Part shown: positions 1-64,000 of the stretch, in pieces
Numbering within the stretch: the stretch's first letter is position 1
Layout: each line of letters starts with the position of its first letter
The notes under the pieces: model-generated
Told to the model about the DNA's origin: nothing
Database searches by the model: none
The model's input: the letters and a program-made list of their open reading frames with translations, nothing else
IMG/VR virus record: IMGVR_UViG_3300020256_000002
Location: 1 to 64,000 of that record
Direction: 5' to 3' (one strand)
Length of the DNA stretch: 64,000 nucleotides
From: an uncultured virus (IMG/VR IMGVR_UViG_3300020256_000002)
Taxonomy: Duplodnaviria > Heunggongvirae > Uroviricota > Caudoviricetes
Program-made: the position numbers and the translations under genes

Positions 1-72
1 AAGAAAAGCTTACCAGCCCCTCTGAATCAGCTTCCCCTTGAGAAAAAGACCGCTAAAGTAATACCTATACGG

Positions 73-603
73 ATGCGAGTTGGTCTTAATGAGGCACGTC
101 CTACCTTTGTTCCTGACCTTGGTGAACCGCTCTTTACGACTGATGACAGACGCTTCTGGGTAGGAGATGGTGTAACCCCTGGTGGTATCCCTGTCTCTGT
201 CTCACAGTGGCCTATAGAGGACGTATCCGACCTACAGCATTTAGAAGATGCTGAGATTGGTGACTTTGCATTCTATCGTGACCGTACTCGTTGTTTCATG
301 CTTGTTAATCCCCCACCCAGTTCTAAAGTAGCGTGGATGGAATTACAGGTTGAGCCACTGGTCTCTGACGATGAACGTAAAGCTCGACGTTATCTAAATG
401 CAGTACAAGAGTTCTTATTGGACGTCTTGTTAGAAGAACGCTTTATCAGTAATGATGAAGACAGGCTGTTGCCAAAGAAAACAACCGATGGAAAGATTGC
501 TAAGTTGATGCATGACCGTCGTGCGTTAAATACGTACCTGGCCGACACAAGTGAAGAGAAGCAATTCCCTGAACTGCAGTTTACCAGCTATAGTAAATTG
601 TAA
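73..603 (+). CDS. Hypothetical protein with an Mtd_N/tail-fibre-type N-terminal motif
   Basis: GEPLFTTDDRRFWVGDG resembles the GE-x-x-x-x-D...GDG motif at the N-terminus of phage tail-fibre/major tropism determinant proteins. Confidence 0.45.
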   Translation: MRVGLNEARPTFVPDLGEPLFTTDDRRFWVGDGVTPGGIPVSVSQWPIEDVSDLQHLEDAEIGDFAFYRDRTRCFMLVNPPPSSKVAWMELQVEPLVSDDERKARRYLNAVQEFLLDVLLEERFISNDEDRLLPKKTTDGKIAKLMHDRRALNTYLADTSEEKQFPELQFTSYSKL

Positions 604-696
604 AAAGTTAGGGGCACTTAGTCCCTTTCTTTTGACGATATAATTTTTACACTTCTATAGTTATTTATGTCTAGCCACATGGCGGAGTTTAGGTAA

Positions 697-1395
697 ATGA
701 AATACACAAAACAAAATCCGAGCGAGGACTACCTCTCACTCGCAGAGCAGTATCGCCTGCTCTACTCAACTGAAGGTGGGTCTTTAGCCAACGGAACCAA
801 ACGCGCTCCAAAAGAGATGTTTGCTAACGGGGAGTATGGTAAAGAAGCTCCTGTTATTAAACGGTTAATGGATAAGAACGATTGCCGTTCTCTTATTAAC
901 TTTGGTTGTGGTAACCCCGATGCGTTCTTCGTAAAGCCATATATCGACAAAACGATTGTGCAGAAAGACGACAAAGGTAATAAAATGAGTCCGGTTCATG
1001 ACTCTGTTTATGATTACCTTGGCCGTCCTTACGTTGTAATGTACGACCCTGGAATCGAGGAGCTCTCTGAGTATCCTACCTTCCCTGGGGAGATGGTGGT
1101 GTGCACGGATGTGTTAGAACATATTCCAGCACAAGACATTCCTTGGTTCTTAGATGAACTGTTTAATCTAACAACTAAGGTACTGCATGTTACAATTCAT
1201 CTTGGTCCGGCGGTAACATTCTTACCTGATGGTCGAAATGCCCACGTAACTGTACGACCTCGTGATTGGTGGTATCAGCAAATTGAAGCTGCCAAGAAAC
1301 GAGCCAGTCACCAAATTCACGTTAACACGGTTATGCGCTATCCTGTAGATAAAAAGGGTAACTACGTTAACATTGATTATTCCCAATACACGTAA
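697..1395 (+). CDS. Class I SAM-dependent methyltransferase-like protein
   Basis: Motif I-like SLINFGCG, YDPG and CTDVLEHIP, typical of Methyltransf_11/23-like proteins; GGAG RBS upstream. Confidence 0.7.
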   Translation: MKYTKQNPSEDYLSLAEQYRLLYSTEGGSLANGTKRAPKEMFANGEYGKEAPVIKRLMDKNDCRSLINFGCGNPDAFFVKPYIDKTIVQKDDKGNKMSPVHDSVYDYLGRPYVVMYDPGIEELSEYPTFPGEMVVCTDVLEHIPAQDIPWFLDELFNLTTKVLHVTIHLGPAVTFLPDGRNAHVTVRPRDWWYQQIEAAKKRASHQIHVNTVMRYPVDKKGNYVNIDYSQYT

Positions 1396-1412
1396 ACTGA
1401 AGGAAATCAACT

Positions 1413-2402
1413 ATGAGTGATTCTAACAAAAGCACTATCCGTCTTTACGGTTGTGGTGGCTGCGGTATCAACATCGTATCCCCATTCGCCAACAAATCAT
1501 CTGGTCGCGGTTACTCCGACATTGAAGTGGGTCTGATTGACTCCTCAACGTCTAACTATACCGCTGAGCACAAAGAGAATGACGTTCCGTTCTTCTTAGC
1601 TACAGATGAAGGTGAGGGTTCGGGTAAAGTTCGCCGTGACAACGCTGCGGTAATTAACGAAAACATTCGTGCGGCATTGCAGAAACAACCACCTGCTGGT
1701 TTCAACATTGTTGTCTTCTCTACCTCTGGCGGTACGGGTTCTGTAGTAGGGCCTCTTCTGGTTAAAGAACTGTTGAAGCGTGGTATTCCTGCCATCGCTA
1801 TTGCAGTAGGTTCTTCTGAGTCATCTATCACTGCACTAAACAGTCTGAACACCCTGAAGTCTCTGGCGGCTATTGGTGACTCGTTGGATAAACCAACTAT
1901 CATCAGTTACCACCACAACAGTGCAACTACTCGACGTAGTCAGGTAGACGCAACTTGTAATGCAACAATCCAAGCCATGGCTGCTCTGTGTTCACAGCAG
2001 AACGATGAGCTTGACCAACGTGATGTCCGTAACTGGGCTTTCTATAATCACTCAACTTCAGTACCGGCTCAACTGTCAGTACTTGAGATTTGTGATTCGG
2101 TGGAAGTAGCAAAGCAAATCGACGCACCTATCTCAGTGGCGACGCTACTGGTTGATAAAGATGCACCGGCTCCTGAACTGATGCCTGAATACTCTTGTAT
2201 TGGTTATCGTTTGGATGGTCTGGAAGATGGGCTGACTGAACTACACTACATCATCTCGGTAGATGGTATTGCTGATTTAATCAAATACCGCCAAGAAGAA
2301 GTAGACAATTACAGTCGTGCTACTGAATCGCGCAACGTTAATACACGTAGAGTATTGTCGGGCACCGACCAAATCGATGCAGACACTGACTTGATTTTAT
2401 AA
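1413..2402 (+). CDS. phuZ: PhuZ phage tubulin
   Basis: GCGGCG, GSGK and the tubulin signature SGGTGS; LDQRD T7-like loop; 329 aa with an acidic/hydrophobic C-tail; jumbo-phage context. Confidence 0.93.
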   Translation: MSDSNKSTIRLYGCGGCGINIVSPFANKSSGRGYSDIEVGLIDSSTSNYTAEHKENDVPFFLATDEGEGSGKVRRDNAAVINENIRAALQKQPPAGFNIVVFSTSGGTGSVVGPLLVKELLKRGIPAIAIAVGSSESSITALNSLNTLKSLAAIGDSLDKPTIISYHHNSATTRRSQVDATCNATIQAMAALCSQQNDELDQRDVRNWAFYNHSTSVPAQLSVLEICDSVEVAKQIDAPISVATLLVDKDAPAPELMPEYSCIGYRLDGLEDGLTELHYIISVDGIADLIKYRQEEVDNYSRATESRNVNTRRVLSGTDQIDADTDLIL

Positions 2403-2429
2403 AAGTTAAGTTAAAAATACCTATAGTAT

Positions 2430-2939
2430 GTAGACGGGTGTACTTTTAAGGTTCTCGTCGGCGTTGCTGTGGTTACCCCGGCGGGGACGCAGCTGATTCT
2501 CTGGTGTGGGAGTTTTTCAATTTCGCCTTACACCATGACTCTGAGCCGTGCGCTGACGGCAGAGGCACACTTCACCAACGACGAAAGTGCCCATGTAAGC
2601 TAGCGGTACCCTGCCGGGGTTGAACCAGGCTGGAAAGAGTCGGGGGTTCCTTTAATTAGGAGCGCCCGCCTCGGACCAGTTCTAACGGTTTTTAAAAAAT
2701 TACAATCTGGCAAACACAAAGCTCCCTTAAATGGGAATTGGTTATAGTGGTCCACAAGGACTAACTGCTTCGAACGAGAGATGTCTTACATTACGCCCCA
2801 ATGGATTTGTAAGCATTACCTCTAGTAGGGTGATAAGAAAGTGCATAAGCGATAATTCCCCCGTGGTCAATATCCATTAGAACATTGACTAGAACATCTA
2901 AGTATGTGACGGCCGATGCCGTCGCTTATGCCGTCTTAC
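2430..2939 (+). ncRNA. Candidate large structured non-coding RNA (unassigned family)
   Basis: 594-nt gap with no ORF in the track; many stems (2475-2486/2609-2620, 2502-2510/2527-2535, 2630-2679, 2843-2852/2922-2931); possible end-to-end pairing 2430-2437/2931-2939; TATG at 2427-2430. Confidence 0.6.
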
Positions 2940-2953
2940 CTATTTTTTTATAA

Positions 2954-2972
2954 AGATATATTATCTTGGTGA
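2954..2972 (+). promoter_or_regulatory. Early-type phage promoter motif AGATATATTATCTTGGTGA
   Basis: Near-identical copies at 15445, 26886 and 31886; degenerate copies at 11582, 18218, 28492, 40669, 48549 and 49162, all upstream of + strand genes; resembles the phiKZ early motif TATATTAC. Confidence 0.7.
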
Positions 2973-2996
2973 AGTAAACAAATAAAAGGAAAGGTA

Positions 2997-3248
2997 ATGA
3001 AACTTATTATAGTTGTATCTGACGATATCGAGGTGGTGGGGAAATCTGAGAAGGGAGACTTCTTACAAACCAGAAAGCTCTGCGACCCAGAACACATCTA
3101 CATTGTGTTGGGAAGCGGGGACATGCCCGAAGGGATAATTGCCCATCTGAATAAAGTATATGGGACACTCCAAGTAGCTACTACGTTTACAGCAACGTTA
3201 CCGGTGTTTACCCCTGACGATAAGGTATACGTCCACACAACGGACTAG
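2997..3248 (+). CDS. Hypothetical protein
   Basis: 83-aa ORF with AATAAAAGGA RBS, downstream of the early motif. Confidence 0.6.
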   Translation: MKLIIVVSDDIEVVGKSEKGDFLQTRKLCDPEHIYIVLGSGDMPEGIIAHLNKVYGTLQVATTFTATLPVFTPDDKVYVHTTD

Positions 3249-3356
3249 CCCCTTTAAATCTTTCCAGAGAAGCACGTAGAGGGTAGATTAAACATTAAAT
3301 AGTACTACCGTATCCCCAGTATATCCTAATTGATTACAGCGGTATACAGGCCGTAT

Positions 3357-3385
3357 AAAATTTACATAGAATGCTTTTAGTATAG
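3357..3385 (+). promoter_or_regulatory. Middle-type promoter AAAATTTAC-N15-TATAG
   Basis: Same TAC-N15-TAT(AG/GT) spacing at nine intergenic sites in the window. Confidence 0.7.
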
Positions 3386-3426
3386 GGGGAGGAATCTATA
3401 TCCTCTATATAAACGGGAGAGGCAAA

Positions 3427-3801
3427 ATGAGTAAGAGACAACGTCTTGTTATCTTAGATGCCGGATGGGAAATAAGAGCAGTCACTACCTATGTAAAAGA
3501 GATACTAACGGAGTACCCAGAGTATCAACATTTACAGGATAATATTGTAGAGCTTATCATCCACCAACGTCTAAGAGAATTCTCGCTGATGTTTGCTGCA
3601 CACTTACCACAACACAATTCACGTGCACCCATCCCTGATAGTCTATACCGTTACCTACATTCTGTACCAACGGAACTGACAGGACGTGTAGACAAAGAAC
3701 TGTATAAACGGGAGCGTCACATGCGAACTTTACTTGGTGAAGTGCAAGTGGCAAACATTAAAATAAAAATACGCGAGTCATTATTGGAGATAACATGTTG
3801 A
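3427..3801 (+). CDS. Hypothetical protein (small-paralog array member)
   Basis: 124-aa ORF with GGAGAGG RBS; first gene of a tightly coupled operon. Confidence 0.7.
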   Translation: MSKRQRLVILDAGWEIRAVTTYVKEILTEYPEYQHLQDNIVELIIHQRLREFSLMFAAHLPQHNSRAPIPDSLYRYLHSVPTELTGRVDKELYKRERHMRTLLGEVQVANIKIKIRESLLEITC

Positions 3802-4322
3802 AGTTGAAATACCCAATCTACAAAATGGTGCGGGATTCTAAAGACGTTATCATGTCTGGTTGTTTTATACTGGACGGAACAACGTTGAAGAACTGTGCCA
3901 GGGCAAATTTTGCTGATGAGGGGTTTGAACTGCCTGAGTCGGAAGAAGGTCTTGAGACATTTATCGTCGATAGTTTCCAAGATGTAATTGCCAACAACGT
4001 GGAATACGATGCTGGTTCCAAATACGTCTCCATTCGTGTATTGGAAAAACTACACGGTAAGAAGTGGACAGGCGATTCGACATATGTCATGGACTACGCT
4101 GAAATGTTAATGACGAATATTTTTAAGCGTCATCCTTTTGGCATGTGGGACGTGTTCTTTAGAAATGGTGGTCTGTTTGTTATCTACCAAGGTAACTACG
4201 CGGAAGTATTGTATCGCTACATGAAACATACTAACTCGACAGAGATTCCATCTATTGAAAAGCTGGTAAGTTTCTCTATTACTGGTACAGTCCAAGAAGA
4301 CGGCATTTCAGATTTCAGGTAG
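3795..4322 (+). CDS. Hypothetical protein
   Basis: 175-aa ORF overlapping the previous stop; GGAG RBS. Confidence 0.7.
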   Translation: MLKLKYPIYKMVRDSKDVIMSGCFILDGTTLKNCARANFADEGFELPESEEGLETFIVDSFQDVIANNVEYDAGSKYVSIRVLEKLHGKKWTGDSTYVMDYAEMLMTNIFKRHPFGMWDVFFRNGGLFVIYQGNYAEVLYRYMKHTNSTEIPSIEKLVSFSITGTVQEDGISDFR

Positions 4323-4327
4323 GTAAT

Positions 4328-4810
4328 ATGGCAAACGCACTTGGAGCAATCTTTGATTTAGGCCCAGCGATTAGCCAAACTAAGAAAGCCTTGAGTATTC
4401 ACGACAGTCTTATATTAGACATGGTTAATTGGCGACCTTGGGTTGAGGCGGAGTTACGTCTTATCCTTGAACCAATGAATCCCATGAGCTATTGGGAAGA
4501 GAAAGAATATGAAGAGGCTCAGTTTGGTGACATGGGCTTTCCAACAGATAACATCGAACGGGCACGTAAAGTAATGCGTAATCTGCTAACCGAAATGGTG
4601 GCTAATGCATTAGGTCCTGTTCGTGACCATCATCTGTACGAGGTTGAATTTCTGGACGTTGACGCTGCGGGAGCTGTGTACAACCTAAAGATTATCGACC
4701 GGGGTGACCGTCGCGCACTCGAGTATGAGCGTCACTTGAAAGAAGAGGCTATGTTCGAAGAGGCGGGTGGTTACGTTCCTGAGCGGATGCGTTCTGCTTA
4801 CAGTTACTGA
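4328..4810 (+). CDS. Hypothetical protein
   Basis: 160-aa ORF, coupled spacing. Confidence 0.7.
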   Translation: MANALGAIFDLGPAISQTKKALSIHDSLILDMVNWRPWVEAELRLILEPMNPMSYWEEKEYEEAQFGDMGFPTDNIERARKVMRNLLTEMVANALGPVRDHHLYEVEFLDVDAAGAVYNLKIIDRGDRRALEYERHLKEEAMFEEAGGYVPERMRSAYSY

Positions 4811-4821
4811 GGTATGACAAA

Positions 4822-5199
4822 ATGAGCAAAGTAGTTTGCGTTATTCCTGGCGATAGCGTTGAACGGGCTTTGCAGGGTGAAAACATCCTGATAGAAGATT
4901 TTGTGCAAATGACGAGACAAGACTTTATCCTTAGCACCATTTACCTAATGGCTGAAGTTGGGTTCTCGTCACTGCGCAGAGCAAATGAAGATTTGGCTAG
5001 AAGGATGTGGTATAACCGAATGGAAATGTATAATTTCTGGGATGTGGGTATGAGTTCTGAAGAAGATGAACTTATTGCCCACGTAGGTTTTACCTATGCC
5101 CGATATTTGCTTTCTTTCTACCAACTGGATGAGTTCCTCTGCGGTATAGAGATAAGTGTAGAACTATTAAACGGAGATGTATATATCTATGGCCACTAA
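4822..5199 (+). CDS. Hypothetical protein
   Basis: 125-aa ORF, GAGG RBS. Confidence 0.7.
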   Translation: MSKVVCVIPGDSVERALQGENILIEDFVQMTRQDFILSTIYLMAEVGFSSLRRANEDLARRMWYNRMEMYNFWDVGMSSEEDELIAHVGFTYARYLLSFYQLDEFLCGIEISVELLNGDVYIYGH

Positions 5200-5557
5200 T
5201 AAACCGATTGTGGTTATTATCAACACTGACCGTTTACGGTACGAGTTGGAACACCACCGTAGCCCAGTATACTCCACAGATACATCCTTTGGTTTATCGT
5301 TCGAAGACATACTTCAATTGCTATCCGCATTAGCGCCTCACAGCGATGATGTGGATGCGGTATCGGAGATGTCTTACGATATTGCAGAGAGTATGGAGTT
5401 TGCTGATGGTAACGATTACAACGCACTGGTTGCCTTGCTTAATGATACCATTCGATTCATTAACAAGAACCTAGGGGAAGTAGCACGGGCGTACCCTAAA
5501 CGTCAAGCTTACTTTTCTGAGTTGAAAGGAAACAGTGCATTCTTTTTACTGGAGTAG
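5189..5557 (+). CDS. Hypothetical protein
   Basis: Start moved to MATNK (5189), downstream of GGAG. Confidence 0.65.
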   Translation: MATNKPIVVIINTDRLRYELEHHRSPVYSTDTSFGLSFEDILQLLSALAPHSDDVDAVSEMSYDIAESMEFADGNDYNALVALLNDTIRFINKNLGEVARAYPKRQAYFSELKGNSAFFLLE

Positions 5558-5560
5558 CTT

Positions 5561-5968
5561 ATGAAGAAAGAACACGCTATTCTACCAACACGTGATATCT
5601 CAAGGGAACTGGCTGAACTTATTGTTGAGTGTGATATCCCAGAAGTAGATTACGAAAAACTAACCATGGTATTGTTAGATGCAGCACTTGCCTTTAATGA
5701 TACCAACTGGGCGATGATGAATGACGTTATTCACAATAACCTACTTGCCTTAGGTACTGAAATAGGCTTGGTTACTATGGACGCTGTTCCTCTAGCTGAT
5801 GTACCTAATCTCCACGACACGCTAAGTAACTTGGCGGTAAAGCTTTATCGTACGATGGTGGCTTTGGAGTTAGACCGTTTTAACAATGACCCAAATAAAG
5901 ATTGGCCATGTATTACTATACTGGACATGTCCCATCAAGGAGATTTGGTTGTAGAAATCTGTGGCTAG
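5561..5968 (+). CDS. Hypothetical protein, tandem paralog A
   Basis: 135 aa; aligns colinearly with 5978..6385. Confidence 0.75.
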   Translation: MKKEHAILPTRDISRELAELIVECDIPEVDYEKLTMVLLDAALAFNDTNWAMMNDVIHNNLLALGTEIGLVTMDAVPLADVPNLHDTLSNLAVKLYRTMVALELDRFNNDPNKDWPCITILDMSHQGDLVVEICG

Positions 5969-5977
5969 GAGAACAAC

Positions 5978-6385
5978 ATGGCAAAAGAACGTGCTATGTT
6001 ACCTAGTGCAGAATTTTCTACATTGGTAACAGACCTTATGAACAGGTCAGGGCTTTTGGAAATCGACCCAGAGGTATTTGTCAACATCATTATAGATGCT
6101 GCGCAAGTAGTTCACCCTAACAATTTCTATGAACCCTACGACACTGTTAATAATCATCTATTGGGATTGGAAGAAGAGTACGCTGGTATCTCTGCTGGAC
6201 ATACCCCCATTCCAGATATACCAAACCTGAGCGATGACCTTTGTGAGTTAGCGCAGCGTGCCAATCGAATAATGTTACGGATAGGACTCGGTGCTTTAAA
6301 TACCGACCCTGAAAGGAACCTACCTACATTGTACGTGATTGAGATGCTACCGTCCGGAGATGTAATAGTGGAAGTTATGAACTAA
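5978..6385 (+). CDS. Hypothetical protein, tandem paralog B
   Basis: 135 aa; shares KE-A-LP, DAA, N-LL-L, D-PNL, N-DP and GD-VE motifs with paralog A. Confidence 0.75.
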   Translation: MAKERAMLPSAEFSTLVTDLMNRSGLLEIDPEVFVNIIIDAAQVVHPNNFYEPYDTVNNHLLGLEEEYAGISAGHTPIPDIPNLSDDLCELAQRANRIMLRIGLGALNTDPERNLPTLYVIEMLPSGDVIVEVMN

Positions 6386-6394
6386 GGAGGTTGT

Positions 6395-6676
6395 ATGAAA
6401 GTAGTACTTGTCCAACCTCTGCGGTTGTCGTACTACATGGACAGAATCTATCGGGAATTCCAAATAGATGACGTACCAGAACCCATTGATATTCTATCGG
6501 CTGTGTTTAGAAAGGAAATGGAGAAACCGGTGGAAGAGATGCATCCAGCATTTTTAGATTTACTAGAATTGCTACTGGATACTCTTTCATCGTATGGTGT
6601 TAAACTAGATTTCTTCTCTGTGGCTGGACTTGAGGCTATAGACGAATGTAAATCCCTAATGATTAAGGTTATGTAG
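6395..6676 (+). CDS. Hypothetical protein
   Basis: 93-aa ORF with AAGGAGG RBS. Confidence 0.7.
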   Translation: MKVVLVQPLRLSYYMDRIYREFQIDDVPEPIDILSAVFRKEMEKPVEEMHPAFLDLLELLLDTLSSYGVKLDFFSVAGLEAIDECKSLMIKVM

Positions 6677-6678
6677 CA

Positions 6679-7092
6679 ATGGAAGTAATTCCCGGTATAA
6701 AACTTGGGGACGTAGTTAGCTTCAGCGTATTTGAAAACGTGAAGGCTGTACTACCAACTAAGTTTGACAACGTTAAAGTAGTGGGCAGTTTAGATGCCGA
6801 CTCTGCTAAGGCATTGATAGACCCATATACGCTTCATCGCAATATCTATCCAATGCTTGCACAGGGTACCGCACCCGACGACCCTACTCAGTACTATTAC
6901 ATTAAGGTTAAGCTGCCGAATGGGCAATTTACGGCCGTAGGTATCCCATGGATTAATCCTACGACAATTGAACAACGCGATTCCAGCACTGCGGTAGTTA
7001 GAATCCAAAATATCAGCTCAACCGATTTAACCCGACTCCGTAATCACATTGCGGCTGCCGGTTGGACACTAGTGGACGCTAAGATGGTATAA
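6679..7092 (+). CDS. Probable conserved phiKZ-like hypothetical protein upstream of the DNA polymerase
   Basis: 137 aa; H-NIYP...DDP--Y-Y...GIPWI pattern; position relative to the polymerase gene. Confidence 0.6.
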   Translation: MEVIPGIKLGDVVSFSVFENVKAVLPTKFDNVKVVGSLDADSAKALIDPYTLHRNIYPMLAQGTAPDDPTQYYYIKVKLPNGQFTAVGIPWINPTTIEQRDSSTAVVRIQNISSTDLTRLRNHIAAAGWTLVDAKMV

Positions 7093-7096
7093 ACTC

Positions 7097-7330
7097 ATGG
7101 ACAGGTTCGATGTACGAAGATACGGAAACAGAACGCAGTATATTTCTAAGTCGTATCCACATATATCGATAACGTTAAATGGGTTTGACCAACATGCACT
7201 GATTCGTGTCAAGCGCGATATTATGGTAGACATAGTGCTACTGATAAAGCGTAACCTGCGTATAACCCTCGCTGAAGAACTTGAGAGGTTATTACGTATG
7301 GGGCGTGGGGAGCAACATAGAGTTTATTAG
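7097..7330 (+). CDS. Hypothetical protein
   Basis: 77-aa ORF ending at a hairpin. Confidence 0.5.
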   Translation: MDRFDVRRYGNRTQYISKSYPHISITLNGFDQHALIRVKRDIMVDIVLLIKRNLRITLAEELERLLRMGRGEQHRVY

Positions 7331-7360
7331 GGAGGTACTTACCTCCCTAGTTATGCCGTT
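7328..7360 (+). terminator. Hairpin + TTATGCCGTT element (candidate non-canonical terminator)
   Basis: TAGGGAGGTA/TACCTCCCTA inverted repeat followed by TTATGCCGTT with no U-tract; the motif recurs about 14 times. Confidence 0.55.
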
Positions 7361-7378
7361 TAAATATAAAAGGAGAAA

Positions 7379-7807
7379 ATGGCAATGTGGAATATACAAG
7401 TACACGCAATAAAAGGCACCGTCGATGTGGCGGATGAATTTGTTACTGAGGGAGATGTTCTTGAACGGGCGCTCGAACTGAGTAGAAAACACATGGGTCA
7501 CACGGTTACAGTTTGGGGATTTGCCCGTATGCGTTACCGTATTAAAGATGGTAAGGTAGAGGTCAATCAAAGTAACTACGACCACTACTACACCATTGAA
7601 GATGATGGGGATATGGCGTCTGCATTAATTTTCTCCGAATGCATCATTCATGACAATGAAGGTACCGTAGAGGAAGAACTAAAGAAATTGGGTGCGGACG
7701 AAATGCGTAGACGTATCATGGAGGCGATTTGTCCCGCTACATTACGCGAAGATAGAGATGCCTTCGAGGTGTGGTATCGTTGCCGCATGAGACACTACTT
7801 TTATTAA
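7379..7807 (+). CDS. Hypothetical protein
   Basis: 142-aa ORF with AAAGGAG RBS. Confidence 0.7.
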   Translation: MAMWNIQVHAIKGTVDVADEFVTEGDVLERALELSRKHMGHTVTVWGFARMRYRIKDGKVEVNQSNYDHYYTIEDDGDMASALIFSECIIHDNEGTVEEELKKLGADEMRRRIMEAICPATLREDRDAFEVWYRCRMRHYFY

Positions 7808-7890
7808 AAGGTGACATATCCAATTAAGGAGGGGTAGATTCCTACCCCTTAAATGAAAAGAGGCATAGCCTCTTTTTTTTGTTTAAACGA

Positions 7891-7918
7891 AAAAATACTG
7901 TACTCCATTTTAATATAG
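7891..7918 (+). promoter_or_regulatory. Middle-type promoter AAAAATAC-N15-TATAG for the DNA polymerase gene
   Basis: TAC at 7896-7898, TATAG at 7914-7918. Confidence 0.7.
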
Positions 7919-7942
7919 AAGTTCTAACTAAAGGAATTCGAG

Positions 7943-10099
7943 ATGTTATCTCCTTTCGTAAAACCTGCTACAGAATACGGCAGAGACCTAGGTATTCTGG
8001 ATGCGGCTATAAAAGATACAGCACATTATCTTGCCACCGTAGAGGGCATTCCTATTGAGGAAGCCATTGCATTTGTACAAAAAGAAACTGGTAAGGGCGG
8101 GAAGTTCGAAACTAAAGACCCAGCGACCCGTATCTTACTGCGGGACGAAAAGAAAGGTAGACAAAAGAAAGTTATTCCTTTCAGCCAGTTCTTGTCTGAT
8201 ATCGAAGACCAAGAATACCTGATGGCCCCTACTTTAACTAACTACATCAATCCAAATGAGAAACGTTCTATCCTCTCTGAATACATTGATGGTAACGTTG
8301 CTCAACGTAAAGTGGTTAAGAAGGCAGGTCAGAAAGACAAGGCAAATGGTGACCATGAATCAGCAGCAATCAAGCACGTATTGCAGTCTACATTTAAAAT
8401 TAAGAACAACTCTGTGTCTGGTGCTCACTTAAGTGCACATAACTCACTGTACTTGAAATCGGCTCACCCTACACTAACGTCCACGTGTCGTTCTGCAACG
8501 TCTTATTCGAATGCAAATACGGAACGTTACCTGATGGGTAATCGTCATTACCGTAATGCCGACATTGCGATTAACAACATTGTATCCGTGGTTCAGTGTA
8601 GCAACTACGATAAGATTGAAATGGCTATGTCCGCCTACAATCTACACTACCCAACTGCAGAAGAGGTAACAGATGCAGTAAGGCGTTCTACTGACCAATA
8701 TTGGCGTGCTCCAGATAGGTTTCAGCGTATTGCAGATTACATCAAAGCATTGACTCCGTTACAACGTGCTGCCTACTTATACACACAGGACTTGTATCAC
8801 CTAACGCAGTTTAATCCTGAGGTAGTACGTAGTTTTATCACGCCACTGGCAGTTAAGGCAACTACTCCAATCGATAACCCTAAAGAGTGGATTGAAAAGA
8901 TGGATGCTGACGTCACGGCTTTGATTGGCATCGTGTGTGCAGCGGAACTGAAAGGCTCTACTTGGTGGGATTTGGAGAAAGACCATCCTGAGCGATATGC
9001 GTTGGTGGCCGCACAGGTGAAACAGACCTACGAGACGTTAGAGAAGTTCTCTCTACTAATTGGTTCGTTCTGGTGCACGGATAACCCGCCACCGTCTATG
9101 GCCTACTTCCTACAGTCTATCCGTAAGACGGTAATTGTTTCAGACACCGACTCTACTATCTTTACGGTACAAGATTGGGTGAAGTGGTACAACGATGGTG
9201 ACATGGGCTTTGACGATACTTCTAACGCTGTTGGTGCGGTGATGGTATATCTTACGTCTCAGACTACCGTGCATCTACTGGCACAGCTCTCAGCGGGTAT
9301 GGGGGTTATCCCTGACCACATCCGTAAACTGGAAATGAAGAACGAATTCTTCTTCCCAGTATTATCACTGACTACTAAAGCGAAGCATTACTTTAGTTAC
9401 ATCAGTGCGTGTGAAGGTAACGTGTACGATGAACTAGAGCCTGAGTATAAAGGTGTATCGCTGAAGAACTCTAAGATTCCTAAGCACATCATGAACCGGT
9501 TTAATACCTTTACCGAAAACATTATGGATGACGTAATGGCAGGTAAGATGTTATCGCTCACTAACCTGTTAAAAGAAGTGGTGCAGATTGAAGAAGAGAT
9601 TACCAATTCACTGGTGACGGGTAAAACCGAATATCTCCAGTTCTCTGCAGTAAAAGCAATGGAGTCGTATAAGAACCCAGAAAGTTCCCCGTATCAACAT
9701 TACGAGATGTGGGATTATGTCTTTGGACCTACTTACGGCAAAGCTCCACCACCACCATACATTGGCGTGAAGTTATCTTTGGACTTACCTAACCAGACAG
9801 CGGTTAAGCTATGGTTGAGTAAGATTGAGGATAAAGAGATTGCCTACCGGATGGAAAAATGGTTGGACAGTAAATCAAAAACTGATTACAAAATTGCTTT
9901 ACTGCCACTTGAAGTCGTAAGTCAGGTGGGTGTACCTAAAGAACTGTTGTTAGCAAAGGACATTCGTAAAGTGTGTGCTACGCTGTTAGAACCGTTCATC
10001 CTGGTACTAGAGTCGTTGGGTATATTCATGAAGAATCAGTATAACTCTAAGTTACCATCTGACTTCCTGAAAGACCTACCTTTCTTAACAGGTGTATAA
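7943..10099 (+). CDS. Family B DNA polymerase, catalytic part (phiKZ gp50-like)
   Basis: Motif B KIKNNSVSG, motif C SDTDS, then KHY and KGV; no exonuclease or motif A (these are at 51640..53421). Confidence 0.88.
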   Translation: MLSPFVKPATEYGRDLGILDAAIKDTAHYLATVEGIPIEEAIAFVQKETGKGGKFETKDPATRILLRDEKKGRQKKVIPFSQFLSDIEDQEYLMAPTLTNYINPNEKRSILSEYIDGNVAQRKVVKKAGQKDKANGDHESAAIKHVLQSTFKIKNNSVSGAHLSAHNSLYLKSAHPTLTSTCRSATSYSNANTERYLMGNRHYRNADIAINNIVSVVQCSNYDKIEMAMSAYNLHYPTAEEVTDAVRRSTDQYWRAPDRFQRIADYIKALTPLQRAAYLYTQDLYHLTQFNPEVVRSFITPLAVKATTPIDNPKEWIEKMDADVTALIGIVCAAELKGSTWWDLEKDHPERYALVAAQVKQTYETLEKFSLLIGSFWCTDNPPPSMAYFLQSIRKTVIVSDTDSTIFTVQDWVKWYNDGDMGFDDTSNAVGAVMVYLTSQTTVHLLAQLSAGMGVIPDHIRKLEMKNEFFFPVLSLTTKAKHYFSYISACEGNVYDELEPEYKGVSLKNSKIPKHIMNRFNTFTENIMDDVMAGKMLSLTNLLKEVVQIEEEITNSLVTGKTEYLQFSAVKAMESYKNPESSPYQHYEMWDYVFGPTYGKAPPPPYIGVKLSLDLPNQTAVKLWLSKIEDKEIAYRMEKWLDSKSKTDYKIALLPLEVVSQVGVPKELLLAKDIRKVCATLLEPFILVLESLGIFMKNQYNSKLPSDFLKDLPFLTGV

Positions 10100-10134
10100 A
10101 GACGACATAAGTGTGGGGCTTTCACCCCACAGAC

Positions 10135-11226
10135 TTATCTTTCTTTACATAGCTGTGCGATACGCTCAAGTTCATCACGAACTAAGTTAACCGCTTGGTA
10201 GTTGCGGATACCGTTAACGCCACGGTCACGTTTAAGTTCGTATAAGAAACGTTGTAACCGTTCACGATACTGTTGGTTTACACCATCGGTTTTATCGTGT
10301 AATAATAAGAAGCGCCACAGGTGCACCTGAGATAAAGCCAGAGCCCAGCGGTTTTGGCTTGTCTCTGCCGTCTCGATTATATCTAGGAAGTATCCTAAAT
10401 CTTGGTCGAGGTCAATCTTGGTGTTCTGTAGTAGTTCAACCCAGTTAAGGTCCCGTAAGGAATTATCCTTAATCATGGAGTACTGAGCCTTAACTAAACG
10501 CGACTCGTAATCTACCACTGATATTTCTGAATCGGAGCGAACATGGTCTACATCCAAACCTTGTTTCATTCGAGTTAGGCGAACTAATTGTTTTGCCATC
10601 TGTAACGATTTGATAGCATTGGCCAGTACGTAGTTGCGAATAAATGCCGAGCGGGTTTCTTCAAGATTTTCTTTCTTGAGAAATTTTACCCATTCGCGAT
10701 ACATTATAGAGAGCATTGGCAAGTCAATTGCAATCATGGCCCAACGGTTACCATTCTCAGGTGCTTCACCTGGAATCCATGGATAACTGTCATGGTAATT
10801 ACAAGCCACAACTCTGACGGGCGTTAAGTTAATCCAATCTGCATATCCACCATTCACAAACTTACTGTTAGGTATTCTGTCAACGGAACTAATGAGAAAC
10901 TCGATGTCTCCACCATTGAGGAACTCACCTAGGTACGGTGATGCTGCCTTAGAAGCAGTTGTGATGTCATGTGCCGCACACCATTTATCGTTTAGGTCTA
11001 GGGCTGCTAAATAATGAAAGCGGATATCTGCATCGAGCATTTGTCCTGCTTGGTTTAGCATTCCTAATAACGGATGGTCGGACGCCACTACTTTACTGTT
11101 ACGGCGTTCGTAGTTGAGAACCTTCTCTAGGTTAGCTTCTAGGCCGCGCAACACGTAATCAAGTTTTGGGTACTCTACCTTAGAGACTTCAAAGTCTGGT
11201 AGGTCACCGAAGATTAAGTTTTGCAT
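10135..11226 (-). CDS. Conserved phiKZ-like protein, probably virion structural
   Basis: 363-aa ORF with AAGGA RBS; inverted gene between polymerase and chimallin, as recalled for related phages. Confidence 0.55.
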   Translation of the reverse strand: MQNLIFGDLPDFEVSKVEYPKLDYVLRGLEANLEKVLNYERRNSKVVASDHPLLGMLNQAGQMLDADIRFHYLAALDLNDKWCAAHDITTASKAASPYLGEFLNGGDIEFLISSVDRIPNSKFVNGGYADWINLTPVRVVACNYHDSYPWIPGEAPENGNRWAMIAIDLPMLSIMYREWVKFLKKENLEETRSAFIRNYVLANAIKSLQMAKQLVRLTRMKQGLDVDHVRSDSEISVVDYESRLVKAQYSMIKDNSLRDLNWVELLQNTKIDLDQDLGYFLDIIETAETSQNRWALALSQVHLWRFLLLHDKTDGVNQQYRERLQRFLYELKRDRGVNGIRNYQAVNLVRDELERIAQLCKER

Positions 11227-11290
11227 GTGTGTATCCTTGCAGGAGTAATTTAAGAGGAATCATAAATAAACTAAAAAGACGAGGTGAAAA

Positions 11291-11446
11291 ATGGATGAAG
11301 AAATAGAAGAAGCCATGAATCTCCTAAGGCGACGAGTACTCTGTAGAGAAAACTTGTCTCTGGCCGAGATTAAAGAACTCGCTGAATTGGGTGAGGAACT
11401 TAGCTACTGTATAAAGGAAAGTGTGGGAAACCTTGGGGAATCATAG
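11291..11446 (+). CDS. Small hypothetical protein (51 aa, below the ORF-track cutoff)
   Basis: GAGGTG RBS then ATG (MDEEIEEAMNLLRRR...), stop TAG. Confidence 0.45.
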   Translation: MDEEIEEAMNLLRRRVLCRENLSLAEIKELAELGEELSYCIKESVGNLGES

Positions 11447-11667
11447 CCTCAAATATTTTTTACACATCGTTCCTATATATATGTAGAGAAGCTGTGATGG
11501 CTTCCTAGGACAGTATGCCCTGTCCATCACAGCACTGTGTGCGTTTAATTTTAATCCCAAGTCGATTCAAAGGGTTTTCACATCTATATCATTCAGGTGC
11601 AATAACAGCAACGTTGCAAAGAAAACACTTTAAATAAATCGATTTAAAAACATGAAAGGAAATTGAT

Positions 11668-13563
11668 ATGTCAATTAAAGACAACAAGCAACAAAGCGGT
11701 CAAAGTGCAATGGAAGCTGCTTTCAAGAAAGCGGGTGAAACTGAGCAAGCTACTCAGAGCACTGAAGGTCGTGGCCCAGGTGGTCAACAAAAGGTACGTT
11801 CTGGCATCATCGGTGCTAACGCACGTATCCGTCGTTCAATCTCCCGTCAGGGTACTGGTAAGAACATTGCAGCTTACCAAGAAGCTTTCCAGGAAATCCT
11901 GAAGAAAGAAGGCGCTGACGAAATCAAATTCTTCGCCGTTGAGAAAGATGGTTACGGCTTACCATTCTCTCTGATTCTGGCGTGCTCTCAAATTGAGAAC
12001 ACCGTTGCAGTATCTACCCTGGTACTGGAAGAATCTGGCGAACCACTGGCACCGCGCCAAAATAACATCAACGGCACTAACGTTGAAGTTGAGCGTGTAC
12101 CTGGTGATATCCAATCTGACCGCCTGTGGGCAATTGTTCAGGAAGTACTGTCTGGTCACTTTGATGCAGGTGTTACTTTACATGAAGCCGGTTTGATTGT
12201 TATCCCTCGCGGCCTGAGCCACGAAGACGAGCCACGTCTGCACAATGTCGTATTCGACGTAAGCAACTCTAACATCGGTCTGCTTGACCGTGTACTGGGT
12301 GGCATCGAAGAGAAGTACACTGTTGCACTGTGGGACCCGCAGAACGAAACCGTATCTGCCCGTCTGGACTTCATGGCTACTAGCACTGAAACTGGTGTTG
12401 GCGAAATCGTACGTAGCGACATTCAAGTTGCTATGAAAGCTACCTCTAACCAAGGTGGTCACGATGAAGGCTGGGGTCAGCAACAGCTGATGATTTCTGA
12501 AGTAACTGGTTACATGGACCTTATCTACGTAGCGCCGCCTTCGCAGCAAAACGTATTTGGTCAGCCTATGGGTCAACCACAACAGCAAGGTCCTTGGGGA
12601 CAACAAGCTGCACCGGCGACTCAATGTTACCTGCCTCGTTTCATCATGACTGGTATCACTCACGGTCTGGACTCAGTAAGCCTGGAACTTCAACTGCAAG
12701 GCCTGGCATCAGCTGCGGTACTTGATGAAGACCACAACTGGGCTCGTGCGTTCCTGCCTAACTACAACATCAAAGGTACTGACATGCACGATATCGGTGC
12801 TGTTAAGTACGAGTGTCCAGCACTGGCGGATGTGGAAGTTGATACTAAATCAGCAGACTTCACTCCTCAGACTCTGCTTCAATTGCTTGGCGTAGCAGTA
12901 CACCCTAACATGGTATACTCTATGGATATCGCAGAAGCCGGTCCAATGAGCTGGGTACAGCACATCTTCATCGATGCTGCCTGTGGTAACCCTAAAGCGA
13001 TTGAAGCAATCGTGAATGCAGCGGACACGCTGACTAACGGTAACTTCAGCAACATGTTTAAAGGTAAGCAGTTGTTTACTGGCGACGTAACCCGTATCCA
13101 CAACGGTTACTACGTTGACGCAGAAGGCAACAAGAAAGACCTGCGCGAAATCGACTACTTGGCAATGCTGAACCTGCAAGGCGGAAGCGACCTGCAAGTA
13201 GTTACTGATTACGTGGATACGTTCACTGCAACTAACGTTCCAGAAGACTTCCGCTTACAGCGTCGTCTGAACATCCTGCGTGGTCTGCTGGGCGAAGGCT
13301 CAGTATTCGTATCTGGTTACTCTCGTCGTGTGGACTTCACTTCAGACTTCATCATGACTCTGGCAGCAGCTTGTGCAGCAGCCGGTGCAAATGTACGTCC
13401 AGAAGGTATCTACCAAGACATGACTACCGGTACTCGTCCTGCAACTAACTACCAGCGCTTTGCCTCTCAAGGTAACCAGCACTCTGGTATGTTCAACCAG
13501 CAGAACCAGTTCGGCGGTCGTGGTAACCAATACCAAAACATGAACGCACGTACCACCTGGTAA
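11668..13563 (+). CDS. chmA: Chimallin, phage nuclear shell protein
   Basis: 631 aa; codon usage typical of a highly expressed gene; Q/G-rich loop and tail; lies between the polymerase and nvRNAP beta' genes, the chimallin position in phiKZ-like phages. Confidence 0.85.
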   Translation: MSIKDNKQQSGQSAMEAAFKKAGETEQATQSTEGRGPGGQQKVRSGIIGANARIRRSISRQGTGKNIAAYQEAFQEILKKEGADEIKFFAVEKDGYGLPFSLILACSQIENTVAVSTLVLEESGEPLAPRQNNINGTNVEVERVPGDIQSDRLWAIVQEVLSGHFDAGVTLHEAGLIVIPRGLSHEDEPRLHNVVFDVSNSNIGLLDRVLGGIEEKYTVALWDPQNETVSARLDFMATSTETGVGEIVRSDIQVAMKATSNQGGHDEGWGQQQLMISEVTGYMDLIYVAPPSQQNVFGQPMGQPQQQGPWGQQAAPATQCYLPRFIMTGITHGLDSVSLELQLQGLASAAVLDEDHNWARAFLPNYNIKGTDMHDIGAVKYECPALADVEVDTKSADFTPQTLLQLLGVAVHPNMVYSMDIAEAGPMSWVQHIFIDAACGNPKAIEAIVNAADTLTNGNFSNMFKGKQLFTGDVTRIHNGYYVDAEGNKKDLREIDYLAMLNLQGGSDLQVVTDYVDTFTATNVPEDFRLQRRLNILRGLLGEGSVFVSGYSRRVDFTSDFIMTLAAACAAAGANVRPEGIYQDMTTGTRPATNYQRFASQGNQHSGMFNQQNQFGGRGNQYQNMNARTTW

Positions 13564-13587
13564 TCGCAACATGTAAATCGTGAATAA

Positions 13588-13616
13588 AGGGGGCTTCGGC
13601 TCCCTTTATTTTTTTG
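13588..13616 (+). terminator. Intrinsic terminator
   Basis: AGGGGGC-TTCG-GCTCCCT followed by a T-tract. Confidence 0.8.
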
Positions 13617-13688
13617 CCTAACTACATTTTCTACACAACGCCGTAATTTTATAGTGGGGTCTTTTTACGGATAAGAAGGAATCGTGCA

Positions 13689-13943
13689 ATGAGGCTGCAG
13701 TTGAGGTATACAGCACTAGTTGCTATTATATTCTGTTTTGCTGTACTTGGTGTGCATATCACCACCGAATCGGTCTACTTGACAGTTACCATGTTCGCTA
13801 CGGGTCTCCTAGCCGTTGTTGTGGACAGGGTAGTAATGATTGGGGAAACTGAGCCGTATACAGCACAGCGTATCCTGATTACATTAATCATCGTGTGTTG
13901 CGTTTGCATAGCGTCGCTACACTTACATCGCTTTATAACCTAA
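13689..13943 (+). CDS. Small membrane protein (about 3 TM)
   Basis: Three hydrophobic segments; middle-type promoter at 13632-13654. Confidence 0.65.
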   Translation: MRLQLRYTALVAIIFCFAVLGVHITTESVYLTVTMFATGLLAVVVDRVVMIGETEPYTAQRILITLIIVCCVCIASLHLHRFIT

Positions 13944-13972
13944 AATGTTTACTAAAATAAAAGGAAGGTAAA

Positions 13973-14272
13973 ATGGGGACTAATTTAAAATGGGTGACGG
14001 GAATAAACCGCACCGTACGTGAAATACTTCAGCCAAAATTGGCGGGGATGAATGTTGACGTGGTTGCTGAAAATTTGATGTGCGATAACGTCAAGGCAAA
14101 GGCGATTATGGATGGAACAATCGACATGACCATTTCCCACTTGGTAATTCTGTGTAAGCTGTCAGGCTTTGAGCCACATGACGTAGTAAAAGTGGCGGTA
14201 CAGCACAACGTACAAACTAACCGTGCTAAACTTAAAACGAACGTAGCAAAGGCGGATGGTGCAGATGGCTGA
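13973..14272 (+). CDS. Putative Xre/Cro-like HTH DNA-binding protein
   Basis: VVAENLMCDNVKAKAIMDG...MTISHLVILCKLSG fits an HTH_XRE-like pattern. Confidence 0.5.
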   Translation: MGTNLKWVTGINRTVREILQPKLAGMNVDVVAENLMCDNVKAKAIMDGTIDMTISHLVILCKLSGFEPHDVVKVAVQHNVQTNRAKLKTNVAKADGADG

Positions 14273-14651
14273 ACTTAAAGGTGTGGTTATTAGTCCAACG
14301 GGTAAGGAACATGCTTTACCTTCGTTAGAAGATGCAGTGCGTACACTGGTCATCGTCAGCGATGAGTTACAGAAAGAAGACTACGACAACATCCTTAAAG
14401 GGTTGAAACGTAATCCTCGCAGTAATTATCAATATAAAGGCTGGACAGTAGCTGTAGATTACACAGCAAGGCGTGCCGGAATTGGCGTAGTTGTGACGTC
14501 CCTTAGTACCAATGAACCAAGGTATTTCAGTTCTATTAAAGAATGTGCTGGAGTAATGGGAATAAAAGAAGCTAGGGTGCGTACACTCATCAACGGCTTT
14601 AGTAATACCCATGAAGGTTTTCGCTACCGGAAACAAAATGTGGGATGGTAA
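14265..14651 (+). CDS. Protein with tandem NUMOD1-like DNA-binding repeats
   Basis: YFSSIKECAGVMGI...GFRYR and PSLEDAVR...YKGWTV repeats; no nuclease domain seen. Confidence 0.55.
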   Translation: MAELKGVVISPTGKEHALPSLEDAVRTLVIVSDELQKEDYDNILKGLKRNPRSNYQYKGWTVAVDYTARRAGIGVVVTSLSTNEPRYFSSIKECAGVMGIKEARVRTLINGFSNTHEGFRYRKQNVGW

Positions 14652-14652
14652 T

Positions 14653-14904
14653 ATGATACTGAGGTCGGAAAGAAGAATAAGTTACCTGATATGGCTAGTA
14701 TCCATTGCTATAGTTATACTGGCGAACATATTTGGAATACCGGGAAAGATGAACATGTATCTAATCCTAACCTTGTTCATTGTCTGCGTGACTGATGAGT
14801 GTTGGATACATTATGATGCCTCAGGAGTTCCTATAGCAAGATTGGCCGTTGGGTTATCTACGCTATCAATATGTATAACCGTCTTCACAAATGTGGAGAT
14901 ATAA
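14653..14904 (+). CDS. Small membrane protein (about 3 TM)
   Basis: Hydrophobic; similar size and topology to 13689..13943. Confidence 0.55.
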   Translation: MILRSERRISYLIWLVSIAIVILANIFGIPGKMNMYLILTLFIVCVTDECWIHYDASGVPIARLAVGLSTLSICITVFTNVEI

Positions 14905-15004
14905 AGGTAGGGGCGAAAGCTCCTTCTTTTTTTTTTGGCTAAAAAATACGCCGTAACTTCTTTTTATGTCTGTAAACAAACTAACTATTATAAGGTTGAA
15001 AACC

Positions 15005-15382
15005 ATGAGTGATAAAGTGGTACGCGTTGTGGCCCCCAACGGCAACAAATATCCTTTGACCAATGTAGATGAGGGTGCACGTTTCATGTTCATCCTGACC
15101 AATGGTTATCTTGACATCGCGGTAGATGCACTTCGTGAAAAGTTGGAAGGTGACGAACCTACACATACTTGCGGCGGGTGGACTGTAGAAGTTGTGGAAG
15201 CAGATTTGGTTGCAGAATCAAAATCCTACACCGTTTCTAAAGGTGATGTCGTTGAAACCGTACATACCGCAGAGGCAATCGCACACATCTGTGACTGTAC
15301 AATCAATACCGTTGTTAACCGCCTGACAAAAGACCCAAGCGGTTTTACAGTGAAAGGCTGGACGGTTGCTCTGAAGAAGTAA
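15005..15382 (+). CDS. NUMOD1-like repeat protein, paralog of 14265..14651
   Basis: VVAPNGNKYPL vs VISPTGKEHAL; two GWTV-terminated repeats. Confidence 0.55.
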   Translation: MSDKVVRVVAPNGNKYPLTNVDEGARFMFILTNGYLDIAVDALREKLEGDEPTHTCGGWTVEVVEADLVAESKSYTVSKGDVVETVHTAEAIAHICDCTINTVVNRLTKDPSGFTVKGWTVALKK

Positions 15383-15444
15383 GTAAAACGTTCACAGGGA
15401 GTCTCAGGACTCCCTACTTATTTTAGCTTTCTACTTTTTTTCAG

Positions 15445-15463
15445 AGATATATTATCTAGGGGA
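15445..15463 (+). promoter_or_regulatory. Early-type promoter motif
   Basis: AGATATATTATCTAGGGGA upstream of nvRNAP beta'. Confidence 0.7.
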
Positions 15464-15498
15464 TACAGTAACCGTATAATAAATAAAAGGAGCTACAT

Positions 15499-16983
15499 AT
15501 GGGTTATCACCTCGGAGTCGTAAACCACGAAAAGGTATTTGATGATTTACCTTACACACCAGTGTTCGTGAATGACTTCTCGCCCGAAACAATAGAAGGC
15601 CGCGAAGCGCTATCGCGATTACTTACTACTACGTACGATGGAGACACAATTGAATCTGTCCCCAAATGTGCGTGTACGGACAATCCCACACGAGGGGTTG
15701 CAAACAAGGGTAAAATCTGTCCCCACTGTAATTCACCAGTCGAAGATATTTTTGGTAGCGACATCAATCCAGTAGTTTGGATTCGTCCACCGGAGTCAAT
15801 TTCGTATCTGTGTAACCCTGATATCTGGAGCATTCTGCAAGAACACTTCAGTAAGTCAGACACCAGTTTCATTTCGTGGTTTGCCAACAAGGATTACAAA
15901 TACAATCCTGAGCACCAAGCGAAAATTGATAATCTCCGTAATGCGGGCTTTGAGCGTGGCTGGGAATACTTTGTTAATAACTACAAAGATATCATTACCT
16001 ACCTACATCAGAACGACTACGGTAAAACCGGTGACTCTAAACTAGCAACACAGATTCGACGTGATGCGGTGTTTAAGTTGCTGGTGGATAACTACGACTC
16101 GACGTTTACCAAGTACTTACCAATCCCAAACCGGATTGCGTTTGTTACTGAAACAACAACGGCGGGTAAAGTAGTTGACCCTAGTCAGGTTGAGTGTCTT
16201 GATGCAATACGAGCCATCTGTAGTGTGAGCGGTGCTAATGTACCACATTCACAGCGGGTGATAGAGAACCGGGTATTCAGATTTCATGAGCAAATCTCGA
16301 ACTACTACAAGGTTAACTATAAAGACATCATTGGGCGTAAAGAAGGGATGTCGCGACACCATGTGTTCGGTTCTCGTCTAGAGTTCACAGCTCGTGGCGT
16401 TATCACATCCATCTCTAACACCCACGACTACGACGAATGTCACATGCCGTGGACAATGGCTATCGGTCTGTTTCGTATCCACATTACTAACAAACTCGAT
16501 AAACGTGGTTACACTCCACGCGAACGGTCTTACAAACTGTCGCTGGCCGCTAACCATTACGATGAAGAGATTGCAGAGATTCTGAATGAATTGATTGAAG
16601 AATCCCCTTACGCCACAATACGCAGTGGTAAGAAGGGTATTCCAATTGTTCTACAGCGTAACCCTACGTTGGACAGACTGTCTGCACAGTTATTGTACGT
16701 CACCAAATTCAAATCCGACAACCTTGAAGATAATACGATTGGTTTATCGGTATTGGTGTTGAAAGGTCCTAATGCTGACTTTGATGGGGATGCGCTTAAC
16801 TTGCTACTTATCACTGACCGGAAACTGTTTGAGCAATTCTATAACATGTCTACTCACTTGGGTATTCAGGATTTGCATAAACCGCGAAGTGTATCTGGTA
16901 TTGTAAGCATTCCAGCCCCGACATGTTCTACGCTGTGTGGTTACTTCAGTGAGCATGAAAACCTTTTAGCGGTAGGACAATAA
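15499..16983 (+). CDS. Non-virion RNA polymerase beta' N-terminal subunit (phiKZ gp55-like)
   Basis: Catalytic NADFDGD; Zn finger CAC...CPHC; RGVITS and QRNPTL conserved beta' segments. Confidence 0.92.
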   Translation: MGYHLGVVNHEKVFDDLPYTPVFVNDFSPETIEGREALSRLLTTTYDGDTIESVPKCACTDNPTRGVANKGKICPHCNSPVEDIFGSDINPVVWIRPPESISYLCNPDIWSILQEHFSKSDTSFISWFANKDYKYNPEHQAKIDNLRNAGFERGWEYFVNNYKDIITYLHQNDYGKTGDSKLATQIRRDAVFKLLVDNYDSTFTKYLPIPNRIAFVTETTTAGKVVDPSQVECLDAIRAICSVSGANVPHSQRVIENRVFRFHEQISNYYKVNYKDIIGRKEGMSRHHVFGSRLEFTARGVITSISNTHDYDECHMPWTMAIGLFRIHITNKLDKRGYTPRERSYKLSLAANHYDEEIAEILNELIEESPYATIRSGKKGIPIVLQRNPTLDRLSAQLLYVTKFKSDNLEDNTIGLSVLVLKGPNADFDGDALNLLLITDRKLFEQFYNMSTHLGIQDLHKPRSVSGIVSIPAPTCSTLCGYFSEHENLLAVGQ

Positions 16984-17041
16984 CTGACTGGGACGATGGC
17001 ATTGCGCTGTCGTCCCACTTATGTCGTTTAAGGAACAATAA

Positions 17042-17269
17042 ATGGATAAGTTTGTAAGTAAGTTGAGCAATGGTCAATGTGTAGTATTGGGCTTTGCCAT
17101 TGGCTTTGTACTAATGGGCGTCGTTCATCTATTGGGCGTTCAGATAAATTGGACTAAAGTGGAAGGACTGGTAATGGGTTTATTTCTGTCGGCTGTCTTT
17201 CTGTTTGTGGTCATGTGGTACGATGGTCGCATTAACCCGAGGAGCTGGTTCAATGGTAACAAACGATGA
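17042..17269 (+). CDS. Small membrane protein
   Basis: Two TM segments; AAGGA RBS. Confidence 0.6.
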   Translation: MDKFVSKLSNGQCVVLGFAIGFVLMGVVHLLGVQINWTKVEGLVMGLFLSAVFLFVVMWYDGRINPRSWFNGNKR

Positions 17270-17528
17270 ATTAACATTTAAAGGGTTTCCGGAACCTAAA
17301 CATTCAAGTGAAGTCAAGGCTGACCTGTGTAAATGTGGTAGTTGTGGTAAAACATTTAAAGTCAGTGAGTGTCCTACGGAAACCGAACGGGATGGTTGGG
17401 AAAACCCATCCTATCAAATTCACGAATGTCCTGAGTGTCGAGATGGCGGGGACATCAATGACTACTTCATGAGTCCAGAACGATTGGCCTTATGGGATAA
17501 ACTAAAAGAACAAGAGGGGAAGAGATGA
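17253..17528 (+). CDS. Zn-ribbon protein
   Basis: CKCGSC...CPEC; start moved to the ATG after GGAG. Confidence 0.6.
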   Translation: MVTNDELTFKGFPEPKHSSEVKADLCKCGSCGKTFKVSECPTETERDGWENPSYQIHECPECRDGGDINDYFMSPERLALWDKLKEQEGKR

Positions 17529-17736
17529 CTGCTCTACTTTATCGACTAAAACCAGCAGCGTACATCACGTTATTACTGTTGCTAGGTATTATAGGTCTAA
17601 CCGTCGGGACGGTCATAGGTCACGCCATCAGCAACTTTGCTATTGGGTTGATTCAAGGTGGTTAGTTTGTATTGTGCCTTTGCAGTATTTATCATCGTCC
17701 CGTTTTTAATGCTGTTTATTGGAAAAGAGGTAAAAG

Positions 17737-17949
17737 ATGGCGGTGAAGAAGAAAGAGAAAATAATAGATGCGGTGGTGCTACCGCATCAGTGTCCACAGT
17801 GTCCAGAATATGCAAGTACTAGACGAGAGCTAGATGATGCATTCGGAACTCGTGTGGTAGATGGTAAACGGGGTGAACGATATCGCAGGCGCATAGCGCA
17901 GAGCTGGTGTCGGGCGTGTCGCAGTAGTAGAAATACAGCCAATGAATAA
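17737..17949 (+). CDS. Small Zn-finger protein
   Basis: CPQC...FGTR...QSWCRACR. Confidence 0.6.
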   Translation: MAVKKKEKIIDAVVLPHQCPQCPEYASTRRELDDAFGTRVVDGKRGERYRRRIAQSWCRACRSSRNTANE

Positions 17950-17961
17950 CAGGAGATTGGT

Positions 17962-18207
17962 ATGCAAAAAGTACGTTATAAAGATATACGGGAACCTGCA
18001 AAGTTCTTTGAGATAGTGTTGGTGTTTACTGCACTAGGTTACATCCTTACGGAGTCATGGGGAAAAGAGTACATGGTACAGACTTACTCGATATGTATTC
18101 TTTTCTTAATCATCAAAGCTTGCATTAGAATCAATTTCCGATTCTATTCAGCACGAGTATTAGCGTCTCTGCTGGCTTCAAGTTTTATGGTGAATATCGT
18201 AACCTAA
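17962..18207 (+). CDS. Small membrane protein
   Basis: Hydrophobic segments; AGGAG RBS. Confidence 0.6.
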   Translation: MQKVRYKDIREPAKFFEIVLVFTALGYILTESWGKEYMVQTYSICILFLIIKACIRINFRFYSARVLASLLASSFMVNIVT

Positions 18208-18308
18208 AATATCTCACAAAGATATCATAGAGGGGATAGTCGTTTAGCTTCGCTATCCCTTTTTGTCTACAACCATAACTACAATAACAAAACAGGAATT
18301 ATCCAGGA

Positions 18309-19028
18309 ATGCTGAACGAAGCAGTAATAGGAGATTTCAGCGCTAAGATTAGAGGTTTATCGGAGAAGCCTAGATACGCCGCAGTGAGTCCCTTGAAAAC
18401 AATACATCCTACACCAAACATGCATTCTAAGATGGAAAACATTAGACTGTGGTTATACAATATAAATCCGCTATTTGAGGAAACCATTATCCTCAAGTTC
18501 ATGTCTAACAATGAGTTAGCTAGTGATGGCTGGTTTAAATTCTATTTTGATGGTGTTAGATTATTTCTCTACGTTGACGTGAACATTGGTCGACGTATTG
18601 TGAATGAAGAAATTATTGATAGTTTGTTTCTAGCCAAACAGGCTATTGGGAATTGGTACGAAGAATATAAGCAGGTTGCTAGTAGACCCGTGAAATATTC
18701 TACGGACTACGTTTCTAAACGACACAGTTTAGCTATGTGCGAACTATTGCGCCATGCCATGCCTGTAGAGGCGCTGTGTAAAGAGAAGGTAGGGTATGCC
18801 GAGACATACATTAACTGTCGCATCGCGGTAGTTAACCTTGACCGTGTTGACGACGATGTGTTTTACCACCTAAACAAATTACCCGACTACCGCTGGTATT
18901 ATTCAAGTGGAACTTTCGTTATACACTACACTGATTTTACCAAAGAGTTATTGGAACAGTTACGTCGTGAGGCAGAACTGTCCATTGCAACAACAAAATA
19001 TTGGGTGGAACGCTTATTGACATACTGA
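18309..19028 (+). CDS. Hypothetical protein
   Basis: 239-aa ORF. Confidence 0.65.
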   Translation: MLNEAVIGDFSAKIRGLSEKPRYAAVSPLKTIHPTPNMHSKMENIRLWLYNINPLFEETIILKFMSNNELASDGWFKFYFDGVRLFLYVDVNIGRRIVNEEIIDSLFLAKQAIGNWYEEYKQVASRPVKYSTDYVSKRHSLAMCELLRHAMPVEALCKEKVGYAETYINCRIAVVNLDRVDDDVFYHLNKLPDYRWYYSSGTFVIHYTDFTKELLEQLRREAELSIATTKYWVERLLTY

Positions 19029-19041
19029 AAGGAGATGTAAC

Positions 19042-19608
19042 ATGGTTGAAGGCGTAGAAAAAGAAGTACGGTACTACAGGCGATTTAAGGAAACTCTTTT
19101 AGAGGCACTCAAACCGCAAATGGATGTACTAAGAACATTTTTCAAAATGGATGATGTTGTAACATGTGCTACTGAACGATTCGTTTCTATTGCTAAGCTC
19201 AACCGGTGGAGCGAATCCCAGATTAGCGTCTATATACTGCCGTACGTAATGCGTGCAAAGGTAGGATTAGACCGCGTGTTAAAAGAAGAAGATAGTTGGG
19301 TCGGACTGTATCGCGATAAGGGTTCTAAATACCCCACGATATTTGAAGCACCAACCATCTTCATGCATGACGCTGTACACTGGCGACAGGATACGAAATT
19401 GGTTACCCGAGCGGTACTACTAGATTTCATGTCTCACTACCCCTACGTCCTCTGTGGGCGTTCTAAGGTAGATAACCCAGAGTCAGTTAACGTCAACGAT
19501 TTGTTAATCATGCGTGGCTTATTGTCAGACGATTTCATGGAACACAAACCCATTGTGGGGATGTATACCTTGAATGAGGTAAAGAATAAGTTAGGCGACA
19601 TTGAGTAG
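19042..19608 (+). CDS. Hypothetical protein
   Basis: 188-aa ORF with AAGGAG RBS. Confidence 0.7.
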   Translation: MVEGVEKEVRYYRRFKETLLEALKPQMDVLRTFFKMDDVVTCATERFVSIAKLNRWSESQISVYILPYVMRAKVGLDRVLKEEDSWVGLYRDKGSKYPTIFEAPTIFMHDAVHWRQDTKLVTRAVLLDFMSHYPYVLCGRSKVDNPESVNVNDLLIMRGLLSDDFMEHKPIVGMYTLNEVKNKLGDIE

Positions 19609-19654
19609 GGGTGAAATTCCCCTACCTTTATTAGTTAAAATAAAAGGAAGACTA

Positions 19655-20809
19655 ATGAACACTTTAAATATAGATTTACCCGTTAACCCAATGCCAAAAG
19701 ATATTTGTGCAATCGGCTTGGCGGCACTGTTACGTAAAGAGCAGATTATTCATACCGTGGAATCTGAAACCAGCTCTGAAGTTGAGATGCATACGCACAA
19801 TCGCCCTGCCCTGGGATTACTTGACATTAAGATGGTCTTCCCCATGGGTTACCAGTCATGTAATTTAACGCCATCACTGTTTGAACATATGGTCGCGGAT
19901 GAAAGTGGTAAAGCCCTTACACTCAGTGATGAGACTGACCCTAAAGTGTTGTTTGATATAGACAATGCAAAGTTGCTATGGTCACCGCCAGAAACACATG
20001 ACGATGAAAAGATTCGTAATCCATTATTGGAAGATAGTGGACATGTTGTAGACTACGCCACCTTTATTATCCGTGAGGAATGTGAGGTAGAGAAATTTCA
20101 TGGTCAGATGTTACCGTATCGCTTTGTTCAGGTGGTATGGGCGTATGAAGAAGGCATTTCGTTGGAAGAACAAATTGCACCTTACGCGGATTGCAAAATC
20201 TACGAACCCCAAGACCCTGAGATTGAAGAATACCTGACGGAGAACAATCGCCTTATGGATATTTACGTGCAAGAGGTTACTGGGGAGATAGAGGATAACG
20301 TCAATAGTTATCTGGACTCTATTGGACTGGACTTTGATTTTCATAATCTGGAAACGGACATTCCAAAAGACGTTTTGATTGCAGCTGCAACTAACTTCCC
20401 TAGCGTACGTGACCAACTACCTAACAATCCATTCTTCTTGTATCGTGCACCGCGCACAATGTCTGAAGATGAGATGAAGGTATATGCTGTCTGCTACAAT
20501 GAAAATGCGGAACTGTACAATCCCTTATGTTCGATTAAGTCGGACTCTGAATTATTGTGTAAAAAGACCGTGGCGTTTGTAAAAGATAGATTCAAAGCAC
20601 GTTTAGCCATATATCATCCAGATGACATACCAGACGATGTTGAAGGTGTATGGGACGATGAGACGGTGCGAGTTCACCGCAGTATCATCTTTATCCCGAT
20701 TAACCACTTTAATCTGGAACTAATCAGTCACCTGAACGATGATATTAATCGTCGCTTAGATGAATTGGAAACGTTCTTTGATGAAGTAAACGCGGATAAT
20801 GAGTCGTAA
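19655..20809 (+). CDS. Acidic hypothetical protein
   Basis: Start moved to MNTLN, after the AATAAAAGGA RBS. Confidence 0.7.
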   Translation: MNTLNIDLPVNPMPKDICAIGLAALLRKEQIIHTVESETSSEVEMHTHNRPALGLLDIKMVFPMGYQSCNLTPSLFEHMVADESGKALTLSDETDPKVLFDIDNAKLLWSPPETHDDEKIRNPLLEDSGHVVDYATFIIREECEVEKFHGQMLPYRFVQVVWAYEEGISLEEQIAPYADCKIYEPQDPEIEEYLTENNRLMDIYVQEVTGEIEDNVNSYLDSIGLDFDFHNLETDIPKDVLIAAATNFPSVRDQLPNNPFFLYRAPRTMSEDEMKVYAVCYNENAELYNPLCSIKSDSELLCKKTVAFVKDRFKARLAIYHPDDIPDDVEGVWDDETVRVHRSIIFIPINHFNLELISHLNDDINRRLDELETFFDEVNADNES

Positions 20810-20873
20810 AATTACACCCTTGCCTATCTTTATAGGTGGGCAAACTTTAACGAAATAAAAGGAAAGGTAGGAT

Positions 20874-21482
20874 ATGCAGATAGATAGCCTCGACGCATTC
20901 GATGCTTCAGTCTACGGGCTGCCTCACAAAGGTACAATCGACTTTGTTAAGAACCAGTTTACACAAGGTTGGGAAAACTTAACGGAAGCCGGTCGTAGTT
21001 TCTTCGAAGAAAAGCGGGAGCTTGTAGAACGAGCAACTAGTGAAGAAGCATACCGTCGTACCGAAGCTCTGGCGCGTAAGTTTCGCCATGCATGGGACAC
21101 TGACGACATCAAGTATGTTGGTGACGTGGGTGCTCTACAGCAAGCTAAACTTACTATGCAACGTTGGCTTATGGCCGACCCTGAAATTCGTGAGATGCGT
21201 AACCAACAAATTTGTGATGGTTATTCTAAAACTTATGATGATTGGGAACCTAACCGCATCGGCGAAGACCATGCAGATTATCGTCGTGTTACTGACGGTA
21301 TCTTTATGGAAGACGAAGAGGGCGGTGGCTGCTGTACCAGTTACTACGAGTCGCATGTAAACGCAGAAGATGATTTGACGTTTACGCAACAAGTGGATAT
21401 CAAGGCAGCTTGGGGTGCACAACGTTTGTTGATGAAGCGCCGTCGTGAGGATACAACGTCTCCTCTAAACGACAGACTGTAA
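20874..21482 (+). CDS. Probable conserved chimallivirus core protein
   Basis: 202 aa; middle-type promoter at 20813-20835; lies in the conserved block between beta' and the SbcD nuclease. Confidence 0.6.
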   Translation: MQIDSLDAFDASVYGLPHKGTIDFVKNQFTQGWENLTEAGRSFFEEKRELVERATSEEAYRRTEALARKFRHAWDTDDIKYVGDVGALQQAKLTMQRWLMADPEIREMRNQQICDGYSKTYDDWEPNRIGEDHADYRRVTDGIFMEDEEGGGCCTSYYESHVNAEDDLTFTQQVDIKAAWGAQRLLMKRRREDTTSPLNDRL

Positions 21483-21540
21483 GTAAATAGAAGAGGGGGG
21501 TGAAAACTCCTTTCTTTTTTGTAATGGGGATACCTGGGAT

Positions 21541-21948
21541 ATGAACAATAGAACAATACCAACTTTATCGGCAAAGGGTTGGCTTAAAGATGGGGATGTT
21601 GCAGAACGCTTAGACCATGCGATGTCTTATGCCTTCACGAGTGATAATTCACAGTCGGTAACATTTGCTGGTAAAATAGTAAGTATTCAATGGGTTATCT
21701 CTAAGTACAATAAAAATATTACTCAATTGCAATCTTCTATACAGAAGACGCTTGAGGATTACCTTAAGAAACTTTTTGATAGCGTAGACCTACACGTCGA
21801 AATAAAAGAAGACGGGGCTAAGCTAGAAATTGTAACGCGTGGGGTTATTACCAATAACGGTAAAAGCCAAGACATGCAATATTTAATCACTGTTCGTAAT
21901 TCAACCATTGAAAAGGTTACGAACGTTCTTAATGATGTCGAGGGTTAA
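21541..21948 (+). CDS. Probable conserved hypothetical protein (possible gp25-like fold)
   Basis: 135 aa; helix-helix-beta pattern; fold call is inference only. Confidence 0.45.
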   Translation: MNNRTIPTLSAKGWLKDGDVAERLDHAMSYAFTSDNSQSVTFAGKIVSIQWVISKYNKNITQLQSSIQKTLEDYLKKLFDSVDLHVEIKEDGAKLEIVTRGVITNNGKSQDMQYLITVRNSTIEKVTNVLNDVEG

Positions 21949-21949
21949 G

Positions 21950-22519
21950 ATGGCCGACGAAAAACAAGTACCCGTAGTTCCGGATAAGTACGAAACAAAT
22001 GAAACCACTATGCCTGCGGAGCTGGTGGATGCCATGTTATCAATTGGTGAAATGACAGACGGTATTGTGCGTGCAATACCTGAGGCAGACTTCCGTAACA
22101 AGTATTTGCCTATGTTCACGTCCACTGCTAAAAACGTTGACCTGTCACCGTGGCTGGATATCTCCGGTACGGCGTACGAGTCTGTAAATGTAGTGAAGAA
22201 CGGACAAGTCATCTTTGTTGTTCCACCACTGGTTAAACGCCACCCCACCTTGATTAATGTTCAATCGCATAAATCATCCCACACCATCATGATTGAGGCA
22301 CGTCAGTACCATGACCGTCACCCAGCATTGGGTCAGCGCCACATCATCGATAACTTGGGTGAGAAGATTGTAAAAGAAGGTGTGGACTTGGAAGAAGTTC
22401 GTCAGTGGAACGCAATCTTGGAGTATTACGGATTCGAACCTATTGGCGGGTTAAAGTCCGAGAAAATTGAAGAACCAAAAGCAGCAGAGTTCAAAGACGA
22501 TGATTTCGAAGAGATGTAA
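21950..22519 (+). CDS. Probable conserved hypothetical protein
   Basis: Start moved to MADEK; W-DI-G...V-V...F-VPP pattern. Confidence 0.6.
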   Translation: MADEKQVPVVPDKYETNETTMPAELVDAMLSIGEMTDGIVRAIPEADFRNKYLPMFTSTAKNVDLSPWLDISGTAYESVNVVKNGQVIFVVPPLVKRHPTLINVQSHKSSHTIMIEARQYHDRHPALGQRHIIDNLGEKIVKEGVDLEEVRQWNAILEYYGFEPIGGLKSEKIEEPKAAEFKDDDFEEM

Positions 22520-23645
22520 GCGCGGCGAACTCAATGTTGCTTTCATTTCTGACATACACGTTGGGCACCCACGGGTGCCTACCGTCAGCGTAGTCGATGG
22601 TCTACATAAAGCTTTTCCTGATAACAAAGAAACGTCTGAACTGGATGTCATCTTTATTGCTGGGGATTTCTTTGACCGTAACTTATATTTGTCGTATGAC
22701 GGTATCGGTGAGATTCAAATCTTTATCCGTCACCTAATACGCCTGTGTGAAAAGTACAACATTGTGTTACGTCTATTAGAAGGTACGCCTTCGCATGACT
22801 GGAAGCAGGGTTGTATGTTTACGCAGATACATGAGTTGTTAGAATCCAAGTGTGATTTCCGCTGGATTGAGAACCTGTGCATTGAGTACATTGAGTCGTT
22901 AGACATTAACGTTCTATATGTACCTGATGAATGGGAACATGACCCTAACGACACATGGTCGCAAGTTCAAGGTTTACTACACGACCGTGGATTAGAGAAG
23001 GTTGACTTCAGTGTCATGCACGGATTGTTTGAGTTTCAATTACCTGAACACTTAAACTTTTCACATCACCTCTCTGACCGGTACTTAGGTATAACCGAAC
23101 ACTACGTTGACATTGGACACCACCATACCCAACGTTCGTACAAAAGTAAGAAGTATAATTCCTCTGTGCTAGTGAATGGGTCTTTTGATAGACTCTGTCA
23201 TGGTGAGGAAGGTGCTAAAGGGCATTACCGTGTGTGTATTCATGCGGACAAACCTGACGATATTACTTTTATCGAAAATGAACTTGCAACTAAGTTTATA
23301 ACGATTAGCTGTTTAGACATGACGCTGTCTGACACCATGGACGTTTTAAAAGAACGGGTGGAGAAGTTACCAGCGCATTCGCATGTCAGAATAATTGCAC
23401 GGGCAGGCTCAGAAGTAGCGGCAGCCAAACGTGACCTCGAATTGATGTGGGACCATGTTAAATGGACCATTAACAGAGAGGCTGCGGAAGACATGGTTAA
23501 CGATTCTAAAATGGAATTGGTAACTAAGTATCAAACTGTCGATATTACCAAAGATTCTGTCAAACGTTTACTCGAGGCACGTCTAGACCATATTGACATG
23601 CCTAAACGAGAGAAGATGTTAGGTCTTCTCGACGGAGTATTGTAA
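22500..23645 (+). CDS. SbcD/Mre11-like metallophosphoesterase nuclease
   Basis: SDIHVG, AGDFFD, GTPSHD, MHG and GHHH calcineurin-like motifs. Confidence 0.88.
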   Translation: MISKRCKRGELNVAFISDIHVGHPRVPTVSVVDGLHKAFPDNKETSELDVIFIAGDFFDRNLYLSYDGIGEIQIFIRHLIRLCEKYNIVLRLLEGTPSHDWKQGCMFTQIHELLESKCDFRWIENLCIEYIESLDINVLYVPDEWEHDPNDTWSQVQGLLHDRGLEKVDFSVMHGLFEFQLPEHLNFSHHLSDRYLGITEHYVDIGHHHTQRSYKSKKYNSSVLVNGSFDRLCHGEEGAKGHYRVCIHADKPDDITFIENELATKFITISCLDMTLSDTMDVLKERVEKLPAHSHVRIIARAGSEVAAAKRDLELMWDHVKWTINREAAEDMVNDSKMELVTKYQTVDITKDSVKRLLEARLDHIDMPKREKMLGLLDGVL

Positions 23646-23647
23646 TT

Positions 23648-23932
23648 ATGATTAGTAGTATAACTAATAATCTGGACATGACCAATTGTTTATCTGGGGT
23701 GATTAACGATACGGCCGATGCGGGGATAGCCAAGTCTCTCCCCAAAGAGGAAATATTTAAAAGCATAGAAGTTGCTTTATACAATCATTTGCGTAACGGT
23801 GGGTTAGAACACATAACTTTCACTGCCATACCTAAATCATTAGTTAAACCAGAAGTTGTAACTTACCACTTTTTAAATAATGACGAAGAGTTTGGTAGGT
23901 TGGTCTTGGAACTAAAGGGCGAGGTAAATTAA
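23648..23932 (+). CDS. Hypothetical protein
   Basis: 94-aa ORF, coupled spacing. Confidence 0.55.
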   Translation: MISSITNNLDMTNCLSGVINDTADAGIAKSLPKEEIFKSIEVALYNHLRNGGLEHITFTAIPKSLVKPEVVTYHFLNNDEEFGRLVLELKGEVN

Positions 23933-23933
23933 C

Positions 23934-24749
23934 ATGAATGCCTCACTCGAAAACAGAGAACTGGGGCAACAAGTCCCGGTCTCTATTCCCACGGCTATTC
24001 CTTTCGAGGAAGTCGTATTAAAAGAAGACGGTGAAAAGGGAGACATCTGGGTTAACGTCCGGACACTCGTTCGTAACTGTCTTAATTGTTTGTCTACGGA
24101 AGATAAGCTGACTATATCCCCAATGGATTTAGCACCAGTGATATTGGAAGAGATGCACGTACTTAGTGATTTAACACGTCAGGCGAGTCATGATACTCGT
24201 CGTGTCGTATATTATGTCACCGAGAAGAAATCTTTTGCTCGATGTTTCCCAAAGGCCATACCTAAGGGTTATACAACCGCTCGACAAAAGCATGAACTGC
24301 AACTGACTACCGAAACACTACTTGAGGTATTTGGTTCTGCAAGTGATAGTATTAAAATCTTTGACATTAAGTTACAGGGCGAAGACCGACCCGTTTTATT
24401 ACTGACGCACCAACCAATCGATTTATTATCAAATTACAGTTTCCCATCTTGCAAACTCTTAGAATCACATACTGGCAAAATTAAACCAAAAACTTACTGG
24501 AACAGTAAACTGTCTGGTAAGGATAGTGGACTTATGCCATTTAATGCGATGACGTTGCAGATATTTGGGGATGGGGAGAACTTTGCAGCGTATCCCCGTA
24601 AATTGAAATTGGAACTGATTGAGTTGGCGAAGAAGAATAAATGGTCGCCCATCACAACCAACGCCAAGGTGGAATCTGACTTAAACAAAATGACGGATAA
24701 GTTAGGTGCCCAGATGCTGAAGGATATGTTGCGGAATAAACCAAGATAA
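23934..24749 (+). CDS. Probable conserved chimallivirus core protein
   Basis: 271 aa; WVNVRTL-RN, LLTH-PIDLL, LLESHTG and QIFGD motifs; syntenic position. Confidence 0.6.
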   Translation: MNASLENRELGQQVPVSIPTAIPFEEVVLKEDGEKGDIWVNVRTLVRNCLNCLSTEDKLTISPMDLAPVILEEMHVLSDLTRQASHDTRRVVYYVTEKKSFARCFPKAIPKGYTTARQKHELQLTTETLLEVFGSASDSIKIFDIKLQGEDRPVLLLTHQPIDLLSNYSFPSCKLLESHTGKIKPKTYWNSKLSGKDSGLMPFNAMTLQIFGDGENFAAYPRKLKLELIELAKKNKWSPITTNAKVESDLNKMTDKLGAQMLKDMLRNKPR

Positions 24750-24890
24750 CTTTCTGGTCAAAAACTACACACTCATGCGATTGTATAGCAGTCGCATTGA
24801 CTTCTTTTAACTAACCAAATGTTGGGAATAAGGTGAAAAAATACTCACCCCCTCTATTTATTGATAAGACACACGTAAGGAAAAGCTCCC

Positions 24891-25625
24891 ATGAGTAATC
24901 AACAAAACTTCCGTAAGCAGCGTAAGAAGACTGCCTTGGACCACGCTAAAATGCGTCTCTATGGTGAAAAGCTGGACAACGCTAAATCAGCGCCTACGTT
25001 ACTGTTCTACTTAACTGAAGATGGTAACCCGCGTATCGATGTTTATACTGGTGTTGAAGGTGATAAAGACAATGGTCTGATTCGTGCTGCCATGGACATT
25101 CGTACTGCACAAGCTTTGATTGCTCTGTCCGACGAAGTCATCAAACACGATGGTCCATGCCGATTCTACATCTCAAACAAAAACTATCTGTGGCCTGGCG
25201 GTAAGCGTTCAGACTCACCGGTAGAAGTATCGAAGACTGTTATCGGTAAAGCCGAAGATGGTCGCATCTACCTGTCGTTGGTAGCGAAGGAACGTCCGAA
25301 GGCTATCTTCTACATGACGTCTCCGTTCTTCCACAAAGTAACAGATGCTGAAGGCCAACCAATTGAGAAAGGTCTTGAGTCTCGCCTGTTTGCTAAAGGT
25401 TACTTCGGTCAGGTTCGTGAACTGCTGGCTATCGTTAGCGCAATCACGTACAAAGAACCACAGCCTAAAGGTCAAGGCGGTGGCGGCTACAACCGTGGCG
25501 GCGGTAACGGCGGTGGCTACAACAACAACAACGGTGGCGGTAACTACGGCAATAATGGCGGTGGTAACGGCAACGGTGGTAATAGTGGCGGTGGTAACGA
25601 TTACGACGACGACATGCCTTTCTAA
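24891..25625 (+). CDS. chmC: Probable ChmC nucleus-associated nucleic-acid-binding protein with a G/N-rich tail
   Basis: Folded N-domain plus a disordered Gly/Asn tail; core gene upstream of the gp68-like/PicA/Nlp block, the recalled ChmC position; ends in YDDDMPF. Confidence 0.65.
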   Translation: MSNQQNFRKQRKKTALDHAKMRLYGEKLDNAKSAPTLLFYLTEDGNPRIDVYTGVEGDKDNGLIRAAMDIRTAQALIALSDEVIKHDGPCRFYISNKNYLWPGGKRSDSPVEVSKTVIGKAEDGRIYLSLVAKERPKAIFYMTSPFFHKVTDAEGQPIEKGLESRLFAKGYFGQVRELLAIVSAITYKEPQPKGQGGGGYNRGGGNGGGYNNNNGGGNYGNNGGGNGNGGNSGGGNDYDDDMPF

Positions 25626-25634
25626 GGACGTCCG

Positions 25635-26006
25635 ATGTCAATCTTCCAGTGTCAAGTCTGCGGCTGTGCTGAAAACACAGCCTGCGGATGGTTCCACACT
25701 AGGTTCAATGAAAGATTGAATAAACCTGAAGACCTAGGCATTGCTAAATGTAGTGCCTGTGGTCCTCAGACCTACCCTAGTGGGGACGATAACAAAAACT
25801 TTAATGGTGAATGGCACGGTCGTTTTAAACGACGCTTTTTACCACATGGGGAATTCTTTACTAATGAACAGGGTAACATTGAACATGTTCACTCTGGGTT
25901 AATTGGTAATGAAGCATATGAAGTCTATGGGGCGGATGTAATGTATCCTAAGGTACAAGCAATCTATCCCGTACCGGCTAACCCACGCTTTAAGAAGAAG
26001 GGGTGA
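25635..26006 (+). CDS. Cys-rich phage hypothetical protein
   Basis: FQCQVCGCAENTA...CSAC...WHGRF. Confidence 0.65.
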   Translation: MSIFQCQVCGCAENTACGWFHTRFNERLNKPEDLGIAKCSACGPQTYPSGDDNKNFNGEWHGRFKRRFLPHGEFFTNEQGNIEHVHSGLIGNEAYEVYGADVMYPKVQAIYPVPANPRFKKKG

Positions 26007-26344
26007 GCACAATGTCAATGGGTATGTCAAACAAGGAACTACAGGTAGCAATTGACCAGGCTTCCAGCGAAAGACGGATGTGGGGTGAGAACAATGAAGT
26101 GGATAACCATATAGCAAACCTAATGGCTATTCAGTTGTTACGTGCTAGCGAACCCACGCATCCCATCAACGCAGTGCAAAAGGCCATTGACCAAGTTAGT
26201 GACCAACTGCATAAAGCGGAAATGGGTGCTTTAACTAGTGCCACCTGTAACCAATTCCGTAGTCGGTTGGAAAAACTGTATGCGCTGCAAGATATGCTTC
26301 TTGAGGCTAGTGTAGATACTCCTTCCAAAAAGGAACAAGAATAG
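26003..26344 (+). CDS. Hypothetical helical protein
   Basis: 113-aa ORF overlapping the previous stop. Confidence 0.55.
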   Translation: MSTMSMGMSNKELQVAIDQASSERRMWGENNEVDNHIANLMAIQLLRASEPTHPINAVQKAIDQVSDQLHKAEMGALTSATCNQFRSRLEKLYALQDMLLEASVDTPSKKEQE

Positions 26345-26387
26345 GGGCGTTTCCCCCTTTTCTTTTTTTATCTAAGGGGAAATCAAA

Positions 26388-26873
26388 GTGTCCAGTTTTA
26401 ACGCAATAAATACTGGTGAGGAACTAAAGAAATGGTACATCAAACTTTTAGACCTAAGTCAGTTTGAAAACCCTAAAGATGTAGGCGTGTTGATACGTAA
26501 CATCAAACATAGGTCGACTTTTGCTATAGCGGCGGTTGACTCTAAGGTGAGAGACATCACAAATGTTCCAGAGAGCGCCATATCAAGACAAATACCACCC
26601 ACCGGTACCACAATAGTGTTTGTTGATAACTTGTCTATAGCGACTTGTGGCGAAACGCGTAAGCTATTTCTAGTTGGTAGCGCAGTAGGTTTTAAACCAA
26701 CGTTCAAACTTAATGACGAAGTGGAGTATCTAATTGGTGTAGTAGGCGGGGCAAGGAATAACGTCTTAACTGAATTGGATTATTTCACCATTGAAAAGGA
26801 TGAATCTGGTTACCATGAACCTCTGTCAATCTGTAGATTGGAATCTCTGAAAGATTGGTGCGGGCGCAATTGA
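26388..26873 (+). CDS. Hypothetical protein
   Basis: 161 aa; GTG start with AAGGGG RBS. Confidence 0.55.
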   Translation: MSSFNAINTGEELKKWYIKLLDLSQFENPKDVGVLIRNIKHRSTFAIAAVDSKVRDITNVPESAISRQIPPTGTTIVFVDNLSIATCGETRKLFLVGSAVGFKPTFKLNDEVEYLIGVVGGARNNVLTELDYFTIEKDESGYHEPLSICRLESLKDWCGRN

Positions 26874-26939
26874 AAATATTTTCAAAGATATATTATAAAC
26901 GTGCTACGGACCTGTTAAATAAAAGTATTGGAGAACAGA

Positions 26940-28475
26940 ATGCCATTAAAAATATACCCTGCTAACAACAGATTCACTTCTGTTAAAGTAGAGTTGGATG
27001 ATACGACCATTTCATTCAACACACAGAACTTTGACCGAAGTAATGTCAATGACCCTGCAAGAAGCATGGGGCCACTGAATCGTTATTTAGCGTCCTTGAG
27101 TAAAGAAGACCAGCAAGAAATACTTGAGACCTACGATGACATTCGTGAGTCCTTCGATTCCGTACGTTCACGTGAGCGGCTCACTGTAAAACTAAAACAA
27201 CACATTGCTCGCCTGTATGACACCATTGATGTAGATAAAATGTTCCGGTGGCTAGAAATGCACTTGGACATTAGTGCAGGTGAAGTTAATGAGCACTACA
27301 GTGAAGACGATGGTCCTCGTGAACTAACTTACATTCGAAGCGAGTATAAAGGCTTGGTTCGTTTGGGGATGGTGCTAAAGCCGTTGTTGCCAATTATTGG
27401 TGAGTATATGGCGGCGATAGCGAAAGATGTTGGTACTGCTTATAAAGAGTACCGTACGATGGATTTGATAGACCCACGCATTATGGCGCGGCCTGAATGG
27501 GAGCGTTTAAATGTATACGTGACCGTCAACTCTACGTACAGCCGTAAGACTACATCAGCAGTTTACGGTTCATTGAGTACTGAAGAGTTACCTGAGTGGC
27601 TGTTGTCATTTGCGGTGATTCGTAAGGTATTACTGATTGACCCTAACGATGGTACTGAACACATTGTGCGTAAGATGTACAACTATCTGAAATCCAAGAT
27701 GGACCAGATGGATAAATCATTCGAGCGCATAGGTGATAAACATCGTCCTACGGATAATGCCCGTGAAGAAGACAATTTGTCTATCATGGAAAATACCCGT
27801 GTCCGCCAAGAGTTGTCCAAACGTGTACCCCGTGACATTGAGCATTACGTCATCAGGCACTGGGAAACAATGGCAGAGCGACTACAACCCGGCATCGATA
27901 TCAAGTTAGTAAAGGCTTGTATTGATAACCTAGTACGCTCTAACTTGGTGGTGAATGAAGTACACTACATGATTTGCGGTAACATGGTCTCAGAGGTAAT
28001 TGCACCTTCTGCCCAATACCACATCACTCATGTACCAATGTGTCATCTGCTAGGTATCTGCCAAGCTATCTTACACACTCGTGGTTTTGATGTTCTTGCT
28101 GCTTTGTGCAGTGCGAAGTTCTTAGCCCGCGACCCAGGTGAAATCTCACTGGGTGGTAGTGGACATGCTAAGTCTCGCGTAACTCGTGCGGACTTGGAGA
28201 TACTGGCTGAAATCTATCCACATTATCGTCGCACAAGCGGTAAACCACTGACGTCGAAAAATAACGTCGGTAACGATTGGATTGATGACCTGTTGGATAA
28301 AGTTAATTCAGTTAATATTGAAAATAACTTACCCACGCCATTAGAAACAGACGAAACTGCTGAAGGTACTCCTTTGATTATCCCAAGCAACTTCCGTCCG
28401 GAGTGTGCACGTTTCTTGATGGATTTGGACAAGCACTACCGTGGTGACCACGGGAACACAACGAAGTCAACTTAA
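26940..28475 (+). CDS. Non-virion RNAP promoter-specificity (sigma-like) subunit, phiKZ gp68-like
   Basis: About 511 aa, helical; early motif at 26886; precedes the PicA, Nlp and beta genes as in the conserved block. Confidence 0.7.
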   Translation: MPLKIYPANNRFTSVKVELDDTTISFNTQNFDRSNVNDPARSMGPLNRYLASLSKEDQQEILETYDDIRESFDSVRSRERLTVKLKQHIARLYDTIDVDKMFRWLEMHLDISAGEVNEHYSEDDGPRELTYIRSEYKGLVRLGMVLKPLLPIIGEYMAAIAKDVGTAYKEYRTMDLIDPRIMARPEWERLNVYVTVNSTYSRKTTSAVYGSLSTEELPEWLLSFAVIRKVLLIDPNDGTEHIVRKMYNYLKSKMDQMDKSFERIGDKHRPTDNAREEDNLSIMENTRVRQELSKRVPRDIEHYVIRHWETMAERLQPGIDIKLVKACIDNLVRSNLVVNEVHYMICGNMVSEVIAPSAQYHITHVPMCHLLGICQAILHTRGFDVLAALCSAKFLARDPGEISLGGSGHAKSRVTRADLEILAEIYPHYRRTSGKPLTSKNNVGNDWIDDLLDKVNSVNIENNLPTPLETDETAEGTPLIIPSNFRPECARFLMDLDKHYRGDHGNTTKST

Positions 28476-28558
28476 CTCGTGCGATTAATAACCATATATT
28501 ATCGTAACGAATCAAATAACCCGAAAGCATCTTATTGCAAAATAAAAGGAAGATAAGA

Positions 28559-29992
28559 ATGTCAAATTTTAACGTAACCAAGTTGATGTTTATTGAAACC
28601 GGCTCGTACCACCAACAGGCGGCACGTCCTTACAATACTTACATTGACGATACGCGTAATGTGAGCTTGTTGAAAAACGCGACCCAAGATGGTAGTAATA
28701 TCTCAGCTAACTCAGTAGCCGGTGTTGCTTCCACTATCCTTCGTCCGTCTTCTGAAGCCGGTCGTGATATCAACATTACTCAGGGTTGGAACGAACGTCG
28801 TTATCGCTTCTTCATGGAAATTGAGCTGATGGTTGGTAATATACCAACGCGTAAAATCATCATTGGCTATACGGACCATGTTGGTAAAGCACCGTTCAGT
28901 GACCATCTTGACCCGAACATGCGGATGTACATTAATAATGTTATCGTACTTCGCATGATGGGCATGGGTCAGTGGCAGATTTGGGAATCAAACCACATCA
29001 TTGTTAACGACCTGATTGTACATGGTGGTGGTTTCCAAAATCAGAGCGTTGTAATGCGTCCTGAAGACGTATTCAATAATCTGCAGGCAACCAACTTCTA
29101 TCCGCAAGAAGAGGTGAAGATGCACGACTTCCGTGCAATAGCTTCTACTGGTGCTCGTAAATCTGAGCGAGTTAATACTAACCACAACCAGTATCTGGCT
29201 AAGTCCATGAAAGCTTTGCATTCGGCACAAAACAATGTCGACCACATGCAAGGCAATCAGGCGGACATCTTCAATGAAGCGACCACCAAGGTACGTGAAG
29301 CAAGTATTGTAGACGATACGCTACTGCGTAACTGGGATGACCAGGGTAACTACTTTGAAGAAGGTTATATTACCTACGGACTGTTGTGTGACCTGTCTCC
29401 CTCTACACTGCACGTAACACAGCACTTTGAGTTATCGCCACCACTTAAACAGGCGTCTGCCTATACGGAGAATACAGAGCACTTTAAAGGTTCTGATGTA
29501 ACTTCTATCATGGCCACCATTCTATCCAATACGGTACCGCCGTTAGCAATGGAATGTCTACTGACCAAGGTAAAGTTCTCCGCGACAAACGCCACTGTTA
29601 ATGGTCAGCCTCACGCTACCCTGACAGATGTACCACGGGGCTTTGTTCAAGACATTCCGCTGGATAGATATATTCAGTTATTCTTGGACCGTTTGGAAAA
29701 CATTGTAATGCCCGACGTTACCAACAACTGGAACTTCATTGTGACACTGGATATGGAAGTAGATATCTTGGGTGAAACCAAAATCTCTATCCAAGTTAAT
29801 AATGAGCCACCGGTACCGTATGTAATTCCATCTTTCGCAGATGGTCTGACTGCACCAATCATTGGTAACAACAATAACGACCTGAGTTCACTGGCCTCAG
29901 ATATCTACGCGGTGACAAACACCGTAGGTATGGCTACTGAACAATCATCGAACATCCAAGTCTTTGGCTCGGCTGATTCAAGTAAGTGGTAA
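28559..29992 (+). CDS. picA: PicA/Imp1 nuclear protein-import factor (phiKZ gp69-like)
   Basis: About 477 aa; ETG-Y...RPY, I--GW---R-RF, GYTD and RPEDVF motifs; directly after the gp68-like gene. Confidence 0.72.
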   Translation: MSNFNVTKLMFIETGSYHQQAARPYNTYIDDTRNVSLLKNATQDGSNISANSVAGVASTILRPSSEAGRDINITQGWNERRYRFFMEIELMVGNIPTRKIIIGYTDHVGKAPFSDHLDPNMRMYINNVIVLRMMGMGQWQIWESNHIIVNDLIVHGGGFQNQSVVMRPEDVFNNLQATNFYPQEEVKMHDFRAIASTGARKSERVNTNHNQYLAKSMKALHSAQNNVDHMQGNQADIFNEATTKVREASIVDDTLLRNWDDQGNYFEEGYITYGLLCDLSPSTLHVTQHFELSPPLKQASAYTENTEHFKGSDVTSIMATILSNTVPPLAMECLLTKVKFSATNATVNGQPHATLTDVPRGFVQDIPLDRYIQLFLDRLENIVMPDVTNNWNFIVTLDMEVDILGETKISIQVNNEPPVPYVIPSFADGLTAPIIGNNNNDLSSLASDIYAVTNTVGMATEQSSNIQVFGSADSSKW

Positions 29993-30052
29993 CAAATCAG
30001 GGGAACTTCGGTTCCCCTATTCGAATAAGACTTAAATAAACGGGAGTCCATA

Positions 30053-31366
30053 ATGGATTTATTAGAACTATATACAGCTATCGTTGAATCGGCTGGCTGG
30101 AATGTAAACAGCGAGGGATTTGTTACCGCATTTAAAGGTCCGGTAGAAATTGCTGGTAAGCAAATGGTAATGCCTACCAAAAAGATTTTGCGTAACCCTG
30201 ACTGGGATAACCATATTGCGTTCCATCCAATGTCTGAAAACGTAATGCGTGGTGAATCCGCTGTACTGTTCGAACTGCGTAACCAAATGCAATTCAAACT
30301 GAACTTCGTTGCTGCAACACTTATCCAAGGTCTGGGTGAGTTAGCAGCTGACCCGGCACGTCAAAAGCCACTGACTATCAAGCAGAAGGAATACCTGAAG
30401 CTGGTACCAGACTTTGACGCTAAGACGGTGAAGTCATTGGATTCATTGCTTGACCGTATCAACCCAGCAGAAGCTGAAAAGATTATCGGTCTGTTTGTGA
30501 AGCGTTCTGGTGAAATGGGTGATAAGAAATACAATCGCCTTGCTACGGTACACTCACCGTTGCGTATGGAAGCCAGTAACAAAGACCGCACTATCTTTGG
30601 TGTAAAATTCCGTAAGTCCGATTTCAAACCATTCTTTGATATGTTTGATTTTATTCTGCCGGATATCAATGAACATGCGTACAGCTTCGGTAGCAACTCT
30701 ATGGTGGCTCCGTCGTTCCACGCATTGCTTCATGCTTACATTGCTACGGCTAAGCGTCTGAACGTTGTCCTGCGTAAGTTCCAGAAAGTCTGGGGCGAAG
30801 ATTTCGATGATTTGTTAATCGATGTATCGTGGGAAGATGACGTGAAAGAATTGGACCCGTATAAAGGTCTGATTCCCAACCTGCGTGGTAATGAAGGGGC
30901 GGTTGACCCTAACGAAGTGGAGGAGGTTGAACCACCAACACCTGCTATGCCTGCAGCGCCTGCTGGTAAGTCTAAGAAACTGGACTGGTCTGCTAAGCAA
31001 GAACAAGTACTGGAAGAAGGTCGTAAAATGACGCTGACTGAAAAGTTGGCGCAGAGTGCACCTAAGCCAGCTACTTCGTTTGCGCAAAAACCAGCACAGG
31101 AAGCACCTGCTGAAACGGCACCGACCAAGCGTCGCTTTCAGGATATGGTTAACCCGCAGCAAAACAATCCACAACACACACGTCAATCCACCCCGTATTC
31201 ACAGCCACAAACATTTGGTAATACTGGTGGACCTGGCTGGGCACAGCCTCAACAGCAAAATACTGGCTGGGGCGGTCAACCACAACAACCAATGCGGCAG
31301 TCTACTCCATACCCTACCGGTAACCAATTTGGTAACCAAGGTAATTGGGGTAACCGTGGTTGGTAA
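30053..31366 (+). CDS. Nucleus-localised protein (phiKZ gp70/Nlp-like) with a P/Q/G-rich tail
   Basis: FHPMSENVMRGES motif; between PicA and nvRNAP beta; low-complexity C-terminus. Confidence 0.6.
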   Translation: MDLLELYTAIVESAGWNVNSEGFVTAFKGPVEIAGKQMVMPTKKILRNPDWDNHIAFHPMSENVMRGESAVLFELRNQMQFKLNFVAATLIQGLGELAADPARQKPLTIKQKEYLKLVPDFDAKTVKSLDSLLDRINPAEAEKIIGLFVKRSGEMGDKKYNRLATVHSPLRMEASNKDRTIFGVKFRKSDFKPFFDMFDFILPDINEHAYSFGSNSMVAPSFHALLHAYIATAKRLNVVLRKFQKVWGEDFDDLLIDVSWEDDVKELDPYKGLIPNLRGNEGAVDPNEVEEVEPPTPAMPAAPAGKSKKLDWSAKQEQVLEEGRKMTLTEKLAQSAPKPATSFAQKPAQEAPAETAPTKRRFQDMVNPQQNNPQHTRQSTPYSQPQTFGNTGGPGWAQPQQQNTGWGGQPQQPMRQSTPYPTGNQFGNQGNWGNRGW

Positions 31367-31380
31367 GTAATAACTAATAT

Positions 31381-31410
31381 TGGGAGCTTCGGCTCCCTTT
31401 ATTTTTTTTG
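31381..31410 (+). terminator. Intrinsic terminator
   Basis: GGGAGC-TTCG-GCTCCC followed by a T-tract. Confidence 0.85.
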
Positions 31411-31479
31411 TCTAGACGGCATAAAACACTGAGAAACCTAAGGTTTCCCAGCATTTACGGTGAAAAAATACTCAGCCAT

Positions 31480-31851
31480 CTATTGTTTTGTAGTAGATGC
31501 TTCATACATTTGTTTGATTTTATTCACACTGGACTGGTGAGGGATGAACAGACGAGTAGGATTTAAGAACTCTGTGTCCTTCTTCCAACCATTCACTCGC
31601 ATGGTAATCCAGTGTAGATGATGTGGTACGTTAATACTTGCAAGGTAGCCAAATAAATCGCGTTCGAATTTATAGGCCACATTAGGTTTAACATCTACCA
31701 CTTCTGTGCTGGCATCGTTTCGTAGTAACGTAACATGGTCTTCCAAAACATTCCTGAAGTCAGGGGTGTAATAGATGTCGGCACCTGCACTTGCCATTGA
31801 CTTGGTTAGTTCCATGGGGCTGGTCTCCGAAGCTTTCTCTAAACTAAACAT
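31480..31851 (-). CDS. Small LysM-like/baseplate-type protein
   Basis: DLFGYL...HWITMRVNG...LFIP resembles LysM/tail-X folds. Confidence 0.45.
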   Translation of the reverse strand: MFSLEKASETSPMELTKSMASAGADIYYTPDFRNVLEDHVTLLRNDASTEVVDVKPNVAYKFERDLFGYLASINVPHHLHWITMRVNGWKKDTEFLNPTRLFIPHQSSVNKIKQMYEASTTKQ

Positions 31852-31938
31852 AAAATAGAGATGTTGCCATTGAATAAAATTTCAAAGATATATTATCTAG
31901 GTGACATACTCTCATTAAAATAAAAGGATACTACGAGA

Positions 31939-34107
31939 ATGATTGATGAAACCCGTTACCGTCATATCACCGATATGGATGGTGAGCCAATGTACATTGA
32001 CTTACAGACTGAAAAGTTCGTCCGCTTAGACGAGCAGGGGAATGCCAGTCTGGTTAATGAATTGGATATCGAGTTGGTAGGTGCCCCTACTAATTTAAAT
32101 CCTTGGGTGGCAGTTAACTCAGCATCTCGGCAACAGATGCAAGCTTCGCACCTTAAACAACGATTAGTTACTGAAGGTGTAACTGTTCGTCGTAACTTAA
32201 CCGGTACCGAACGTGAGTTTGGTAAGTATACATTTAACCAACGCATTCCGGTGAATGCAACAATCCTTGGCGTGTTCCCAAAATATGCCAAACAGATATC
32301 TCAAGGAGCAATTCAAGAGAACCCATCGACGCTAGTCGTCTATGAGGATTTCGAGACCAAAGAAATTGGCAGCATCTTACTGGAGAATTACTTCTTCCAG
32401 CACACTAGCCTTGGGTGGAAGTATAAAGATACTGAGAACGCCAGCAAGATAGTTAAAGGTGCAACCATAGCCAAAGGTACCGTGATAAAAGATTCGCCGT
32501 GTGTAGACCGTCAGGGTAACTATAAATACGGCATCGAAACTAACGTGGCATATTTAACCGTGCCCGGTATCATTGAGGATGGTTTTGAAATCAGCAGAAG
32601 TTATCAGCAAAAACTGGCAACGACTATGTTGGGAACGCGTACTGCATCTTGCGGTAAGCAGTATTTCCCACTGAACTTGTACGGTGATGAAAATTACTAC
32701 AAGCCTTTCCCAGGACCCGGTGAAACAATTCGTGAAGATGGTTTGATTATGGCGTTCCGTCAAATGGACCCTAACCTGACAATCTCAGATTTACATCCAC
32801 GTAATCTGTTAGCCGACCGTGTCGATTTTGAATTCGATAAAACAATCTATGCCCAGCCCGGTGCAAAGGTTGTTGATGTTGATGTCCTGACCGACCACAA
32901 TGCGCGTTATCGTACCACGCCTACTGGCATGGAAGATGACATGATGAAATACGTGCGGAGCAAAGATTTGTTCTTCCGTAAAATCATTGAGCTGTATCAG
33001 CATAACAGCAAGAAGCGTGGTAAGGGTAATTTAGACATTACCCCTGAGTTCCACGGCTGGGTAGTAAAAGCTTTGGCTAACTTCCCAGAGTCTTCTAAAG
33101 ACCGTGTAGTTCGCACTAAGAACAAAGCGCCTTTGGACGATTTCAATATCGAGATTACATATGCCTATCGCAAGGTTCCCACTATCGGTTACAAGATTAC
33201 CGATACACATGGGACCAAAGGTGTAATTGTAGGTATTCGTGAAGACGAAGATATGCCTACCACTGCTTGCGGTATTCGTGCGGACGTAATTAAAGACCCG
33301 TTGTCAGTTATTAAGCGTTCAAACGTCGGACAGATATTTGAACAATGGACTAACCAGGCAAGTACACAATGTGCTCGTCGAGTGCGGAATGCAAGTTCGT
33401 TAGAAGAAGGTTTTGACCTACTGATGGCGTACTACAAAGCAGCGTCGCCGTATATGTATTGGTATTGCTTAAAGCACCTTGATACTAAGGCTAAGCAAGA
33501 CGAACATGTGCAGTCAATTCTCAATCCGAAGTTATCGGACCAAGAAGCGATTACGCTGATGCTACCGCCCAACAGCCCCAACGTTGGCATTCAGCAAGTC
33601 AGGGATATTGAAGCGAATCATCGTTCTATTGTTGGGCCAGTTACCTATCGTGGTAATACCGGTCGAATGATTACGACGAAACGCCCAGTGGCCATTGACA
33701 CCAAATACATGATGTTGCTGGATAAGACTGGTGAAGACTGGTCTACGACGTCAATTGCTAAACGTCAGCACCATGGCATTGTGGTGCAATTAGGTAGAGC
33801 GGATAAATACTTAAATCCGTATCGTGAGTCGCCCGTTCGATTTGCGGGTGAATCTGAGGTACGTCTGATGTCTGCAGTTATGGACCCAGATACCGTAGCG
33901 GAACTGCTGGATAGAACAAACTCGTTGTATTCATCAGAAGCAATCAACATTAGCATAATGAATGCGGATAAACCAACCGACATTGATTGCGTTGTTGACC
34001 GTAACAAAATACCTCGTGGCAATTCACGCCCACTACAGCTCATGAAACATTTGATGATGTGTGGTGGTGTTGAGTTTGTCTACTCACCGTATAAACCGGG
34101 TAAGTAA
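31939..34107 (+). CDS. Non-virion RNA polymerase beta subunit, C-terminal part (phiKZ gp71-73-like)
   Basis: SASRQQM, IEDG, GYKITDTHGTKGV and RFAGESE beta motifs; uninterrupted ORF. Confidence 0.9.
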   Translation: MIDETRYRHITDMDGEPMYIDLQTEKFVRLDEQGNASLVNELDIELVGAPTNLNPWVAVNSASRQQMQASHLKQRLVTEGVTVRRNLTGTEREFGKYTFNQRIPVNATILGVFPKYAKQISQGAIQENPSTLVVYEDFETKEIGSILLENYFFQHTSLGWKYKDTENASKIVKGATIAKGTVIKDSPCVDRQGNYKYGIETNVAYLTVPGIIEDGFEISRSYQQKLATTMLGTRTASCGKQYFPLNLYGDENYYKPFPGPGETIREDGLIMAFRQMDPNLTISDLHPRNLLADRVDFEFDKTIYAQPGAKVVDVDVLTDHNARYRTTPTGMEDDMMKYVRSKDLFFRKIIELYQHNSKKRGKGNLDITPEFHGWVVKALANFPESSKDRVVRTKNKAPLDDFNIEITYAYRKVPTIGYKITDTHGTKGVIVGIREDEDMPTTACGIRADVIKDPLSVIKRSNVGQIFEQWTNQASTQCARRVRNASSLEEGFDLLMAYYKAASPYMYWYCLKHLDTKAKQDEHVQSILNPKLSDQEAITLMLPPNSPNVGIQQVRDIEANHRSIVGPVTYRGNTGRMITTKRPVAIDTKYMMLLDKTGEDWSTTSIAKRQHHGIVVQLGRADKYLNPYRESPVRFAGESEVRLMSAVMDPDTVAELLDRTNSLYSSEAINISIMNADKPTDIDCVVDRNKIPRGNSRPLQLMKHLMMCGGVEFVYSPYKPGK

Positions 34108-34134
34108 CCTGAATTAATAAAAGGAATATTCTGG

Positions 34135-36108
34135 ATGCATCCAATTCATCTAAACGAAACAATTCTGGCAAGAGATTTACTTAATCTATCAATCCCAGAA
34201 CTAATGGAACGGTTTGACAATGTCCTGACCATGAACTTAAAGTTCGATGATGGTACAGTAGAAACCGTAAACGGTCGTAAGACAATAGTCTCAACTATTT
34301 ATTGGGACTATCATCGTCAGTTCCCACAGTTGGCTCTGTTGCCACATCACCATATCGGTAATGTGGTATTCGGTAATGGCGTGCACAAGAAATTGATGTC
34401 ACGCCCACTGTGGGAATGTTTCGACCAAGGCATCTGTCGCGATATGGACTTGTTGAACCGTATGGCGATGGTTATTTTTAACAACGTGTTTGTATTCACT
34501 GGTGAACAACTGGAAGAGTACGTTACAACAATCTCGGTGTTAGATTACCTTGACATCTTCGAACATCCGGTAGTGCGAGAAGCCATTGCTGAAGTACGCC
34601 CTAGTACTGTCAGTATTGAACAGGCCTATCGTCAGATTACGGAAACGGTGATGACATGCCCTACCTTAAATGGTAATGCAATTGCAGATGCATGTCGCGC
34701 TAACCTAATCTCTATCGGTCAGGTGTTACAGGCATTTATTCGTGGTTTCATTACAGACTACGATTCTAACATCTTCCGTAAACCAATCCTGCGTGGATTT
34801 ATTGAGGGGCTTAAAATACTGGCGGAATCTGCACAGGAATCTCGCTCTGGTACTAAGGCTCTGAAAGTAACCACAGAACCACTACGTAAGACTGAGTACT
34901 TTGGTCGTAAGGTTTCATTACAGAACCAATACGTTAAAGGCTTAGTACCCGGTGATTGTGGAAGTGACCGTACGGTTGTATTCCAAGTCACCAAGAAATC
35001 ATTGGTTAACCTTAATGGTAAGTACCATGTACTGCCAGATGGTAGTCTGGAAGAAATTACCTTGGAGTCTAAACATTTGGAGGGACAGCGAGTTAAACTA
35101 CGTTCTCCTCTTGAATGTAAGCATCGCCACGAATACAACGTGTGTGAGGCGTGTGCTGGGGCATTGAGTTATTCAATCCCTAGTCAGATGTACTATCGTC
35201 AAGCCACTCGTCTTGGTCATATCAGTGCCATTGCGTTATGTTCATTCGTAACGCAAAAGGTAATGTCAACTAAGCACGAAGACGGCTCATCGGTAGCTGA
35301 GCATTTGAATATTGAGAAGCGGGATGCAGAGTTCATTAAATTGAATGGTGCGGACCAATCGAAGATTCAATTCCACATGACCCTGAAGGACTACGAACCA
35401 GAGTTAATCATCCCTGAGCAATACGTCAAGTACCTTGATGACATCAATAACCCTGAGGTAACGGATGTTAAAATATTGCCTACAACCACACTGGCTGTGA
35501 TGGCGGAAGTTGTAATTCGTCGACACATTAAGAATGCCCGTGGGGAAAGGGAAGCGGTTGAGCATATTGTTCCTACTAGCGTAGGTCCGCGTTTGGCTAG
35601 CTTTACTTATGATTTCTTAGAATACTTGAAGAAGTACGGTTGGACGGTGAACCGGTATGGTGACTACGTTATTGATTTGGCCAATTGGACATTCAGTAAA
35701 CCATTCCTGGTGATGCCTCAGCGACACATGAACATGCTTGAATATATGCAAAGCATTTCAGATTTCACTGAGAAGAAGAGTCGAAACGGAGTCTACGGTT
35801 GTAAGACGTCAGCAGAAGCATTGCGTAAGCTTTACGATATTGTAAACAGTCGTGCTGATGTAAACGTATTGCATCTTGAGATTCTACTATTGGCGCTTCT
35901 GGCTACGGACGCAGCAAGGTCTAATTCATGTGCCCCACCAATTGGGAATGATGAAGAGGTCTTTAATATTCACCGTGAAAATATGTTTAACCGTAGCTTG
36001 TCTGCGGCGATGGCATTCGAACGTCACGGCGATGTTATTCTGCGACCTACGTCGTACATCGACCATAATAAACCGGACCACAACTACGACAATATTCTAG
36101 CTGGGTAA
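34135..36108 (+). CDS. Non-virion RNA polymerase beta' C-terminal subunit (phiKZ gp74-like)
   Basis: ESRSG, EYFGRK bridge helix, DCG, LRSPLEC...VCEACAG and TQKVMSTKH trigger loop. Confidence 0.9.
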   Translation: MHPIHLNETILARDLLNLSIPELMERFDNVLTMNLKFDDGTVETVNGRKTIVSTIYWDYHRQFPQLALLPHHHIGNVVFGNGVHKKLMSRPLWECFDQGICRDMDLLNRMAMVIFNNVFVFTGEQLEEYVTTISVLDYLDIFEHPVVREAIAEVRPSTVSIEQAYRQITETVMTCPTLNGNAIADACRANLISIGQVLQAFIRGFITDYDSNIFRKPILRGFIEGLKILAESAQESRSGTKALKVTTEPLRKTEYFGRKVSLQNQYVKGLVPGDCGSDRTVVFQVTKKSLVNLNGKYHVLPDGSLEEITLESKHLEGQRVKLRSPLECKHRHEYNVCEACAGALSYSIPSQMYYRQATRLGHISAIALCSFVTQKVMSTKHEDGSSVAEHLNIEKRDAEFIKLNGADQSKIQFHMTLKDYEPELIIPEQYVKYLDDINNPEVTDVKILPTTTLAVMAEVVIRRHIKNARGEREAVEHIVPTSVGPRLASFTYDFLEYLKKYGWTVNRYGDYVIDLANWTFSKPFLVMPQRHMNMLEYMQSISDFTEKKSRNGVYGCKTSAEALRKLYDIVNSRADVNVLHLEILLLALLATDAARSNSCAPPIGNDEEVFNIHRENMFNRSLSAAMAFERHGDVILRPTSYIDHNKPDHNYDNILAG

Positions 36109-36133
36109 ATGGTTTAAAGCGGGAGAGGTTATT

Positions 36134-38689
36134 TTGAGCGATTATTGTAAAATAGATGTCTACAGTCATCACTTTTCGGTGACTAAGGTATCTCCACGTT
36201 TAAGGCCTCTCATTCAAAACTTTCTCCGTCCGCTCGTTGAGTGGACGGGGCATTACGCGAGAGGTAAGTTCCACAAGAAGATGGCTAAGGTATACGCGGC
36301 GTCTAATGCTGAGCGTACCTACTACCGTTTTCACATTAACCAGTATGAAGAATTTCTCGACATGCTGAAAAATGCTAACATCCCACCGAGCCTTGTTGAG
36401 ATAACGGTGAAGCGTATGTATACGCCAACTGAAGTCGATTACAACATTCCAGACCATTGGGTACCACGTGATGACCAACCTAGGGTAATCCAGTATATGG
36501 AAGACCCAGGCGAATCAAAGGTGGTTACCCTTGCGACTGGCGGCGGGAAGGCACAGCCTTTGGATGCAGCTATTAAAGTTCCCGGTGGTTGGCTAACCAT
36601 GGGTGACATGGCTGTAGGTCAGGATGTAATTGCTAAGGACGGTTCAACTACTAAAGTTACCGCAATACACCCTCAGGGTAAAAAGGCAATTTATAAACTG
36701 ACATTTTCCGATGGCCGTACTACGGAGTGTTGCAAAGAACATTTGTGGAGAGTGTATAACCCCGACCAAGGTTGGACGGTGAAGCAACTAGGAGAAATTC
36801 TAGAGCATCGTAAATCTAACCCTAACGCGAGGTATTACATTGACTTACCCGAGTCCGAAAAGAATGAGGGGAAAGCGTTACCACTTGACCCTTACGTCTT
36901 GGGTTTAATATTAGGCGATGGTCATGTTGGTAATCAGGTTCTAAAATTTAGCACACCGGATAAGGAGCTATTAGAAGCACTGCATAAAAACCTTCCAGCT
37001 GGAATGACTCTATCTCAAGCGGGTGGGGTTGATTATAACATCATCAGGGAAGACAAGTCTATCTTGGCTAATCCTTGGTTGACCATTTTGGAAGAGATGG
37101 GTTTACGTGGAAAGTTAAGTCATGAAAAGTTTATTCCTGAGGAATACTTGGATGGCTCGACTTATCAGCGTAGAAGTTTGTTACAAGGGTTAATGGACAC
37201 GGATGGAACAGTAAGTGAGAACAAAAGTTCAAGCTTCTCTACGTCTAGTCTGTTGCTGGCACAACAATTCCAATACCTTGCTCGAAGCTTAGGTCATCAT
37301 GCCAAGTTGACTAGTAAGGTACCTAAGTACACCTATCGCGGTGAACAAAGGGTTGGGAAGACAGCATATCGTGTACATTTACGTGCGGCTAATCCTACTG
37401 AGTTATTTAGGTTGCCACGCCATATCGCCAAACTGTCTGAATCTAATCAGTACAGTAAGAACTTTAAACTTGCATTAACAAGTATAGAGTACGTTGGTGA
37501 AAAGGAAGCACAGTGTATCTCGATAGCCCATGACGACAAGCTATACGTTACGGATGATTTTATCGTAACCCATAATACGTTCTGTAGTCAAAAGGCTGCA
37601 GAAACATTAGGTGTACTCACTTGTTTTCAGATGGGTGGTAAGTACATCGAAAAGTGGATAGGTGACCTGGAAGATTGTTTAGGCCTAAAGAAGAAAGAGA
37701 TTTGTGTAATACGAGGCAGTGCTGCTTTGTTAAGTGCAATCAATCTAGCTTTGGCGGGCGAATTCGATTACAAGGCCATCATCGCTTCAACAACGACACT
37801 GGCGCGATTCTATAAAGACTACGAGGCGGGTAAACTCAGAGGTTATCCTATTAAGCCCTGGAATTTGTGGAAAGTGTTAGGTGTAGGTCTACGAGTTGTT
37901 GACGAAGCCCACGAGAACCAGCACCAAATCTTTAAGATGGATTTGTACGCTCATATTCCTAAGACAATTTTCTTGTCTGCTACAATCACAACGGACTCAC
38001 CGTTTCGTAACAGAATGTTGCAAATACAATGGCCAGAAAGAATGCGTTTTACGCCTGGAGATTTTGACCGTTACATTCGCGTTAAAGCATTGCTGTACGA
38101 ACTATGGGAACCGGAGAAGATACGCCACATCAATCAACAAAAGATGTATAGCCACACGCTGTTTGAAGAAAGTCTTATTAAGAGACCTCTTTACTTAGCA
38201 CAGTACTTAGCGATGATAGATTCGTTGGTGTACGAGTGGTATGTCAAACGTAGGGATGATGGTCAGAAGTGTCTCGTGTTTGCGGCGACCAAGGAAATGT
38301 GTGGGAAGATAGCGGACCATCTTGCTAAACGGAATCCAACACTAGAAGTAGCTCGTTATATATCAGAGGATGACTACGAGGTGTTAATGGAATCGGATAT
38401 ATCGGCATCCACTGCTTTGTCAGCGGGGACTGGTGTAGACATTCCAGGGTTACGTTATAGCTTAATGACAACAAACATTAACTCCAGTCAGGCAAATATC
38501 CAGATTGTGGGTCGTTTACGTCGTTTGAAAGATTGGCCTGATGTTGAGCCAGATTTCATGTACATCTTAGCTCGTAACTTACCTAAGCACATGGAATACC
38601 ATGAGAAGAAGAAAAAGCTTCTACGCCCAAGGGTTAAGAGCATAGGTGAACTGAACTCAACCTTCGTTATAGGGAGACCAAATAAATGA
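36134..38689 (+). CDS. SF2 DExH helicase precursor containing an intein (about 509 aa after splicing)
   Basis: Walker A TGGGK|T is split by the intein; DEAH, SAT, GTGVDIPGL and QIVGRLRR motifs. Confidence 0.88.
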   Translation: MSDYCKIDVYSHHFSVTKVSPRLRPLIQNFLRPLVEWTGHYARGKFHKKMAKVYAASNAERTYYRFHINQYEEFLDMLKNANIPPSLVEITVKRMYTPTEVDYNIPDHWVPRDDQPRVIQYMEDPGESKVVTLATGGGKAQPLDAAIKVPGGWLTMGDMAVGQDVIAKDGSTTKVTAIHPQGKKAIYKLTFSDGRTTECCKEHLWRVYNPDQGWTVKQLGEILEHRKSNPNARYYIDLPESEKNEGKALPLDPYVLGLILGDGHVGNQVLKFSTPDKELLEALHKNLPAGMTLSQAGGVDYNIIREDKSILANPWLTILEEMGLRGKLSHEKFIPEEYLDGSTYQRRSLLQGLMDTDGTVSENKSSSFSTSSLLLAQQFQYLARSLGHHAKLTSKVPKYTYRGEQRVGKTAYRVHLRAANPTELFRLPRHIAKLSESNQYSKNFKLALTSIEYVGEKEAQCISIAHDDKLYVTDDFIVTHNTFCSQKAAETLGVLTCFQMGGKYIEKWIGDLEDCLGLKKKEICVIRGSAALLSAINLALAGEFDYKAIIASTTTLARFYKDYEAGKLRGYPIKPWNLWKVLGVGLRVVDEAHENQHQIFKMDLYAHIPKTIFLSATITTDSPFRNRMLQIQWPERMRFTPGDFDRYIRVKALLYELWEPEKIRHINQQKMYSHTLFEESLIKRPLYLAQYLAMIDSLVYEWYVKRRDDGQKCLVFAATKEMCGKIADHLAKRNPTLEVARYISEDDYEVLMESDISASTALSAGTGVDIPGLRYSLMTTNINSSQANIQIVGRLRRLKDWPDVEPDFMYILARNLPKHMEYHEKKKKLLRPRVKSIGELNSTFVIGRPNK
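36551..37576 (+). mobile_element. Class 3 intein (342 aa) with LAGLIDADG homing endonuclease
   Basis: Starts AQPLD, ends IVTHN|T; block B EHLW, block F AQCISI; LAGLIDADG motifs LGLILGDG and LQGLMDTDG. Confidence 0.92.
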
Positions 38690-39450
38690 GGGAAAAGCTA
38701 AAATTCGTATCTAATCGGATTTTAAAATTTCTCGGCAACGCGGCGTTAAGTTTCGCCGCTACCTGCGCTACATTACGTAATAGCGGTTTAGATGTTGCTG
38801 AAGAATCTAAAAACCAAGACGACCAATTGACGGATGTTTCCCCAACACCGTCTACCAAAGAAGTTGTCGCTAACGTAAGTCAAACGAAAGACGTAACGGG
38901 TGTAATGCCCATGTCTGAGTTACCTGTGAGTCTGTACACAGCAGAGTATTTTACCGTGCCGCAAGAGCTACGGTCTTATCCTGCTCTGGTGCAGGCGTAT
39001 CGTAGTGAGTTGTTATTAAGAATACAACAGACGATGAACTGCGAGACGTTCAAGACACAATATGTTTTGGAATCAATGGAGTACTACCTAGCATTGCTTA
39101 CTAGTGGTCAGAAACCTGATTACTTTAAGGGTCAAACGAATTGGCTAGAGGCTTACATGAGGATGGCTGGCATAGTAGCCGCCCAGAATCGGGTTCCCTT
39201 AGCGGAACGGGCTGACATGGTGGGTAGACTAATCAATAACCTGGAGGATGCACCAAGCACACTAGACAATAATAGAGAGTTGTTAGCAGTGATGCGAGAG
39301 ACAGGACGATTACCCAGTAACGCCCCGATAGCGTTATTGGATTTGTTATCGTTCGTTAACCTACCAACCTACTTGAAAAACAGAGTGGAGAGGTATAATG
39401 TCTCTTTTAACTCCAAAATGGAAATACGTGGTGAGTTTTACATAAACTGA
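38686..39450 (+). CDS. Hypothetical protein
   Basis: 254-aa ORF overlapping the helicase stop (ATGA-type coupling). Confidence 0.65.
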   Translation: MREKLKFVSNRILKFLGNAALSFAATCATLRNSGLDVAEESKNQDDQLTDVSPTPSTKEVVANVSQTKDVTGVMPMSELPVSLYTAEYFTVPQELRSYPALVQAYRSELLLRIQQTMNCETFKTQYVLESMEYYLALLTSGQKPDYFKGQTNWLEAYMRMAGIVAAQNRVPLAERADMVGRLINNLEDAPSTLDNNRELLAVMRETGRLPSNAPIALLDLLSFVNLPTYLKNRVERYNVSFNSKMEIRGEFYIN

Positions 39451-39521
39451 GTAGTACCGTAAAACCAACGGAGTCATCAACTAGCAACTCGTTGTCTTAT
39501 CCCCCATTCAGGAGATTTACA

Positions 39522-40607
39522 ATGTTTACAGTTGAAACTGGCTTAATTAGAAAGATACCTATCGTTGAACACTCATCCATTAAAGAAAATGAATTGGCAG
39601 CAATTCTATTAACAACTTGGTCACGGTATAAAATGGAACCGCAAGTGACTGAGCGTTGGGTACAACAAACCTGTAACTATCTAGCTACTATTAGGGAACT
39701 ACTTGGTAGTAATGATACGTCGGTAGCTGTATTTGTAGTTCGCGGATTAGTGTCTGAAGCAAGGCACTTGGAAGAGGACGCACTTCTACGGTTAATCGAT
39801 GAAGTTATAGAGCGTAAGCAACTTGGGGCAGTCCTTAATGTATTAAACCTTAAGGCTGAAACAGGACGCACTTCGAAAGATATTCTTAACGCCTTGGGTA
39901 AAGGCTTAATTGTTGAGTTTAATTCTAAAGAACTTAATGCATTACAGCTTCGCGAAAGGGAAGTTAGGGATGTCGGTTCACTGATGCTATTAACTGGCGT
40001 TAGTGACGATGCGGTAATTGATGAAGAAGAATTAGAGTCTACTCTTCGTGGGTGGGCCGAAAGAAATGTTCCTTGGTATAAAGAGGAAATGACTTTCGAT
40101 AAAGATTCTTTGAAAGAGTTATTGCATACGACTTGCAAGCTAACGCAGTTGCACATTAAGAACATGTCGGAAGAGCAACAGAATCTGCTACGTAGCCATA
40201 CAAGTATGGGCACATTGACTGAGGTGATAGCCAAAATCAAATTACGTAAAGAGATTCTATTCGATGAGTCGGAGATGCAAGAGGATGAACCACAAGTTCA
40301 AACTTATCCGTCGCTGACCATGGAAGGAGTTGCTATCGGCAAGGCTATTGCATATACGCTGGGTCGTATTCCACTTGAGCAAAGAAAAGAAATGTTATTG
40401 AAGCGTCTGATTGAAATTCAAAAGGACCGCTCAATACTTCTATTTTCTAAACCGGGTGAATATGATATTACAACGGCGGAATGTACGCGGCTGTCAGATT
40501 TTGCATCGCGATTCCTGTTCGACCTTATCAGTCGGTTAGAAACGAATGACGCACAATCGTACATCATATCGCTGGTGGAAAGATTGGGATTGCTGGAGCA
40601 AAAGTAA
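39522..40607 (+). CDS. Hypothetical helical protein
   Basis: Start moved to MFTVE, after AGGAG. Confidence 0.7.
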   Translation: MFTVETGLIRKIPIVEHSSIKENELAAILLTTWSRYKMEPQVTERWVQQTCNYLATIRELLGSNDTSVAVFVVRGLVSEARHLEEDALLRLIDEVIERKQLGAVLNVLNLKAETGRTSKDILNALGKGLIVEFNSKELNALQLREREVRDVGSLMLLTGVSDDAVIDEEELESTLRGWAERNVPWYKEEMTFDKDSLKELLHTTCKLTQLHIKNMSEEQQNLLRSHTSMGTLTEVIAKIKLRKEILFDESEMQEDEPQVQTYPSLTMEGVAIGKAIAYTLGRIPLEQRKEMLLKRLIEIQKDRSILLFSKPGEYDITTAECTRLSDFASRFLFDLISRLETNDAQSYIISLVERLGLLEQK

Positions 40608-40737
40608 ATGGTAAATAAAGGGGCTATCAAGCCCCTCTTATTTTTTCTCTTAACATAAAAAAACCTAGACATATATAATACAAATGAACGGGTACCTATA
40701 AGTACCACTTTAAACTACAAGTAAAAGGAAGATAGTA

Positions 40738-41853
40738 ATGAAGCAACATATTTTAAGTAATCTGGTATTTGCTAATGTGTCCAACAGCGTATGTGTTTTC
40801 GCTACCTCTGCGGTTGATGAAAATGATAAAGGCGCAGTGCTCGGTGCATTGAGTTCTATGCCTGAACTTACAAACCGTTACGAGAAAGCATATGTGACTA
40901 CTATTCCGGACGGTGAGACAATCCCGAACGTTAAGGACAACCTTGCCAAAGTTGTGTTACCACTTATCATGCAGAAAGCAATGGCGGGTGACGAAGACAT
41001 CATGGAAGCATTTCAAATCCCCAAAGAAGCGGTGACCCGACTGAATCACAATCGTACCGTGATGACGTTACATGATAAAACACAGCTTTGGACTAAAGGC
41101 GGGATGTTAGAAATGCCGGTAGCGGTACCAGGCGGTGAAATGGCAATACATTACCGCGCAAGTAACTACTATGTTACTGTAACTACCAGCGCCGAAGGGT
41201 CTGAGACCGTGGAAGAGTTTCGCGTGAAACGCCAAGCGGATGTGTTAGGTAAATTTGCTGCGTTGGCACTGGCTCGTTTTGGTGAGCAACCAATTGATTC
41301 AGTGGACGTCAATGTCGCACACACAATTGCCAGTGTCTGCATGACCGAAAGCAATGACATCCCTGAGGTGTTGGAAGACACTCCAGTAATTGAAGGCGCA
41401 AAGAATCCTTCTCCTGAATCATTTGCGCGCACTGCTGTCCTGACACAGCAAACCGCTGAAAAGACCAATGCCCTGTCTGCAAAGACTGAGCCTAAGGTTG
41501 AACTGGAAGAAGGTACTAGTGTGTTCTATCCAAACTCCATCCTTCGTCTAATCAACCACTATGGTCTGGTTTACGTTGGAAGTGGTATGATTGGTAACTG
41601 CTATACCGGTGAAGTCTGCTCGCCTGAGAAAGTAGAGGGTGTTGGCTTAGCCTATCGTATCCATAAACACTTCGGTGTAGACGGTAACGACCTGGTCATT
41701 CCTTACGACATTCTGCAGGATGGTATCCATAGCCGCAATAACTATGAAGTTGCCACGCATCAACAACATATGCGCATTGCCGGTCACAATGACCTTGACT
41801 TCAGCTTCAACGGTAAGCTGTTGCGTGAGATGGTCTGGTGGATACGTGACTAA
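40738..41853 (+). CDS. Hypothetical protein (early-type)
   Basis: 371 aa; AAAAGGA RBS; degenerate early motif at 40669. Confidence 0.7.
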   Translation: MKQHILSNLVFANVSNSVCVFATSAVDENDKGAVLGALSSMPELTNRYEKAYVTTIPDGETIPNVKDNLAKVVLPLIMQKAMAGDEDIMEAFQIPKEAVTRLNHNRTVMTLHDKTQLWTKGGMLEMPVAVPGGEMAIHYRASNYYVTVTTSAEGSETVEEFRVKRQADVLGKFAALALARFGEQPIDSVDVNVAHTIASVCMTESNDIPEVLEDTPVIEGAKNPSPESFARTAVLTQQTAEKTNALSAKTEPKVELEEGTSVFYPNSILRLINHYGLVYVGSGMIGNCYTGEVCSPEKVEGVGLAYRIHKHFGVDGNDLVIPYDILQDGIHSRNNYEVATHQQHMRIAGHNDLDFSFNGKLLREMVWWIRD

Positions 41854-41910
41854 GTAAGTAATAAGTTAGGGGAGTTCATCCCCTTTCTTTTTTTGAGGGA
41901 ATCTGAAAAT

Positions 41911-42237
41911 ATGGACAAGCATCCAATGTTAACGGGGCAGGCTATGGTTAATATCATAGAGCTTGCGGTGAGAACCAGGTCGGAAGATATTCTAAAAGCA
42001 CTTCGCATGACCGACGAGGTAGCGTGGTCGTTAGGTAACCGACGTACACCTTTTGTTACTTACGGGAATGAGTTATGGACACGTCGTGGAATGATAATAA
42101 TTCCAAGTGACCATCGACCTAAAGCATTATCTAAGGAAGCCTTGCTTGAATACGGTGAAGAGTTACTTGCAAAAGGTGAAGACTTGACGCAGAAAGAACG
42201 TACCCACATTCGCTGGGTACTATACATAGACGATTGA
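41911..42237 (+). CDS. Hypothetical protein
   Basis: Start moved to MDKHP. Confidence 0.55.
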   Translation: MDKHPMLTGQAMVNIIELAVRTRSEDILKALRMTDEVAWSLGNRRTPFVTYGNELWTRRGMIIIPSDHRPKALSKEALLEYGEELLAKGEDLTQKERTHIRWVLYIDD

Positions 42238-42283
42238 TTCTCTAGACGACATAAAGTGGGGCGTTTCGGCCCCAGCTTTATTC

Positions 42284-42691
42284 TTATTTTTTTTGGCTGA
42301 AATTCAGAGGGATACGTTCTCTTCGAACACCGCCCGCATTAATACGGTCGTACTCCAACACCTCTGCCCCCAACTTATGTGAAGCAATTGCAATCGACCT
42401 CACGTCTTTTTTCTTAATCTGCGTAATGTCTCTACCAACCATGGTATCAACATAGGCATCTACTCCATTAAGAGTTATATTGGCGGCGGCTAGATACGGC
42501 ATACCGTACTGCTCCACCTTTAACGCTCTTACCATTTTTACATCGAATGTCCAATCATCCACGGCAAAGCGGCGAAGAGTTACTCCGTTGATAATACCGG
42601 AAACTACAACATCTTCGTCATGAGCTATCTTATTATTACTATTCTCCAACCCTGCACGATAGGCCATCCGTAACGCTATTTCGATGTCCAT
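42284..42691 (-). CDS. Hypothetical protein
   Basis: 135 aa; GGAG RBS on the minus strand. Confidence 0.65.
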   Translation of the reverse strand: MDIEIALRMAYRAGLENSNNKIAHDEDVVVSGIINGVTLRRFAVDDWTFDVKMVRALKVEQYGMPYLAAANITLNGVDAYVDTMVGRDITQIKKKDVRSIAIASHKLGAEVLEYDRINAGGVRRERIPLNFSQKK

Positions 42692-42790
42692 TATTTAACT
42701 CCGTTAATTCGCTAAGGACAATAACCGGATAGGGGCTATCATAAAAATACGTCATAAAGGAGAGCTTTCGCCCTCCTTCATTTTTTTGCT

Positions 42791-43090
42791 TTAATCGTAA
42801 TGACTTTCTTCGTCTGCTGTGACGCCATCGTCATAATTTTCTTCAGAATATTCAGCCGGATTTTTACGACTAATCTTACCCACCATATCCTCTGGTAAGT
42901 CAGCGGTGATTTCTTTCCACCAACGCTGATGTTCTTCACGCGTCAGTTTATTAAATACCTTACCACGAGGAACGTAGCGCTTACGAGCCTTACGTTTAGC
43001 ATTGTCCCATGCCTTACCATCACGATGTTTACGCGCCTTGTTAGAGGCATCGATGATGTGTTTGTTTACTTTTTCCAAATAATCCGTCAT
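42791..43090 (-). CDS. Basic/acidic hypothetical protein
   Basis: 99 aa; coupled to the vRNAP gene. Confidence 0.6.
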   Translation of the reverse strand: MTDYLEKVNKHIIDASNKARKHRDGKAWDNAKRKARKRYVPRGKVFNKLTREEHQRWWKEITADLPEDMVGKISRKNPAEYSEENYDDGVTADEESHYD

Positions 43091-44352
43091 GACATTATCT
43101 CACTTAAATCCGCTTCAACCAGTGTCAGTGCACGACCGTGCATTGCTGACATCATGATTCCCATGAATGATGCACCCAAGTTTGCTGCAAGCATACCAAC
43201 TGAACTAGGGTTGATGGCTACAGAGTCACCCACGCAAGTTTCACAGAAATGCGTGCCTTTAGTCTGGCAACCCTGAGGACTACGAAGCAGTACACGAGTA
43301 CCAATAAACTTCTTAGCCATATCAGTCGTTATCTTCTTACCATCTAAAGTAGTACGGCCAACCAGACGGTCGTAACTTTCTTCAGTGAACAATACGCGCT
43401 TACCCACTTTAGACTTGCAATCCTTTTCAGAGATTTTGATGTTCTGGAACATTCGTGACAAGTCTTTAAAGTCAGCACCACCTAAAGCCGTCTCAGCACC
43501 ACGCTTATACGAACCCATACGCAGCGCATTTACCATAGCAGGCATTTGACTGACGTCCCATTCTTCTTCCAGTGAATTGCTCACCAGATTCATTTTGGAT
43601 GGGTCTTCTAAGTCACTCTCACCGCCAAAGATAGAGTACATACGCTTACGGGTAACGTTGTGTGCTTTACCGGACTTGTAGAATACTTCTGTAACATCGC
43701 CAGCAATATATTCTTTATCCAGTTTAGCAAGCGCCGTATCAATCTCAGCAAGAGCCGTTGGGTCATCTAGTCGGTCTTTACGTTCTTCAATTAACTTTTT
43801 ACGCAAAGCCTTAGCCTCTGGGGAGCCCTGTATGGACTTGTGAGAGGTAGGTGCTATAAAGAGTGGCATTATACCAGTTGCCCAAGAAGCAGCCTTGAGG
43901 AAAGCTCTAAGCTCTTGTACCGTGATAACTTCATCCATCAAGGCAGTAACGATTTTGGATTCCAGTGTACCGTATCCAATTACTCCATTGATGAACTCAA
44001 TTTTATCTTCAAAAGCGTGACACAGCATTAATAGGTTAATCAACGCAATACCGTACGTGGTCTTAGTCTTTACCTTTACATTGGGTAAATCGCCCGGTTC
44101 TAATTCAACCACTTCATTAATATCGAGGTAAGGCTTATCGCTTACCCATCCTTCCAATACCACCGGTTGCAATTCTTCATCCAGAATCATAACCTTTGAG
44201 TCTTTGGTGATTACCTGACCTACATGTGCTTCAGGCGTATTCGGTAACCCGTACTCATCAGGTTCAATGATGGCAAAGGTCGAGATTAACATTTTCTTTT
44301 TGGCGTAGAGTTTGTTCTTAGCCAAGAATACAAGAAACTCTTTTCTTTTCAT
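43087..44352 (-). CDS. Virion RNA polymerase beta' fragment (phiKZ gp80-like)
   Basis: GSYKRGAETALGG, DC, LRSPQGC...FCETCVG and MSAMHG, matching beta' bridge-helix, Zn and trigger regions. Confidence 0.82.
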   Translation of the reverse strand: MKRKEFLVFLAKNKLYAKKKMLISTFAIIEPDEYGLPNTPEAHVGQVITKDSKVMILDEELQPVVLEGWVSDKPYLDINEVVELEPGDLPNVKVKTKTTYGIALINLLMLCHAFEDKIEFINGVIGYGTLESKIVTALMDEVITVQELRAFLKAASWATGIMPLFIAPTSHKSIQGSPEAKALRKKLIEERKDRLDDPTALAEIDTALAKLDKEYIAGDVTEVFYKSGKAHNVTRKRMYSIFGGESDLEDPSKMNLVSNSLEEEWDVSQMPAMVNALRMGSYKRGAETALGGADFKDLSRMFQNIKISEKDCKSKVGKRVLFTEESYDRLVGRTTLDGKKITTDMAKKFIGTRVLLRSPQGCQTKGTHFCETCVGDSVAINPSSVGMLAANLGASFMGIMMSAMHGRALTLVEADLSEIMS

Positions 44353-44357
44353 TGCCC

Positions 44358-45248
44358 TTATCCTTCTTCTTTAGGTGGGACGTAATAATGCATCTCTACG
44401 TACGCTACCACCAACGACGCGGTAGTTATAACATCCGTGTCGGTAGTAAATTCTTCAAAGAGCTTCATGATAAACTCACTGGACTCATCCTCATGGCTGG
44501 AATATCGAACCAGGGTTTTCAGTTCCAGTAGCACTTCCTTTATAAGGTCCGTACTTGGTCTCTCACCCAAGCGTTCCACAAATTCGTCAAACAGGAAGTT
44601 GTACGCTGCTTCAAGATTGTAGCCCTGTCTGCGAGAGTTGGTAATCCACTCCCAAACAAAACCCTGTACCTGTGGGATACGTTCATCAATAGCGGGGCGG
44701 TCAAAGTCTACAATTTCTTCCTTGGTGCCATCTAGCACTAGGGTTAGGTTTGTCCAGAACCGGTCACTGACGCTCTCAACAACATTGTAGAAGTCGTAAA
44801 CGTTTCCGCTCTCCATATCCTTAACTACTAAAGATAATGCTTCCACCAGCCGCTCAACACTGTCCTCGTGAATTTCTAACGCATCCAGCAACTCTTCGGG
44901 TTGTTCGTAATGGGTTAAATCTTCAATTCCGTTGACTAATGTATATAGTTCGGTTAGTGACGGGTTGTGGTCCGGATTAAGTACTATGCCATACTCGGTT
45001 AGAATGAACACAAGGTGCTCTACCATACGAGCATTAACTTCTGCCAGTAGGCTAGGGATGTCTGAACTGCTACCAAAGTCGTCAATGACTTTATCCAAAT
45101 CTTCTTCAGCCTGAAGAAAATCCAAACGCATGAAAAGTTCGAGAGTTTTACGGGTAGTTTCGACCCTTTCTGGGTCGTTATTATTTCTAAGCAACTCGCC
45201 TAAAAGCATGACTAATTCCTCTCTAGGGTATTTTTTACTCACACACAT
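44358..45248 (-). CDS. Acidic hypothetical protein, probably virion-associated
   Basis: Co-oriented upstream of the vRNAP fragment; true start may be the internal ATG near 45210. Confidence 0.55.
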   Translation of the reverse strand: MCVSKKYPREELVMLLGELLRNNNDPERVETTRKTLELFMRLDFLQAEEDLDKVIDDFGSSSDIPSLLAEVNARMVEHLVFILTEYGIVLNPDHNPSLTELYTLVNGIEDLTHYEQPEELLDALEIHEDSVERLVEALSLVVKDMESGNVYDFYNVVESVSDRFWTNLTLVLDGTKEEIVDFDRPAIDERIPQVQGFVWEWITNSRRQGYNLEAAYNFLFDEFVERLGERPSTDLIKEVLLELKTLVRYSSHEDESSEFIMKLFEEFTTDTDVITTASLVVAYVEMHYYVPPKEEG

Positions 45249-45299
45249 TTAGTTATGTGGAGAACTAATTTCATTGAATTCATAGTAAAGGAGCAATAG

Positions 45300-45746
45300 A
45301 TGCCCGAATCCAACAATAAAAGAAAGAACGGTAAAAAAGCGACGCAAGGTATAGCACCGGGTGTATCTCGTCGTGACCAGTTCCTTAATGAAGCAGCGGG
45401 TATTCGTGCTGCTTGTTTACAGTTAATTGCCAGTTCTGCCAACATTAGTGTGCTTATTAAAGCAGCTAAAGATAATCCAGACGTCCAACTGGATGAGGCA
45501 AAGGTAGGTGCCCTGGCTAATACCTTAGCTAACGATTTAAAGGTTCTTAAAATTGAGCTGGATAATCTGGTAGCGTCCTGCGATGCAAACATCCGTGAGA
45601 TTACACACACCACGGATGAGCTTACCGTAATGGACATCACCGTAAAAGTTGGTCAGCGCTATCAAAACTGGCAAGACCGTTTCATCAATCTTACCGCCCC
45701 GACCCTGGAAGAAATCACTGAGTTGTGTGGCGGCACAGGAGATTAG
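45300..45746 (+). CDS. Coiled-coil hypothetical protein
   Basis: 148 aa; AAGGAG RBS; promoter at 45236-45258. Confidence 0.65.
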   Translation: MPESNNKRKNGKKATQGIAPGVSRRDQFLNEAAGIRAACLQLIASSANISVLIKAAKDNPDVQLDEAKVGALANTLANDLKVLKIELDNLVASCDANIREITHTTDELTVMDITVKVGQRYQNWQDRFINLTAPTLEEITELCGGTGD

Positions 45747-45752
45747 TAGACA

Positions 45753-47207
45753 ATGGCAGTAAATATCGATAGTAACTCGCCGATAAAGACACTGCATCCC
45801 AAGCCCGAAGGAGCCGCTACTAAAAATGTAGAGGCTTTGAGCTTGTTGAATGTTAGTGCGGTGGATTTCCAAAAGGACATCCAAAAACTTCCAAACATCC
45901 AAAGTGGTAACAGTAACTCGGCTATCTGGTTACAGGCCATCAGCGATGGAATTGAGCATATTGCCAATGGCGATATCTTCCGTCGTCGCCTAGGTGACCC
46001 TGAGGCAGATTGGAGCAACCGTCCGGTCTATGATGGTAAACCTATCACCCCCAACCGTTTACGTCATGGTGACTCCAGTGGCGTTACTAGCGGCGAAGCT
46101 GCGGTACTCAAGGTTAAAGCTCGTCTGGGCTTAGGTTCAATTGTACCTATCCCTCTTTGGCATACCGGTGGCTGGATTACCATCAAGGCTCCAAGCAATG
46201 CTGCTATCCTTGAACTGAATCGCCGTATCGCTGCTGAGAAAATCACCCTGGGCCGTATCACTAACGGCATGGTTTTCTCAAATACCACTATCTACATTCA
46301 GAGCTATCTGATGAACTTTGTTCTGGCTCATGTGTACGATACTACCTTTGGGACGAAAGACCCTGAAGAACTGAAGAAGATTATCCTGACTACCGACCTA
46401 CCAAGTATGGTGTGGGGTATGGTCTGTGCAATGTATCCTGACGGTTACGATTTACGTGAACCTTGTGTGGCACAAATCACCAAGTGTAATCACGTGTCTG
46501 AAGGTCGTGTCAATATTGCTCGCTTACGTGTCATCGATACGTCCAAGCTAAGTGAAAAGCAAATGAAGCACATGTCCAAGCGCAATGGTGCACATACGGC
46601 TGATGAGCTAAAAGCGTATCAGGAAGAGTTTGACTTTCAAACTCGCAATGTCCCCATCAAAGGAGCCGAAGGCTTTACCATGGACATGTCGGTACCGAGC
46701 ATTGCTGAGTATGAACAGGTTGGATTTAACTGGGTTGACTCTACTGTTAACATGGTAGACAAAGCGTTCCGCATTCCTTTAAAAGGTAGTGAGCGTGACC
46801 AGTACATCACCGACCAGGGTCGTCTCGCTACATTGCGTCAATACTCACACTGGATTGGTAAACTGTACATTACTGACGGTGATGAGCAGGACATCATTGA
46901 AGACCGTGATACCATTGACACAGTGTGTTCTGAGTTTTCCACCGATGATACTATTCGTACTTCTATCATGAACAGTATCGGTGAATACATTGAAGACACC
47001 ACCATTGCTATCATTGGTTACCCTAACACTGAATGCCCAGCGTGTGGTTTGCGCTACGGTGACTCAGTGAAAGAAGGTAAAGATGGCGAGCCGGATGAAA
47101 TAGTTAGAAGTGAGGCTGTCCCTGAGTTTATTCCTCTTGACATGACAACCACTTTTTTTACCCTCTGCGGGCAGAGAATCCAAGCGACAGTAACACGACC
47201 CCTGTAG
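45753..47207 (+). CDS. Probable conserved core protein with Cys pairs (possible baseplate-hub/tail-assembly chaperone)
   Basis: 484 aa; YPDGY...PC...C and ECPAC; function is inference. Confidence 0.5.
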   Translation: MAVNIDSNSPIKTLHPKPEGAATKNVEALSLLNVSAVDFQKDIQKLPNIQSGNSNSAIWLQAISDGIEHIANGDIFRRRLGDPEADWSNRPVYDGKPITPNRLRHGDSSGVTSGEAAVLKVKARLGLGSIVPIPLWHTGGWITIKAPSNAAILELNRRIAAEKITLGRITNGMVFSNTTIYIQSYLMNFVLAHVYDTTFGTKDPEELKKIILTTDLPSMVWGMVCAMYPDGYDLREPCVAQITKCNHVSEGRVNIARLRVIDTSKLSEKQMKHMSKRNGAHTADELKAYQEEFDFQTRNVPIKGAEGFTMDMSVPSIAEYEQVGFNWVDSTVNMVDKAFRIPLKGSERDQYITDQGRLATLRQYSHWIGKLYITDGDEQDIIEDRDTIDTVCSEFSTDDTIRTSIMNSIGEYIEDTTIAIIGYPNTECPACGLRYGDSVKEGKDGEPDEIVRSEAVPEFIPLDMTTTFFTLCGQRIQATVTRPL

Positions 47208-47224
47208 TAGACGGTCGTTTTGGA

Positions 47225-47611
47225 TTGGATGATAAGAAGGAGTACGGGCGAGAGCTCGCCTCCCTCTTTGAGACGCAAGAGAAGATATCCACTCCGCTCG
47301 CAAAAATCTTGCAAGTCGAAGCTTACGATACTGATTACGGCATCAGGGATTACGAAGGTAGTGTAACTGGTTTAGACTACGTGAAGATGAATCCTGCAGA
47401 AGAGACTAATGCTAATAGCTTACTGTATGATGCCATACGCAAGTTTGGTAAGCGTAACATCGCTAAAACGTTTGGTTTGTCTTTGACGGATTTTTTAGAG
47501 CTTCCTCGTGACATTGGTGAACACATTATGACTGTTGCCCTTGAGATTGCGAAAGAAAGAAGTGCCTCTATTGAAAACGCCATGGATGAGCTTGACGAAC
47601 ACAAACCTTAA
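47225..47611 (+). CDS. Probable conserved hypothetical protein
   Basis: FGLSLTDFLELPRD motif, reminiscent of baseplate/tail chaperone C-terminal partners. Confidence 0.5.
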   Translation: MDDKKEYGRELASLFETQEKISTPLAKILQVEAYDTDYGIRDYEGSVTGLDYVKMNPAEETNANSLLYDAIRKFGKRNIAKTFGLSLTDFLELPRDIGEHIMTVALEIAKERSASIENAMDELDEHKP

Positions 47612-47628
47612 TTTTGGAGAATCCAGAA

Positions 47629-48309
47629 ATGGGAAAACGTCGTAACCCACAACCGACTGAGACACAGACTACTGAAACTCAAGCGGTTGAAGAAACCCAA
47701 CAGACTGAAGTTCAGTCTACTGAAGAACAAACCGTTGAAGCTACAGTAGAAACCACTGAAACGCAAACTGCTGAAACCACGCCATCAGACGATGACTTGG
47801 CTGCCGGTAGTGCCGTTGAAGAGAACACTGTTGTTGAACAGCCTGGTGCCGGTAAAGCTGACGAAGGTGATGCGGCTGTGGTTGAAACAGAAGAAGGTAA
47901 AGTAATGAACCTGAACTGTGTAACCATCCTTGAGTATGCGAAGCGCATGGCTCCCAACACGCCAAATGACCGCCCGACAATCCTGCGTAGTCAGATGCAG
48001 TTCTATCAGGCAATCATGGCCATCCTGAACAACTTGGAAGGCGCTGCGTTTGTTGAAGCTTACGGTCAAGCCCTGGAAATCATGAACGAGTACTCTGGTA
48101 CGTTCACTGACAACATGGTTTTCCGTGGCATGAACGAAATGCGTATTCCACCTGCTGCTCGCCAGCGTTTTGAAAACATCGTGGTTTTGATGACTTCAAC
48201 CGCTGACCCGCAGAACCGTGCCTCTGCTCTTAAAGCAATCGACTTCAGTGCGTTCTCTAAGAACTTCACTGCTGACGTTGAGCAGAAAATCCGCGCTTTC
48301 TATAAGTAA
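47629..48309 (+). CDS. Hypothetical protein with a T/E-rich disordered N-terminus
   Basis: Low-complexity TETQ repeats followed by a helical domain. Confidence 0.65.
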   Translation: MGKRRNPQPTETQTTETQAVEETQQTEVQSTEEQTVEATVETTETQTAETTPSDDDLAAGSAVEENTVVEQPGAGKADEGDAAVVETEEGKVMNLNCVTILEYAKRMAPNTPNDRPTILRSQMQFYQAIMAILNNLEGAAFVEAYGQALEIMNEYSGTFTDNMVFRGMNEMRIPPAARQRFENIVVLMTSTADPQNRASALKAIDFSAFSKNFTADVEQKIRAFYK

Positions 48310-48353
48310 GCGGCATAAACGAGGGAGGGGCGAAAGCTCCTCCCTTATGTCGT

Positions 48354-48515
48354 CTATGCATATCTTACATGCGTCTTACCATCCGACCACGTATCAATCA
48401 TGTCACCTTTAACGCGTTCGTCAACAATGTATGCGTTGATTAACATTGCCACGGCAATGGCAACGGTGGAGAGGGCTACGGTACGGAAAGCGTGAAGCAG
48501 GAATTTCTTAAACAT
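48354..48515 (-). CDS. Small single-TM protein (53 aa, below the ORF-track cutoff)
   Basis: MFKKFLLHAFRTVALSTVAIAVAMLINAYIVDER...; its stop abuts the hairpin, which has a minus-strand TTATGCCG element on its far side. Confidence 0.5.
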   Translation of the reverse strand: MFKKFLLHAFRTVALSTVAIAVAMLINAYIVDERVKGDMIDTWSDGKTHVRYA

Positions 48516-48608
48516 TATTAATTTCTCTTAAAGCCAAATATTAAACAGACACATATTATTTTGATGCGAGAGTGCATTTAAACAATTACTAAATGAAAGG
48601 AAGGTAAC

Positions 48609-49034
48609 ATGTACAGTATCAAAGTTGTTAACGTATCTAAACCAGATGGTTCTATCTCTCACGAGTTTGCCCCGGTGGAAACACTTGAGTTTAAAGAGAA
48701 GTGGCCCGATTTTGTCAAGTGGGAAGATGGTAAGGCTAAGGGTATTGACTACGATATTCTTGAGCGGGTAGTGAAGACAGAACTCGAGCCCATTATACTA
48801 AGCAGAATTCAGGAACCCAATAAGCGGGTTGTTGAGCTAAAAGTTGATACGGGTGATTATCATATCTTAGTTACCACCATGCGTAACATTGAGAAATATA
48901 GTCAGTGCAGGGACATCTTCAATACTAAGGCGCTTGCCTTGCCTAGTAGCGCCAAAGAGTCATTCACCTATAGTTCCATAAACCGGTTGAACTACATCAC
49001 TTCAGTAACGGTGTTTGAAATTGACCCATGTTAA
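48609..49034 (+). CDS. Hypothetical protein
   Basis: 141 aa; AAAGGAAAGG RBS. Confidence 0.65.
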   Translation: MYSIKVVNVSKPDGSISHEFAPVETLEFKEKWPDFVKWEDGKAKGIDYDILERVVKTELEPIILSRIQEPNKRVVELKVDTGDYHILVTTMRNIEKYSQCRDIFNTKALALPSSAKESFTYSSINRLNYITSVTVFEIDPC

Positions 49035-49059
49035 TTGCCTGTTTTTTAGGCAATAGTAT

Positions 49060-49140
49060 GTAGGGTGTGTTTCTCTCTGGAACCTACGAAGACTGTCCAA
49101 ATGTGGATATCAGAAGGGGCCTAGTGCCCCTTCTTTTTTT
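49060..49140 (+). ncRNA. Candidate ~80-nt small RNA
   Basis: TAGTATGTAG start context identical to 2424-2433; three hairpins, the last a U-tract terminator; no ORF. Confidence 0.4.
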
Positions 49141-49239
49141 GTCGTTCCCAGAAAACAATAGATACATATTACATTGGTGATAACGTATCTAAAGATACTT
49201 AACCCTTTAATTCTATAAGCGATTAAATAAAAGGAAATC

Positions 49240-49497
49240 GTGATGAACGCAACATTAAAAGCACAAATCTATAACTTGTACCAAGCTCTTGTAATTAAGA
49301 GTGAAAATAAGGAGAACCTTTTGGCATCTGCTACGGCTGCTAAGATGGTTGGTTTTATCAAGTGGATTGCAAGTTCTAAGACTCGTGGTGAGTTAAAGAA
49401 CAAAATGAACCAAGTGATTAACCACCTGAAGAAGTACCGTAATACCGAAGCAAAAGAACTGTCTTCTAAACTGACAGTGCTGTACGGTTTAGTATAG
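49240..49497 (+). CDS. Hypothetical basic protein
   Basis: 85 aa; early motif CATATTAC at 49165; AATAAAAGGA RBS. Confidence 0.65.
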   Translation: MMNATLKAQIYNLYQALVIKSENKENLLASATAAKMVGFIKWIASSKTRGELKNKMNQVINHLKKYRNTEAKELSSKLTVLYGLV

Positions 49498-49508
49498 GAG
49501 ATACTCTA

Positions 49509-49742
49509 ATGAATAAGGTTAAAATACATAACCCCGCAATACCTGGTCTAGGTGGCTTTAAAACCACGGAGCTTAACCCCGACCAGTTTAAAGGTAATAC
49601 ATTAACCCAAGGTGGGATAGATGCAGTCTTGGAGCTGTTTGATACCACAACTCTAGGACCTATAATGTCGGTATCGGTATCCGGTGACATCGTTGGTATC
49701 CTGAGTAACGTTAGTGGTTCCTACAAATACCTTCGGAGATAA
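49509..49742 (+). CDS. Hypothetical protein
   Basis: 77 aa; AGGAG RBS. Confidence 0.55.
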   Translation: MNKVKIHNPAIPGLGGFKTTELNPDQFKGNTLTQGGIDAVLELFDTTTLGPIMSVSVSGDIVGILSNVSGSYKYLRR

Positions 49743-49746
49743 AACC

Positions 49747-50703
49747 ATGTTGAAGAAACATTTAACTCGTTACGCATTTAGCGCAACTATCATCATCGCT
49801 GTAATGGCAACGTGGATGGTGGCTGATTACGTACACGAGACGGAACAAAAAGAAATTGTTGCTGCTACCGCACCCGCTACGGTTAAGGTAGTAGTTAAAC
49901 AAACCGAGCCTCTACCCGTTGTGGAGGAAGAACCAATAGTAGAAGAACCCGTAAAGATAAATGCCGCCGCTTTTGGTAAGCAACCCGATGATATTCCAAC
50001 CATTGATGAACTGGATGCCATTGGCTATGTTTACGGTCTTCCTGGAAAAGTATTGATGGGGATGAGTTTTAAGGAGACTCACCAAGACAATACACGTGTG
50101 TCACATGCAGGGGCACAAGGTATGTTTCAAATCCGTCCACGGACCGCTGCTTTATTAGAGGTAGAGAACGTAATGGATAACTACGAGTCAGCGGATGCGG
50201 CTGCTCGTTATTTGGAACACCTACATCAACGGCTGTTCAAGAAGCCTCTGGTGGAGTTTACCGAATATACACTACGGATAGTATTAGCTGCTTACAATGC
50301 TGGACCTAACCGTTTGCGTAAAGTCGGCAAGGTGTATATGACACCTAACTTCGAAGAGACCATTGAATACGTTGAAGACATTATCGGGTACTATAACGGT
50401 ACTCGATATTATGTCCGGAAAGGCGATACAATCTGGCAAATAGCTGAAAAGTACAACTTACCCACAAGTTACTTCATGAGAGTAAACGGGCTAAGAATTA
50501 TTCAGCTTGCTAACGGCCATAGTACCACCAACCTAAAGTACGGTGAGTTTTTAAACGTCAGTGAATCAGTGTACACCATTAACAAAGGAGATACCCTGTA
50601 CGCTATCGCTAAACGTCTAAGTACTACGGTGGACCATTTGGTTGCTAAGAATAAAATCGCTGACCCCTCGAAGATACATGTCGGTCAACAACTTATAATC
50701 TAA
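49747..50703 (+). CDS. Membrane-anchored SLT lytic transglycosylase with two LysM domains
   Basis: N-terminal TM; KET (catalytic Glu), AGAQGMFQ, AAYNAG and ETIEYV; two LysM repeats (YYVRKGDTIWQIA, YTINKGDTLYAIA). Confidence 0.88.
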   Translation: MLKKHLTRYAFSATIIIAVMATWMVADYVHETEQKEIVAATAPATVKVVVKQTEPLPVVEEEPIVEEPVKINAAAFGKQPDDIPTIDELDAIGYVYGLPGKVLMGMSFKETHQDNTRVSHAGAQGMFQIRPRTAALLEVENVMDNYESADAAARYLEHLHQRLFKKPLVEFTEYTLRIVLAAYNAGPNRLRKVGKVYMTPNFEETIEYVEDIIGYYNGTRYYVRKGDTIWQIAEKYNLPTSYFMRVNGLRIIQLANGHSTTNLKYGEFLNVSESVYTINKGDTLYAIAKRLSTTVDHLVAKNKIADPSKIHVGQQLII

Positions 50704-50765
50704 TAAGGTGGGGAGGGCAAAAGCCCTCTCTTATGACCACTTTACTTTTTTATGGGGGATTTACC

Positions 50766-51134
50766 ATGCTTGAACTTATAACCGATTCAGAAATAACTGA
50801 CCTACTACCAGCACGGGACGTTAACGTTTTTGTAAACACCGAACGCCCAATGGTGTTCCGTGGGGTTCTTGAAGGTGTCCTGTACGCCACTGTAGAAGGC
50901 TCTGAGACCATCTACGCTGTACCGGATGAACTAATCCATGATGAAGGGTTCGCTGTTCAGGCGGACAATCAGGGCGATTTAGGGACCACGTTGCAGGAAG
51001 AAGAAGGTTCAATGGTAGTTGAGTATGGTGGTAAATACTATCAGCGCTGTGGCGTGGATAGCTATACATACTACGACATCAGTGGCGGTACGATAACCGT
51101 ACCTGAGCCACCACCAGAAGAACCAGTTGCTTAA
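50766..51134 (+). CDS. Acidic hypothetical protein
   Basis: Start moved to MLELI, after GGGGGA. Confidence 0.55.
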   Translation: MLELITDSEITDLLPARDVNVFVNTERPMVFRGVLEGVLYATVEGSETIYAVPDELIHDEGFAVQADNQGDLGTTLQEEEGSMVVEYGGKYYQRCGVDSYTYYDISGGTITVPEPPPEEPVA

Positions 51135-51194
51135 CTAAATTCGACAGGGGCAGTTGTCCCTGTCTATGCCGTCGTAAATAAAAGGAAAGACGAA

Positions 51195-51590
51195 ATGAAT
51201 ATTACAAGACTTCGCCGATACGGCAAGATGAGTTTTTGGAAACGCTTCAAGTTGGTTTGGGATATCTCTAAACGGGATAGCTTTTACAGTACCCGCAGTA
51301 GTAGAGAGCGTAAATGGGGGGAGAATGTGGATACCGTTATCCTAACTAAGGGTGATGGTAAAGATGGACCTAAGTTAAGCATTACGCTACCTGACCTCTG
51401 TATTACATCTGACGGCATTACTGAGAGTGGTGTCCGTGTTATTTATAACGTGTTAACTGCAACCATCTCTAGTAATAGAATGGGGATGGATATCGACGGC
51501 GATGTGTTTAATGTATTAGTAGCCGATGTGGTTGTTGGTAAGTTCTTTATTAGTGCCAGTACTGGGTACTGTGAACTAATTGAACTATAG
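51195..51590 (+). CDS. Hypothetical protein
   Basis: 131 aa; AATAAAAGGA RBS. Confidence 0.65.
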   Translation: MNITRLRRYGKMSFWKRFKLVWDISKRDSFYSTRSSRERKWGENVDTVILTKGDGKDGPKLSITLPDLCITSDGITESGVRVIYNVLTATISSNRMGMDIDGDVFNVLVADVVVGKFFISASTGYCELIEL

Positions 51591-51639
51591 CCATACGGCA
51601 TAAGCGGGGCATTGCGCCCCGACTTATTTTTTTTTTGCT

Positions 51640-53421
51640 TTAATCCAATTCGCCAGCTTCGCGCTGACGTCGGAACTCAGTTAATACCTTGTCCATTGAT
51701 GGAAAGCCAAAGAATGTACCAGAGCATTCTACTGCATTAGTACGCGCTGCCGTTAGGTTCAGACCAGACATACGTTTATCGTACTCACTGATATCCCCCA
51801 CCCCAACTAACTCACGAACCGTTGTTTCCATACTCATGTTCATGAACGAACCTGTGTTAGGATAACTGGACGCTACGTCTAAGTCAGCTACGTGTACACG
51901 TAACATTGAGCGAATGTGCGGTGCTTCTTCTAACAACTGTAAACCGTTGTCGTCAACCAAATGACTGGGTAGTGTTACAATCCAATCGTTCGAGCCTACA
52001 ACGTGTTTATCCAAGCTCTCCGCCATATCGTCAGAGGTAGTAGAGATAACCTTCTTGTGTTTCTTCAGATAGAAGTGCATGTCATCGCACAGACGACGCG
52101 GTGTACTGGTAAAGTTGTAATAGTCCGAATGCTGACAAAGAGTTGGGACCGTAAGGGCCAAATCTTTATTCTTATCATCCAAGATTTCAATCGACATACA
52201 GTCGAAGATGTTATAGATGAGGTATTCAATTTTGTGGTTAGTCTGCATGTAGACGTGCCAGTCTAGCCCGGTTAAGTGGTCAGCTTCTTTAAACTTCAAC
52301 TTACCAAGATTCAACTCGTCCGTCAGGATTGCATCTAACGAATAACTATTACGGTTACCTTCAGTTACCCTTACCTGTTTAAAGACACACATGGCGTCGA
52401 TGAGGTAGAAGGACGACGGCGCGTAGACTTTATGCCATAGGTCAGCAGGGTGTTTTGACATTGTCCGTCCACCAGCAATCTGCTTAATGGCTTTACCGGG
52501 AACATACTTAAACTTCTTGTAACGTTCAGGTAAGGTTGGCTCACAGAATACATCTTTCGGGTCAATGTTAGCATTCTCAAGAGAAGCAATCATTTTGGGT
52601 AAATCGAAGTTCATGTTCCAGAAGGCAACGAAGTCTGGCTTGTGTTCGTGGGCTGCACGGAAGACGTAGTCGGTAACCAACGCAGGACTCGCCACGAGCT
52701 TAGAATTGATTTGTACCTTAGAGCGCTCACGCAATGTCGCTGCTGCCCGCTCCAATACCTGACGACGCTTACCGTTTAGCGTATCACCCGCCAGTAAAGC
52801 ATCTAGGTCATCTGCAATACCACCAATGTAGTATTCGTATTTGTCCTGTAACTTCTTGGCGTAATCAGATAGCTTACCTGCAAAGTCTTCAGTGTAAGCA
52901 ATGTAGATGTTGTTTTGGTACGTGAACGATGCTGAGATGATTGTACTGCCGTCGCCATTAACAACGTCAGTCTCGATATCCATTACCCCCACAGTAGACT
53001 CACGAGTCAGTTCAGGGAAGTTATCCATGTAAGCACGTTTGATAAGTGCGCTGGTACTGATATCTGCACCGTAGACATATGGCGAACGGAAAGCGATTGA
53101 TTGTTGTGTCCATCCACTAGGGTTACGCCCCAATGCTCGAAGTACGCGGTTAGTCAGTTCAGTCTGGCGACACTTGTAACGGCGACACTTAAACATGTCT
53201 TCCCAAGCTTTCTTTTCTTCATACGTTCGATGTGCTTCGTTTACTACCCAGAACTCACGCTCGTAGTTTTCAACAAAGTTTACTTCTGGGATTACTGTAC
53301 CGTCTTCTTTGTGGACGTTACGTTTTACTAATATTAGGTCATCACCTGAGCGGTCAGATGCTTCGGTGTAGAAAGCGTGCTTACATTCGTAGCCTTTAAC
53401 GCCTTTAGGTAATTTGCTCAT
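51640..53421 (-). CDS. Family B DNA polymerase N-terminal part: 3'-5' exonuclease plus motif A (phiKZ gp82-like)
   Basis: ExoI DIETD, ExoII WNMNFD, ExoIII YNIFD, YSLD; PolB motif A DLDVASSYP. Confidence 0.87.
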   Translation of the reverse strand: MSKLPKGVKGYECKHAFYTEASDRSGDDLILVKRNVHKEDGTVIPEVNFVENYEREFWVVNEAHRTYEEKKAWEDMFKCRRYKCRQTELTNRVLRALGRNPSGWTQQSIAFRSPYVYGADISTSALIKRAYMDNFPELTRESTVGVMDIETDVVNGDGSTIISASFTYQNNIYIAYTEDFAGKLSDYAKKLQDKYEYYIGGIADDLDALLAGDTLNGKRRQVLERAAATLRERSKVQINSKLVASPALVTDYVFRAAHEHKPDFVAFWNMNFDLPKMIASLENANIDPKDVFCEPTLPERYKKFKYVPGKAIKQIAGGRTMSKHPADLWHKVYAPSSFYLIDAMCVFKQVRVTEGNRNSYSLDAILTDELNLGKLKFKEADHLTGLDWHVYMQTNHKIEYLIYNIFDCMSIEILDDKNKDLALTVPTLCQHSDYYNFTSTPRRLCDDMHFYLKKHKKVISTTSDDMAESLDKHVVGSNDWIVTLPSHLVDDNGLQLLEEAPHIRSMLRVHVADLDVASSYPNTGSFMNMSMETTVRELVGVGDISEYDKRMSGLNLTAARTNAVECSGTFFGFPSMDKVLTEFRRQREAGELD

Positions 53422-53456
53422 TTACATGTCCCATTTAAAAAATTCTTTATGGTAGT

Positions 53457-53485
53457 CTATATCAAGATGGCGGTCAGTATTTTTT
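53457..53485 (-). promoter_or_regulatory. Middle-type promoter AAAAAATAC-N15-TATAG
   Basis: Reverse complement reads AAAAAATAC-TGACCGCCATCTTGA-TATAG upstream of the exonuclease gene. Confidence 0.7.
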
Positions 53486-53737
53486 AGAAGATTAGAATTT
53501 GCTGGGAATTAATTTTTACATGGATTGGTATTTGTTTAGGTGTAGACCGGTGACTAGTAATTTATACGGAGTATAATTACCTAGGAAAGGGAATCGTATG
53601 CCTTAAGAATAAAATAATATAAGTTAGTAACTAACACACCCTGTCCTACAGACAGGGGTTTTATGACGACTAGTTAAGAAAGCTTTCCTATGTTATGCAA
53701 TTGCATTAACACTAACCTTGCAAGGAGTTATCCTAAA

Positions 53738-55003
53738 ATGAAACTACGTACTGGCGGTCTCGGATTAGAGGCTATCAAGGTACAACGTAAGGATGTGTTG
53801 TTTTTAGGTCTGGTAGGTAAAATCAATGAACTCCGTAAAGGTTCAGTGAACGCATCTACTCTGACTAAGTCGGGTATCGCGGACCTGATTGAGAAAGCGA
53901 CGCAGCTAAACGTTAACTTGAAACTAACACCTATTAATTGGTGCGCATTCGTTGGGGTGCCCCAGTTAGATAAGAACCATCCTTTGTTGGGTAAGTTCAA
54001 GAATGACTTTAGTGATGAGGACGCTCTGAAACTATTGTCTAAAGGTTCCGACATCATTAAAGGTTGGGTTGACCTTGAAGAAGGAAAGGTGCACGGCGAC
54101 TTCCGTAAAGTCGAATGTACTATCACTATTGCCGAAAATATGTTCGTCACCGATAAAATGTCGGATGAAGAACTGGCTGCCGTCATCATGCATGAAGTAG
54201 GACACCTGTTCTCTTATTTCGAGATGTTGGGAACCACGGTTACTACTAACTACGCAATCAACACTGCTGTGACTGCGCTTTTCAGCCCTGACCGTAAGGT
54301 AGACAAGGTTGAGATAGTAGATGCCTATTCCAAACTTCGTGACGTAACGTTTGAAGAAAAGCAAAAGCTGCTGACCATGAATAGCAAAGAAGGCGTGGCT
54401 ACTGTGATGTTACAGGCTGAAATTCAAAAGTCTGTTTCTGAAAGCGGCGCTAGCATGTACGATGCCACAGGCTTTGAGTTCCTGTCTGACCAATTCGCTA
54501 CTCGTCATGGCGGTGGTATGGCCTTGGTTACTGCATTGGATAAACTCCAGCGTTACAATCGTGACCCAGTCTATCGCAATGCTGCTGTCTTCTACAGTGT
54601 AGAAATGCTTAAAGCAGTAGGCTTCTTTACCGCAATCACTTTTGGTGGACCGGCTACTTGGCTTATGGGTATTCTCATTATGAGTAACAACCCTCATGAG
54701 TCAACGTATGACTTACCTCGTGACCGCATCGAACGCATCAAGCGTGACTTAGTTGAACAACTAAAAGACCGCAAGTTAGACGATGACACTCGTCAGGCAC
54801 TAACTGATGACGTTGAAGCCATTGAGGCTATCATGTCTACCATGACCCAGCGTACCGGTATTGCACAACTGGTATGGGAAGTTTTGTCACCAACCACGCG
54901 CAAACAGTTGAGACAGAAAGACGCTCAACAGCAAATTGAAAAGTTGTTAACCAACGACATGTTTGTAACTGCCGCGAAGTTTAAAAATTTAGGAGCAGGC
55001 TAA
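53738..55003 (+). CDS. Virion protein with a zincin (HEXXH) metallopeptidase-like motif
   Basis: MHEVGH plus downstream EFLSDQFA; hydrophobic hairpin; GLE near the N-terminus fits the prohead-protease cleavage motif. Confidence 0.65.
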   Translation: MKLRTGGLGLEAIKVQRKDVLFLGLVGKINELRKGSVNASTLTKSGIADLIEKATQLNVNLKLTPINWCAFVGVPQLDKNHPLLGKFKNDFSDEDALKLLSKGSDIIKGWVDLEEGKVHGDFRKVECTITIAENMFVTDKMSDEELAAVIMHEVGHLFSYFEMLGTTVTTNYAINTAVTALFSPDRKVDKVEIVDAYSKLRDVTFEEKQKLLTMNSKEGVATVMLQAEIQKSVSESGASMYDATGFEFLSDQFATRHGGGMALVTALDKLQRYNRDPVYRNAAVFYSVEMLKAVGFFTAITFGGPATWLMGILIMSNNPHESTYDLPRDRIERIKRDLVEQLKDRKLDDDTRQALTDDVEAIEAIMSTMTQRTGIAQLVWEVLSPTTRKQLRQKDAQQQIEKLLTNDMFVTAAKFKNLGAG

Positions 55004-55404
55004 TGTCTGATAAAATTAAAGAATTAGTAGCGCGTCTGCGCATGATGCGTAATATGATGGATGAACAACACATTCCGTTGGAAAAACGCGAAGCCATTAA
55101 AAACCGTATTGTCGGGGCCCTGGTTGCAGCACAACTACCCATCCCTTCATCTCCTATTGAAGGTAACCCTCGTCTGTACTTTACCAACTTCCAATTGGCC
55201 GATGCCAATGTATTCATCGGGGCTATCAACGAGCACATCGTTTGTAACGTGGATGAAGTTGTGAAGTGTGTTTACGATGTATGGAAAGGTCGCTATGACT
55301 TGGTTCATCATCCACTGCAAGGTGTCATCGCTTCTCTGAATGCGGTATATCCAGAGCACCGTGACGACATCGATTTCGCCGCTATGGTAATTGGGGTACA
55401 GTAA
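55003..55404 (+). CDS. Probable virion protein
   Basis: 133 aa; coupled within the structural operon. Confidence 0.55.
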   Translation: MSDKIKELVARLRMMRNMMDEQHIPLEKREAIKNRIVGALVAAQLPIPSSPIEGNPRLYFTNFQLADANVFIGAINEHIVCNVDEVVKCVYDVWKGRYDLVHHPLQGVIASLNAVYPEHRDDIDFAAMVIGVQ

Positions 55405-56642
55405 TGTTGGAATTTCTTGAAGAACTCGAAAGCTTAGAAGCTGAAGTCTCTCAAGAAGCCGCATTACTTATTGATGCACAGTCGGACATGTTCAGCGCCA
55501 TGCAAATGGTTAAAGAACACAATGCAATAGACCGTGAAAATGCGATGGCCATTCTTCGGAATGTGCCGTCGTGTGAATCAATAAACCCTAACGAGTTTAC
55601 GTTATTCCCTACAACCACTAAGATGTCTGTTGCCATTGAAGGGTTCTGGGAAGGTATTGCGAGCGGACTAGAGAAACTATTCGGCCTCATGTTCTCGCTT
55701 ATCTTTGGCGTCTTGAAGTTATTGGTTAAACCAATTGAATGGTTGGTAGGTGGCGGTAAAGGCGATGGTGCCAACGCTACCGCAATCGATACACTGGACA
55801 AGCTTGAGAAAAGTGACAAACCTGAAAAGATAGAAGATGCGGACCGGGAAGTTCTTGATGAAACGGTAGACGAAGTTATTGACAAGAAAAAGCTCAACGA
55901 GTTTGAGTTTAAATCCATTGCCAATGCTAACGTCGACATGTACAAGGACATCAACGATTACATTCGCAGGCTCTATACGGTTATGTGGAAATCAACCAGA
56001 CGCTTCATTGAAGCCCATGGTAAGATTGAAGGCGGGGATGCATTCTATCGTCTACATAAAGACTTGGATGCTATCAGTGTAGAAGCAGGAAAGGAAATAG
56101 CAGCAATTGCTGGGGATTTCTTGAAAGACCAAGCCAAGGTACTTGACCTAGGTTCTGTGTCATATGGCAACCTGACAGAAGCAACTGACGCCTTTGAAAG
56201 ATTAACCACACGTGTACGGGAGTTAGAAGGTCGTGAGGTTGACCCTAAACTGGTAAAACAGCATTACCGGAATAAGGTTAACAAACTCCGTAGTTATATC
56301 AATCAGTTACATTCGGATATGAATTTCGATAAGAGTGACCGTGAGTTACTCAAAGAAACTGATAACTACACCAGTCAGTTCAATACTTTGCAAGACAAAC
56401 TTGAGCAGATGGAGAGTCGCGACAAGGCTGACTCTAGCTTGACCTCAGATGATATCAATGCAGTTCGAGACACAGTAAATAACCAGCTTACGTTAATTCG
56501 TGCGGCCAATGCTTTTGTCAAGAATATGTTTATGGTTTCCATCAAAGGGAAGCGTGGGTTCTTTAAAGGTATTAAAATTACCGATGAACTTACCGAAGCA
56601 GCGTTTGCTAAAATCAGACGCATGACCGGCAAAGCGAAATAA
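55404..56642 (+). CDS. Probable internal head protein
   Basis: Acidic propeptide with SLE/AIE sites followed by an amphipathic FWE...LFG segment. Confidence 0.6.
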   Translation: MLEFLEELESLEAEVSQEAALLIDAQSDMFSAMQMVKEHNAIDRENAMAILRNVPSCESINPNEFTLFPTTTKMSVAIEGFWEGIASGLEKLFGLMFSLIFGVLKLLVKPIEWLVGGGKGDGANATAIDTLDKLEKSDKPEKIEDADREVLDETVDEVIDKKKLNEFEFKSIANANVDMYKDINDYIRRLYTVMWKSTRRFIEAHGKIEGGDAFYRLHKDLDAISVEAGKEIAAIAGDFLKDQAKVLDLGSVSYGNLTEATDAFERLTTRVRELEGREVDPKLVKQHYRNKVNKLRSYINQLHSDMNFDKSDRELLKETDNYTSQFNTLQDKLEQMESRDKADSSLTSDDINAVRDTVNNQLTLIRAANAFVKNMFMVSIKGKRGFFKGIKITDELTEAAFAKIRRMTGKAK

Positions 56643-56679
56643 GACAGGGGAGTCCTAGTGGACTCCCCCTTATGCCGTC

Positions 56680-59589
56680 TTAGTCTGTATGTCTAATGAA
56701 TTTAATGTCCAAATCATCGACCAGTGCAATGGCACCATCCGGTTGACGCTCTAAGACTTTAGCTAGGCTACAACCTACTGAGTCGTTGTCCACTACAAAT
56801 GCATCCAATGTAGAGTCATCGTTGAACGAGTGCACCTTAATGGTCACCACGTCATCACTGACAACTTTACGGAGCTTATCGTGAATAGAACCCGTTGAGA
56901 TTTTAGACTTAGCCAATTCATTAATGACCACCTCTTTTACCGAAGCGTTGAGGCTCTTACGAATTGCAGCGTTTGAGTACGCATTAAAGCTAACGTACAA
57001 ATCAACACGAACACTAATGCCAGCACTGATTTGTTTTGGCTCACCTTGTACTGAGTACACGGTAATGGTCCCACTGTTTGCTTTAGGTGAGAACATCAGG
57101 TCAGTACGAGCCAGAAGCTTACCACTGATGTCACCAATGTCTGTTTGTACCCAATCTACAATACTTTCAGCCACAGTACGAACGTATGCATTAGTTCCTG
57201 TTTCTGTAGAGTAACGATAACGACCATCAAACAGAATTTGTTCAATGAAGTACGTCTCACTGCTCCCACCAACAGGAATACGTTCACCGTGCTCGTCCAG
57301 CTTGTAATCCCCTTGGCGGAATTGGTAAACCGGTCCACCAGTTTCCGAATCCATGACAGGGTCACCTTTAGAGTGAAGTAAGATACCTTCAAACTGCCCA
57401 TCCACCTCAACTAACTTGATAAAGCCGGAATCGGGCTCACGTTCGTAAATGTCCTCACTGTAAAGCATTGGTACGTCACGGTCCCACACTTCGTAATTAG
57501 GCTCGTTAATCGATACCCGTGAACGGTTGATTAATCCATCCATGCTTTCGAACAAACGTAGGTTAGCCGTTTCATGCGTAATTACGATTGCGTCTTCAGC
57601 AGCAAATGGCGTACCCAGAAGGTTGTGTAGGTCGTCTCGCTTGTCGGTAGATAAACCAACGTCAGTTACGTAATGGATAAAGTCAAACTCCGTATCAGGC
57701 TCAATGGGGTAGAGTAAAGTATCATCAATCACCGCATTGAAGTTAGTGGCAAAGAGTTTGTGACCTTTGTGGATTTCAAACTTCGTGTTGATGGGGAAAC
57801 GGAATATTAAGTTACCGTCTACATCACGACCGTAGTTGACACCCTCCACGTAAGTACGTTGCTCCTGACCACCCGGACGGAACGCTAACTGCAAACCAAC
57901 TTTAGACGGATGCAGTTTTTCATGTCCTACCGAACCTTTTACGGTTACTGCTAATTCATAGCCATCGAATGTACGGTATAGCGACATTGCACTTAAGGTA
58001 GCTTTATAATCCACTTTACTGTTAGCTGCACCGAAGTAACGATTGTTCACCGTTGGGTTATCGATGTAGTAGTTGTTGTAACTAAAGACATCGTCGTTAG
58101 TGTCTAAAACGGTAAGGTACGGACTGAAGAAATAACTTTCTTGTTCCAGTAAAGAGATTAGCACATCGCCACTTGCCTGCTCCAACGCTTCCCGCTCAAG
58201 GTCACTCACAAAACTGATACCCACACCATTTCGTTTATACAACGTGTTAGGCATGATGCTCCAAATCTTGTTAGCGTAGTAGGCAGTCGACAACGTCTGT
58301 AAAAGCTCTGACCAGACCTTTATTGACTCAACAGTAGTGCCAATGGGGCTAGAGCTTAAACCACGCTCAGGAGCCGGTACAGTGCGAGATGCGAGGAATG
58401 TACGGTCAGTTATGTTATCCACCACGCTCAGTACATCATAACCACGGTCTTTCAGCGTATTGGTCAAGTCAAATTCAGTGACCGGTGCTGGTTTGTAAGT
58501 GGAGTTACGAACCGTACGGTCTTGCAACTCCTCAAACGACAGACCATTACTACCACCCTTAGTTACAGAACTACCGGCAATTGCCATTTGGGTAATCTGA
58601 GACAGAGGGGCAGTGTAGCGACCATTGTCCGTGTTGTTTAAATCTATCCACTTACTTTGGACGGCAGTATATGGGTACTCGCTGAGCGACAGCGAGATAT
58701 TACCTTTAGTGGTGTAGACATCAATGCGAACTTCTGCACCGATTAATCCCTTGTTGAAATAAATCTCAGGAATCTTAACACGCAACGTGCCGTCGGCCAG
58801 TTTCAATGTGGCCGTAGGGATACCATTGTCGTATACGCGACCAGAGTGAGTAGTAACCATCTCTTCCCAATCGCCACCAGTGTGGCGATGAAACACTCTG
58901 CAGTAATATAAGTAATCGCGAATGGTCTTAGTCGTACTAAAGCCACTTGCGCTTGACACGGTGGCTACGGACGATTCTACGCTATACTGCAAACCCGGCA
59001 CTTGGAACATTAACATCTCACTACCTTGGTGTCTGTGTAGACGGTAGTCGATAACGTTAGTCTCCAGTGCCATGAACGGTGACTGTTCACTTGTATCGTA
59101 AAGAATGCTAATCGATTCAGCCCCAGAGAAAATAATTTCAATGGGGTATACGAAACTGAAGTTTGCACCAGCCACGGTGACACGGGATTCACGTGGAATA
59201 ACTAACTTAGTGTTGTTAGTTCCCGGAACAGTCTTCGCAAGACTACGTAACTCCGCCACGTTAAATGCAAACGTGAAGAGGTCACGACTTGGACTACCCC
59301 ATACACCAACATATTCCAAATCGGAAATATGCCCATACAAGTCATCTTCGGTACTTACCAGTTTAGGATAAGTACGACGGGTTAGACTTTCACACTCACT
59401 GATGGAATCGGCTGCCATAACCGCTGCGGACTCTAGTAGTAGAGTAAAGGGGTTAGTGGGGTCAATGACATTCAGTGTACCCTTTGAAGCTTTATCAAGA
59501 AGCTTGTATACGGAACGTTGGACGGCGTTGGGATTTCGTCGGAACTTATCAAGGTCGTCCTGCAATTCACTAACTTGGATATTATCCAT
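56680..59589 (-). CDS. Baseplate wedge-like structural protein (phiKZ gp87-like)
   Basis: 969 aa; DPTNPF-LLLE, DLY-H-SD, YTTKG and GGSNG--FEEL motifs of T4 gp6/baseplate J-like proteins. Confidence 0.65.
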   Translation of the reverse strand: MDNIQVSELQDDLDKFRRNPNAVQRSVYKLLDKASKGTLNVIDPTNPFTLLLESAAVMAADSISECESLTRRTYPKLVSTEDDLYGHISDLEYVGVWGSPSRDLFTFAFNVAELRSLAKTVPGTNNTKLVIPRESRVTVAGANFSFVYPIEIIFSGAESISILYDTSEQSPFMALETNVIDYRLHRHQGSEMLMFQVPGLQYSVESSVATVSSASGFSTTKTIRDYLYYCRVFHRHTGGDWEEMVTTHSGRVYDNGIPTATLKLADGTLRVKIPEIYFNKGLIGAEVRIDVYTTKGNISLSLSEYPYTAVQSKWIDLNNTDNGRYTAPLSQITQMAIAGSSVTKGGSNGLSFEELQDRTVRNSTYKPAPVTEFDLTNTLKDRGYDVLSVVDNITDRTFLASRTVPAPERGLSSSPIGTTVESIKVWSELLQTLSTAYYANKIWSIMPNTLYKRNGVGISFVSDLEREALEQASGDVLISLLEQESYFFSPYLTVLDTNDDVFSYNNYYIDNPTVNNRYFGAANSKVDYKATLSAMSLYRTFDGYELAVTVKGSVGHEKLHPSKVGLQLAFRPGGQEQRTYVEGVNYGRDVDGNLIFRFPINTKFEIHKGHKLFATNFNAVIDDTLLYPIEPDTEFDFIHYVTDVGLSTDKRDDLHNLLGTPFAAEDAIVITHETANLRLFESMDGLINRSRVSINEPNYEVWDRDVPMLYSEDIYEREPDSGFIKLVEVDGQFEGILLHSKGDPVMDSETGGPVYQFRQGDYKLDEHGERIPVGGSSETYFIEQILFDGRYRYSTETGTNAYVRTVAESIVDWVQTDIGDISGKLLARTDLMFSPKANSGTITVYSVQGEPKQISAGISVRVDLYVSFNAYSNAAIRKSLNASVKEVVINELAKSKISTGSIHDKLRKVVSDDVVTIKVHSFNDDSTLDAFVVDNDSVGCSLAKVLERQPDGAIALVDDLDIKFIRHTD

Positions 59590-59601
59590 TACTGAATCCT
59601 C

Positions 59602-60696
59602 TTATTTAATATACTGTTCTGGTCTGAACTGTTTTAGTTCAGCGGCTGATTCAAGGTAAAGGTGCTTGTTAACCCACCACTCTAACTCCATGTTACCATC
59701 CTCACTGATGCGTGGGTAAGAACGGAAGTTAAAGTAGTCCTTTTCCTCGTCTCGTAATTTAACCATTTGCGTATCGCGGAAACGGTTAGACATACTAGGG
59801 TTAAACTCTGCAACCAAGGAATTGAACTCAATAACCAGAATGGGGTCATTGTAAATCCACCCGCTACATTTAAACGGGACAGATATTTCTTGGTTATCCT
59901 GAATCAACGGTTGGGACGAGTCGAAGTTGAACGCAGCGCCCAATGGGTTTACGTAAGGTGCCCCGTAGCCACAGGCTGCAATCTTCGTAATGTACTTACG
60001 ACGCTGGTCTAATACCAAACGGTATATGCGAGTATCGTAGTCTTTTTCATTTTCGGCAATACACTCTGGCCACGGTAACATACTACCCTCTGACACCCGT
60101 GAAGCATACTGCGTCCAAATATGCATCAGTAGACTGATTGGGTCACCAGACATATTTCGGAAGTTTGCGGTAATGTCGTTGGTGCTGTAATCCATTGGGA
60201 GTGAATCAATCATACTCCACGATTCATTAGCAAGACCGTTAGGCGAGGTATGTGTATCCATTACCGAATCTGGCCAGCCACTCATGCTAATTAATAAGTT
60301 AGAGAGTAATGGGATGAACGGGTTTTGTGGGTCGACCATAGGACACTGTATTGGTCTTATGTGCGATTTTTCCACCCCCTTATGAGAGACTGGGTCTAGT
60401 ATACACCGTATTGCACGAGGTAGTGTTAGGGGGTCTCCGGTGAGCAAAGGTGCAAAGTTACGTACCCCAGCAATATTATCATATGACAAATTTAGTCTAG
60501 GGCGGGTAAAAAACGTTAACCCGTGGTTATCGCTATTCGGTTTAACCTGAACACCAATGTTCCGATGGTTGAAGCCGTAAAACGCATTAGTCGCCGCCTT
60601 GGTGAGTTCCCCTCTGGAACTCCCAGCCTTTGATACGGCATCGCGCACAGCCGACTGGTTTCGGTAACCGAGGTCGTCGTATTTATTATCAGACAT
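59602..60696 (-). CDS. Virion structural protein (tail-tube/baseplate-type, phiKZ gp88-like)
   Basis: FFTRP-LNL, SGWPD and DY-TRIYRLVLD motifs; synteny. Confidence 0.6.
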   Translation of the reverse strand: MSDNKYDDLGYRNQSAVRDAVSKAGSSRGELTKAATNAFYGFNHRNIGVQVKPNSDNHGLTFFTRPRLNLSYDNIAGVRNFAPLLTGDPLTLPRAIRCILDPVSHKGVEKSHIRPIQCPMVDPQNPFIPLLSNLLISMSGWPDSVMDTHTSPNGLANESWSMIDSLPMDYSTNDITANFRNMSGDPISLLMHIWTQYASRVSEGSMLPWPECIAENEKDYDTRIYRLVLDQRRKYITKIAACGYGAPYVNPLGAAFNFDSSQPLIQDNQEISVPFKCSGWIYNDPILVIEFNSLVAEFNPSMSNRFRDTQMVKLRDEEKDYFNFRSYPRISEDGNMELEWWVNKHLYLESAAELKQFRPEQYIK

Positions 60697-60725
60697 TTTC
60701 AACTAACTCCTAGGGGAAAACCAAC

Positions 60726-61790
60726 ATGTATAAGGAAAGTGTAGATACTACCCTTTCGGTCGTAGGGCGTGTATCTGACCTGATGCGAAGTGCTACTTCA
60801 GAATCGCTAATCGAGTATACTAAAGATACTCGTGTTGAGCCGGTAGTCATCTTAGACCAAACTCTTCGTCAGCAACCATACATCACCGATGCTTTACACT
60901 CTTTGGTAAGCATCTTCTCAGGCTACTATCTACAAGCTGTGAGCATTTCTACTAATGTCGGCAGCATCGACGTAACTAAGTTACTCGATAAGTTAAGCAC
61001 TGAGCGTTCTCCAGTTAAGTCTGCCTTAGGCAACTTTTTATCTATGGAGTCATATGATGTTGGCCTACCGACGATATCAATGGAAGCACGTGGTAACCGA
61101 AGAGGTGAATCCAGTGCCCAAACCGATTCTGGTGCACATGCTAAATTAGCAGATGCATCGAACTTATCAGTAGGCAAAATGCTGAAAGTTCAGATTAAAG
61201 AAAATGGCCATGAAGCTGATATTGATGTGTCCATCCGCTTACGTGTTAAGAGCACGGGTTCGGACGCGATTACTAAGCTTATGGCCGGAAAGGCGAAAGA
61301 CACCGGTGCCCGTATGCGTTACTTGCAATGGGATGCTCGTGAACTTTCGTTCTGGCATGATATTGTTCTCTGCAGCGACCTCATTGATGCGAATAAGAAA
61401 GCAATGTTGCAGGACAAGGACGGTACGATTGCAACGCTAGCCAATCGCCGTACTAAGAATCGCATTGCCGGTATTTTCTCCGGTGAGCCTTCGGTGAACA
61501 ATGCCTCTGCCATGGTCGTTATGAGCGAAGCAACTCGTCGCCAAGTTGAAAAAGACTTAGGTGGTAAGTTGAAACGTTTTAAGGACCGTGAGCGTATGTT
61601 CGAAAACACTCTGACAATGATTGTAATGGTCATTGACACTGAGTGGGAACAACTCACTATCTACCATCGTGGTATTGAAGAACCAACCGAACTTGCCGTA
61701 AAAGAACTCAAGTCATTGAACAGGGGTACTGGTCCGGATGTTGGTGAAATTCTGAAAGCTTATCAGCTTGGTAATTCCCCACAATTCTAA
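60726..61790 (+). CDS. Head/inner-body protein (phiKZ gp89-like)
   Basis: SME cleavage-type sites; RVEP and NLSVGK; synteny. Confidence 0.6.
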   Translation: MYKESVDTTLSVVGRVSDLMRSATSESLIEYTKDTRVEPVVILDQTLRQQPYITDALHSLVSIFSGYYLQAVSISTNVGSIDVTKLLDKLSTERSPVKSALGNFLSMESYDVGLPTISMEARGNRRGESSAQTDSGAHAKLADASNLSVGKMLKVQIKENGHEADIDVSIRLRVKSTGSDAITKLMAGKAKDTGARMRYLQWDARELSFWHDIVLCSDLIDANKKAMLQDKDGTIATLANRRTKNRIAGIFSGEPSVNNASAMVVMSEATRRQVEKDLGGKLKRFKDRERMFENTLTMIVMVIDTEWEQLTIYHRGIEEPTELAVKELKSLNRGTGPDVGEILKAYQLGNSPQF

Positions 61791-61802
61791 ATTGGAGTAA
61801 AC

Positions 61803-62687
61803 ATGAAAGTCGAAAATTATCTTCGCTCAATGTTGCCCTCTATGGAAAAGGTGTCTATCAAAGAAGACCTGCGTAATCTTAAAGAGGAATTGGACGGTAA
61901 GTCCATTCCTCCTTTTGTAAGTGCGTCAGAGTTCTTTAGTAAGGACTACACCTTTAAGTCGAGAGACGTTCAAGAGCTGCAAAAAATTGTAGACCGTAGA
62001 GTGGACCATAAAGCTAAGAACCTTGTTCTACTTACTCGAGCCGCATTAGAGCAGAGCACTGCGAACGTCAATTCCATTATTGACTTAGTAGAGAAGCATT
62101 ACTCCAATGACGTGGTTCGCGACGGTATGACCTACCTGAAAGTAAACATCAACCAATACATCGAGTCCATGAGCTTCATGTCCATGTACGCTCGTCGTTT
62201 ACTGTTGGTGGTTTACGGTCTGGAAGCTATGGGTTCAAGTGAAGCTGCGGACAAAGCATTGTCTCGTGACCTGAACTGGGTTCGTAAGCGCTTTAACGAT
62301 TTCTTGGTTTGTGTTAAGGCAAACCTGAAGAACGACAAAGTTCTGAAAAAGGAATTGGAAGCCATTCCAGATATGCAGGTTAAACCTGAGTCAGCTGCGG
62401 CAGTTCGTGAAACGGTTGGACTGGACAAGATTGACCCTAACAGCTTTGGGTTAATCAGTGCTCGTCTGAATCCTATCTACCATATCCGTATGGCTTGGAC
62501 TAAGTGGCAGGTGCATCGTTTACGTCAGGCTGAAGAAGAGAAAGAACTTCTTGAATTTAAACTGGTCTACCTACGTAATGAACGTAGCGGTAAGAAAGAT
62601 GCGAAGCTTGAAGAAGTTATTGAGCGTTACGAAGCTCGTGTTCAAAAGCTTCAGTACAAAACTCAGGAGATGCTAGAAGATGAGTAA
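61803..62687 (+). CDS. Head/inner-body protein (phiKZ gp90-like)
   Basis: Helical; NPIYHIRM motif; synteny. Confidence 0.58.
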   Translation: MKVENYLRSMLPSMEKVSIKEDLRNLKEELDGKSIPPFVSASEFFSKDYTFKSRDVQELQKIVDRRVDHKAKNLVLLTRAALEQSTANVNSIIDLVEKHYSNDVVRDGMTYLKVNINQYIESMSFMSMYARRLLLVVYGLEAMGSSEAADKALSRDLNWVRKRFNDFLVCVKANLKNDKVLKKELEAIPDMQVKPESAAAVRETVGLDKIDPNSFGLISARLNPIYHIRMAWTKWQVHRLRQAEEEKELLEFKLVYLRNERSGKKDAKLEEVIERYEARVQKLQYKTQEMLEDE

Positions 62688-63219
62688 ACCAGTAGCAAGC
62701 CCATTCGGCTTCTGCTTTGGTCAACCATCGGCGGGTAAGAAATTGCCCGTCCTAGCTGTCCCTGAAGTAGAAGCTCTCGCACTTGAGTACCGTACTTGTA
62801 CTCGCAAACAGGTTTCTATGGACTTCCTCGGGCGAATGGTGCATACGGCTAAGATTCTTCTTGGTCCTAATCCCATTAGTCATTTGTCTTCCTTATATGA
62901 ACGACGTGCTCTTGTTAGTGAATCTGACTATAATTATGATTTCCTTCAAGATACCGTCAAATTCATTGAGACGGGACACCGGACTATGGGTATTTCCACC
63001 ATTAGTCAATTGATGGATTTCCTTGGAGAAGATGAGAAATTCGAATTCCATCCTCTCAAATATTTACCCCCGATTAATCCGACACGTATGGAACGCACGT
63101 CACAACCGTGTGAGTCCGTATACACTCGCTGGTTACAACAACCAAACGGTGTGAACGATATGTTATGTACGTTAATCGTTTTATTCGGTAAACACAACCA
63201 ACTTTGTTGCAACAAATAG
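62680..63219 (+). CDS. Probable conserved hypothetical/virion protein
   Basis: 179 aa; FL-DTV-FI-TG-R and W...G--DM--TL--LFG pattern. Confidence 0.55.
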   Translation: MSKPVASPFGFCFGQPSAGKKLPVLAVPEVEALALEYRTCTRKQVSMDFLGRMVHTAKILLGPNPISHLSSLYERRALVSESDYNYDFLQDTVKFIETGHRTMGISTISQLMDFLGEDEKFEFHPLKYLPPINPTRMERTSQPCESVYTRWLQQPNGVNDMLCTLIVLFGKHNQLCCNK

Positions 63220-63231
63220 GAAAAAGTTAAA

Positions 63232-64000
63232 ATGCGTAATTTAGCAAATATCGGTAAACAAATCGCCCAGACTCAATATGCTGGCGTACAAGTCGGTGGA
63301 AGCGAAGGTCTGGAAAGCATCCTTGAAGAAGTTTCTGTTGAAGCAATGCAAATCGAAGGCGATAACGCTCTTTGTGCCGACCTGGAAAACGTTGTAGGTT
63401 CTTTGGAAAGCATCGCTGACCAAGCTGCAGCATCAATCGAAGACGGTGGTCTTGACCGTCAAGCTGCTGGCCTGTTGGAAGTAGCTGTTGAATCACACAT
63501 GGCCCGTGTTGGTCTGTCTGCTCAAGATTCTGTAGCGTCTCTTGAATCTTTCGGTGGCACTGGTACTCGCGTTGAAGCGACTCAGGTTTCTGTTGAAGCC
63601 ATCAAGGACAAAGCTAAGCAGCTTTGGGACTTCCTGGTTAAGAAATTCCAAGAAGCTCGTCAAAAAGTTTTCGCTTGGTTCAAGAAAGTATTCTCTGGCG
63701 CGGCAATGCTGAAGAAGCGTGCTGAAGGTATCGCGAAGAAAGCTGTCGACAAAAAAGGCACTAAGAAAGACGACCAGGAAGAAATCAAACTGGGCGGCGC
63801 TGCTAAAGCACTTGCTGGTAAAGATGGCAAAGCTGACATCCCTGCACTTGCTGGCGATATCAAAGAACTGGCTAAAGTAGTTGACGGCGTATACCGTGGT
63901 CACGCTAAGCGCGTTGGTGATTTCGGTGGTGACGTTGCTGGTCTGCTTGACAAAGTAGCTGGTGCTCCTAAAGAAGACCTGGAAGGTTCTGATGCCGACA
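63232..64000 (+). CDS. phiKZ-type internal head protein (gp93 paralog family), truncated by the window end
   Basis: Missing from the track because it has no stop in the window: MRNLANIGKQ...GLE...SLE...SLESFGG...SVEAIKDKAKQLWDFLVKKF; multiple S/G/A-x-E cleavage sites. Confidence 0.75.
   Translation, partial: MRNLANIGKQIAQTQYAGVQVGGSEGLESILEEVSVEAMQIEGDNALCADLENVVGSLESIADQAAASIEDGGLDRQAAGLLEVAVESHMARVGLSAQDSVASLESFGGTGTRVEATQVSVEAIKDKAKQLWDFLVKKFQEARQKVFAWFKKVFSGAAMLKKRAEGIAKKAVDKKGTKKDDQEEIKLGGAAKALAGKDGKADIPALAGDIKELAKVVDGVYRGHAKRVGDFGGDVAGLLDKVAGAPKEDLEGSDAD

Follow-up and report, generated by a model that had tools for sequence, protein, structure and literature searches.

Results

The phuZ-downstream locus and its boundaries

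We analysed a 64-kb stretch of DNA (the window) from an uncultured marine nucleus-forming jumbo phage (chimallivirus), which encodes PhuZ, four split beta-type subunits of RNA polymerase and the nuclear shell protein chimallin (11668-13560; phrog_4795, E 1.3e-94). Directly downstream of phuZ lies the RNA unit described here, within a gap of 594 nt (2403-2996) that is the largest ORF-free gap of the window, the second-largest measuring 441 nt (11227-11667) in a ranking based on a greedy call of ORFs of at least 70 amino acids. The first-pass annotation of this DNA had drawn attention to the gap for its size and for the high GC content of its first half; the former is correct and the latter is real if modest, the GC fraction of 2500-2699 being 0.535 and that of the flanking sequence about 0.45. 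ARAGORN detected no tRNA or tmRNA genes in the 64-kb window.

The features of the unit are collected in Table 1. Its 16-nt promoter block, CTATAGTATGTAGACG, is unchanged in all four core sequences (the window and three close relatives), and 13 nt of the block (TATAGTATGTAGA) are found again in the relative L027. In phiKZ late promoters, the G of the TATG is the +1 position (PMC4666361). The unit likewise has a TATG at its predicted start site, with G2430 as the putative +1; late timing and use of a non-virion polymerase would be expected of a phiKZ-type late unit. At the other end, the hairpin and GCTTATGCCGTCT are unchanged in the relatives. Seven of the nine TATGCCG sites in the window directly follow a GC-rich hairpin at gene ends, and one TATGCCG/hairpin site is situated between convergent genes (56640-56683). 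Transcription of the unit would end at a signature made up of the hairpin and TTATGCCGTC, and both boundaries, a TATG start and a hairpin-and-motif end, had been recognized correctly in the first-pass annotation.

Table 1. Features of the RNA unit downstream of phuZ, in window coordinates
Feature	Position	Strand	Remarks
Promoter block	2415..2430	+	TATG at 2427-2430; predicted +1 = G2430
P1, 5' terminal hairpin	2430..2462	+	Present in MFE and centroid folds
Linker CGTTGCTGTGGT into P2	2462..2473	+	Invariant in 4/4 core sequences
P2 domain	2470..2627	+	Long-range helix 2470-2486 / 2609-2627 closing a multi-branch loop
P3 hairpin	2502..2536	+	12-14-nt loop holding invariant TTCAATTTCGC (2516-2526)
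P4 short hairpin	2545..2560	+	Conserved TTGAG before it
P5 hairpin	2564..2591	+	Helix 7: 3/4 pairs changed on both sides
P6 interrupted hairpin	2628..2681	+	Helices 8-10
A/U-rich single-stranded linker between domains	2682..2700	+	Unpaired in folds; poorly conserved
Block TACAATCTGG	2701..2710	+	Invariant in 4/4 core sequences
P7 small hairpin CCC-UUAAAU-GGG	2723..2736	+	Invariant stem (helix 11)
Best-conserved block AGTGGTCCACAAGGACTAACTGCTTCGAAC	2746..2775	+	First 21 nt = hairpin P8
P9, closing helix of 3' domain	2843..2931	+	2843-2852 / 2922-2931
Block CATTAGAAC	2875..2883	+	CATWAGAAC in 4/4 core sequences
Terminator signature	2908..2936	+	Hairpin GACGGC-CGAT-GCCGTC (2908-2923), then GCTTATGCCGTCT; TTATGCCGTC at 2926-2935

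Homologues and database searches

The RNA unit also lies 3' of phuZ in three other uncultured phages, L003, L014 and L004, whose PhuZ proteins are 80, 79 and 75% identical to that of the window, and the small ORFs immediately downstream of the unit do not align between relatives. A shorter, 369-nt version follows phuZ in L027 (PhuZ 58% identical) and is probably homologous; since a covariance model of the P2 domain misses L027, this assignment rests on synteny, the promoter block and the shared layout. The core set thus comprises four distinct close sequences, and with L027 there are four to five homologues in all.

Wider searches returned little beyond this set. PhuZ-based scans yielded the set itself, and the one seeded with the PhuZ of L027 recovered only L027. 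Pattern scans of IMG/VR gave only already-known contigs and three matches due to chance, namely L019 and L023, both coding in appearance on our reading, and L034, from an AT-rich giant-virus bin. No matches came from pattern scans across 185,579 genomes of bacteria and archaea, or from blastn ('distant') of 2400-3000 against 50,697 cultured-phage records. The P2 covariance model, built from four sequences, found its own four training sequences only, and with filters off on L027, L029, L017 and L028 its best E value was a meaningless 0.47. Among cultured phages the nearest relatives are two Xanthomonas phages (PhuZ 40%), in which no gap follows phuZ. L030 lacks a gap as well; the L018 sequence ends too early for a gap to be judged. 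In L017, L028 and L029, within the group at 34-39% PhuZ identity, phuZ is followed by a small ORF (Cys-rich in L017 and L029) and then by a non-coding stretch of 200-550 nt that ends in a hairpin and YTTATGCCGY, and homology of these stretches to the RNA unit or to one another could not be demonstrated.

No Rfam family matched the 64-kb window at gathering score (Rfam 15, 4,227 models), and none matched eight related loci (47,758 bases) at E<=1. At E<=10, positions 2350-3050 gave four chance-level matches, none a plausible family, with 10.9-18.3 bits against thresholds of 39-111.6 and E values of 2.2-7.9. Rfam includes GOLLD, ROOL, tmRNA, RNase P, 6S, SRP, group I and II introns, the hammerhead and other self-cleaving ribozymes. 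Together with the ARAGORN result, these searches place the RNA in no known family, in agreement with the impression, first gained by eye, that it matches no tRNA, tmRNA, RNase P, SRP or intron core. The literature on structured or non-coding RNAs of jumbo phages or Chimalliviridae, searched outside bioRxiv supplements and non-CC journals, yielded no description of this RNA.

The homologues share no conserved reading frame, and each of them has at least three stops in all frames. Variable sites are spread over the three positions modulo 3 as 98/89/85, and most gap lengths in the alignment are not multiples of 3. Small ORFs within the gap (44, 39 and 49 aa) were rejected as candidates, as they lack conservation across the homologues.

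Structure of the two domains

The long-range helix P2 that had been drawn by eye is confirmed by its core strands, ACCCCGGCGGGG (2475-2486) and CCCTGCCGGGGT (2609-2620), with their outward extension GGTT/AACC. The three hairpins proposed inside it (P3 to P5) and the interrupted hairpin after it (P6) are likewise recovered in both the MFE and the centroid folds. Pairs changed on both sides amount to three of four in P1 (helix 2), three of the 16 in P2 (helix 4, with seven changed on one side and 98.4% of cells paired), three of eight in the P3 stem (helix 5), two of five in P4 (helix 6, 100% paired) and four in P6 (81-88% paired). The P3 loop is invariant across the four core sequences. L027 retains GCGTT at the linker position and carries CTTCAATTTT in the loop of the first hairpin within its P2; the counterpart of P2 there is a wholly different, perfect 14-bp helix (3561-3574 / 3681-3694) that begins at the same offset (+42) from the G of TATG as P2 does.

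A pseudoknot between TCGTCG (2455) and CGACGA (2579), also proposed in the first-pass annotation, is not supported: by eye, comparable pairing is available in two of the four aligned sequences, and the 5' partner is already the 3' strand of P1. Several further candidate elements were set aside on inspection by eye. A T-loop in CUUCGAAC, GGA repeats of the CsrA type and mimicry of a Shine-Dalgarno or anti-Shine-Dalgarno sequence in P6 each occur in some of the aligned sequences and are unconserved in the rest.

Compared with dinucleotide shuffles, the 510 nt fold with z = -3.74 on the + strand and -3.02 on the - strand. Folded separately, the 5' half has z = -3.50, which 0 of 200 shuffles equalled; the 3' half, at z = -1.35 (equalled by 23 of 200), shows no stability beyond chance. 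Among 97 segments of 250 nt from the first 19 kb, which are mostly coding and have a mean z of -1.43 (sd 1.49), the segment at 2430 ranks 11th by z-score, and its absolute energy is by far the lowest (-109 against -66 to -82 kcal/mol). The fold beats its shuffles, as the first-pass annotation had anticipated, but many coding segments score equally well, and energy alone fails to single out the region; covariation and expression do.

Compensatory pairs, which a genuine fold had been expected to show in related phages, are present in the homologues. Both sides have changed in 21 of the 99 predicted pairs, against 8.9 in column shuffles (0 of 500), a comparison that draws on the four core sequences only and in which kin sequences can exceed the shuffles without any structure. 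Eighteen of the 21 pairs fall in the 5' domain and three in the 3' half. Paired cells make up 94.9% against 89.2% in shuffles (0 of 500 as high), and slid-alignment controls gave 0-6 doubly changed pairs. A single alignment served both to predict the structure and to score it, which inflates the share of paired cells as well as the distance from the slid controls. G-U or U-G cells number 57 and A-C or C-A cells 5, which favours an RNA on the + strand, as had been argued earlier from wobble pairs, and the promoter and terminator point the same way. The invariant loop and linker sequences, taken with the covarying stems, suggest selection on the RNA itself.

The 3' half shows sequence conservation, with weak support for its structure. 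The AGTGGTCCACAAGGACTAACTGCTTCGAAC block is an exact match to a degenerate pattern in all three IMG/VR relatives; in L014 the block is altered and the P8 hairpin kept (helix 12: one pair changed on both sides, two on one side). Covariation is silent for or against P7, because its stem is invariant. P9 is a perfect 10-bp stem in the window, as first described. Its outer six pairs are retained in the relatives (helix 14), and on reading the aligned sequences one of the inner pairs, C-G in the window, is replaced by U-A in the three relatives. The suggestion that the two ends of the unit pair with each other was not upheld, as both partners are invariant and the 3' one belongs to a motif that recurs throughout the genome; that partner is also seemingly missing from the abundant RNA species described below. 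Two other contacts were likewise not upheld. A 5-bp bridge between the domains, UGCUG/UAGUA (helix 3), never varies, so that covariation is silent on it, and a match of 10 complementary nucleotides linking the loop of P5 (2569-2578) to the 5' UTR downstream (2966-2975) was treated as chance because, by eye, it is missing from L003.

Expression in ocean RNA libraries

Contigs from the RNA libraries of three studies cover the region with a very large local depth excess, in keeping with the transcript that had been predicted; all four runs examined consist of contigs, which give neither the strand nor the ends of an RNA. In run X14, summed contig depth was 104,893 in 2401-2600 and 27,703 in 2601-2800, and the neighbouring contigs had depths of 384 (634-2469, phuZ) and 1,298 (2664-3933, downstream); these figures come from contigs, not reads, one per contig and summed over overlapping variants, and are unsuited to ranking. 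X14 contributed 82 contigs, 65 at >=99% and 17 at 95-99% identity to the window. Runs X19 and X20, from the two other studies, gave one contig each on 6 kb (2440-2766 and 2467-2617, respectively), both inside the RNA; the uncovered parts of the 6 kb are no evidence of absence. Compared with the messages of the adjoining genes, the 5' half seems to be present in great excess.

One X14 contig, a single record, has 13 non-templated A after 2678. This poly(A) makes it probable that the abundant species corresponds to the 5' domain of ~250 nt, with its 3' end probably at the base of P6, ~2678. A self-cleaving ribozyme generating this end was considered and rejected, given that no Rfam ribozyme matched and that the CUGA and GAAA cores are unconserved by eye. 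Run X17 contributed one contig (880-2868, depth 15.4) that extends from the upstream genes through the RNA, and read-through from phuZ is possible because of this span.

Discussion

We are confident that the locus downstream of phuZ holds a real, independently conserved structured non-coding RNA gene. The first-pass annotation had described a discrete phage structured RNA; it is indeed conserved, covarying, present in RNA libraries and without a known family, but it is better regarded as two domains, of which the abundant part is probably the 5' ~250 nt.

We propose that 2430 to ~2936 (+) constitutes a stand-alone, protein-less transcription unit of a marine chimallivirus. Transcription would start at the G of the conserved TATG, the type used by the phiKZ non-virion RNA polymerase, proceed through the 5' domain (P1, P2 closing the P3-P5 junction, and P6) and then the 3' domain, and stop at the hairpin + TTATGCCGTC signature. 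The 5' domain (~2430-2680, ~250 nt), with stable hairpins at both ends, would accumulate to very high levels, probably through cleavage in the A/U-rich linker, the putative processing site, followed by trimming to the base of P6. This species could act in trans as a stable protein-binding RNA, either as the core of an RNP or as a sponge for a host or phage factor, with the invariant single-stranded P3 loop GUUUUUCAAUUUCGC and the linker CGUUGCUGUGGU as candidate contact surfaces. We infer the start site, transcript strand, polymerase, timing, processing and function of the unit; the trans-acting, protein-binding step, taken by itself and argued by analogy, is a tentative best guess. The explanation as a whole, from the gene to its function in trans, is the one towards which we lean, by a modest degree. 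A bolder version would make the RNA the first known representative of a novel group of large, structured RNAs from nucleus-forming jumbo phages, made by the phage polymerase in the phage nucleus, ranking among the most abundant phage transcripts of the surface ocean and acting as a particle RNA core or as a self-assembling or catalytic RNA for cell takeover, for instance through capture of a host factor for RNA processing or translation; we regard this version as doubtful.

The region could instead act in cis only, extending the phuZ message as a long 3' UTR, serving the early genes that follow as a leader, or both, with the 250-nt species a nuclease-resistant, functionless remnant of decay or processing. 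Well-folded fragments outlive the rest of a transcript, the single X17 contig spans 880-2868, and the 3' half shares its contig and depth figure with the downstream genes (2664-3933, 1,298). Among the sRNAs of 201phi2-1, moreover, 8 of 11 are derived from 5' UTRs (PMC11512511). Against this, the unit owns an invariant promoter block and a terminator signature, and the downstream genes carry a conserved motif of their own, of the TATATTAT type, and differ between relatives, whereas the RNA is kept. The invariant loop and linker and the covarying stems also suggest selection on the RNA, and overall we consider a purely cis-acting role unlikely.

Still less likely is a large 'ornate' RNA of the GOLLD/ROOL kind, in which the full ~500-nt transcript would adopt a complex tertiary fold and be self-assembling or catalytic. 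Such a reading would suit a phage-borne, highly expressed RNA of ~506 nt with a multi-stem junction and invariant loop and junction nucleotides, and prophages often carry GOLLD or ROOL, which are large RNAs (PMC5737381). However, the unit has no Rfam family match and no supported pseudoknot, the structure of its 3' half is weakly supported, and the abundant species is seemingly only half of the unit. The window also contains no tRNA genes, whereas GOLLD and ROOL are often found near tRNAs, as the same source states (PMC5737381).

An antisense role, with the invariant loop of P3 base-pairing to an RNA of the host or the phage, such as the 5' end of host 16S rRNA, and hindering or capturing ribosomes, appears highly improbable. 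In E. coli K-12, 16S rRNA (rrsH) begins with 8 nt that are perfectly complementary to the loop octamer UUCAAUUU (2516-2523), and by reading, the flanking U run in the window could lengthen the pairing through G-U wobbles. Nevertheless, a post hoc 8-mer match is expected by chance given many invariant 8-mers and many targets, E. coli may not resemble the host, and the number of U before the octamer varies (5, 6 or 7, and one sequence with A), which breaks the extended register. Complementary targets of the RNA are not enriched within the window, where TTCAATTTCGC with at most one mismatch has 2 matches against 1.43 expected. Finally, a DNA-level element beside phuZ, that is, a replication origin or a centromere-like tubC site with no RNA involved, is the least credible reading and is disfavoured: the region adjoins a TubZ-family gene, and in type III partition the centromere adjoins the tubulin operon (tubC for TubZ/TubR), but there is no iterated direct-repeat array (only two 2-copy families of 73-85% identity), pairs are kept through G-U (57 against 5), which is meaningless in duplex DNA, and the depth excess is large and RNA-specific.

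Our preferred reading, a stand-alone gene for an RNA that may act in trans, bears on a poorly charted side of these phages. Nucleus-forming jumbo phages part transcription from translation, and little is known of their RNA biology beyond mRNAs; a 2026 review notes only that phiKZ expresses non-coding RNAs whose role is not known (PMC13282480). The present case supplies a precisely bounded, conserved and covarying RNA with its own promoter and terminator, for which independent studies of environmental RNA, unusually for an uncultured phage, provide evidence of very strong expression. The RNA is a concrete target for synthesis, probing and partner search, the promoter block and terminator signature could be used to annotate transcription units across the marine phage clade, and stable phage RNAs can be sought in metatranscriptomes from the ocean.

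Several known systems invite comparison. As in phiKZ late units, a TATG preceded by A/T-rich sequence heads the RNA unit, and the window phage also encodes split multisubunit RNA polymerases; the conserved block is longer here, at 16 nt (CTATAGTATGTAGACG), and in phiKZ the sequence 3' of TATG shows no conservation (PMC4666361). Intergenic and 5'-UTR-derived sRNAs of phiKZ and 201phi2-1 were found by ONT-cappable-seq, and some of them hold their position relative to a conserved gene across genera (PMC11512511). Like the window RNA, these are chimallivirus non-coding transcripts with phage promoters and terminators; they were filtered to <250 bp and are mostly 5'-UTR-derived (PMC11512511), whereas the window unit is ~500 nt long, stands alone between two genes and has a branched, covarying fold.

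With GOLLD and ROOL the unit shares its size (~500 nt), multi-junction layout, phage-borne and non-coding nature, and few, strictly conserved nucleotides. It differs from them in having no Rfam match, tRNA neighbours or supported pseudoknot, in its strictly marine carrier, an uncultured nucleus-forming jumbo phage, and in that seemingly only its 5' half accumulates.

The IMES RNAs of Weinberg et al. 2009 are reportedly highly expressed orphan RNAs of marine metatranscriptomes. Rfam takes in the IMES motifs, so the lack of an Rfam match covers them as well. The window RNA resembles them in having emerged from marine environmental sequence alone and in being strikingly abundant in RNA libraries, as the IMES RNAs are said to be; unlike them, it has a known carrier, a phage that encodes PhuZ and chimallin.

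Results

By its gene content, with PhuZ, a nuclear shell protein (chimallin) and four split RNA-polymerase beta-type subunits encoded in the window, the source can be placed among the nucleus-forming jumbo phages, as a chimallivirus. An IMG/VR viral fragment of 73.5 kb (~27% complete) supplied the window, which covers its first 64 kb, and the identical sequence is also found within the 207-kb marine metagenome contigs L002 and L015. The phage is far from cultured phages; a tblastn search of these with PhuZ gave 182 hits, all below 60% identity, the best being Xanthomonas phage LucasX (40%). The largest ORF-free gap of the window, as the first-pass annotation had noticed, separates phuZ from an 83-aa ORF (2403-2996, 594 nt; the runner-up has 441 nt), and the GC richness claimed for its first half was borne out (0.535 in 2500-2699 vs ~0.45 in the surroundings).

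A TATG lies at 2427-2430, within the invariant head block of this stretch. One account of phiKZ (PMC4666361) describes late promoters of the non-virion polymerase that are marked by TATG, with its G as the start site, and transcription is therefore predicted to start at G2430, the nucleotide at which the first-pass annotation had begun the unit. The TATA-n-TATGTAG promoter shape recurs at the head of two further short non-coding stretches in the window. At the other end, the tail hairpin (2908-2923) and the TTATGCCGTC that comes after it belong to a recurrent family: a GC-rich hairpin directly precedes TATGCCG at gene 3' ends, on either strand, at 7 of 9 window sites, one of them inside a convergent gene pair whose members end at 56639 and 56683. 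Similar hairpins with the motif end the non-coding stretches of the related viral contigs L027, L028, L029 and L017, where PhuZ is only 37-58% identical. The signature itself contains a TATG and probably serves the phage polymerases as a terminator, or terminator-promoter, signal specific to this clade. Because a promoter-type head and a terminator-type tail bound the stretch, the region reads as a complete ORF-less transcription unit of ~506 nt.

Coordinates and sequence features of the RNA, its setting and other elements
Feature	Position	Strand	Detail
PhuZ	1413-2402		phrog_4733, E 7e-85; Pfam Tubulin and TubZ_C_2
Nuclear shell protein (chimallin)	11668-13560		phrog_4795, E 1.3e-94
Helix P2	2470-2486 / 2609-2627	+	long-range; encloses P3, P4, P5
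Hairpin P3	2502-2536	+	
Interrupted hairpin P6	2628-2681	+	
Closing helix P9	2843-2852 / 2922-2931	+	
Invariant block, head of unit			CTATAGTATGTAGACG
Invariant block			CGTTGCTGTGGT
Invariant block			TTCAATTTCGC
Invariant block			TACAATCTGG
Invariant block	2746-2775		30 nt
Invariant block			CATWAGAAC
Invariant block, tail			GACGGC-nnnn-GCCGTC-r-CTTATGCCGTCT
3'-end signature, window	7330-7361, 51143-51174, 56643-56681	+	hairpin + (Y)TTATGCCG(Y)
3'-end signature, window	31415-31450, 48310-48345, 51594-51630	-	hairpin + (Y)TTATGCCG(Y)
3'-end signature, relatives	L027 3863-3888, L029 4053-4083, L028 4010-4042, L017 4189-4243		
Motif downstream of the RNA	2955-2965		(C/G)ATATATTAT
Second candidate small RNA	49046-49140	+	within 205-nt gap
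Element upstream of nuclear shell gene (11668)	11474-11545	+	in 441-nt gap
Small ORF in the same 441-nt gap	around 11293-11445	+	
Cys-rich ORF, relatives	L029 3494-3730, L017 3485-3694		zinc-ribbon-like, CxxC...CxxC

In PhuZ-guided scans, the unit was found directly after phuZ in three related uncultured viral contigs, L003, L004 and L014 (PhuZ 80%, 75% and 79% identical, respectively). L016 carries the same sequence as L004, L014 and L003 share 77% nucleotide identity, and the distinct close sequences, including the window, number four. Despite such divergence, long invariant blocks are retained in this intergenic DNA across the four (Table). The small ORFs directly downstream do not align between relatives, the first of them (2997-3248) differing from its counterparts at L003 4554-4748 and L004 4584-4742, while close relatives retain both the RNA and the conserved gene that comes next (window 3427-3801). 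The site after phuZ is a hot spot of gene turnover, with the RNA as its constant feature. The (C/G)ATATATTAT motif, ~30-40 nt upstream of the genes after the RNA, also occurs at the corresponding position in L003, L004, L014 and L027; we take it to resemble the A/T-rich early-promoter motif of phiKZ.

In the more distant L027 (PhuZ 58%), a 590-nt gap after phuZ opens with the same 13 nt, TATAGTATGTAGA, and contains a perfect 14-bp long-range helix (3561-3574 / 3681-3694) that is unrelated in sequence to P2 yet begins at the same +42 offset from the G of TATG, with CTTCAATTTT in the loop of the first hairpin that it encloses and a hairpin plus CTATGCCGC at its end (fold z = -4.47). We regard this unit as a shorter homologue of 369 nt, on the basis of layout and synteny, since a covariance model trained on the four close sequences did not detect it. 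Among relatives with PhuZ 34-39% identical, the non-coding stretches could not be related to the RNA or there was no such stretch, and phuZ is not followed by a gap in either of the two closest cultured phages. In L029 and L017 (PhuZ 37-39%), a small Cys-rich ORF that is absent from the window's clade lies between phuZ and the non-coding stretch.

Each helix named in the first-pass annotation was recovered where it had been placed. An RNAalifold consensus on just these four sequences, which is both derived from and scored on the same alignment, has 99 pairs; standard pairs fill 94.9% of cells (89.2% in column shuffles) and 21 pairs are changed on both sides (8.9 in shuffles), neither value being reached in any of 500 shuffles. 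With the 3' partners shifted by 1-3 columns, 0-6 two-sided changes and 37-47% pairing remained. The 5' domain (~2430-2680) holds 18 of the 21 compensatory pairs, spread over P1, P2 (a 16-pair long helix), P3, P4, P5 and P6, and the 3' domain holds three, in P8 and one small hairpin; one further compensatory pair was read by eye in P9. G-U/U-G cells exceed A-C/C-A cells by 57 to 5, which favours an RNA read from the + strand, as had been argued from the wobbles, and which would agree with the promoter, terminator and flanking genes. No reading frame is open or conserved in the homologues; variable sites by codon position (98/89/85) show no codon periodicity, and indel lengths are mostly not divisible by three.

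Against shuffled sequence, the whole 510 nt gave z = -3.74 on the + strand and -3.02 on the - strand; with the split at 2681/2682, the 5' half gave z = -3.50 (0 of 200 shuffles equally good) and the 3' half only z = -1.35 (23 of 200). Among 97 control windows of 250 nt over the first 19 kb (mean z -1.43, sd 1.49), the RNA window ranked only 11th, and the z-score alone does not single out the region in this genome; in absolute energy, at -109 kcal/mol, the RNA window lies far lower than all other control windows (-66 to -82).

The first-pass annotation had been unable to match the RNA by eye to tRNA, tmRNA, RNase P, SRP or intron cores, and Rfam 15 likewise gave no match at gathering score, only chance-level matches for the region at E<=10 and nothing at E<=1 on eight related loci. 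No ribozyme model matched, and ARAGORN found no tRNA or tmRNA genes. Two specific patterns were absent from 185,579 prokaryotic genomes, so the RNA is no obvious copy of a host RNA.

Part of 1400-3300 is present in at least seven RNA-library runs from four studies, of which four runs (X14, X17, X19 and X20) were compared as assembled contigs. In X14 the entire 6 kb is covered by 82 contigs (identity to the window at least 99% for 65 of them and 95-99% for the other 17), with a summed depth of 104,893 in 2401-2600 and 27,703 in 2601-2800, against 384 for a contig over phuZ and upstream sequence (634-2469) and 1,298 for one over 2664-3933, although depth per contig does not permit the parts of a gene to be ranked, and neither the strand nor the true ends of a transcript can be read from contigs. 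Two other studies, represented by X19 and X20, each yielded a single contig on the 6 kb, at 2440-2766 in X19 and at 2467-2617 in X20, in a search to which phuZ words were equally available; in X17 a contig over 880-2868 has a mean depth of 15.4 (neighbours 3.5-5.5). Among 8 of the 82 X14 contigs, a single one ends at 2678 followed by 13 A not encoded in the genome; this marks the 3' end of an RNA, at the base of P6, that was tailed in the cell or in library preparation. Together, these observations strongly suggest, but do not prove, that an RNA of roughly 2430-2680, corresponding to the well-supported 5' domain, is very abundant, and that the 3' domain shows the same level as the downstream genes.

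Two further elements were seen in the window. The second candidate small RNA has a promoter-like AATAGTATGTAGGG of the same shape as that of the main RNA and, ~75 nt past it, a canonical terminator, GAAGGGGC-CTAGT-GCCCCTTC + T8. The element before the nuclear shell gene consists of CTATATATATGTAGAG and then a nested hairpin, GCTGTGATGG...CCATCACAGC, and could form a structured leader on the chimallin mRNA or, alternatively, a further short RNA.

Discussion

The stretch after phuZ is a non-coding unit that is conserved, shows covariation and carries promoter and terminator motifs; RNA libraries contain it, locally at very high abundance. We infer that the phage non-virion polymerase transcribes it from G2430, that the transcript is cleaved within the A/U-rich linker 2682-2700 and trimmed back to P6, and that the product, a 250-nt RNA with P1 and P6 closing it, would resist nucleases and accumulate. 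The P3 loop and the P1-P2 linker could serve as protein-recognition surfaces, and because these sequence-invariant, single-stranded segments sit on covarying stems, our best guess is a stable protein-binding RNA that would act in trans, as a particle core or a sponge.

Other explanations are less likely. First, the unit could be a purely cis-acting leader or UTR of which the folded part merely survives. Second, it could be an assembling or catalytic RNA of the GOLLD/ROOL kind. Third, an antisense role could be read from the invariant P3 loop octamer TTCAATTT (2516-2523), which is perfectly complementary to nt 1-8 of E. coli K-12 16S rRNA, but this match was noticed after the fact and is probably due to chance. 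Finally, a DNA element is opposed by the lack in the region of the iterated direct repeats that would be expected of an origin or tubulin centromere.

The RNA is a new family within a known kind, that of orphan structured phage RNAs and the short RNAs of phiKZ-like phages. What sets it apart among these is how large it is, how cleanly its gene is laid out and how extremely abundant it appears to be in ocean metatranscriptomes.
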